A stretch of DNA of 38,780 nt from Myxococcota bacterium. Lineage in GTDB: Bacteria; Myxococcota_A; UBA796; GCA-2862545. The notes beneath the pieces are model-generated. The model worked only from the letters and a program-made list of their open reading frames with translations. It was not told the DNA's origin and searched no databases. The translations under genes were made by a program, and so were the position numbers. The stretch is taken from positions 1-38,780 of the forward strand of contig JBCCQY010000078.1 in assembly GCA_039208735.1 (NCBI GenBank), read 5' to 3'. Shown here piece by piece: positions 1 through 38,780 of the stretch. Numbering within the stretch: position 1 is the stretch's first letter; the number at the start of each line of letters is the position of its first letter.

Positions 1-189
1 CCCGCGGGCGCTGCTGATGAGCCCATGCTGGCGCAACACGCGCATCAGCTTGCCCGTGTAGTCCATGGAAAGGCCCTCGCCCTCGGCCACATCGCGGATC
101 GAGACCGGCGGTCCATCCGGATTAGGCGAACGGGCCGCCACCGCCATCAGGCAGCGCAGACCGTATTCTTCCTGTGCGGTCAGCTTCAC
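1..189 (-). CDS. Rrf2-family (IscR/SufR-like) transcriptional regulator, N-terminal part; runs off the left edge
   Basis: Not in the ORF track. Manual translation from GTG at 189: MKLTAQEEYGLRCLMAVAARSPNPDGPPVSIRDVAEGEGLSMDYTGKLMRVLRQHGLISSARG, a typical Rrf2 winged-HTH N-terminus (EYGLR...GL+xSxRG). Confidence 0.9.
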   Translation of the reverse strand, partial: MKLTAQEEYGLRCLMAVAARSPNPDGPPVSIRDVAEGEGLSMDYTGKLMRVLRQHGLISSARG

Positions 190-214
190 GATCGGCTCCC
201 GACCGGTCCGTAAC

Positions 215-238
215 ATACTTGACTCAAGAGTCCAGATT
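215..238. promoter_or_regulatory. Imperfect palindrome, candidate Rrf2 autoregulatory operator
   Basis: ATACTTGACTCAAGAGTCCAGATT has the dyad CTnGACTC-AA-GAGTCnAG, lies about 25 bp upstream of the Rrf2 start, and resembles IscR type-1 sites (GACT...AGTC). Confidence 0.6.
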
Positions 239-320
239 CGAGAACACCCTGCTCAACGATGTCGGAAGTCGGCGAGGGAAGGGGTACGGTAAGGTGGCGG
301 ACTCGCCCGTTGGGGGATCG

Positions 321-953
321 ATGATCGCATGGACGATGTTGGTGGCGTGTTCGAGCGAACCGGTGGAGTTTCCGAGCCGGCTTGCGCCGATCGAGGACAA
401 TCAGGCCGAGTGGCCTGGAGACGGCAATAGCTTTCCTGAAGAGATCCAGACGGCCGGCGGCGTCTATGCCTCGGGGGATGGGTACTGGGGCCATGGCCGG
501 GGCTACTTGCAGGCCGATGTCGACACCGTGTGGACGGCCGCCCAGAACATCGATGCGTGCGTGGATCGTCGGGAGGTTGATGAGTGGGTAGTGACCGAAG
601 ACACCCAACCACAGTTTGACGTGTCCTACACGATCACCCAGACCGTGTTCGACCTCATTCGCGTAGAATTCGACATGACGTGGGTCCACGAACGACAAAT
701 GGCGGATGCCGACGATCGGACCACACGAGTGGTGATCCAGTCCGAGAAGACCGATGGGTCGGTGTTCGTAGGGGATCTGCGAGGGTCGTTGCTGCTCGAG
801 GAAGTCGAGCCCGGCATCACGTCTCTCGAGTTTGTTCAGGTGGGAACTTCGTCACAACGTGATCAAGAGACGTCGATCGCGTTTGTGGTGGACTACTTCA
901 CCGACATCAAGGCGATTGTGACCGGCGTTCCGTTGCCCGAATACGAACGCTGA
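321..953 (+). CDS. Putative lipoprotein, possible START/SRPBCC-like fold
   Basis: Start taken at ATG 321 (MIAWTMLVAC, lipobox-like). ADVDTVWTAAQNID followed by alternating beta-strand patterns resembles SRPBCC. Confidence 0.65.
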   Translation: MIAWTMLVACSSEPVEFPSRLAPIEDNQAEWPGDGNSFPEEIQTAGGVYASGDGYWGHGRGYLQADVDTVWTAAQNIDACVDRREVDEWVVTEDTQPQFDVSYTITQTVFDLIRVEFDMTWVHERQMADADDRTTRVVIQSEKTDGSVFVGDLRGSLLLEEVEPGITSLEFVQVGTSSQRDQETSIAFVVDYFTDIKAIVTGVPLPEYER

Positions 954-999
954 ACCTTGTTGTGACGAAGTGCGAGCCTCGTGCGCCGAGAAGCGAGGC

Positions 1000-1908
1000 A
1001 TGGCGAAGAATGCGATCTGGGTGGTGGCTTCGGCGGGTTCGGAGCAATGGATTGGGCGACTGGTGCCCGGTCCGACGGATCGGATTCACGTCCACTTCAA
1101 GCACGAGCAAGGGCCCCTGTTCGTGCCGCTAGGCACCGAAACCACGATTGGGGTGGCGACGGCGGGCATGAGCGCGCCGGTGTGCGAGACGGGGGTGCTC
1201 GTGCGGGTGGACCAACGACGCGAGGAAGCGCTCGAGTGTGTGTTCGAGTTTGATCCGCCGGCCATCTTGTTGGAAGCGGTGCACGGGGCGGTCATCGACT
1301 ACCGTGATGCCCGTCGGCACCGGCGGGCGCGGGTGGATGAGGCGCAGGACGTGCCGATTCCCGTGACATTGCCCGAGGTGGAGCCCTCGGCGCGTCACTT
1401 TGTCGCCCGACTCATCGATGGGTCGGCAGGAGGGTTGGGACTTGCCTTTCCGCGGGTAGCGGAGCCCATTCTGTGCCGTACGACGTTTCTTCGTGCGGTG
1501 GTTCCCCTGCCGGGGCTTGAGCGCACGGGGGAATGGGTCTGCGAGGTTCGGTATCGGTCGGTGATCGATGACGAAACAGTGCGGTACGGGGTGCAGTTTG
1601 TATCGGATGGGCTGGCGGTGGACCCACCCGGGCCTCAGCTCGAGGCGCTGTGGGACTGCCAACTTTGTGGGGCCGAGGCGCTACTTGCGGAAACCCATGC
1701 GTACTGCCCGCGATGTGGGGCGGCGCGGCACGGTCATGAGCAGGAGCCCACGTGGCGCGACTGTGCAACGGTGGAGTCGCATCGGTTTGGCGGGTACGCG
1801 GTGGCTTGCGAGGTGTGCGGCGTCGCGCACAGCGAGCGGGCCCAGTACTGCGGAAACTGTGGGGCATCGATCGGAGAGGACGACGCGGACAGCGACACCG
1901 CACGCTAA
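1000..1908 (+). CDS. PilZ-domain protein with C-terminal zinc ribbons
   Basis: RRHRR...DGSAGGLGL matches the PilZ RxxxR and D/NxSxxG motifs. Four CxxC pairs follow (CQLC, CPRC, CEVC, CGNC). Confidence 0.75.
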   Translation: MAKNAIWVVASAGSEQWIGRLVPGPTDRIHVHFKHEQGPLFVPLGTETTIGVATAGMSAPVCETGVLVRVDQRREEALECVFEFDPPAILLEAVHGAVIDYRDARRHRRARVDEAQDVPIPVTLPEVEPSARHFVARLIDGSAGGLGLAFPRVAEPILCRTTFLRAVVPLPGLERTGEWVCEVRYRSVIDDETVRYGVQFVSDGLAVDPPGPQLEALWDCQLCGAEALLAETHAYCPRCGAARHGHEQEPTWRDCATVESHRFGGYAVACEVCGVAHSERAQYCGNCGASIGEDDADSDTAR

Positions 1909-1925
1909 GCTTCGGTCGAAGGTAG

Positions 1926-3521
<1,596 letters not shown>

Positions 3522-3582
3522 GGGACCTCCAGACCGGTCGCACAGGCTTCGGTCGAGCCGTAAGCTCCCCCGACGTCTGGCG

Positions 3583-4692
3583 CTACAGCTCCGTGACGGC
3601 CGCCCCCACGACCGTGAACACAGAGGCCACCCGGCTCTGCGCAGCATCGTGCGGCAGGCGCGCCGGCACCTCGATCATGCGTCCCAGACGGATGAACAGG
3701 ACCTCTTGGGCATACCAGTCGGGCCACAGCGTGCCGTCGACCTCGAAACTTCCGGTGTCGGGGAAGGTGCACCGCATCTCATCGATGAAGGTCAGGGTGC
3801 CATCGACGTCGTAGGCTCGCTGGAGGTCGAGGACCATCGCATCCCCACCCTGGCCGGTCCATTCCAGCGTGAAGGAGCGGGAAACCGGTTGCAGCATCTC
3901 GGAATCGACGAGTGGTGCGGTAACGGCAAACGATGGCGGGATCTCGACGAGGTCGTCCACCGTGATCGTCGGAAGGCCTTGGCCGACGATGGGACCCAAC
4001 GAAAAGCGCGTTCCCGCCAAGACGTTGTCGGCGAGCAGCGTCCCGCCGAAGTAGCCGGGCGTCTCGAGCGGATCGAGCGTGATGGTGCGGGCATCCGAAA
4101 CGAGCGGCACCCCGGTCGCCTGGATGTCGGTCGCCGGCGGTAGGGATGGGTTGAACGACCAGGTACAACCAGATGTTCCAAAATCGTCGGTGAGCGACCA
4201 ATCCTCGAGATCGGTAAACCCGAATCGAGCGAGTCCCGAGGATTGCTCCGTCGGCGCCCAGTAGTCTCCAACGAGCTGGTTGCGTCGCACCTCTCCGATG
4301 AGCCCCACCCGATCCCGGCGCTTGTCGAAATAGGTGAAGGCTCCTTCGAGGAAGCTGAACCGTGGGCCCTGCTCGACCCAAACCGACGCCATGCCTGGCG
4401 ATCCGGGGGGGGCGATCACAACAAGCGCATCCGCTTCGCTCTCGACCAGCGTAGCCTCGGTCTCGCCAAAGCGAACCGACAGATCGCCCGAGGGAAAGCT
4501 GCCCCGAATCACGACTTCGATGCCTCCATCGCTCGGCCCAGCGGTGGGCTCGACACGCACGAGCCGAAGATCCCCGACCACGGACGGAACGCCGGTGTCC
4601 AAGGGGGACTTCAGTTCGGGGAGCGGTTTGAGGGGGGCGGGTTCGCCGAAGAAAAGCGAGCAGCTCAGCAACCCCGACACGACCGTCACCAT
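3583..4692 (-). CDS. IPT/TIG-domain putative lipoprotein
   Basis: GGAGGT before ATG 4692; LLSC lipobox-like; VEPTAGPSDGGIEVVIRGSF...VRFG...VIAPPG is an IPT/TIG pattern. Confidence 0.8.
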   Translation of the reverse strand: MVTVVSGLLSCSLFFGEPAPLKPLPELKSPLDTGVPSVVGDLRLVRVEPTAGPSDGGIEVVIRGSFPSGDLSVRFGETEATLVESEADALVVIAPPGSPGMASVWVEQGPRFSFLEGAFTYFDKRRDRVGLIGEVRRNQLVGDYWAPTEQSSGLARFGFTDLEDWSLTDDFGTSGCTWSFNPSLPPATDIQATGVPLVSDARTITLDPLETPGYFGGTLLADNVLAGTRFSLGPIVGQGLPTITVDDLVEIPPSFAVTAPLVDSEMLQPVSRSFTLEWTGQGGDAMVLDLQRAYDVDGTLTFIDEMRCTFPDTGSFEVDGTLWPDWYAQEVLFIRLGRMIEVPARLPHDAAQSRVASVFTVVGAAVTEL

Positions 4693-4867
4693 GCGACCTC
4701 CGTCCCGCTGTCGACGCGCGACCGTACCTCGTCGTGAGACGGGTCGCCATGGCGGCAACCTCCAAGACGGGGCAAAAAGGGTCAGCTCGAGTTGCCGAGC
4801 CGCGGTCGGTCCGACTCGATGCGGCTATGCTCCGGATCGGGGAAGAGCCTTGGCCATGTCCGGCGGA

Positions 4868-5494
4868 ATGAGTGCCCACGAAGTGCTTGGGATCGCGCCT
4901 CGGGCGAGCGCGAAAGAGATCCGTCGTGCCTACAAGCGACTGGCTCGCAAGTACCACCCTGACCGAAATCCTTCCGCGGAAGCGGTTGAGAAGTTCAAAG
5001 CTGTAAAGGCTGCGCATGACAGCATGCTGGCCGCGTTGGAGGCGGGGGCTCCGCCTCCTCCCAAGCCGGACCAAAGCCCCGGATTTTCTCAAACCCGCAG
5101 CTCGGCGAGCCGAAGAACGGGGTCGGGTGCTTCGCGCAACTGGCGTACGACGGATCCCGGACCTCGTTGGCGCGACACGGGTTGGACGAAAACCGGAGCC
5201 GGTCGGGCGCGAACCACCAGCCGGCGGGCGCCTCGACGTCCTGAACCTAAAGTCACCTACCGGGATGCCGTCGATCCCGAAGAACTCATGTACGAGTTCG
5301 AGCCTCGCGACATCTACCGATCCAGCATTTGGATGATCGCGATCTTTACTTGGTTCGTGATGTTCTTTGGCTTCGTGCTCGGGCTAAGGAGCATGGGCCG
5401 CCCGACAACGGCCCCCGAGGTCGAACCAACGGAGGAGCGGCCCGAGACTCCCGACACGCCACGGCCCAGCCGCCGCCGCCCGGGAGTCCGGTAG
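4868..5494 (+). CDS. J-domain protein with C-terminal transmembrane helix
   Basis: HEVLGI...EIRRAYKRLARKYHPDRNP (HPD motif); hydrophobic IWMIAIFTWFVMFFGFVLGL. Alternative start at 4856. Confidence 0.88.
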   Translation: MSAHEVLGIAPRASAKEIRRAYKRLARKYHPDRNPSAEAVEKFKAVKAAHDSMLAALEAGAPPPPKPDQSPGFSQTRSSASRRTGSGASRNWRTTDPGPRWRDTGWTKTGAGRARTTSRRAPRRPEPKVTYRDAVDPEELMYEFEPRDIYRSSIWMIAIFTWFVMFFGFVLGLRSMGRPTTAPEVEPTEERPETPDTPRPSRRRPGVR

Positions 5495-5506
5495 CGGAGG
5501 GAAGCG

Positions 5507-6871
5507 ATGGCCAAGCCCACATTGCTGGTCTGCGACGATGAGGAAATGATTCGCTTCGCCCTCGTGGCCCACTTCGAAAAGCGAGGGTTCGAGGTCAGGA
5601 CGGCGAACGATGGCATGGAAGCGCTTGAGCGGGTCAAGGAACAGTCGCCCGACGTCATGTTGCTCGACGTCAAGATGCCCAAGATGGACGGGATCGAGAC
5701 CCTAAGGGAACTCCGTCGCCTTGGCTACGAGCTGCCGGTCATCGTGCTGACGGCCCACGGGGGCGTCGACACCGCGATCGAAGCCACCAAGCTAGGAGCG
5801 GTAGGCTTTCTGGCGAAGCCGTTCGACGTGCGCGAGGTGGCGCTCACCGTCGATAAGGCCCTCGATGAGCAGCGGCTGAAGAACGAGGTTCATTACTACC
5901 GGCAACGGCTGAACCGTGGCTATGGCGAGTTCATTGGCGCATCACCAGCGCTTGAACCGTTGTTCAACGTGCTGCGGCGTCTCGAGACGGTCGAGGCGCC
6001 GACGGTGCTGGTGACGGGTGAGTCGGGCACGGGCAAAGACGTGGTTGCGCGTACCCTCCACAGCAAAGGGCCTCGTCGGGAGCGCCCGTTTGTGGCCATC
6101 GACTGCGCCGCGCTGCCTGAAACCCTCATGGAATCCGAGCTGTTTGGGCATGAGAAGGGTTCATTTACCGATGCCAAGGCGCTCAAGCGGGGGCTGCTGG
6201 AGGTGGCCGACGGTGGCGTGGTGTTTCTCGACGAGATCGGAGAGCTGCCGGTGGGCACCCAGTCCAAACTCCTGCGCGCCCTCGAAGACCGCACGTTCAA
6301 GCGGGTCGGGGGCACCCGTCGGCTTCCTTTCGATGTGGGCATTGTTGCAGCGACGAATCGGAATCTGAAGGAGGAGGTCGCCGCAGGCCGGTTCCGCGAA
6401 GACCTCTTCTTTCGGCTTGACGTCATCGCGCTGCCGGTGCCCCCACTAAGGGAGCGGAAAGGTGACGTTTCCCTCCTCGTGGACCACTTCCTGGCCAAGT
6501 TCGCAGCCCAGCATGGCCGAGAGGTGCCCGGGATTGCGGGCGACGCGTTGGAGCGGCTCGAAAACCACGCCTGGCCCGGCAACGTGCGCGAACTTCGCAA
6601 CGTGGTCGAACGATTGGTGCTCCTCGGGCCGAGTGACATCGTTCGGATTGAGGATTTACCCTCGAACATTCGCTGGAATCGCCCCCGGCGGGGCCATGAC
6701 GGCTGTCCGTTTGATCTTCCGGAGGAGGGCATCGAGCTAGAGGCGGTCGAGCGGGGGCTCATCGAGCAGGCGCTCGAGCGCACCGAAGGCAACCAATCTG
6801 CCGCGGCTCGGTTGCTCGGATTGACTAGATATCAACTTCGCTATCGGGTGGAGAAGCATGGCCTCGGATGA
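5507..6871 (+). CDS. NtrC/AtoC-family sigma54-dependent response regulator
   Basis: Receiver (VCDDE, LLDVKMP, AKPF); AAA+ (GESGTGKD, ESELFGHEKGSFTDA, FLDEIGE, FREDLFFRL, WPGNVRELRN); Fis HTH (GNQSAAARLLGL). Confidence 0.96.
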   Translation: MAKPTLLVCDDEEMIRFALVAHFEKRGFEVRTANDGMEALERVKEQSPDVMLLDVKMPKMDGIETLRELRRLGYELPVIVLTAHGGVDTAIEATKLGAVGFLAKPFDVREVALTVDKALDEQRLKNEVHYYRQRLNRGYGEFIGASPALEPLFNVLRRLETVEAPTVLVTGESGTGKDVVARTLHSKGPRRERPFVAIDCAALPETLMESELFGHEKGSFTDAKALKRGLLEVADGGVVFLDEIGELPVGTQSKLLRALEDRTFKRVGGTRRLPFDVGIVAATNRNLKEEVAAGRFREDLFFRLDVIALPVPPLRERKGDVSLLVDHFLAKFAAQHGREVPGIAGDALERLENHAWPGNVRELRNVVERLVLLGPSDIVRIEDLPSNIRWNRPRRGHDGCPFDLPEEGIELEAVERGLIEQALERTEGNQSAAARLLGLTRYQLRYRVEKHGLG

Positions 6872-7670
6872 TCCACTGGCGGGGGCAGACCCCTCCGATG
6901 CGAGCACCTTCTTGCCGGCCGCCACGGCGCTCCTGACGCAATGGGGCCTGCAAGTAGGCGAGCAACTGCATGGCCTGGCCGAGGTGGAATTCTACAGCCA
7001 CGCGCCAGGTCATGAAGATCCGTTCACCCACCAGCATCCGGGTCAGCGAACGCAGTCCTCGTGGTACTTCCATCAGGAGGGCAAGAGCTTTCGGGGGGGG
7101 ACGTTCAAGGGGCTTGATCTGACGTTTGGTCCGGCCAACGTCCCGACCGGCATCTTGATTCGGACGTTGCGCAAACCAGACGGATCGCTCGTCAATGGGA
7201 GTTCGAACTGCGTTGAGCACCTGCTGACGACGACGGGCCATCCCACAGTGGCAGCATTGCATGGGGCGCTCGGGGGTCGCACGATCCTCGAGCCGGGAGG
7301 CCCGTTGCAGCTGGTGCGGTTGCCGAAGCCTCTCGACCGGCCCGTGATCGCCACTGCGCGGGTGGGGCTGACACTGGCGCGTGCGGCTCGGTATCCTGCG
7401 ATGACCCTGTACTTTGGTCAGCCCTACCGGTTTCTCACCGAACCGACGATTCGAAAGGGCAAACCTCAAACGATTCTTGCGCTGCATCGTCAAGGCCACG
7501 AGACGGCCTCGTTGCCGAGGGTCGTCTCGAGCACGAAACCGGCCGTCCAGCGCGCCATCGACGCATTCGAGCGCGGCCGAAACGGCGATTTGACCTCGTT
7601 CATCGGCCAGCGAATCGCGACGACGGCGTGGCCCGAGGTCTATGGGGCGTGGGTCGCCGCCTCGGACTGA
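6858..7670 (+). CDS. Uncharacterised protein with methylpurine-DNA-glycosylase (MPG/AAG)-like motifs
   Basis: EVEFY...DPFTH, WYFH, GILIR, NG, ARVGL and PYRF parallel the MPG motifs EtEAY...D, vLIR, GP, RIGI and PWRF. Overlaps the end of the regulator gene by 14 nt. Confidence 0.65.
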   Translation: MASDDPLAGADPSDASTFLPAATALLTQWGLQVGEQLHGLAEVEFYSHAPGHEDPFTHQHPGQRTQSSWYFHQEGKSFRGGTFKGLDLTFGPANVPTGILIRTLRKPDGSLVNGSSNCVEHLLTTTGHPTVAALHGALGGRTILEPGGPLQLVRLPKPLDRPVIATARVGLTLARAARYPAMTLYFGQPYRFLTEPTIRKGKPQTILALHRQGHETASLPRVVSSTKPAVQRAIDAFERGRNGDLTSFIGQRIATTAWPEVYGAWVAASD

Positions 7671-8440
7671 AGCAACGGTAGAACGGCATCGAGCAGCGCG
7701 GGATCGCCACATGCCACCACGTCGGCTCGACCATCGACGCGGTCTAAGTCTCGGCCGGCCCAGTCGGTGACGCGGCCGCCCGCCCCACGCACGATGGGCG
7801 CCCAAGGCGCGTAATCGTAGGGCTCGAGGCCCGTCTCGACGATGAGATCGAGGTGCCCCAGGGCGAGGAGGCCCACGTTGTAGGCATCGCCGCCCCAGCT
7901 CACGACGTGCACGGCGTCGGTCAATCGTTCGAGCACCCGCTCTCGACCCTTGAAGAACGCAGGGCTGGTGCTTGCCATTCGCGCTTGCGCGAGGGAGATG
8001 CCCGTTCGCGTGGCGCACCGGGTCTCGGTCGGGCCGCAGATGAACGTGGTGCCCTCGGACGTTCCCACCCATCGCTCCTCTAGGATGGGCTGGTCGACGA
8101 TGCCGAGCACGGGTCGTGCGTGATCGGTGAGGGCGAGCAGCGTGGTGAAGGTCGCCTTGCCGCAGGCAAACGCAATGGTGCCGTCGATGGGGTCGATGAT
8201 CCAGCGCATTGGCGCTTCGGGCCGCACCGTTGGCAGCTCTTCCCCAAGGATGCCCACGTCGGGGGTCCGGTCTTCGAGAACCGCTCGTATCGCGCGCTCT
8301 GACGCCCGATCTGCCTCGGTTACGATCGGCGAGGAAGCTTCTTTCTGCTCGGCACGGACGCCGCTTCGGAACAAGGTGCGCAGGCCGACGCCGGCTGCGT
8401 CCACCGCAGCGAGGGCGGCTGCGAGGTGATCAGAGGTCAC
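7640..8440 (-). CDS. hisN: Inositol monophosphatase family, histidinol-phosphate phosphatase (HisN)-like
   Basis: SPIVTEADRASE, ILGEE, WIIDPIDGTIAF, GIVDQPILEERWVG, GGDAY and GAGGRVTDWAG motifs. Confidence 0.8.
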   Translation of the reverse strand: MTSDHLAAALAAVDAAGVGLRTLFRSGVRAEQKEASSPIVTEADRASERAIRAVLEDRTPDVGILGEELPTVRPEAPMRWIIDPIDGTIAFACGKATFTTLLALTDHARPVLGIVDQPILEERWVGTSEGTTFICGPTETRCATRTGISLAQARMASTSPAFFKGRERVLERLTDAVHVVSWGGDAYNVGLLALGHLDLIVETGLEPYDYAPWAPIVRGAGGRVTDWAGRDLDRVDGRADVVACGDPALLDAVLPLLQSEAATHAP

Positions 8441-8979
8441 GCGGACTCCTCGGAGGCGGCGGTCGCGATGGAGGCTTCGAGCTGCTTCAGCTCTGGATTA
8501 TCGGGGAACTGGCGTTGGGCGGCTTCGAGTTGCTCCGCCGCTCCCACCACAAGGCCTTCCCGCAGCAATCGTTCGACCCGGACCTGTGCGGCGAGCGGAT
8601 CGGAAAAGCGAACGGCAGGCTTTTCAAAGCGTTCCCGAAGCTTGGCGGCATCATCGCGGCCCTTGGGGTGCTGTTCAAGCCTGGACAGGGCTTCGTCGCG
8701 AAGGGTGCGTTGATCGTAGCGAAGGGCCTCAAGTGCGAGGCCCACCAGGCGCAGCCGACGGGTGCCCGCGAGCTGGAGGGCTTGATCGGCGAGTTCGGCC
8801 CGCTCCCCATCGTCAGCCCGAACCATGCGTCGCACAAATCCCTTGATTTGCTTGCTACGGACGGATTCGAGCCACGGAGGAAGCGCCAGCACGCCAGCGA
8901 CGATCAAGACGATGGGGATGGCCCAAGGGGGCACGAGTTGCCCCACCACGCCCGCAAGATCGGTGAAGATGCGCGTCAT
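8437..8979 (-). CDS. Membrane-anchored alpha-helical (TPR-like) hypothetical protein
   Basis: N-terminal hydrophobic helix; C-terminal AAQRQFPDNPEL is TPR-like; GTGA overlap with the hisN-like gene. Confidence 0.7.
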   Translation of the reverse strand: MTRIFTDLAGVVGQLVPPWAIPIVLIVAGVLALPPWLESVRSKQIKGFVRRMVRADDGERAELADQALQLAGTRRLRLVGLALEALRYDQRTLRDEALSRLEQHPKGRDDAAKLRERFEKPAVRFSDPLAAQVRVERLLREGLVVGAAEQLEAAQRQFPDNPELKQLEASIATAASEESA

Positions 8980-9009
8980 GGCTCTCCGAGCGAGGCCTTC
9001 GCACTCCGA

Positions 9010-9624
9010 TCACGCCTCGCCGGCGACCTGTACCCAGTCCACCGACGCGAGTCGAGACATCATCTGGACGAACGCATCCGGTGGATGGACCGTGATGTCT
9101 TCGTCTCCGTGTTCGACGGGGATCGGGTGCCACTGCTGGCCGTCGAACCAGAAGAGCTGGTCGGACAAAAGCCCCTCTTTCGTGCTTTCGAAGTGACCGA
9201 GGGCGGAGGCGAGCGACTGGAGGCCGTCGATGCTCGCCGCAGACTCCATCGGAGCGCACAGCAGCTGGTCCGGCTCGGGAACCGCGACGATGACGCCCCC
9301 GAACGGCAGGGGTTCCATCAGTTCTGGGAGCACCATCATGCGCGAACTGGCGAGGCCATCCGCAGCGTCGAGGTAGCGAAGCTCAGGAAGGGTGTCGACC
9401 TCCCGCAACTCTCCGGGATGGGCCACCTCACGAAGCCCTGCCCACGCGACGTCAAACGCCTCGTCGAGGGTGAGATCGAGGTCTTCGAGGTCGTCTTCGG
9501 TGACGAGGGATAGCGTTCCATCGACATCGGCGGCGACCGCCAGATAGAGGTGCCCCTCGATGAACGGACGGCTCGCTTCGACCGGACAATCGAGCAGGAC
9601 GAGGCGAAGATCATGCGAGTCCAT
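9010..9624 (-). CDS. Hypothetical protein, DUF1444/YtpQ-like
   Basis: LAVAAD...LVTEDDLEDLDLT, DGLASSR (compare DGYDASR) and IVAVPEPDQL (compare AVPhqDvL). GGAG SD upstream. Confidence 0.6.
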   Translation of the reverse strand: MDSHDLRLVLLDCPVEASRPFIEGHLYLAVAADVDGTLSLVTEDDLEDLDLTLDEAFDVAWAGLREVAHPGELREVDTLPELRYLDAADGLASSRMMVLPELMEPLPFGGVIVAVPEPDQLLCAPMESAASIDGLQSLASALGHFESTKEGLLSDQLFWFDGQQWHPIPVEHGDEDITVHPPDAFVQMMSRLASVDWVQVAGEA

Positions 9625-9897
9625 GTTGGTCTCCGAGGGCCGACTCCGGACTGGGAATGTAGTTTCCGCAGTTCGGGCGATGCATACCTCTCGATCCGTA
9701 TTGATCGGGTCTACAGGAATGCCTGTAAGAAAATGTCACCGCCCTCTGGGCCCAGGTCCCATCCGACTTGTCGGCGCTTCAAAGATTATTCCATGAAGAA
9801 CCGTAACTTTCTGGTTGTCGGGTACCTGCCCGTAGTCGGGCAGGGGCTCCTCTGGTGAACATCTCCACACTGGTCTATTTCGGGCGAGGATGACACA

Positions 9898-10806
9898 ATG
9901 CAGGTTTCGATTACCAATGTGCACTTGGATCTCGGAGCTGGGCGGCGCGGCACCGATATGGGGCCTTCCGCCATTCATGTTGCAGGGTTAGTGCCCCAGC
10001 TCACCTCACTTGGCCATGAGGTGACGCGCGTGGCGCCGATCGAGAGCCCCGGCTTCGAACACGCCGGCGACGTGGGCAATCCGAGAGCCCGGTTTCTGGG
10101 ACCTATCGAGCGAACCTGCCGGCTATTGGCCGACCATGTGGAGCACGACGTTCAACAGGGCCACTTGCCGCTCGTGCTTGGGGGAGACCACGCCCAGGCC
10201 ATCGGCACGATCTCGGGCCTGGCGCGGGCCTGGCGTCAACGAGGGGAGCGCGTCGGGGTCCTCTGGATCGACGCGCACACCGACATGAACACCCCGGACA
10301 CGACGGTCTCCGGCAACATTCATGGGATGCCACTGGCCGCCCTTCTCGGTCATGGACCGGCAGAGTTGGTCGCGCTCGCCGGAGAACAGCCCGCCTTACG
10401 TCCCGAGGATGTCGCGATTCTGGGGGTGCGCAGCGTCGACCAAACCGAATCGAGTCTGGTCGCGCAGACGGGCGTTCGCGTCTACACGATGAGCGAGATC
10501 GACCAGCGCGGGGCTGCTGCATGCATTGAAGAGGCGCTGGAGCGGGTGACCCGGCACACCGTAGGGGTGCACCTGTCGTTCGACCTCGACGGCGTGGATC
10601 CGCGCGAAGCGCCCGGCGTGGGCACGCCGGTTCCCGGAGGACTCACGATTCGAGAGAGTCACCTCATCTGTGAGCGGGTGGCCCAATCCAAGAAGCTGCT
10701 TGGCATGGAGATGGTGGAACTCAACCCCACACTCGATGAGCGCAACCAGACAGGTCAGCTCGCGGTGTGGCTTATCCTTTCCGCGATGGGCAAGACGATT
10801 CTGTAG
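9898..10806 (+). CDS. rocF: Arginase
   Basis: LGAGRRGTDMGPSAI, LGGDH, WIDAHTDMNT, SGNIHGMP, SFDLDGVDP, PGVGTPVPGG and VELNP motifs. Confidence 0.95.
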   Translation: MQVSITNVHLDLGAGRRGTDMGPSAIHVAGLVPQLTSLGHEVTRVAPIESPGFEHAGDVGNPRARFLGPIERTCRLLADHVEHDVQQGHLPLVLGGDHAQAIGTISGLARAWRQRGERVGVLWIDAHTDMNTPDTTVSGNIHGMPLAALLGHGPAELVALAGEQPALRPEDVAILGVRSVDQTESSLVAQTGVRVYTMSEIDQRGAAACIEEALERVTRHTVGVHLSFDLDGVDPREAPGVGTPVPGGLTIRESHLICERVAQSKKLLGMEMVELNPTLDERNQTGQLAVWLILSAMGKTIL

Positions 10807-10833
10807 TCCGCTTGCCGGAGCTTCCGTCGCCCT

Positions 10834-11685
10834 CTACCGCCGCCAGTACGGACCTGCGTTGGGCACGCGGGGAACTCGAGGGGATGGCGGCGGAGGCCAA
10901 ATGGTGCGGATGTGGTCGCCCAACGGACGACTGGGGTCGACCTGCCGGGGGTAGCCGTACGACACTTCCTCGAACCGCACCCCATCTCGCCAATCGGTGG
11001 CCGGCATATGCAGATGCCCGCTCACGACGACCTCGGCTCGGTAGCGAAGGTGCCAATCCTCGGTCTCGGTGGTGCCACACCAGGGGGTGAACCGGGGAAT
11101 GCGAAACAGCCGGCAGAGGTCACGGCGCAGGGGCCAGTGATTGACCAGGATGGTTCGTTCGTCCGGTTCCAACTCGGCGAGCCGGGCTTGCGCATCGTCC
11201 AACCGGGCCCGACACCACGCCTGTCGTGTGCCGAAGTCACCAGGTTCGAGGCGCCGTTCATCGGCACAAACGATGCCGCCTTCCCGTGACCATCGCACCA
11301 CGGCCTCGGGCGAGAGCCCTGCCGGACCGAACGAGTAGTCGTAGAGCAGGAACAACGGGACTAAGCGAAGACCTGGCTCGACAACGGGCCACGGGTCTTC
11401 GGGGGTGAGCACGCCCCACTCCCGACACAGCGCGACCAACGCGTCGTACTTGTCGGGGCCTGCTCCATCGCCCTTGGTGGTCCATAGCTCATGGTTGCCC
11501 GGCACCCAGATCACGGTGTGGTAGCGCGGCACCACCACCTCGAGCACCAGTTTGAGGTGATCGCATGACTCTCCAATGTCTCCGCCCAAAATGAGCCAGT
11601 CATCTCGATGGGCGGGCAACTCCGAGAGTCGAGCTGCGGTACGGGGGTGCCCGACGTGAAGGTCCGAAATGGCAAAGATGGACAA
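10834..11685 (-). CDS. Calcineurin-like metallophosphoesterase
   Basis: ISDLH, GGDI, PGNHELW, NHWP and SGHLH motifs. Confidence 0.9.
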   Translation of the reverse strand: MSIFAISDLHVGHPRTAARLSELPAHRDDWLILGGDIGESCDHLKLVLEVVVPRYHTVIWVPGNHELWTTKGDGAGPDKYDALVALCREWGVLTPEDPWPVVEPGLRLVPLFLLYDYSFGPAGLSPEAVVRWSREGGIVCADERRLEPGDFGTRQAWCRARLDDAQARLAELEPDERTILVNHWPLRRDLCRLFRIPRFTPWCGTTETEDWHLRYRAEVVVSGHLHMPATDWRDGVRFEEVSYGYPRQVDPSRPLGDHIRTIWPPPPSPRVPRVPNAGPYWRR

Positions 11686-11748
11686 CGAACTCGTCCCCCG
11701 GCATCCGATGATGTCGATTATGTAAGGGCTTTGATTTACGGAGGTCTA

Positions 11749-12756
11749 ATGCGAACGGCTGTGTTTTTGACCCTGGCCTTGGCGTGTAACGTCGACTCGG
11801 CTGACCCGACGGACACCTCGCCGCAACCTCCGCCCGCTGTGCTGCCCGAGGTGCCGACCGAAACCAAGACCGAGACAGGTCCAGGTTGCGACTACTTCCT
11901 GGCGTCTTCGGACCCCTTCGATGGCGAGACCGACGTCTTCTACCGCGACGACGTGGTCATGCAGGTGACCGAGGCGCCTCCGAGCGCCCAGATCGTGGTC
12001 TCAGATCGAGATGGGACCGTCATCCCCGGCACCACGACGATCGAAAAGCTCGACGTACGCTGGTCGGGCGACCCCATGACGCCCAACACGTTCCACCGGG
12101 CCACCCTCGTCATCGAAGGCTGCGATGACCAGGCGGTCGAGTTCCTCGTTTCGACGACGGGCATGCCGGCGGGCAATGTGAGTGGCAGCACCTACGAGGT
12201 GGATCTGACGAGCGGTGTGTGGACCGAGCCGCCGGGTATCGGTGCGGTCATCGGGACGCTGATTCCCACCGATGCACTCTTCCTAAGCCCGCAGATCGAT
12301 GGCCCAGACCTCTCCATGACCGCGGCGTTTGTCGACATGAGGGGCGAACAGGCGTGGTGTTTGCCCACGATTCCCTTCCCCACGGCCCCCTACGATGACC
12401 CCTACTTCGAGGCGGTGACCCAAGAACTCTCCTTTGAGATCTTGGACACCGAGGTGTCTCTGGGAGACGTGTCGCTGACGGGTGCCTTCGCGCCGAATGG
12501 CGGCCGCATTGACGCGATGGCGCTTTCGGGCACGCTCGACGTTCGCGATGTGGAGGACTTCCTTGCGGGCCTCGATCTGTGCGCGGTGGTCGCCGAGGCA
12601 GGGGCCGCCTGCTTTGCGTGCCCCGATAGCGTGGTGGCGTGCGTGGCCTTGACCGTTGAGGATCTGGACGCCACACTGGCGGGCGACGTGACGGTCGTGG
12701 AGCGTACGCTCGACGACATCGAGAGTGACCCGACGTGTGTAGCCTACGGCTCGTGA
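11749..12756 (+). CDS. Putative lipoprotein with an Ig-like (SbsA/Big_5-like) N-terminal domain
   Basis: GGAGG before ATG 11749; MRTAVFLTLALAC lipobox; SDPFDGETDV...IPGT...PMTPNTFH; Cys cluster near the C-terminus. Confidence 0.75.
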   Translation: MRTAVFLTLALACNVDSADPTDTSPQPPPAVLPEVPTETKTETGPGCDYFLASSDPFDGETDVFYRDDVVMQVTEAPPSAQIVVSDRDGTVIPGTTTIEKLDVRWSGDPMTPNTFHRATLVIEGCDDQAVEFLVSTTGMPAGNVSGSTYEVDLTSGVWTEPPGIGAVIGTLIPTDALFLSPQIDGPDLSMTAAFVDMRGEQAWCLPTIPFPTAPYDDPYFEAVTQELSFEILDTEVSLGDVSLTGAFAPNGGRIDAMALSGTLDVRDVEDFLAGLDLCAVVAEAGAACFACPDSVVACVALTVEDLDATLAGDVTVVERTLDDIESDPTCVAYGS

Positions 12757-12757
12757 T

Positions 12758-14029
12758 TTGACCTCGAATGCCCCACCCCGCGTCCTTTCGGGGTGGGACA
12801 TCGCCGCCATCGGCCTGAACGCGGTCATCGGTTCGGGCATCTTCCTGCTCCCCGGGTCGGCGGCGGAGAACCTGGGGCCCGCAGCCCTGGCGGCGTTTGC
12901 CGTCGCCGGAGGCCTCTGCCTCCTCATCGCATTGTGCTTTGCCGACGCAGGAAGCCGCTTCTCCGGCACAGGCGGACCCTCCCTTTACGCTGAAGCGGCG
13001 TTTGGACCGTTCGTCGGATTCCAGGTGGCGTGGATCTCCTGGATCATCCGGGTGGTCTCGTGGGCCGCATTGGCCAACGGATTCGCCATGGCGCTTGCGG
13101 TGGTGGTTCCAAGCCTCTCTGAGTGGACCACCCAAGTGGCGACCGGCGTCCTCGTCGCGCTGGGCGTCGCCAACGGGTTTGGCGTTCGCTTGGGGGCGAG
13201 CATCGTCAATGGACTCACCGTGGTGAAGTTGATCCCGCTGCTGGCCTTCGTGGCCATCGGGATCTTTGCTGCCGACCTCGGACGCCTTGAACCGTTTGCT
13301 CCGCACGGATGGTCGCCCCTCGGAGCCACGGTATTGCTCGTGTTGTGGGCCTACGCGGGATTCGAGAATGTGGGCGTTCCCGCCGGTGAGGTTCGCAATC
13401 CGCAACGGGCTGTGCCCCGGGCTTTGGTTGGCGTGATGGCCCTGGTCACCGTGCTCTACCTGCTCGTATTCTGGGTCGCCGCCACGACGCATCCGTCGTT
13501 GGCGGGTTCCGGTGCGCCCGTCGCGGAAGCCGCGATGGAGGTGATGGGCTCGGTTGGGGGACCGTTCATCGCCGTAGGGATTGCGATTTCGGTCCTTGGA
13601 ACCTGCGCGGGCTCTGCGATCGTGGCGCCGCGCTTTCTCTATGCGTTGGTCGCGGACCGGCCCCGATTCCCTATCCTTGCCCGATTGCATCCCGTTACCG
13701 GGGCCCCGATTCCTGCCATCGTCGTATCGACGGTGATCAGTGTGATTTTGGCTGCGTCAGGAAGCTTCGAGCAGCTCGCGGTGGTGAGTGTGGTTGCGCG
13801 GTTCGCCCAGTACATCCCCACGTGTCTGGCGGTGCTCGTGTTTCAACGGCGTGGGTCGCCCCCGACACAGGGGTTCACCCTGCCCGGAGGGCCCACCATT
13901 CCGGTCGTGACGACCGTGCTGTGCTTGGGGCTGTTGGCGCTCGCTCCGGGCCCCCGATTGCTCGCCGGGTGCGCAGCGGTGCTTGCGGGCTTGCCCGCCT
14001 ACGGCTTGCTACGCCGCCCGGGTCGCTGA
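12758..14029 (+). CDS. APC-family amino acid permease
   Basis: IGSGIFLLPG, GGPSLYAEAAFG, WAYAGFE, GEVRNPQRAVPRA and APRFLYA motifs; about 12 hydrophobic segments. Confidence 0.93.
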   Translation: MTSNAPPRVLSGWDIAAIGLNAVIGSGIFLLPGSAAENLGPAALAAFAVAGGLCLLIALCFADAGSRFSGTGGPSLYAEAAFGPFVGFQVAWISWIIRVVSWAALANGFAMALAVVVPSLSEWTTQVATGVLVALGVANGFGVRLGASIVNGLTVVKLIPLLAFVAIGIFAADLGRLEPFAPHGWSPLGATVLLVLWAYAGFENVGVPAGEVRNPQRAVPRALVGVMALVTVLYLLVFWVAATTHPSLAGSGAPVAEAAMEVMGSVGGPFIAVGIAISVLGTCAGSAIVAPRFLYALVADRPRFPILARLHPVTGAPIPAIVVSTVISVILAASGSFEQLAVVSVVARFAQYIPTCLAVLVFQRRGSPPTQGFTLPGGPTIPVVTTVLCLGLLALAPGPRLLAGCAAVLAGLPAYGLLRRPGR

Positions 14030-14242
14030 ACGGACCGCTTCGACAATCGCATCGTCCGCGGGGAAGCCATGGGCCGGTGTCTTCTTCGCCACCACCTCGC
14101 CATTGACTTCAATGATGAAAATTCCGCCCGAGCCCTTGATCAACTCGGGCGACAGGTCGAGTTCCTGCTTGATTTGGGCCGCCACCCGGGCGGCACGAGG
14201 CAAGTAGCCTCAAGAACCACAATACGTAATCGTCACCGACAT
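14009..14242 (-). CDS. SelT/SelW/SelH (Rdx) family selenoprotein, 77 aa, with in-frame UGA read as Sec11
   Basis: AGGAGGT then ATG 14242: MSVTITYCGS-U(TGA 14212-14210)-GYLPRAARVAAQIKQELDLSPELIKGSGGIFIIEVNGEVVAKK...GFP. CxxU, GGxF and FP are Rdx motifs. Confidence 0.9.
14178..14194 (-). promoter_or_regulatory. Candidate bacterial SECIS hairpin
   Basis: mRNA GCCGCC-CGGGU-GGCGGC begins 15 nt after the UGA, with a G-containing apical loop about 21 nt downstream. Confidence 0.7.
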
Positions 14243-14278
14243 CGTGACCTCCTACTTGGTCACGCCGTAACGTTACCG

Positions 14279-15430
14279 CTACGGGTCCTGGGGTCCATAG
14301 GAGAGCCCATCGTGAGCGGCAAGGTTGGTCTCCAAGGAGTACCGCTGGTAATTGTGGGCCGGAACGAAGAGCGACAGGTACCCGCCTTGGTCGATGTAGT
14401 AGACCTCGTCGAGGTCAGGGACGTAGGCGAGACCCCCACGAGGCCGCTCGAAGTTGGTGTTGTCGACGTACACCGGCTGCAGGGAGCTGTCGTACAGATC
14501 GATGAGGAAGAGCGTGCCGGCAAATCCGCCCGCGCCCCCGTCGTAGCCCAACCGAGAGGAGCGGAAGCTATCGTAGGCCAAGCCATCGAGGGAGACGTAG
14601 GGGGTTTCGGCGTCTTCAACCACCGCGACCGTCACGGGGTCGATCTGCACGATGTGCTCGTCGGCACTGCCTAGAAGCAACCCCGATACCGGGTCGTAGG
14701 TGAGTCCCGACAACGAAGAGACCCCGTGCGAGCCTACGAGGGTCGCCGCCCCGGTTGTCGGATCGACGGTGTAGAGGTTTGTGCCTGCGTCCCCGTCGAC
14801 CATCCACATCGTGGACCCGTCCCAGGCGAGGTCGCCACCGTCGAACGGCACCCCCAGAAGGCCCCGTGGCTCGATCAGATCGGAGGTGAGGTCGAACCGA
14901 CGCAGGAAGTCGTCGTCTTCCCGAACCGTGTAGACCCAGATGGGGCATGCGGGATTGCCGTTGCAGTCTTGGTCGATCTCATCGTCACAGATCTCGGGAG
15001 CACCCAGGTAGATGGTTTCGTTTCGATCGTCGCAGTCGACGTCGATGGTCTGGCCATCTTGGTCGAGGTCATCGTCGAGGGTCTTCGGGTCACAATCGTT
15101 GTCGACCCCGTCGTACGATTGCTCCTTGGCCTTGGGCGAGACCTCAGCGTTGGCGTCGTCGCAGTCCTCGGCCACGCCAAAGCCATCTTCGTCCAGGTCA
15201 TCGTCAGGCGTGGAGGGGTCGCAATCTTCGTCGACGCCCGTGTAGGGCACCTCGTCGGCGTTGGGTGAAACGGCCGCGTTGGTGTCATCACAATCGAGGT
15301 TGGCGGGCACCCCGTCTGCGTCCTCGTCCACTTGGGTGCCGACTGGCCCCTCACACGGGTCCAGACAGGCCTCCTTCGGGTTGAGGTTCACCCACGTGCA
15401 GGCCACCATCCCAAAGGCCAATCCCAGCAT
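14279..15430 (-). CDS. Lipoprotein with three Asp/Cys-rich putative metal-binding (MopE-like) repeats and a C-terminal beta-propeller-like region
   Basis: MVAC lipobox; three copies of DxDxDG..DCDD....P.A.E...G.D.DC; GDLAWDG, LYTVDPTTGAATLVG and GLTYDP blade-like repeats. Confidence 0.8.
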   Translation of the reverse strand: MLGLAFGMVACTWVNLNPKEACLDPCEGPVGTQVDEDADGVPANLDCDDTNAAVSPNADEVPYTGVDEDCDPSTPDDDLDEDGFGVAEDCDDANAEVSPKAKEQSYDGVDNDCDPKTLDDDLDQDGQTIDVDCDDRNETIYLGAPEICDDEIDQDCNGNPACPIWVYTVREDDDFLRRFDLTSDLIEPRGLLGVPFDGGDLAWDGSTMWMVDGDAGTNLYTVDPTTGAATLVGSHGVSSLSGLTYDPVSGLLLGSADEHIVQIDPVTVAVVEDAETPYVSLDGLAYDSFRSSRLGYDGGAGGFAGTLFLIDLYDSSLQPVYVDNTNFERPRGGLAYVPDLDEVYYIDQGGYLSLFVPAHNYQRYSLETNLAAHDGLSYGPQDP

Positions 15431-15473
15431 TGCGTCCCCCGGTCAGCGCGGAACGTAGCACGCTCGCTCGCGT

Positions 15474-16088
15474 TCAAGGGGTGGCGGAGAGGTCGGTGAA
15501 ATAAACCCGAAACGCTCCGTCTTCGGTGGGGTGGTTGGTGGCGACCTTGAGCGGACCCAATCTCTCGGGCGTGTTGAAGGCGACGGTTAGCGAGGGCTCG
15601 TCTGCGTTGCGACGCCGGTAGTGCCACGCCACAATTTCGCCTTGCGCGTTGTGAAAAAGGTCGTACGCATCGCCTGGCGTGTATCCGCCCCCGACCGCGG
15701 GGTAGCGCACGGTGGTCTTTAGGGCTGCCCCCTCGCCGAACGGCATCGCGGTGGTGCCATGCTCGGTCACTTCGATGTCGGTGGCCCATCCCACATGGCA
15801 CTGCGGGTACAGCCAAAACGAATCGTTGATGAATTGTGCATCGGCACGGGTCTGCGCCTCGTTCGTTGGGGCGCCGCGCGTGAAGGTGATGGACTCGCCA
15901 CTCACCGTTCGTGTGACCTGATTGGTCTTCGGTGAAATCAGCCATTCTCGGCTGACTTTCAGTTCACCCTCGGTCTCGACATGAAAGGTGAATCGGACCT
16001 CCTCATAGGTTGACAGGATCTCGCATCCTTCGATGGAGAGAGGGAGATCCGCCGCGAAGCTGCTCGTGGACAGGAGCACCGCGATCAT
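15474..16088 (-). CDS. Secreted hypothetical protein (DUF6503-like)
   Basis: GGAGG SD, short signal peptide, FINDSFWL and GGYTPGDAYDLF motifs. Confidence 0.7.
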   Translation of the reverse strand: MIAVLLSTSSFAADLPLSIEGCEILSTYEEVRFTFHVETEGELKVSREWLISPKTNQVTRTVSGESITFTRGAPTNEAQTRADAQFINDSFWLYPQCHVGWATDIEVTEHGTTAMPFGEGAALKTTVRYPAVGGGYTPGDAYDLFHNAQGEIVAWHYRRRNADEPSLTVAFNTPERLGPLKVATNHPTEDGAFRVYFTDLSATP

Positions 16089-16201
16089 GGGCTGTTCCTC
16101 CAGGTCGGCTCAGGTTGGCCTTGTCGTCATGGGATGGCAAGCCGTGGCTGAATGTCCGCATCGCGGAGCCGATAGGAGCGGCAGCTCGTCGGGAGTGACG
16201 T

Positions 16202-17485
16202 ATGGGACATTCGGGGCGGGGCAGCGTGCTCGTGGTTGACGATTCGGCCCTGAAGCGGACCCTGCTCACGCAGCGGCTCGCGGACGAAGGCTGGACTTGT
16301 TTTGAGAGCTTGTCGGGGACCGGGGTGGCGAGGCGCGTGGAGCGGCTCCGCCCTGACGTGGTTGTGGCCCAGGCAGACCTCCTCCACGGAGGCGCTTACC
16401 GAATCATCGATGAACTGTCCGCCTCGGATGCATCGGTTCCCGTGATCTTGGTCAGTGCGGAGTGCGCGCCACGTGATGCACTCGCGGCCATCCGGGCCGG
16501 TGCATTTGACCAGGTGGCGATCGACGATGCGACGTTGGACCCGCTCCTGGCGGCGTTGGAACGTTCCCTTCGCCATATTGATGTTCTGCGAGAGAATCGG
16601 CGACTGACCTGCGAGTTGCAAGAGGCGAATCGGGCCCTCGGTAGGCAGCTTCAGGAACTCGAGCATCAGAATCGCCGACGACGGTTGGTCGAGGACGCTC
16701 TCACCATCGCGCGGGACCACGCCATGTCGGCCAGCCAGGCGAAATCTGCGTTTCTGACCAACATGAGCCACGAACTCCGTACGCCGCTGAACGCGATGCT
16801 TGGCTACGCCGAATTGATGTCGGAGACCGTCGATGATGCTCGGATCGTGTCCGACCTCGGCCGCATCGTGTTCGCCGGGCACCACCTGCTGAGCCTGATC
16901 GACGATGTTCTCGACCTTGCGAAAGTCGAAGCCGGAACCGCTCGGGTGATGCTCGCGGACGTTGAGGTGGACCTGATCATCGAGGCAGTACGGCTCCAGG
17001 CGACCCCCGCCATCCTGCAACGCGGGCTTGTCTTTGAGATTGACCGAGGAACCAAGCCCCTAGGCGAGATCCGGGTCGACCAACGGCTGGTGTTGCAGTG
17101 CCTTCACCAACTGGTCGACAACGCCATCAAGTTCACCGAAGAAGGTAAAGTGGGCCTTCGCGCGCGACGGCAGGGAGACCGACTGCTCTTCGAGGTCAGT
17201 GACACCGGTTGCGGGATTGCCCCTCGGGAACAAGCCGTGATCTTTCATGCATTCAATCATGGCGAACGAGCGCCCAGCACATCTCGGACTGGCCCAGGAT
17301 TGGGCCTTACCATTGCTCGGCGTTTGTGCGACATAATGGGTGGCGCACTCTCCTTGAACAGCGAAGTCGGGGCTGGTTCGACGTTTACCGTCGTGCTTCC
17401 GGTCGTGGGCCGTGACTTCGTTGCTGAAGAGGGCGAGGAATCAAGCGAATTCGCCGACTGGCCTGGCTTGCCGGTTCCTCGCTGA
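16202..17485 (+). CDS. Hybrid histidine kinase with an atypical N-terminal receiver domain
   Basis: VLVVDDS receiver, coiled coil, HisKA (NMSHELRTPLN) and HATPase (DNAIKFT, DTGCGI, GLGL, GAGSTF). Confidence 0.92.
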   Translation: MGHSGRGSVLVVDDSALKRTLLTQRLADEGWTCFESLSGTGVARRVERLRPDVVVAQADLLHGGAYRIIDELSASDASVPVILVSAECAPRDALAAIRAGAFDQVAIDDATLDPLLAALERSLRHIDVLRENRRLTCELQEANRALGRQLQELEHQNRRRRLVEDALTIARDHAMSASQAKSAFLTNMSHELRTPLNAMLGYAELMSETVDDARIVSDLGRIVFAGHHLLSLIDDVLDLAKVEAGTARVMLADVEVDLIIEAVRLQATPAILQRGLVFEIDRGTKPLGEIRVDQRLVLQCLHQLVDNAIKFTEEGKVGLRARRQGDRLLFEVSDTGCGIAPREQAVIFHAFNHGERAPSTSRTGPGLGLTIARRLCDIMGGALSLNSEVGAGSTFTVVLPVVGRDFVAEEGEESSEFADWPGLPVPR

Positions 17486-17684
17486 CCTCGCCGCACCGGA
17501 TCGGGTCGGCAAACGAGGGTCTACACGTCGGATTTCGTCATTTTGTCGTACCTGCGAATCCATAGGATCCAGCACAGCAACGGTCATGTGACGGGCTGCC
17601 TAGGCGGGGAAGGTCGTCTTTTGAGGTGCGAGGCGGGTCAGCTTCATCTAGAGTCGGGTGCCCGTGAAGTGGAGTGAGCCCACG

Positions 17685-20600
17685 ATGAGACCATTATTGA
17701 TAGCTTTGTGGGGAGGTCTCGTACTCTCCGCATGCTCCGGTGACGATGACAAGCCGCCCGACGCCGATACGGACACGGACGCAGACACCGATGCCGATAC
17801 GGACAGCGATACCGACTCCGATACGGATTCCGATACTGACGCGGACACGGATTCGGACACCGATGCTGACACGGATTCGGACACCGATGCTGACACCGAC
17901 GCCGATACAGACGCGGATACTGATGCAGATACCGCGCCTACCGGCGATACGGGAATGATGTTTGCGTGCCCGCAAAACGTGATTGCGGGCCCCGGTTCGT
18001 ACAACACGAACATCACCGGATTCCCGGACCAAAACGCGCCCAGTTGCGGAAACTTGGCCTCATCGGGCCCGGACACCACGTTTGAGTTTACGCCGGCTGC
18101 AGATGGACTCTACAAGTTCGACACCTTTGGCTCCGCCTTCGATACCGTTGTCACGGTGCGCGAAGGGTGCGTGGGTGCAGAGCTGGTCTGCAACGATGAT
18201 GCAGGCGCGGGTACGCAGTCCGAAGTGGTTGTCGACCTTATTGGTGGTACCACCTACGTGGTTTACGTCGACGCCCGATTGGCGACGACGCCTCTGAATG
18301 GCGGTGACGTCATTTTGAACGTGGCGCTGTCCGCTCCGGAAGTCTGCGACAACTTCATCGATGATGACTTCAACGGCGATGCTGACTGTTTCGATGCGGG
18401 CTGTCTCAACGACCCCGCGTGTTGTCCGCTCGACGTTCTCCCCGGTTTGGGCCAGGCGACCGGAAACGTTGTCGGTCTGCCGAATCTGACCGACCCGAGC
18501 TGCGGTGGCACCGGTGGTGCGGAGACCACCTTTGAATTCACCGCGCCGAACGACGGCTTGTTCCGCTTCGACACCGTCGGTAGCTCCTTCGATACCGTTC
18601 TGTACGTGCTCGACAGCTGCCAGGGCACCGAGCTTGCGTGTGACGATGACAGCGAACAGGGCACGCTGTCGGCGCTCAATGTGAACCTCGTGGGCGGCCA
18701 GAGCTACATCATCACCGTCGATGCGTTCAGCGACATGAGCGTCCTCAATGGTGGCGGTGTGGTCCTCAACGCACAGGAAGTGTTCCCCGAGAACTGCGCC
18801 GACGCGGTCGACAACGACCTTGACGGTGACCTCGACTGCGCGGATGCGGACTGCCTCGGCGATCCGAACTGCCAGGTCGAGTTCTGCGACGACGGCGGCG
18901 ACAACGATGCTGACGGTCTCATCGACTGCGACGACCCCGACTGCGCGGCCGATACGGTGTGCTTGGGTGAAACGTGCGATGACGGGGCTGACAACGACCT
19001 CGATGGCGACGTTGACTGCTTCGATGCGGACTGCCTGACGGATGCGGCGTGCTGCCCGGCCAAGATTGCGACCGGTGTGGGCACGTTCAACACCAACACG
19101 ATCGGCATGCCAAACCTCCTCGAGCCCAGCTGCGGCCAGTTCGTGTTCTCGGGTTCGGAAACGACGTTCGAGTTCACGGCCCCGAACACCGCTGACTACT
19201 TGTTCAGCGCCGCGGGCAGCAACTTCTTCGCGACCATTACGGCGCTCGACACCTGCGGTGGCACGGAAATCGATTGTGTCGACAACTTCCCAGCCCCCTC
19301 TGAATTGATCGTTCCGATGCAGGCCGGCCAGACCATCGTGTTGGTGGTCGACTCGACGAGCAACCAGCTCCCGGGTGGCGACTTGGTGTTCACGATCTTC
19401 GAGATCGGACCCGAGGTGTGCGGCGACAACATCGACAACGATCTCAATGGCGACTTCGACTGCTTCGATGCGGCGTGTGCGGCGGACCCCACCTGCGGCA
19501 ACGAAGTGTGTGACGACGCGATCGACAACGACACCGACCTCCTGCTCGACTGCAACGACCCCGATTGTGCGAACAACGCGGTTTGCTGCCCGATCAACAC
19601 GGCCGTCGGCACGGGCACCTTCTCGGCGAACACCGCGGGCAACGCCAGTGTTTCCGAGCCCACCTGCGGTGGTGTAGCGGGCACTCCCGACACGAGCTTC
19701 GAGTTCACGCCGCCTGCCGATGGCAACTACCGCATCGACACGTTCGGTACGGCGTTCGACACCCTCTTGTCCGTGGAACTCGGATGTGGTGGTGCGGTCG
19801 TCGGCTGTAACGACGATTCTCAGGGCCTGTTGCAGTCAGAACTGTTCCTGCAGCTGATCGGCGGTGAGACCTACGTGATTCAGGTCGACGGCTTCGACCC
19901 GACCGAAGTGGGCAACGCGATCGTCAACATCGCGCTTGTGGCCGACGAAGTTTGTGACGACGGTGCCGACAACGACGGTGACCTGTTCACCGACTGCGCC
20001 GACCCCGAGTGTGCGAACGATGGCAACTGTGTTGAGGACTGCCAGAACGGGATCGACGACGATGCCGACGGCACGATCGACTGTAAGGACCTCGGATGTG
20101 GCGCAAGCCCAGCCTGCTGCCCCTCGCTCACGGGCAACTCGGTTCCCTTCATCTTCATCGGTGACCTCGTCAACCAGGGCGACGCGCAGGCGCTTTCCTG
20201 CACCGCGGACGGCCTCGGCAACGACTTCAGCGTCGAGTTCACGGCCCCGCAGGATGGTGACTACCTGTTCTCCAGTGCCAACTCTGGTTCGGCAGTTCGC
20301 ATCGGGCTGCTCCAGCAGTGCGGTGGCTTCGAGCTGGACTGTGACGCACAGGGTGTGGGCAGCATTCGCCAGACCCTGACGGCCGGTGAAACCGTCGTCG
20401 TGGTTGTTGAAGCGGAAGACGCACTTGCGAACGGTCCGTTCCAGATCGACATCGACCTCATCGCGGCCTTCGAAGCGGACTGTCTCAACGGTGTGGATGA
20501 TGACCTTGATGGCGTGGCCGACTGTGCCGACACCGATTGCTCGTACGTTTCGGCGTGCTTCGAGATCGATTGCGGAAACCTCTACGACGACGACAACGAC

Positions 20601-22634
20601 GGCCTGCTGGACTGCCTCGACGATGACTGTGCGTTCGACCCCACCTGCGTCGAGATTTGCGACAACGGATTGGACGACGACAACGACTTGCTTGTGGACT
20701 GCGCGGACGAAGAGTGTGCATTCAGCCCGCTGTGTGTCGAAATCTGCGACAACGTCATCGACGATGACGGGGATGGTCTGAGCGACTGCAACGACCAGGC
20801 GTGTGGCGCCGACCCGAACTGCTGCCCGGCCGACACTGCCAACGCAGTGCCGTTCACCGTGTCCGGCGACCTGACCCTCGAGCCGAACGTCCACGAGTCG
20901 ACCTGTGCGGCGGGCGTTCTGATCGGACCTCCGTTCACGAGCGGCAACGACTACTCGGTCGAGTTCACGGCGCCTGCTGATGGCACCTACGTGTTCACGG
21001 GCCGCAACTCCCTCGCGGATGTGGTCATCTCGATCAAGGATCAGTGTGGGGGCACGGAGCTGGACTGCAACAACTTCGTTGGGGAAGCCCGCGTCATCCG
21101 TCCCATGGTGGCGGGCGAGACCGTCCTCGTCATCATAGACGGCTTCGATGCGGTCTACTACGGCGTGGGTCCGTTCCAGCTCGACATCTTCGCGATTGAT
21201 GCGACCGAAACGAACTGCGCCGATAGCCTCGACAATGACCTCGACCTCGCGGTGGACTGCCTCGACACCGAGTGTGCGGGCGACCCGGCGTGTACCGAGA
21301 CCACCTGCGACGATGGCCTCGACAACGACGGTGACACGTTCGTGGACTGCGCCGACTTCGATTGCTCCACCGACCCGCTGTGCGTCGAGTTGGACTGCGC
21401 GGACGGCATCGACAACGAACTCGACTTCCTCATCGACTGTGATGACCCCGATTGCGCCACTGCCCTCAACTGCTTCGAGAACGACTGCGGTAACGGTGTG
21501 GATGACGACAACGATGGTTTGATCGACTGCTTCGACAACGACTGTGACTTCGTGGCGGCCTGTGCCGAAATCTGCGACGACGGCATCGACAACGACGGTG
21601 ACACGCTCACGGACTGCCAGGATGGCGCGTGCGCGACGACCGGTGACTGCTGCCCCGAAGACACGGTCACCACGTTCCCCTACCAGGTGTCTGGCGACCT
21701 CTCGCTTGAAGACAACGCCCACGAATCCACGTGCGCCAACCCCTACGGGACGGGCAACGACTTCGCGGTCAACTTCGAGCCCGACCAAATCGGTCAGTAC
21801 ATCGTCTACGGCGGCAATTCCCAGGCCAACGTGGTCTTGAGCATCAAGAACCAGTGCGGTGGCCCGGAAGTGTTCTGTGAGGCCACGCCGGTTCCCGTCG
21901 GTCCGCTCATCATCGTGACCGTCTTCCAGGTTCCGACTTCGCTTCTCGTCGTCCTCGATGGGGTCGACCCGGCCACGGGCAACGGTCCGTTCCAGCTCGA
22001 CATCGTCCGGACCGAGCCGAACGAGTCGGGTTGCACCGACGGCATCGACTCCGACCTCGACTTCCTCGTCGACTGCCTCGACCCCGACTGCAGCGACGAC
22101 CCGGTCTGCATCGAGCCCATTTGTGACAATGGCATCGATGACGAAGGCGATGGCACGCCCGATTGCTTCGATAGCGACTGCGACTTCGATGCGGCCTGCG
22201 CGGAGATCTGCGACGACAACATCGACAACGACGGCGACTTCACGCTCGATTGCCTCGACAACGGTTGCATCGGCGACGCGGCTTGCTGCATCACGTCGGG
22301 CATCCTGTCGCCGACTTCGACGGTCACGGCCAGCACCGCCCCGCTGACCGACCAGAACACGCCTTCGTGTGCGTTCTCGGAGTCGGGTGACGCAAGCTTC
22401 GAGTTCACGGCCCCGGCCGATGGTAGCTACACCTTCGACACCTTCGGCTCCACCTTCGACACCGTCCTGACGGTGCTCGATACGTGCCAGGGGGCGGAGC
22501 TGGCCTGCAACGATGACGCGGGTGCCGGCACGCAGTCCGAGGTCAGCGTGAACCTCACCGCTGGTCAGACGGTTCTCGTGGTCGTCGACGGCTTTGCGGC
22601 GTCGGTGGGTGACGTGGTGATCACCGCGCAGTAG
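17685..22634 (+). CDS. Giant modular surface lipoprotein: D-(T/A/S) linker, 8 PPC-like beta-sandwich modules and 20 Cys/Asp-rich Ca-binding-like repeats
   Basis: GGAG before ATG 17685; LVLSAC lipobox; repeated FEFTAPxDGxYxFDTxGSxFDTVL modules and ExCxDxxDNDxDxxxDCxDxxC repeats. Confidence 0.9.
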   Translation: MRPLLIALWGGLVLSACSGDDDKPPDADTDTDADTDADTDSDTDSDTDSDTDADTDSDTDADTDSDTDADTDADTDADTDADTAPTGDTGMMFACPQNVIAGPGSYNTNITGFPDQNAPSCGNLASSGPDTTFEFTPAADGLYKFDTFGSAFDTVVTVREGCVGAELVCNDDAGAGTQSEVVVDLIGGTTYVVYVDARLATTPLNGGDVILNVALSAPEVCDNFIDDDFNGDADCFDAGCLNDPACCPLDVLPGLGQATGNVVGLPNLTDPSCGGTGGAETTFEFTAPNDGLFRFDTVGSSFDTVLYVLDSCQGTELACDDDSEQGTLSALNVNLVGGQSYIITVDAFSDMSVLNGGGVVLNAQEVFPENCADAVDNDLDGDLDCADADCLGDPNCQVEFCDDGGDNDADGLIDCDDPDCAADTVCLGETCDDGADNDLDGDVDCFDADCLTDAACCPAKIATGVGTFNTNTIGMPNLLEPSCGQFVFSGSETTFEFTAPNTADYLFSAAGSNFFATITALDTCGGTEIDCVDNFPAPSELIVPMQAGQTIVLVVDSTSNQLPGGDLVFTIFEIGPEVCGDNIDNDLNGDFDCFDAACAADPTCGNEVCDDAIDNDTDLLLDCNDPDCANNAVCCPINTAVGTGTFSANTAGNASVSEPTCGGVAGTPDTSFEFTPPADGNYRIDTFGTAFDTLLSVELGCGGAVVGCNDDSQGLLQSELFLQLIGGETYVIQVDGFDPTEVGNAIVNIALVADEVCDDGADNDGDLFTDCADPECANDGNCVEDCQNGIDDDADGTIDCKDLGCGASPACCPSLTGNSVPFIFIGDLVNQGDAQALSCTADGLGNDFSVEFTAPQDGDYLFSSANSGSAVRIGLLQQCGGFELDCDAQGVGSIRQTLTAGETVVVVVEAEDALANGPFQIDIDLIAAFEADCLNGVDDDLDGVADCADTDCSYVSACFEIDCGNLYDDDNDGLLDCLDDDCAFDPTCVEICDNGLDDDNDLLVDCADEECAFSPLCVEICDNVIDDDGDGLSDCNDQACGADPNCCPADTANAVPFTVSGDLTLEPNVHESTCAAGVLIGPPFTSGNDYSVEFTAPADGTYVFTGRNSLADVVISIKDQCGGTELDCNNFVGEARVIRPMVAGETVLVIIDGFDAVYYGVGPFQLDIFAIDATETNCADSLDNDLDLAVDCLDTECAGDPACTETTCDDGLDNDGDTFVDCADFDCSTDPLCVELDCADGIDNELDFLIDCDDPDCATALNCFENDCGNGVDDDNDGLIDCFDNDCDFVAACAEICDDGIDNDGDTLTDCQDGACATTGDCCPEDTVTTFPYQVSGDLSLEDNAHESTCANPYGTGNDFAVNFEPDQIGQYIVYGGNSQANVVLSIKNQCGGPEVFCEATPVPVGPLIIVTVFQVPTSLLVVLDGVDPATGNGPFQLDIVRTEPNESGCTDGIDSDLDFLVDCLDPDCSDDPVCIEPICDNGIDDEGDGTPDCFDSDCDFDAACAEICDDNIDNDGDFTLDCLDNGCIGDAACCITSGILSPTSTVTASTAPLTDQNTPSCAFSESGDASFEFTAPADGSYTFDTFGSTFDTVLTVLDTCQGAELACNDDAGAGTQSEVSVNLTAGQTVLVVVDGFAASVGDVVITAQ
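17760..17933 (+). repeat. Low-complexity coding repeat of 29 D-(T/A/S) dipeptides
   Basis: GAY-NCN-type hexamer array, including an exact 24-nt tandem duplication GACACGGATTCGGACACCGATGCT. Confidence 0.95.
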
Positions 22635-22659
22635 CGCGGCACCACGGATTTGATCCTAC

Positions 22660-22691
22660 GAGCCTCGCCTTCGGGCGGGGCTCTTTTTTTT
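22660..22691 (+). terminator. Intrinsic terminator
   Basis: GAGCCTCGCC-TTCG-GGCGGGGCTC followed by T8. Confidence 0.93.
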
Positions 22692-22696
22692 GCCCG

Positions 22697-24811
22697 CTAC
22701 TGGCGGCCGGCCAGTCCGCGGGCTCGTGAGCGGCGCAGTGCGTGCCGGGCTTTGTCGGTGATGGCGTCTCGGGCCTCGGCGAACAGCGTGTGGATCTCGG
22801 AGCCTTCCGGCGCATGACGAGCCACGGGGCCAATTACGCGGACGGCTTCGTGGTTTCGGTCGAGTTCGAGCAAGGCGCGGGCGAGTCGAACCCGCACCCC
22901 GGCCTGCCACGGATCGAGCCGAATCGCCTCTTCCATTTCGGCGATGGCGGTATCGGGACGGCCCAATGCCCACAATACGTCGCCCATGATCTGGTGGGCC
23001 CACGGGGACCAGGGCACGCCTTGCAGGCCGAGTTGAGCCTCCTCGAGGGCGGCGGTCAGTTGGCCTTCCTTGAGCAATCGATCCGCACGCACCAGTGCGA
23101 GTTCGGGATGGTCAGGGAACCGCACCATGAACTCAAAGGTACGGTCGTCCGCAAGTTCTTCTTCACCCAACATCGTGGCCACGCGGACCTGGCCGGCCAT
23201 CGCCTCGGGGCTCGGCTGTTGGTGGAAGGCTTCATCGAACCAGAACGCGGCGTCTTCCCAGTCGCCGCGGGCGGTTCCGACGCCCGCAATTTGCAAGGCG
23301 AGCGTCGAGGAAGGGGCACGTTGGTAGAGCGCCACAAAGTCAGCTCGGGCTTGGGCGAGGCGACCCTGGCGGCGATGGATTTGGGCTTGGAGAAGCTCGA
23401 CGCCAAACGCCCCCGGCAGCTGGGCCTCGAGCTGGTTGACCAGGGCCTGCGCCTGCAGGAGGAGCCCTGCGCCCATGCGCTCACGGGCTCGCCACGTCAG
23501 CGGAATGTGCTCCATGAGCGTCCGCGGATCATCGCGGCCATCCGACGCCGCAGGGTCGCCCGCCGCGAGGTAGCCGAGCGACGAGAGCATCGCGAGGGTT
23601 TGGGCGTCGAGCGAGACTTCTGGCGCTAGCGTTTCGGGGAGCCGGCGCCGCATTCGGTTGAGTGGACGGTCGAGGCGATGGCCTTCTGGAGCCATCTCAG
23701 TGCGGCGAATCTCGTAGCCCGAGGCCGCGCCATACGAGCCCCATTGGCCGTCGATGTAGCGCCCTGCATCGTCGGTCAGGCCGTACAACGGGGCGAGGCC
23801 CAAGGCAAATTGACCCGCCAAGGACTCATGGTAAGCCGCTTCAGACCCCCCATCGCGGAGGTCGTTGCCCTGCAGACCGTCGTGAAGGGGCAGTCCCGCC
23901 ATCGATAGCAGCGTCGGTGCGAGGTCGACGTGGCTGACCACCGAGCCCACCTGGTACCCCGCCGGTACGCCAGGTCCCCGCATGATGAGAGGCACGCGGA
24001 GGCTACCATCGTGGAGCAAGAACCCGTGGGTGGCCTCACCGCCTTGCTCGAGCGATTCCCCGTGCGGCGACGTCACGGCCACGATGGACGCATCGGCCCA
24101 GTAGCGAGCATCCCAAGCGTCCAGCAGACGTCGGAGTTGCTGGTCGACAAAGGCAATTTCAGCGTCGTAGGGGTTCTCGAGTTCCGAGGCAAACGGTTCG
24201 GGCGCTCGGTACGGCCAGTGGGCATCGAACAAATGCACCCACAGAAACACCGGTCCATCGTCGGGCAGGGCGTCGAGGGTGGCCAACGCATCGTCGACGA
24301 CTGCGTCGGCGGGGCGTTGATCGCGCCATGTGATCTGGGTTGGATTTCCGCTCACGATGGGGTCGTGGTAGAGGTCGAAGCCCTGAGCGAGCCCCCACCG
24401 GCGCTGCATCGTGAACGAACTCGTGAACGCCATGGTGCGGTAGCCCGCTTCGGCGAATCGCTCGGCCAGCGTGACGTGGCTGTTGGCCAGCGCGAAGTCC
24501 CCCTCGTTTCTGACCCCGTGGGTCGGAGGGTACAAGCCCGTGTGGATGGAGGCGTGGCTCGGAATGGATAGCGGGGTGGTGGCGTAGGCCCGCATCCAGG
24601 TCGTGCCGGACGCGGCGAGCACATCGAGTGTCGGCGTCACGGCATCGGCGTAGCCGTAGGGCCCGGTGTGGTCCGCGCGGACCGTGTCGAGCGTGACCAA
24701 GAGCACCGCCGGCTGATACTCCGGGCCGGAGCCGAGCAACGACGACGAGCTAGCCATCCAGGGGCTCTGCGAACATGCGAGCATCGCGACGATTGGAGTC
24801 AGACGGAGCAT
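22697..24811 (-). CDS. Sulfatase-like (alkaline phosphatase superfamily) lipoprotein with C-terminal TPR repeats
   Basis: AMLAC lipobox; VTLDTVRADH, TPTLD, SIPSHASIHTGLYP, FLWVHLFDAH, YDAEIAFVD and VDLAPTL motifs; TPR helices at the C-terminus. Confidence 0.88.
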   Translation of the reverse strand: MLRLTPIVAMLACSQSPWMASSSSLLGSGPEYQPAVLLVTLDTVRADHTGPYGYADAVTPTLDVLAASGTTWMRAYATTPLSIPSHASIHTGLYPPTHGVRNEGDFALANSHVTLAERFAEAGYRTMAFTSSFTMQRRWGLAQGFDLYHDPIVSGNPTQITWRDQRPADAVVDDALATLDALPDDGPVFLWVHLFDAHWPYRAPEPFASELENPYDAEIAFVDQQLRRLLDAWDARYWADASIVAVTSPHGESLEQGGEATHGFLLHDGSLRVPLIMRGPGVPAGYQVGSVVSHVDLAPTLLSMAGLPLHDGLQGNDLRDGGSEAAYHESLAGQFALGLAPLYGLTDDAGRYIDGQWGSYGAASGYEIRRTEMAPEGHRLDRPLNRMRRRLPETLAPEVSLDAQTLAMLSSLGYLAAGDPAASDGRDDPRTLMEHIPLTWRARERMGAGLLLQAQALVNQLEAQLPGAFGVELLQAQIHRRQGRLAQARADFVALYQRAPSSTLALQIAGVGTARGDWEDAAFWFDEAFHQQPSPEAMAGQVRVATMLGEEELADDRTFEFMVRFPDHPELALVRADRLLKEGQLTAALEEAQLGLQGVPWSPWAHQIMGDVLWALGRPDTAIAEMEEAIRLDPWQAGVRVRLARALLELDRNHEAVRVIGPVARHAPEGSEIHTLFAEARDAITDKARHALRRSRARGLAGRQ

Positions 24812-24819
24812 GACGCCCT

Positions 24820-25908
24820 TTAATCCCCTACGACAGGGTCGACCGCACACGGGTCGAGTGGGGACCACGCTTGTTTGACGTAGGCGCCCCGTCGAGGACG
24901 TTCGGAGCGGAAGGCTTCCGCGGCGTCGCGATTCGGCCAAGGTCCAGGAGCAATCGCCAGATAGCCGGGATTGAGGAGGGGGAAGCTCGCGGACCGAAAG
25001 AGGTGCAGCGTTTCGGGTACGCGTCGCTGAAGCCGCTGCATGCGACGTCCCAGTACCGGCTCATCGACCTCCTCGTCTTGGGCCAAGACGAGCAGCCAAC
25101 CAGGATCGCCAGCCAGTTGCCACAGTCCTTCACGTGCAAGGGCCGTTAGCGCAGGACGTCCGGACTGCGCTTGCCATTGGTCGCGCGGAGCCTCCAGCTT
25201 CCAAACCGTCTGGCCGGGTCGCGGTTGGCACGGCGGTGGTGTTCGGTCGTGGGAGGCGACCACCCAGATGGTGCCTGTGGAGGTGGTGCCCAACTGAAAA
25301 GCGGGCCCGCCGCCTTGAGACTTGTGGTAGCGGTCGGGTGCGGGTTGGGCGAGGGTTTGTCGTTGCCAGCCTTCCCCTGACGCCCACCACACCTCGATGG
25401 CAGAGTCCACGACGGTACCGCCCTTTCGGTCGCGCCACAGTCGCAGGGTGACGGGGCCCGCTTGATCGAGCTGCGAGGTGTCTCGCCACACCGGAGGCGC
25501 TTCGCAGTCCGGTCCGGGCGTTACGTCGGCTGGTGGGCGATTCAAAAGGCGATACGCCGGTTGTCCCTCGCTGACGCCCACCGAGATGGGCACCCGTTCC
25601 TGTTGCAGGCTGCAACCTCGATCGGCGGCCCGGCTCACCACGATCTCGTAGGCGGCGACACCAGGACCCGTCCATGAAAGACCTCGTCGCACCGACAGAT
25701 CGTCGCCACTCGAACAGATCGCTTGCAGCACCCGAGCCAGCGGAGATGCTGGGTCCGCACGGCGGGCTAGGCCCGGTACGAGTTCGGGGTGCGCGATGGG
25801 CACCCGGGGTTCCGCGATGCGAGCTTCGTCCAGGATGCGGGCCGCATCGTCAGGGTCGCACACCACCCGCGCTGCGTACGACACTCCCGCGGCGAGCCAC
25901 CTCACCAC
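24820..25908 (-). CDS. Hypothetical exported protein, possible C-terminal SPOR-like domain
   Basis: Start overlaps the upstream stop. C-terminal LNPGYLAIAPGPWPNRDAAEAF...AYVK resembles SPOR. Confidence 0.6.
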   Translation of the reverse strand: MVRWLAAGVSYAARVVCDPDDAARILDEARIAEPRVPIAHPELVPGLARRADPASPLARVLQAICSSGDDLSVRRGLSWTGPGVAAYEIVVSRAADRGCSLQQERVPISVGVSEGQPAYRLLNRPPADVTPGPDCEAPPVWRDTSQLDQAGPVTLRLWRDRKGGTVVDSAIEVWWASGEGWQRQTLAQPAPDRYHKSQGGGPAFQLGTTSTGTIWVVASHDRTPPPCQPRPGQTVWKLEAPRDQWQAQSGRPALTALAREGLWQLAGDPGWLLVLAQDEEVDEPVLGRRMQRLQRRVPETLHLFRSASFPLLNPGYLAIAPGPWPNRDAAEAFRSERPRRGAYVKQAWSPLDPCAVDPVVGD

Positions 25909-27983
25909 TGGTCCACCACCACCCGAAGGCCCGCGCCCATCGGAACGACCTGCACCCTCGGGTTCATGGGTCGTCGGCGGAAGAAGGCGACGTCCCTTCG
26001 TTCTCCCGAACGGTGCCAGCGGACCCCGAGGGCGGTGCCTGCTACCGCGCCGCCAACGCTGCCAATCAACGTGCCTCCCAAAATGGCGTCAGCGTTCGAG
26101 GTCACCGCAGCGGTGCCAAGACCGGTGACGACGCCCCCTGCGATGGCGCCCGCATTGGCGACGCCAATGACGAGGGGAGGGGTTCCGACCAGGTCCGAGA
26201 CGAGCAACCCCCCGGTGATCAACCCGAGGTTGGTGCCCACGAGCCCGGTGATTTCGGGTTGGCGGCGCGTGATGCGTCCCAATGCTCCGCCGGCAAAGGC
26301 GCCCCACATGCCGACCGAACTCGCCGCCAGGGTGCTGGGGACGGGGACATCGAGTTCGAGGTTGAGCGTCGCTGACGTCGCGCTCACTACGCCCGTCGCC
26401 ATCAAGATGCCCCCCCATTCGCGAGGGGTGATTTCCGGGTCGCCGATGCGGGCGAAGACGACGCCCTGACCGGCCGCCCAGCCCGTCGCCACCGACGCGA
26501 ACACCACATCGCGATCATCGACCGGGTTGGGGTCGCGGCTTCCGATGGTTGCACCAATGCCGAAACCCACGGCTCCGAAGCCCAATCCCAGGCCCTGGGC
26601 CAGTGGACGATCTTGGTCCAGGAGGAGCCCCATGCCGGTTCCGATGCTCGCTCCAGCCGCTCCGCTAGCCAACCCCACAAACCACACATCGGTGGGCACT
26701 TCGAGGGGGCCGGATAGCGCCAGTCCCAACGCGGTCCCTGCGGCGGCCGAGCCTACGACCAATGAGGCGCGCCGGTCGGTATCGACAGGTAGCAACGTCC
26801 CCGTGGCCACTCCGAGGATGCCGCCGGTCACGAGGAGTCCGGTGTCGCGAGGGCTCACCCGAAGTCGCGGGGCACGCGCGGTGGCCAACGCAAACGAAGT
26901 CGACAACACGGCGGCATCGACCAAGGGTCGCACCCTTCGCCGGTCGACGTCGGCAGCGACCATCCATTGGTCGGCGGCCACCGTCGACAACCCCGAGATC
27001 ATGGTGGCGGCAAAGGTCTGTCGAGCGTCGCCGTCGTAGCGGGGGGTGAGGGCGGCCGCGATGCCAAACCCGAGACCCTCCCCGACGAGGCCGCCAATGA
27101 ACGGCGCTTGTGGAGCCTCAGGGAACAGGCCCCGGCCTACCAATCCGCCGACGCCAATGCCGGTGACGCCACTCACCGTCACGAGCGCGCCGTCGCCGGC
27201 TTCGAGGGGCCGGGCCCGTCCGTACACCCAGCCAAAGGTGGCTCCGGTGACCGCTCCCGTCACCGCGGCGACCGGGACGAGGTCGAGTTCTGAACGTGCC
27301 GTCTGCGTGACGGCGGCCAGGCCAAAGCCAAGACCGATGCCCGCTCCGGCGGTGAGCCAAAGGGAGGCTTCGGAGGTCAGGCCCCGGGTTGGCGCGGCTC
27401 GGTCGGGGAAGGTCTCGGCGAGCGCCTCCACGCCGCGACGGTACACCTCAAGAGGGATCCCCGGCCGAACGAGCGCGTTTTCGACCAGCGCCGCCGCTCG
27501 TGGGTCTCCGGTGCGGGCAAGCGCCACTGCAGCCGCGGTACGGCGTGCGACCGGGCGTTCCCGATCCGGTTCCCAGATGAACCGGGCGAGGGCTGGCCAG
27601 GCTTCGGGCCATGCGGCAAGCGCGTGGAGCGCCATCGTCGCAATGGGGTCTTCGCGGACCCGAGCCGCATGAAGAAGTGGGGGGACGGCGCGCGGATCGC
27701 GCAGGGCGACCAGACGCGCGACGCCATCGGCGCCTTGTGGCCCCGAAAGCAGGAGCATCGCTTCCAGCAGGTCGCGATCCGGTGCTTCCGATCGGTCGAG
27801 GTGTGCGATCAGGGCCGCAGCGATGCCGTCGAGTTCTTCTGGGTGAGCGACGGCGAGTCTTAGGCAGACTTCGACTTCGGTACCCGCGGCGGCATCAGCG
27901 CACAAGCGAACGGGGGATCCCTCTGTAGCGAACGCGGGTTGCGCGACGATGAAGCTCCACCACCCGAGCGCTACAGCTGGCAT
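25902..27983 (-). CDS. HEAT-repeat protein with a long Gly/Ala-rich hydrophobic repeat region
   Basis: GGAGG before ATG 27983; signal-like N-terminus; LRDPRAVPPLL and ALARTGDPRA HEAT motifs; many glycine-zipper-like helices. Confidence 0.8.
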   Translation of the reverse strand: MPAVALGWWSFIVAQPAFATEGSPVRLCADAAAGTEVEVCLRLAVAHPEELDGIAAALIAHLDRSEAPDRDLLEAMLLLSGPQGADGVARLVALRDPRAVPPLLHAARVREDPIATMALHALAAWPEAWPALARFIWEPDRERPVARRTAAAVALARTGDPRAAALVENALVRPGIPLEVYRRGVEALAETFPDRAAPTRGLTSEASLWLTAGAGIGLGFGLAAVTQTARSELDLVPVAAVTGAVTGATFGWVYGRARPLEAGDGALVTVSGVTGIGVGGLVGRGLFPEAPQAPFIGGLVGEGLGFGIAAALTPRYDGDARQTFAATMISGLSTVAADQWMVAADVDRRRVRPLVDAAVLSTSFALATARAPRLRVSPRDTGLLVTGGILGVATGTLLPVDTDRRASLVVGSAAAGTALGLALSGPLEVPTDVWFVGLASGAAGASIGTGMGLLLDQDRPLAQGLGLGFGAVGFGIGATIGSRDPNPVDDRDVVFASVATGWAAGQGVVFARIGDPEITPREWGGILMATGVVSATSATLNLELDVPVPSTLAASSVGMWGAFAGGALGRITRRQPEITGLVGTNLGLITGGLLVSDLVGTPPLVIGVANAGAIAGGVVTGLGTAAVTSNADAILGGTLIGSVGGAVAGTALGVRWHRSGERRDVAFFRRRPMNPRVQVVPMGAGLRVVVDQW

Positions 27984-29413
27984 CCCCCTCCTGCCGCGGG
28001 TCGAATATGAACATCCCGACTCGCGGTTCCGACGGCGATCGTACACGACCATTGGTGCGGGCCCTCGGTGACCTGCACCTCGATGGCCTGCTCGGCGGGA
28101 AGTCGCAAGAGCTGGGGAGAACTCGTCACCGCGCCGTATGCCGTCGTGACCTCGAGCCCCGCCTCGACGACAAACCGAATGGGAACGCGTGGGCCTTCGT
28201 CGGTGGCGGGGGCGGCGGCCGGCAGTGTCGACCGCGTCGAGGAGGCTTTCGGTTCCGCGGGGGAGGCTTCTGCGGGGATCGCTCGGACGGCGACTGCAGG
28301 TTCGACGGACGGTTCCGCCTCGACGACGGTGGGACTGGGGGGAAGCGGAGGCCGGGCCGCTCCCGTCGTGAGCGTCCAGGCGACGGGAAGTCCGATCAGG
28401 CCGACGAGCAACACCATCGTGGCGCCTGACCAGGGCGGGGAGCGGCGCTGAACCGGCGGAACGGGGGTGAGCACCGGGATCCCGACGTCGGTCGGATCCT
28501 CCCGCATGATCGTGAAGCCGTCGGTCTCTTCGGACACCGGTTCGGACGCCACCACCACGTTCTGGCTTGCCCATGAACGCAGGTCGGAGCCAGGGATTTG
28601 GGGGAGGAGCTGGAGCGCCGACGTCATCACGTCGACCGCCTCGGGGCGTGCGCTCGGATCGAATGCACACATGTGCCGAATGAGATCCCGCAGTGGCGGG
28701 TGCTCGATCGCATCAAGCATCCGCTCGCAGTCTTCGATGAATGCAGGCTCAGACAGGCGCATGCGCTCGGCGGCCTTGCCCGTCAGCAGCTCGACGAAGG
28801 TGATGCCAAGCGAAAACACGTCGGACGGATGCCCCGCGTCTCCGGTGAGCCAGCGCTCGGGCGCCATGTAGCGGGCCGTGCCGAGCTGATGGGTGCGCGT
28901 CTCGACTTCGCGCGCGTCGAACGTCGCCCGGGCGATCCCAAAATCAAGGATCCGAACGCCGCCACGGGGCGTCACCATGATGTTGGACGGCTTGATGTCG
29001 CGATGCACCACCCGTAAGGGCTCGGATTGGCCACTGGGTTGGGCCGTCCAGGCCGCATCGAGGGCATCGGCCACCGCCACCACAATCTCGGTACAGACGC
29101 GCGCGGGCAAGGGCGTGCGATGCGAGAGGCGCGCGAGGTCAACGCCGTGTACCGGTTCCATCTGAATCGCGAGACCGCCATCGATCGTGGTGAGGCCGTG
29201 CACCCGAACGATGTTGTCGTGCTGCAGCAGCGCCAGAAGGCGGGCCTCGTCTTTCAGGCGAGCGAGGAGGCTGGCGTCGGAGGTTTGCTCCGGGTGGAGC
29301 CGTTTGATCGCCAGGGTCTGCACGTAATTGTCATCATCGCGCACCTCGGCCAGATGGACGGATCCATGGGCGCCTTGGCCGAGTTTCCGGATTAGGGTGA
29401 ACGTGCGAGCCAC
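27971..29413 (-). CDS. Membrane-anchored Hanks-type Ser/Thr protein kinase
   Basis: LGQGAHGSV, AIK, HRDIKPSN, DFGIAR, YMAPE and SDVFSLG motifs; TM helix; Pro-rich linker; small PEGA-like C-terminal domain. Confidence 0.95.
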   Translation of the reverse strand: MARTFTLIRKLGQGAHGSVHLAEVRDDDNYVQTLAIKRLHPEQTSDASLLARLKDEARLLALLQHDNIVRVHGLTTIDGGLAIQMEPVHGVDLARLSHRTPLPARVCTEIVVAVADALDAAWTAQPSGQSEPLRVVHRDIKPSNIMVTPRGGVRILDFGIARATFDAREVETRTHQLGTARYMAPERWLTGDAGHPSDVFSLGITFVELLTGKAAERMRLSEPAFIEDCERMLDAIEHPPLRDLIRHMCAFDPSARPEAVDVMTSALQLLPQIPGSDLRSWASQNVVVASEPVSEETDGFTIMREDPTDVGIPVLTPVPPVQRRSPPWSGATMVLLVGLIGLPVAWTLTTGAARPPLPPSPTVVEAEPSVEPAVAVRAIPAEASPAEPKASSTRSTLPAAAPATDEGPRVPIRFVVEAGLEVTTAYGAVTSSPQLLRLPAEQAIEVQVTEGPHQWSCTIAVGTASRDVHIRPAAGGGCQL

Positions 29414-29592
29414 GCGAGCATGCTACCCATTCCGGGGACGATCATCGACCCTTGATCCGCCGAGATTAACAGGTTGTGGACAATCGTCACCATGACACTT
29501 GGAATACCCAGCGCAGTGGACCGTCATCGAATGCTATTGCCGAAGATGCAGGGTACGGATCGCGTAAGTCGTGGCACGCCGGAGGGGCTTTC

Positions 29593-30273
29593 ATGAACGG
29601 GAACCTGAAGATGATGTTGGTTTGGGTTGGAAGCCTCGCGTCGACCGCGGCCTGGGCGCAGGACGTGGGAACGGTGAACGAGTCTCCAGACGTTGAAGAG
29701 CGCGACGATGCGCCGCCGACGCCAGTTCTCACACCGCTGACCCCTGAGCCGCTGGATGCGGCCGACCTTCCGGTTCCCACGCTTGAAATCGAACGCCTGC
29801 CCGCAAACACCAGCTACGAATTTGCGATGCAAGTGAGCTTTGGCCAGGTGGCGTACTTCACCGATGTTGCCTCGAGCTGGCCTGGATTTGGCCTACGCGC
29901 AGGTTGGGGCAAGAATTTGGGCGGTAACTCGCGGATTGGGGTCTCTGGGGCGGCCTCTATCGAGGGCGAATTCGGAATCTTTACGCTGCTCACCCTCGAG
30001 CCCGGCGTGGCCTTCGACTTCGTGGGCAACCGGGGTGGCCTGTTCGGCGTGACCGCAGGCCCAAGCTTCGTGCACACCCGAGACAACTCCACGGTCCTGC
30101 GAGAGCAGGGCTTCGCCTTGGCTCCCTACGTGGCTGCGCGTGTGGGATGGTCGCAGACCTTCTCGAGTGTCGGTCGTCGGTTGTTCCTGTACCTGGAGCC
30201 GAAGGTGCGCTTCACGGAGTTTGGACCGGTTCCGATTGCCGCATTCGTCGTTGGCTCGGGTGGCGGCCGGTAG
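29593..30273 (+). CDS. Putative outer-membrane beta-barrel protein
   Basis: GGAGG SD; signal peptide ending AWA-Q; about 8 amphipathic beta strands. Confidence 0.65.
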   Translation: MNGNLKMMLVWVGSLASTAAWAQDVGTVNESPDVEERDDAPPTPVLTPLTPEPLDAADLPVPTLEIERLPANTSYEFAMQVSFGQVAYFTDVASSWPGFGLRAGWGKNLGGNSRIGVSGAASIEGEFGIFTLLTLEPGVAFDFVGNRGGLFGVTAGPSFVHTRDNSTVLREQGFALAPYVAARVGWSQTFSSVGRRLFLYLEPKVRFTEFGPVPIAAFVVGSGGGR

Positions 30274-30379
30274 GTTTTCCCCAGCACGTTACGACCGGTC
30301 GGGGCGGGTGGCTCTCGATGGATGGAGACATCCTCTGACGGTCCAAACCCCGCACAAACGACAAGAATCCAGCCCGATG

Positions 30380-30406
30380 GACGATGCATGTGTTACATGC
30401 GTCGTC
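30380..30406. promoter_or_regulatory. 12-bp inverted repeat upstream of the TlpA-like gene
   Basis: GACGATGCATGT-GTT-ACATGCGTCGTC, one mismatch. Confidence 0.5.
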
Positions 30407-30435
30407 TTCTCGACGAAGGAATGGTGGAGGTTTTG

Positions 30436-31161
30436 GTGAACCGGAGCATCTTTGCGGTCTTGGCGCTCGCCAGCGTCACCGCTTGCAGCGACCCCGACGT
30501 CAATTCGAAGCTTGGCGACCTCGAAGCTCGCATTCAGAAGCTCGAAGAGACCCCGCGTGCGGCGGCTCGTCCCGGTCAGGCCGACCCGGCCGAAGAGCAG
30601 GCAGCGGCGAACATTCTGAAGGAAGCCACGCAGATGGCTCAGGACATGAATGTCGACGGCGCCAAGGCGAAGCTGGCCGAGCTCAGCGAGAAGTATGGCA
30701 GTACGCGTGCGGCCCGCGCAGCACAGCGTCTGTCCACGGAACTCGAAGTGGTTGGCAAGGACGCAGTCCCGCTCGACGTCGAGAAGTGGTTCAACGGTTC
30801 GGCGGCGGACGTCGAGGGCGGCAAGGCCACGCTCTACGTCTTCTGGGAAGTCTGGTGCCCGCACTGCAAGCGCGAAGTGCCGAAGCTGGCCGAAACCTAC
30901 GACAAGTTCAAGGGTAAGGGCCTTTCGATGGTGGGTCTCACCAAGATGACCCGCAACATCACCGAGGACGAAGTCTCGGAGTTCATCAAGGAGAAGGGTG
31001 TCAACTACCCGATCGCCAAGGAGAAGGGTGACAACCTTTCCCAGCACTACGGCGTTCGTGGCATCCCCGCCGCGGCCATGGTCAAGGACGGCAAGGTTGT
31101 GTGGCGTGGTCACCCGGCTCGCCTCACGGACGACATGATCACGAAGTACCTGGGCGCCTAA
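30436..31161 (+). CDS. TlpA/ResA-family thioredoxin-like lipoprotein
   Basis: GGAGG before GTG 30436; VTAC lipobox; FWEVWCPHC active site; YGVRGIP cis-Pro motif. Confidence 0.92.
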   Translation: MNRSIFAVLALASVTACSDPDVNSKLGDLEARIQKLEETPRAAARPGQADPAEEQAAANILKEATQMAQDMNVDGAKAKLAELSEKYGSTRAARAAQRLSTELEVVGKDAVPLDVEKWFNGSAADVEGGKATLYVFWEVWCPHCKREVPKLAETYDKFKGKGLSMVGLTKMTRNITEDEVSEFIKEKGVNYPIAKEKGDNLSQHYGVRGIPAAAMVKDGKVVWRGHPARLTDDMITKYLGA

Positions 31162-31176
31162 GCTCCCGCGGTGTTT

Positions 31177-31222
31177 CGAACCGGGCCCGCCGCTTCCCAA
31201 GGGAGGCGGCGGGCTTCGTTCG
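31177..31222. terminator. Strong hairpin between convergent genes, probable bidirectional terminator
   Basis: GCCCGCCGCTTCCC-AA-GGGAGGCGGCGGGC followed by TTCGTTCG. Confidence 0.75.
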
Positions 31223-31229
31223 TTGGGGA

Positions 31230-32660
31230 TCAGCCCACCGCGAGAGTCGCGGTGGTGGTCAGGGCGTCGAGGCCCGCGGCAACCCGTCCGATGACCAGAA
31301 TCCCGGGGGCCTGTGCCTTTGTGGAGGCGAGTCCCCCGACCACGGTGTGCGTGACACGCTGATCGGGATGGGAGGCGCGTTCCACGATGGCGGCGGGCCA
31401 GTCGGCGGGCCAGCCCGCGGCCCGAAGCTCGTCCGATAAGGTTGGTAAGCGGCCGATCGCCATCAGCATGACCACGGTGGTATCGGGCCGGTACGCGGGC
31501 ACGTCGGGTTGTCGACTGCCTTGGCCATGGCCCGTACACACCAGTACGCGGTCCGCGAGGCCTCGATGGGTCGTGGCAATGCCCGCGAGTGCGGGTGCGG
31601 CCAGGGCGCTGCTTACGCCAGGCAGGACTTCGGCGTCGAGTCCGGCTGCCCGATAGCGCGCGACCTCCTCGCCGCCCCGCCCGAACACAAACGGATCTCC
31701 ACACTTGAGCCGCACCACCACCCGACCCGCGCGAGCCGCTTCGATGGCCTGCCGATCGAGACTATCCTGCGCTTCGTCGGCGTTGCCCTTGCGCTTGCGG
31801 GCAATGCGCAACTCCCCCTCCACCAGATCGAGGATCGCGTCGGGGACCAAGCGGTCGGCAAGCACCAGATCCGCATCGCGGAGTGAATCTCGCGCCGCTA
31901 CGGTGAGCCAGCGAGGGTCGCCTGGACCAGCCCCGACCAGCCGGATGACGGTGGCCGATCGCAGAGGCGCCGCCGTAGGCGGTGGTCGACCTGCGAGGTA
32001 GCGCGCGGTGAGATCGGCCAACTCGGAATCGTCCAGATTGGCGATCCAGGACCAGTTGGCGTGCGTTGCAAGTTCGGTGAGCCAGCTCATGCGCCGGGCC
32101 GCGTTTGCGGGAGCGGGGTCGGCGGACCGAATTGCGCGACGGAGCCGGCCGAACGCCGCAGACGCTTCGCCCAATCGATCCGGCAGGGCGCGGGCGATTC
32201 GCTGGCGAATGCGGCGTGAGAGAGCCGGTCCGGTTCCGTTGGTCGACACTGCGATCTGAACCGGCCCGTCGCGGTGCATGGAGGCAAACCAGAAGTCGCA
32301 GAGGTCTGGCACATCGGCGACGTTGACGGGGATCCGAAGGCCGCGGCACGCCTTTGCGATCCAGGCACTCTGGGCTTCGTCGTCCATTGCGGTGAGCACC
32401 AAATCCGCTTGATCAAGGTCGCTTGGATGAAATCGCCGTGGTCGCCAGGTGACTTCGCCGCGTTCGGCCCGTTGGCGAATCTCTGGCGTGGCCTCCGGAG
32501 CCACGACCGTCACCACGCCATCGGCCTCGAGTGCCGCCACAATGCGCCCTGCGGCGACCGTGCCTCCGCCTACGACCAGGACCTGGCGCGTGTGGAGTCG
32601 CCACGCCACGATCATCGACCCTCCCCCGGCCACCGGGGGGGCTAGACGCGTCACCGTCAT
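31230..32660 (-). CDS. cysG: Multifunctional siroheme synthase (dehydrogenase/ferrochelatase plus uroporphyrinogen-III C-methyltransferase)
   Basis: VLVVGGG, VNVADVPDLCDF, IAVSTNG; LVGAGPGDP, RLKCGDPFVFGRGGEE, PGVSS. ATGA overlap with the reductase gene. Confidence 0.93.
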   Translation of the reverse strand: MTVTRLAPPVAGGGSMIVAWRLHTRQVLVVGGGTVAAGRIVAALEADGVVTVVAPEATPEIRQRAERGEVTWRPRRFHPSDLDQADLVLTAMDDEAQSAWIAKACRGLRIPVNVADVPDLCDFWFASMHRDGPVQIAVSTNGTGPALSRRIRQRIARALPDRLGEASAAFGRLRRAIRSADPAPANAARRMSWLTELATHANWSWIANLDDSELADLTARYLAGRPPPTAAPLRSATVIRLVGAGPGDPRWLTVAARDSLRDADLVLADRLVPDAILDLVEGELRIARKRKGNADEAQDSLDRQAIEAARAGRVVVRLKCGDPFVFGRGGEEVARYRAAGLDAEVLPGVSSALAAPALAGIATTHRGLADRVLVCTGHGQGSRQPDVPAYRPDTTVVMLMAIGRLPTLSDELRAAGWPADWPAAIVERASHPDQRVTHTVVGGLASTKAQAPGILVIGRVAAGLDALTTTATLAVG

Positions 32661-34783
32661 GAGGCCGCCTTCGCGCTGACGCGACCGACAATGGTGTGGG
32701 CTTCCTCAACGAACAACTCAGATTCCACGGCGAGCCGGCGCACCCGGTCGCCGCCCACCTTCGTCTCCGTCATGGCCTGCAAGTAGTAGTGGCCGATGCC
32801 TTCGAAGATCCGGTCCGCATCGTAATAGTGCTTGCGGAAGGCCTGAACTTCGTCGGCGGGCTGGGTGATGCCGTCGAGCGATAACAGCGCTTGGGCCGCG
32901 GCAGAGAAGGCGGCCAACGCGTGCGTGCGCACCTGTTCGGGAGACGAGCCATCTTCGAGGGACCCGATGGCACGGTCCGCATGGCGGTCCGCCTCGGCGA
33001 TGAGGAGATCAGCGTGGAGCACCACCTCGCCGGCGCACTCCCCGACCCCTCGCACAACCTCGAAGGCGTCGGTGACACCTGCCTCCCGATACAACTCGGG
33101 GGCTTCGGAGAACTCTGGGAGGACGGTGAGATCCTCGATCATGGCCTTGAGAGCTCGCCTGCCCTGGCGCCGAACCCAGTCGCCGAACGCCTCATCGGGG
33201 GTGCTGTCATCGACGAACCGCCGACTCACCCGTTCGACCACCGCCGCAATGCGAGCGGCGGGTACTTTGGTGATCGGCAAGGCGAACCCGTCTCCAGGAC
33301 GAGCATCTTCGCCTTTGGCCAATCCGTCCTGGCGTCCCCCGAGCAGTACGACGAAGTGCGGAGCAGCATGTCCGCCCTTGGTGCGCGCGGCGCCAAAAAA
33401 TCCGATGTCTGCGATCTGGTGCTGGGCGCAGCTGTTCGGGCAGCCCGAGAGATGGACTCGGAGCTTGGCAATGCGGGGGTCTTCGGTGAGCGCCTCGAGC
33501 TGGTCTTGTACGGCGCGAACGGCCTTGCGAGGCGAGGTGATTCCAAGCTTGCAGGTGTCCGCGCCAGGGCACGTCACGGGATCCACCACGCCGCCCGAGA
33601 GGACCCCGCCCAGATCGAGGGCGTTCAACCCGTCGTAGAGTGCGCCAAGGCGATCTTTCGCCACCCAGCGGATCCGAAGCGACTGGTCGACACCGATGCG
33701 CGTGGTGTCGCCAACCTGCTCGGCGAGCAGTCGGGCGAGCCCACGCAGTTGGCTCGGATTGAGGTCTCCGCGGGGCACGCGAACCCGCACCTGGACGTAG
33801 CCTTCTTGGCGCTGGGGCAAGACGTTCGTGTTGCGCCACCGGGCCTCGGCCGCGTTGCGGGCGGCGGGCGCTTCCGTGGTGCCTTCATGCAGCGGGTGAT
33901 CGCGCCAGGTCTCCACCTCGAACGCGGCCCATGCGGGGTCTGGAGTCAGCTGGGCCCGTTCTGCTGTGACGGCGTCCCGAAGGCGTTCGATGCCCCAGTC
34001 CGCCACCAGGAATTTCATGCGAGCCCGTGCTCGTTTCGCCTTTTCCCCGTGCCGTGCGAACAGCCGGAGGAGGGCGACGGCGGTTGGCAGAAGCTCGTCG
34101 ACGGCCAGGAACTCCGTGAGCACCGGAGCTTCGTGCGGAACTGCTCCGAGGCCACCGCCCACACGAACGTGGAATCCACGTTGGCCGTCCTTGACCACCG
34201 CCGTTGCACCGAGATCGTGAATCGCGGAAAGGTTCTCGCGCGGGTCGAAGGAGCCCGAGAGCGTGACTTTGAACTTTCGCCCAAGACTCTGCCCATCCGG
34301 ATGCTTCAGCAGATACTGGGCGAGCGCCATCCCGTAAGGCGTGACATCGAAGGCTTCGTGAGGCGAGACGCCCGCGTCGGCCGAGGCGGTCACATTCCGG
34401 ACGACGTTTCCGCAGGCCTCCCGGGCCGTCATTTCGGCATCCGAAAGTACCGAAAGCAGGTCTGGCGTGGCGCGCAGTGCGACGAAGTGGACCTGGATGT
34501 CCTGCCGTGTCGTGAGGTGCGCGATCCCGTGGCCGTAGCGCTCCGCGATGTCGGCGAATGCGATCATCTGTGAGGGGGCCAACAGTCCAAGGGGCAGCTT
34601 GCTGCGCAGCATGTGCACCCCGTCTTGGCGCTGGCCATAGATGCCGTGACGCAGGCGGTATTCGAGGAACACTGCTTCGGGAATCCGTCCGGCTTCAAAC
34701 CGGGCAATCGAGGCATCGAGATCGGCGATTTCGGCGCGGACGACGTCCTTTGCGCCAGCGATGGTGGGACGAAGGGCGGTCAT
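32657..34783 (-). CDS. Siroheme/[4Fe-4S] sulfite reductase (ferredoxin-dependent Sir/NirA type) with a C-terminal helical extension
   Basis: GIYGQRQ, HLTTRQDIQ, ACGNVVRN, RKFK, RARMKF, CPGADTC...GCPNSC ligands and GVGECAG. Lies between cysH and cysG with ATGA overlaps on both sides. Confidence 0.92.
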   Translation of the reverse strand: MTALRPTIAGAKDVVRAEIADLDASIARFEAGRIPEAVFLEYRLRHGIYGQRQDGVHMLRSKLPLGLLAPSQMIAFADIAERYGHGIAHLTTRQDIQVHFVALRATPDLLSVLSDAEMTAREACGNVVRNVTASADAGVSPHEAFDVTPYGMALAQYLLKHPDGQSLGRKFKVTLSGSFDPRENLSAIHDLGATAVVKDGQRGFHVRVGGGLGAVPHEAPVLTEFLAVDELLPTAVALLRLFARHGEKAKRARARMKFLVADWGIERLRDAVTAERAQLTPDPAWAAFEVETWRDHPLHEGTTEAPAARNAAEARWRNTNVLPQRQEGYVQVRVRVPRGDLNPSQLRGLARLLAEQVGDTTRIGVDQSLRIRWVAKDRLGALYDGLNALDLGGVLSGGVVDPVTCPGADTCKLGITSPRKAVRAVQDQLEALTEDPRIAKLRVHLSGCPNSCAQHQIADIGFFGAARTKGGHAAPHFVVLLGGRQDGLAKGEDARPGDGFALPITKVPAARIAAVVERVSRRFVDDSTPDEAFGDWVRRQGRRALKAMIEDLTVLPEFSEAPELYREAGVTDAFEVVRGVGECAGEVVLHADLLIAEADRHADRAIGSLEDGSSPEQVRTHALAAFSAAAQALLSLDGITQPADEVQAFRKHYYDADRIFEGIGHYYLQAMTETKVGGDRVRRLAVESELFVEEAHTIVGRVSAKAAS

Positions 34784-35496
34784 GGCTTCAGCTCGCGGAC
34801 GGGGGTGGGAGAACGGTGAATGCCGCACTCGGTCTTGCGGCTGTGATGCCAACGACCACTGCGCTCGTCGTTGGGGTCGAGAGGGCGGCGGGTGCAGGTA
34901 CGGCAGCCGAGGCTTGTGAAGCCCTGCGTGAGCAACGGGTGGTGGGGCAGGTTGTGGGATTTGATCCGGCTCAGCACTTCGTTGCGCGTCCAGAACGCGA
35001 GCGGGCTGACCTTCACGATGTCGTGCGCCGCGTCCCAGGCCAGCGGTTCAACGGTGGCCCGGCTTGCCGATTGGTCACGCCGAAGGCCCGTGATCCACGC
35101 CTGCTGCCCCTCTAGCGCCCGTCGCAATGGGACGACCTTTCGTAGGTGGCAGCAGCGGTCAGGATCAAGGCGGAAGAGCGCCGCTCCATTGGTCCGGGCT
35201 TGTTCGAGCGGGGTTTGCGTAGGGCGAACCCGCTCGATCGCAATGCCGAAGTGCGCCTCGACGGTCTTGGCAAACGCCAGGGTTTCGTCGAAGAGCAGGC
35301 CCGTATCGAGGAGCAACGTCCGGACGGGCCGCCCGAGTCGCTGCAGCAAATGGAGAATCACGATCGATTGGGGACCAAGGCTGGTCGCCAGTGTGATGCG
35401 TGGGAACGCATCGGTTGCCCAGCGAAGCACGTCGTCGGCATCGACGAGGTCGTCGGGCAAGTCGTCAGGCTCGTCTTCGAGCGAAGCGAGGGCCAT
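34780..35496 (-). CDS. cysH: Adenylyl-sulfate reductase, [4Fe-4S] APS-type CysH
   Basis: LDTGLLFDET, DRCCHLRKVVPL, WITGLRRDQS, SLGCRTCT and ERSGRW...KTECGIH motifs. GGAGG lies 5 nt before ATG 35496. Confidence 0.95.
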   Translation of the reverse strand: MALASLEDEPDDLPDDLVDADDVLRWATDAFPRITLATSLGPQSIVILHLLQRLGRPVRTLLLDTGLLFDETLAFAKTVEAHFGIAIERVRPTQTPLEQARTNGAALFRLDPDRCCHLRKVVPLRRALEGQQAWITGLRRDQSASRATVEPLAWDAAHDIVKVSPLAFWTRNEVLSRIKSHNLPHHPLLTQGFTSLGCRTCTRRPLDPNDERSGRWHHSRKTECGIHRSPTPVRELKP

Positions 35497-35498
35497 GA

Positions 35499-35602
35499 TG
35501 GCCTCCGGAATGACGTACACCGGAGGCCAAGCCAGGCACCCCGGTGCATGACCGGGGTGGAAGAAAAGAATTGCCTGCTAGCGCACGCCTCCGACCCCGG
35601 TC
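35499..35602 (-). promoter_or_regulatory. Alternative RNA helices controlling the cysH ribosome-binding site (candidate translational attenuator)
   Basis: UGGCCUCCGG (35529-35520) pairs with CCGGAGGCCA (35508-35499), which contains the SD. CGGAGGC in the leader (35593-35587) competes for the same anti-SD. A 9-bp hairpin lies at 35559-35537. Confidence 0.75.
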
Positions 35603-35658
35603 CAACGACCACAGCAACACAGGCAGCAGCAGGAGCAGAGCTGGAGAAGGGCACGCAC
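35578..35658 (-). CDS. Poly-cysteine leader peptide (MRALLQLCSCCCLCCCGRWTGVGGVR); alternative GTG start at 35721 gives 47 aa
   Basis: 7 Cys in 9 codons (35637-35611) using both TGC and TGT; stop about 80 nt upstream of cysH; co-oriented with the cys operon. Confidence 0.75.
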   Translation of the reverse strand: MRALLQLCSCCCLCCCGRWTGVGGVR

Positions 35659-35772
35659 GAGGGCAATCCAGGAGAAAGCGGGCCGTTTGGGCTCGCTCTG
35701 CCGTCGTACCTTGAGGGTCACGGACCTGCAATCTGAAGCGGTGGGTCGGTTATGCTCGCGGCCATGACGGCG

Positions 35773-36339
35773 ATGACAGGATGGGGATCGCGGTGGGGAC
35801 TCGCCTTGGTCCTCGTCGCATGTGGACGAACGTTCGCACCGGCGGAGGACGGGTCGCCGCCCGACAACGCTCCCCACGTTGCCAAGGCCGCGGTGACTCG
35901 GCCTGTACCGGCTCCCGAGGGTCCACCCGACCCGTTGCACGGGTTGCCCAGCGACGAGCGCGAGGCTCGACTGCGGGAATTGGGCGAAGAGGCCTATGCC
36001 ATCGAGGGGGCAGGGCGGTGTGCGGCGTGTCACGGACCGGGAGGGCGAGGCCTTCGTGGTGCGATCCCGCCCTTGACCGGAGAGCGGCCGTGGTTGGCGG
36101 ACTGCTTTGCCCATGCCGCGATCGTGTTGTTTGGCCTCCACGACCCGATCGTTGTCGATGGCCTGACCTACGGTGGTGTCATGCCACCGCAGGCGGAGCA
36201 GCTCGACGATCTGCAGGTGGCCGCGATCACCACCTATGTCCACGGGGCATGGGGCAACGCAGGCCCGGTCTGTTCTCCCGATGATGTTGCCGTCGTGCGC
36301 TTTCAAGGCCCCATGAGTCGAATGATCGAGGATCAGTAA
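35773..36339 (+). CDS. Monoheme cytochrome c lipoprotein
   Basis: LVAC lipobox; CAACHG heme motif; IPPL, YGGVMP (axial Met) and TYV..AWGN. Start could be 35752, 35764 or 35773. Confidence 0.9.
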   Translation: MTGWGSRWGLALVLVACGRTFAPAEDGSPPDNAPHVAKAAVTRPVPAPEGPPDPLHGLPSDEREARLRELGEEAYAIEGAGRCAACHGPGGRGLRGAIPPLTGERPWLADCFAHAAIVLFGLHDPIVVDGLTYGGVMPPQAEQLDDLQVAAITTYVHGAWGNAGPVCSPDDVAVVRFQGPMSRMIEDQ

Positions 36340-36355
36340 AACCTTACGCCGGCTC
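36339..36355 (+). repeat. 17-bp sequence identical to part of the 94-bp tandem repeat unit
   Basis: AAACCTTACGCCGGCTC also occurs at 38621-38637 and 38715-38731. Confidence 0.9.
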
Positions 36356-36361
36356 ATACGA

Positions 36362-37309
36362 TCAGACGGACCACTCGAACCCGGTCGCCTCCTGCGACAC
36401 ATCCCAGAGGCGCTCCATCACGGGCTTGTCGTACGCATAGGACTCCAGCGAGCCCTGGCCAACCGGGCCGACCGCTTCCAGCCGACCGGTAGGACCGTGC
36501 AAGGCGCGCTGCTCGAGACCGTGCTCGGTGGCGCACATGACCTCGGGGTAGGCTCCCTTCTCGGCGGTCTGGACCATCGGCGTCAGGGTCATCAGCCACC
36601 AGGTGAACCGCGTCAGCGCGCTTCCGCTGGTGGCGATCAAAGACGTCGCTGATGCGCCAGGGTGGCAGACGAACACCCGCGTCTTCTTGCCAACCGCCTT
36701 CACCCGGTCCTGAAGCTCGTAGGCGAACATCATCTGGGCCAGCTTGCTCTGGCTGTAGGCTGTGTTGCCGCCGTAGCCCTGGTCCCAGTTTATGTCGTCG
36801 AATCGGATCGTTCGCAGCCCCATGCGGTAGCCGAGGCTGGCCACAACGACGATCCTGCCCTCCGACTCTTCGATGCGGTCAAAGAGCAAGCCGCACAGCA
36901 GGAAGTGCCCGTAGTGGTTGGTACCGAGCTGGCTCTCGAAGCCATCGACGGTGAGCTTGCGCGTCGGCACCTGCGCGATGGCCCCATTGCAGATCAGCGC
37001 GTCGATCCGAGGGACCCTCTCGAGGACCTCCGCGGCGGCCTCGCGCACGCTCGCCAAAACTGCGAGATCCATCCGGATGAAGGAGACGCTGGCGTTGTCC
37101 CCGAACTCCTCCTTCAGCCGGGCGATCGCTGCAGCCGACTTGTCGGGATTGCGGTTCAGCATCACCACCTGCGCGCCCTTGCGTAGGAGGATCCGACTCG
37201 CTTCGAAGCCGGCGCCGGCGTTGGCCCCGGTGATGAGGAAGGTCTTTCCCTCAAGCGAGCCCAGCCGCTCTGGGCTCCAGCCATTCCGGCCGAACGTGTG
37301 GTCTGCCAT
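36362..37309 (-). CDS. Short-chain dehydrogenase/reductase (retinol-dehydrogenase-like)
   Basis: TGANAGAG, DGFESQLGTNHYGHF, YSQSK (YxxxK) and HPG motifs; AGGAG SD. Confidence 0.95.
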   Translation of the reverse strand: MADHTFGRNGWSPERLGSLEGKTFLITGANAGAGFEASRILLRKGAQVVMLNRNPDKSAAAIARLKEEFGDNASVSFIRMDLAVLASVREAAAEVLERVPRIDALICNGAIAQVPTRKLTVDGFESQLGTNHYGHFLLCGLLFDRIEESEGRIVVVASLGYRMGLRTIRFDDINWDQGYGGNTAYSQSKLAQMMFAYELQDRVKAVGKKTRVFVCHPGASATSLIATSGSALTRFTWWLMTLTPMVQTAEKGAYPEVMCATEHGLEQRALHGPTGRLEAVGPVGQGSLESYAYDKPVMERLWDVSQEATGFEWSV

Positions 37310-37352
37310 GTCGTGCTCCTAGGCGGGGGACCTCCCGCTCCTCGAACGTATG

Positions 37353-37409
37353 CGCCCGAGTGCGACACAAAACTATCTTTGCACGCCAATCTATCATCAC
37401 TGGCCGCCA
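37353..37409 (-). promoter_or_regulatory. Three direct repeats at 21-bp period, candidate AraC-family operator
   Basis: TGGCG-N6-GATG (from 37409), TGGCG-N6-GATA (from 37388) and TGTCG (from 37367), then a -10-like TACGTT at 37350-37345. Confidence 0.6.
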
Positions 37410-37470
37410 GCTCGTCTTGGCCGCAGTCAGCGTCGGACCTCGAACGCGAAGCGGATGATGTTGTGCGGTG

Positions 37471-38487
37471 TCAGGCGGTCGCCGAACACTCGGCCACGAG
37501 CTGCCGCCGTAGGGTCTCCGGAGTGGTTCCCGTCCATCGCTGGACCGCCCGGAAGAAGGAGTTGGGCTCCGCGAAGCCGAGCAGGTACGCGATCTCGGTG
37601 CCCGTCAGCTGGGTGCGGCCCAGGTAGTGCCTTGCCAGGCTCTCTCGGGTGCCGTCGACGACCGCCTTGAAGCTGGTCCCTTCACCTCGGAGCCGCCGCT
37701 GCAGGGTGCGTGAACTCACCGCGAGACGCCGGGCAACGGTGTCCATACCGAACTGCCCGCTGGGAAGGCCTTCCATAAGCACCGCCTGAGTGCGATCCGC
37801 GAAGGTCGCGTCGCCCTCGAGATCGGCCAGCCGCTTGCGGAGTTCGGGCTCGAAGATGTCCCACATGGCGCGGTTGGCCGTGAGGAACGGACAATGGGCA
37901 TCCGCAGCGCTGAAGGTCACCCGGATGACGTCGCCCCGGGTCATGCGAATGCCCAGGAAGTTCTCGAATGGGAGCGGATCTCGTGGAAGCTCGGGCACGA
38001 TCACCGAGGTCGGCCGGATGCGCTGCCGCGTTCCGAGTCGCGCCAGCTGCGTGGCGAACAAGGCTTCCGCGCCGTTCATGAACGCGAGCTGCCGTACGGT
38101 GGGATCCTTCCACCGATAGGTGAGCTGCAGCCCGTCGGGAGCGTCGTGAACATCGAGGGCGATCGGCCCGAGGAGCGGTTTGAACAGCGCCACTCGCTCT
38201 GCAGCCGTTGCCAGGTTGGGGCTACATAGCGAGGCGAACACGGGCGGCGTGAAGAACTCGGGCCTCGTGGCCTCGGTAAACCGCACCCAGAAGTCCTGGT
38301 GCACGATACTCGCGTCCAAGGCCTGGAAGAACCGAAGGAATGACTCACTCGTGAGCCGCGCATCGTCGCGGTTCAATGTGTCTTCGGGGAGCTGGGCGCG
38401 TCGGAGCACGTCTGCGTAGTGCACGCCCACCTCGGCGAGGATCGCCTTCCAACCGTCTCCGATCGCATAGGTCTGCTTGCTCGCCAT
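37471..38487 (-). CDS. AraC-family transcriptional regulator (Arabinose_bd_2-type N-terminal domain)
   Basis: GGAGG before ATG 38487; VARRLAVSSRTLQRRLRGEGTSF and EIAYLLGFAEPNSFFRAVQRWTGTTP HTH motifs. Confidence 0.95.
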   Translation of the reverse strand: MASKQTYAIGDGWKAILAEVGVHYADVLRRAQLPEDTLNRDDARLTSESFLRFFQALDASIVHQDFWVRFTEATRPEFFTPPVFASLCSPNLATAAERVALFKPLLGPIALDVHDAPDGLQLTYRWKDPTVRQLAFMNGAEALFATQLARLGTRQRIRPTSVIVPELPRDPLPFENFLGIRMTRGDVIRVTFSAADAHCPFLTANRAMWDIFEPELRKRLADLEGDATFADRTQAVLMEGLPSGQFGMDTVARRLAVSSRTLQRRLRGEGTSFKAVVDGTRESLARHYLGRTQLTGTEIAYLLGFAEPNSFFRAVQRWTGTTPETLRRQLVAECSATA

Positions 38488-38569
38488 CGAGGCCTCCATG
38501 GGGAAGCGTACCGCCTCACGCCACACAACCATCTTTAGACGCCACATTACACCGAGAGATCCACGATGG

Positions 38570-38780
38570 GCTCCGCTTCGCTAGGACTCCGGCCGTTCGC
38601 TTCGCGAACCGTCTCGCCGCAAACCTTACGCCGGCTCGACTCGGCCTCCCTGTCTTCGGCAAAGCTCCGCTTCGCTAGGACTCCGGCCGTTCGCTTCGCG
38701 AACCGTCTCGCCGCAAACCTTACGCCGGCTCGACTCGGCCTCCCTGTCTTCGGCAAAGCTCCGCTTCGCTCGGACTCCGG
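38570..38780. repeat. 94-bp tandem repeat: two identical copies plus the start of a third; runs off the right edge
   Basis: Units begin at 38570, 38664 and 38758. The third has one A>C change. Internal hairpin GTTCGC-TTC-GCGAAC. Confidence 0.95.

Follow-up and report, generated by a model that had tools for sequence, protein, structure and literature searches.

The window, by which we mean the whole 38,780-nucleotide stretch of DNA that was analysed, carries on its minus strand a three-gene sulfate-reduction operon preceded by a short, cysteine-rich open reading frame. The genes and the leader are arranged as follows, with the basis of each assignment in brackets.

31230 to 32660, minus strand: cysG, siroheme synthase (family models; ATGA overlap with sir)
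32657 to 34783, minus strand: sir, NirA/Sir-type ferredoxin-dependent reductase (all family models below cut-off)
34780 to 35496, minus strand: cysH, (phospho)adenylyl-sulfate reductase (PRK02090 over cut-off; PF01507; invariant Cys)
35578 to 35658, minus strand: leader ORF of 26 codons with a GTG start (sequence; frame test across leaders)
35611 to 35637, minus strand: run of 7 Cys in 9 codons, the predicted stall site (sequence; run kept in relatives)
35752 to 36339, plus strand: divergent c-type cytochrome gene, which borders the regulatory region (sequence; domain search)

The three operon genes are intact. The cysH gene begins at the ATG at 35496, behind a Shine-Dalgarno (SD) sequence, GGAGG, at 35506-35502 of the minus strand. 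In the alignment it holds the invariant CC...CxxC cysteine pattern, which we take to suggest the 4Fe-4S APS-reductase type. The NirA/Sir-type product is, by context, a sulfite reductase. ATGA overlaps join cysH to sir and sir to cysG, as the sequence-only reading of this DNA had proposed for the coupling of the operon. Beyond the operon, a strong GC hairpin at 31216-31182, which has no U tract on the minus strand, lies between the converging cysG and thioredoxin-like genes (the latter at 30322-31161, plus strand).

The leader ORF runs on the minus strand from the GTG at 35658 to the TAG at 35578, and its frame is also open from a GTG at 35721. Its Cys residues stand at codons 8, 10, 11, 12, 14, 15 and 16, written with five TGC and two TGT codons, so the poly-Cys leader ORF that had been reported ahead of cysH-sir-cysG is indeed there. 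Such a density is rare, as just four places in the 9.4-Mb genome, read in all six frames, reach 7 Cys per 10 codons. A stop follows within 30 codons at two of the four, namely the cysH leader and one leader before an ATP-grasp gene. Rfam covariance models gave no match to 35300-36000 up to E 5. Between 35400 and 35900, neither a stock terminator scan nor a custom terminator test found any terminator-like site, which agrees with the earlier proposal of a translational output without a terminator.

The leader is conserved in relatives. Across 154 genomes of the order, a Cys leader lies ahead of 16 of the 20 cysH matches at E<=1e-46, 15 of them found by script and one, the 4-Cys leader of locus L106, read by eye; conservation of the Cys run in orthologous leaders had been set as a test by the sequence-only reading, and the result is in its favour. 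The other four cysH loci (L008, L110, L115 and L011) have no leader, and the cysH of L011 appears to sit inside an operon. A first sample of 61 genomes had given a Cys-rich short ORF just upstream in 9 of the 10 best cysH loci, and none near the gene in the other 15. Orthologs of sir at more than 52% identity, collected from 401 genomes of the phylum, have a leader within 1.5 kb upstream in 9 of 11 cases, three of the 11 being the same operons as in the cysH set; L127 and L128 have none even when extra upstream DNA is included. At 37-42% identity, the leader was found at 0 of 19 sir loci. A metagenome scan returned merely two distant cysH loci, of which L163 has no Cys pair upstream.

The reading frame of the run is well defined. 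Of 23 leaders, 21 have an ATG or GTG before the run together with a stop after it in the Cys frame, and the counts for the other frames are 0 and 2; the Ala/Val and Leu readings of the run were rejected on this test. TGT makes up 61 of the 125 Cys codons in the leaders, against 4196 of 14088 in the long coding-like ORFs of the genome. Among the leaders only the Cys run is conserved, while the length, the Cys spacing and all other residues vary. Translation of the motif behind the run would use one frame in L004 and another in L134, so the motif is kept as RNA. This RNA contains five short segments with overlapping partners, all on the minus strand, together with a pyrimidine tract.

35594 to 35602, minus strand: segment A (GACCGGGGU), which pairs with B when free (folding, chain search, covariation, RNAalifold)
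35550 to 35559, minus strand: segment B (CACCCCGGUC), which pairs with A (ON) or C (OFF), 9 bp each
35535 to 35548, minus strand: segment C, which pairs with B (OFF) or with the anti-SD D (ON, 10+3 bp)
35516 to 35529, minus strand: segment D, the anti-SD, which pairs with E (OFF, 10 bp) or C (ON)
35499 to 35508, minus strand: segment E, which carries the cysH SD (sequence complementarity)
35555 to 35570, minus strand: pyrimidine-rich tract past the leader stop, a spacer or possible Rho loading site (from the sequence only)

The ON state combines A:B with C:D and the OFF state combines B:C with D:E, and all four helices are perfect in the window over 9-10 bp. Segment A begins 8 nt after the last Cys codon in the window, and 2-8 nt past it across 14 loci. 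The four complementarities listed in the sequence-only reading are exact, and the hairpin in which it had buried the SD for the OFF fold is D:E, whose core offsets on the SD are paired in 12 of 12 loci. The pairing of 35602-35594 with 35558-35550, mentioned there only as an aside, turns out to be the key helix A:B. A further element, the reinforcement of the ON fold by CAGGCA/UGCCUG together with an inner hairpin, stands only as far as the complementarity, which is exact; the two share two nucleotides (35538-35537), so both cannot fully form.

An exhaustive chain search recovered the order A-B-C-D-E in 14 of 15 leaders that were picked by eye as having no terminator; L106, L007 and L132 were left out, and L006 was dropped as near-identical to L004. 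Dinucleotide shuffles matched the observed weakest helix in 0 of 300 trials in 11 loci, and in 1, 3 and 7 of 300 in L004, L003 and L130. The chain is absent from L005, and L106 shows no switch. Cys leaders without a clear terminator or standard relay precede cysH or sir at L005:1294-1434, L106, L007:1413-1540 and L132; L106 carries additional hairpins, its spacer being 145 nt long, and in L007 the leader stop is unusually close to cysH.

Covariation was counted in the 12 of the 14 chain loci that share a register (L003 and L130 were dropped), at three positions flanking each helix core, which gives 36 cells per helix. Segment D was misaligned by MAFFT, so the registers were taken from each sequence's own helices. 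The C:D flanks are paired in 32 of 36 cells, against a permutation mean of 20.4 and with 0 of 5000 permutations reaching 32, although four of the 12 loci (L111-L114) are close kin, so that the counts overstate independence. The pair types change from A-U to G-U, G-C and C-G at one position and among C-G, G-C and U-G at the next. Offsets 6-7 of this helix lie mostly within the loops of both OFF hairpins, and at offset 5 C:D is kept in 12 of 12 loci while B:C is broken in two. The A:B flanks are paired in 23 of 36 cells over the three offsets, which is not significant (581 of 5000 permutations), with one offset paired in 9 of 12 loci (46 of 5000). The helix cores are nearly invariant across loci, and the RNAalifold consensus of 10 leaders consists of A:B and D:E.

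Upon the observed ORF and helices, with their conservation and covariation, we read the element as a cysteine-sensing translational attenuator that controls the cysH SD through a five-segment relay, at a probability of roughly three in four. The element is real and conserved, resembles in its working the known amino-acid leader attenuators, and most likely senses Cys-tRNA. The course of events, from translation of the leader and stalling to when the helices fold and how strongly the operon responds, is inferred as follows. When Cys-tRNA is plentiful, the ribosome would run across A to the stop, B:C and D:E would form, and the SD would be covered. When Cys-tRNA is scarce, the ribosome would halt within the Cys run with A exposed; A would take B, the released C would take the anti-SD D, and the cysH SD would open. 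If the leader is not translated, the predicted partner of A is the Cys-codon region, and this would again give the OFF state. The ATGA coupling, with polarity, would carry the effect on to sir and cysG.

Energy models give this relay a direction, and show its weakness at equilibrium. With the SD forced open and a ribosome on the Cys run, the best fold joins A:B to C:D. The best completions in the window reach -63.0 kcal/mol for A:B with C:D, -56.7 for B:C with D:E and -67.2 for A:B with D:E, the first and the last being equal when the 3' end is slightly shorter. The predicted cost of opening the region from the SD to the AUG is 12.6-15.8 kcal/mol when a ribosome occupies the Cys codons; it rises to 18.7 once the ribosome has reached the stop, and a leader free of ribosomes gives 17.9. 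Masking segment A lifts the stalled cost to 16.1-18.6 kcal/mol, and freeing A lowers the cost in 8 of 12 loci, with the opposite result in L010, L109, L113 and L134. The SD is mostly closed at equilibrium in every modelled state, even with A free, and C:D is transiently favoured even with the ribosome at the stop; discrimination therefore needs folding kinetics or 30S capture. The path barriers (11.7, 19.9, 17.4 and 21.1 kcal/mol) reveal no kinetic order. In these equilibrium models, the relay only reduces the cost of opening the SD.

This weak switching at equilibrium is one ground for the alternative that survives best, which we still regard as improbable. It keeps the Cys-sensing leader and has the pyrimidine tract act as the main output, through Rho-dependent termination or through decay of the mRNA, with the helices secondary. 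The tract at 35570-35555 has similar counterparts in relatives, the genome holds a rho homolog (scoring below the family cut-off), and the same route is suggested for actinobacterial cys leaders in PMC1262725. Such an output leaves unexplained both the conserved D:E helix on the SD, in 12 of 12 loci, and the covariation of C:D.

Slightly less probable again is that a leader segment, either CGGAGGC or A, itself pairs with the anti-SD and encloses the B:C hairpin. With CGGAGGC (7 bp, exact), this was the ON fold of the sequence-only reading, and it fares badly in the models: its completion reaches -50.2 against -63.0 kcal/mol for A:B with C:D, about 13 kcal/mol less stable, its barrier back to the OFF state is 7 kcal/mol, and its probability is 0.0 in all stalled ensembles. 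Masking CGGAGGC does alter the opening cost for some footprints when the ribosome sits on the first or the last Cys codon, but barely shifts it at the other stall positions, while masking A raises it. The motif is not seen in the aligned relay leaders of relatives. Because the core of A is also that of C, an A:D helix is possible on paper in 12 of 12 loci, yet its flanks are paired in 19 of 36 cells against a permutation mean of 20.3, which is at chance.

The five-segment relay is one of several forms that Cys leaders take in these relatives. Two Cys leaders stand in series before cysH in L002 (1188-1464), L004, L107, L009, L010, L109 and L134 (397-714). In 7 of 7 cases tested, a GC hairpin with a U-rich tail comes after the first leader, together with a predicted antiterminator, and the second leads into the relay. 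The second leader of L109 was flagged as a terminator by a loose rule and rejected as such, its 'tail' being segment D. In L131 and L133, a single leader is followed by a terminator. The antiterminator of these two loci and of the first leader of L134 is a GACCGGGG/CC(C/U)GGUC pairing, the same as A:B of the window, which suggests that one sensor helix may be wired to either output, terminator or SD relay. A tandem leader of this type also occurs in L044, a 'Myxococcota bacterium' record that lies outside these counts. As a separate observation, the final 16 nt of the window's leader (within 35607-35578) are identical to the end of the first, terminator leader of L002 (within L002:1188-1220); the window leader's A segment, by contrast, matches both relay and terminator leaders. 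This suggests that leader halves may have been duplicated or shuffled.

How the window's leader is started bears on the state of this particular copy. One promoter-like pair was found.

35726 to 35731, minus strand: predicted -35 hexamer TTGCAG (custom TTG-N16..18-xA search)
35703 to 35708, minus strand: predicted -10 hexamer TACGAC (custom search)

TTGCAG-17-TACGAC is the sole pair from the custom search and ends 44 nt before the GTG at 35658; transcription would start near 35696. A stock promoter scan found no site at the leader. A second Cys leader of the same genome, described below, is preceded by TACGAC too, 17 nt after TTGCCA, and a comparable pair lies before 16 of the 17 first leaders examined. 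An in-frame start follows the -10 at 4-11 nt in 11 of the 17, as expected for leaderless or near-leaderless mRNA. The window's leader is an exception, since its GTG has merely GGA 8 nt upstream, and the leaderless start that had been suggested at 35658 is doubtful, even though many relatives do look leaderless. The GTG at 35721 was considered as the likely start and rejected: the predicted promoter lies across it, which on this reading puts that start outside the transcript and gives the 35658 leader an untranslated 5' stretch rather than a leaderless start. For the element of the window itself, this poor initiation signal is the weakest point. A weak hairpin and then a short pyrimidine run occupy 35699-35674 (minus strand), at the predicted 5' end and ahead of the leader start; this could be a pause site or the remnant of a lost first attenuator. 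No first, terminator leader was seen between cysH and the divergent cytochrome gene.

It is conceivable, at odds slightly lower than for direct capture, that the family element is real while the window copy has partly decayed, having lost a first leader and good initiation, so that the operon would be mostly OFF or otherwise regulated. The missing SD and the long predicted 5' spacer, unlike most relatives' first leaders, fit such decay, as does the high absolute cost of opening the SD in the window. Against it, four helices remain perfect, three genes remain intact and coupled, and single relay leaders are also found in L003, L111-L114 and L130.

Other Cys leaders of the genome (G000) include an independent instance of the chain. 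A second poly-Cys leader, with 7 Cys, lies at G000:C5:48800-48880 (minus strand; L156, L165), before an uncharacterised RimK-like ATP-grasp gene. It shows the same five-segment chain in a sequence unrelated to that of the cysH leader, and its modelled opening cost is 12.3 with the ribosome at the stop and falls to 4.8-7.2 when it stalls. Of 24 ATP-grasp loci, 14 have a Cys-rich ORF no more than 450 nt away, four of them with terminators and one probably there by chance. A third leader, with a Cys/Met-rich end, is found at G000:C25:38450-38535 (minus strand; L157, L189), before metY-metX-aspartate kinase/homoserine dehydrogenase; the models showed neither an SD switch nor a terminator for it. 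At 6 of 9 metY loci, Cys-rich ORFs within 450 nt mix Met and Cys codons, which matches the product of that operon. The genome also has a Sat-type sulfate adenylyltransferase (G000:C26, L155), with no Cys leader ahead of it. A cysD gene was not found with the query used, and the eight PALP-family loci have no convincing Cys leader, with one CCC frame in L117.

At somewhat better than even odds, these elements would make up a cysteine regulon run wholly by poly-Cys leader ORFs, in which one sensor helix (A:B) would drive interchangeable outputs, namely a terminator, the SD relay of five segments, or the two one after the other. Its members would include sulfate reduction, metY-metX-aspartate kinase (by way of leaders mixing Met and Cys codons) and the ATP-grasp ligase. 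If this is true, one uncharged tRNA would gate the transcription and then the translation of the same mRNA. The Cys leader before the RimK-like ATP-grasp ligase would then predict for this enzyme a role in sulfur or cysteine metabolism. The least probable of the alternatives is that the peptide itself functions, as a metal or sulfur binder or modified-peptide precursor, or that a signal different from Cys-tRNA is sensed by the stall. Although Cys-rich peptides can bind metals, the leaders differ in length, Cys spacing and other residues, their post-run motif is kept as RNA in L004 and L134, the metY leaders carry codons fitting the operon product, and the peptide has no NCBIfam match.

Leaders with several interacting segments or two sensors are known. 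The his leader of E. coli and Salmonella is a multi-segment fold, and the rtpA (anti-TRAP) leader of Bacillus subtilis combines a T-box with a Trp leader peptide. As in rtpA, the tandem relatives would sense one uncharged tRNA at transcription and then at translation; unlike rtpA, where the first sensor is a T-box RNA, both of their sensors are poly-Cys ORFs.

The likenesses and differences given here apply to the parts of the published work that were compared. In the mycobacterial Ms5788A leader (Canestrari et al., 10.1101/834739), a single duplex joins the Cys codons directly to the SD region, and mycobacterial reporters show cysteine-dependent translational attenuation; Cys attenuators of mycobacteria are also confirmed in PMC13096801. 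The element in the window resembles these polycysteine ORFs in having a Cys run in a short ORF before sulfur or cysteine genes, control of SD access without an intrinsic terminator, an OFF state without leader translation (modelled here) and several loci per genome. Unlike in Ms5788A, the SD is held by a separate anti-SD, D, and the signal would be relayed through A:B and C:D; when the Cys codons are left free in the models, their partners lie inside the leader region and the SD is bound by D. Stalling here would free a downstream segment rather than mask the anti-SD. Additionally, a leaderless start as in the mycobacterial ORFs is doubtful for the window copy, and the phylum is different.

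Beyond mycobacteria, Cys codons in a short ORF upstream of cysteine-related genes are shared with predicted actinobacterial cys leader peptides, for which the accessible part of PMC1262725 reports no conserved hairpins, and with the Deinococcus deserti cysS leader, which has two Cys and no structure described in the corresponding part of PMC4007540. A Streptomyces metN leader contains both Cys and Met (PMC8079986). With the trp and his attenuators (PMC3896937; further background in PMC2965389), the element shares a run of regulatory codons, a helix just downstream that would form only on stalling and alternating helices, and its A:B motif is the predicted antiterminator of the terminator-type relatives. 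The differences are that the last helix buries the SD, that there is no terminator with a U tract and that cysteine is sensed. In ermC and cat, a leader ribosome controls an SD hairpin in response to antibiotics (10.1101/834739). Here too a hairpin buries the SD of the regulated gene (D:E, 10 bp), but no specific arrest peptide is conserved and the downstream genes are metabolic. Tandem leaders are described for ermBL/ermBL2 and mgtCBR (PMC8274638, PMC3641672), which answer to antibiotic or other cues; unlike these, the tandem relatives have a Cys run in each of their two leaders, the one with a terminator and the other with an SD relay.

The literature searched, mostly without subscription papers, describes no poly-Cys leader in Myxococcota, no such cysteine SD relay and no tandem Cys leaders that join a terminator to a relay. 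In the same literature, experimental evidence for cysteine sensing by a leader ribosome is limited to mycobacteria, by direct pairing of Cys codons with the SD. The element, about 200 nt in length, would represent a structurally different and covariation-backed route to cysteine control in another phylum. Its terminator-only, relay-only and tandem versions would form a natural series leading from transcriptional to translational attenuators, in which the range and sharpness gained from a second sensor could be studied. The leaders may also serve as tags by which genes not yet studied, among them that for the ATP-grasp ligase, can be assigned to cysteine supply.

Leaders of this general kind reach into other phyla, where 25 of the 80 named cysH loci among the matches listed have some Cys-rich short frame. 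Fourteen of the 25, chosen by eye and coming from Chloroflexota apart from one Acidobacteriota and one record titled Oceanobacillus, all have a leader followed by a terminator-like hairpin. Eight of them are tandem (L038, L040, L041, L042, L045, L059, L061 and L090) and the others single (L032-L035, L048 and L078). The Chloroflexota and Acidobacteriota leaders precede cysH or its operon, and are often doubled. The tandem leader of L090, the record titled Oceanobacillus sp., resembles those of Chloroflexota, and the contig is possibly mislabelled or transferred.
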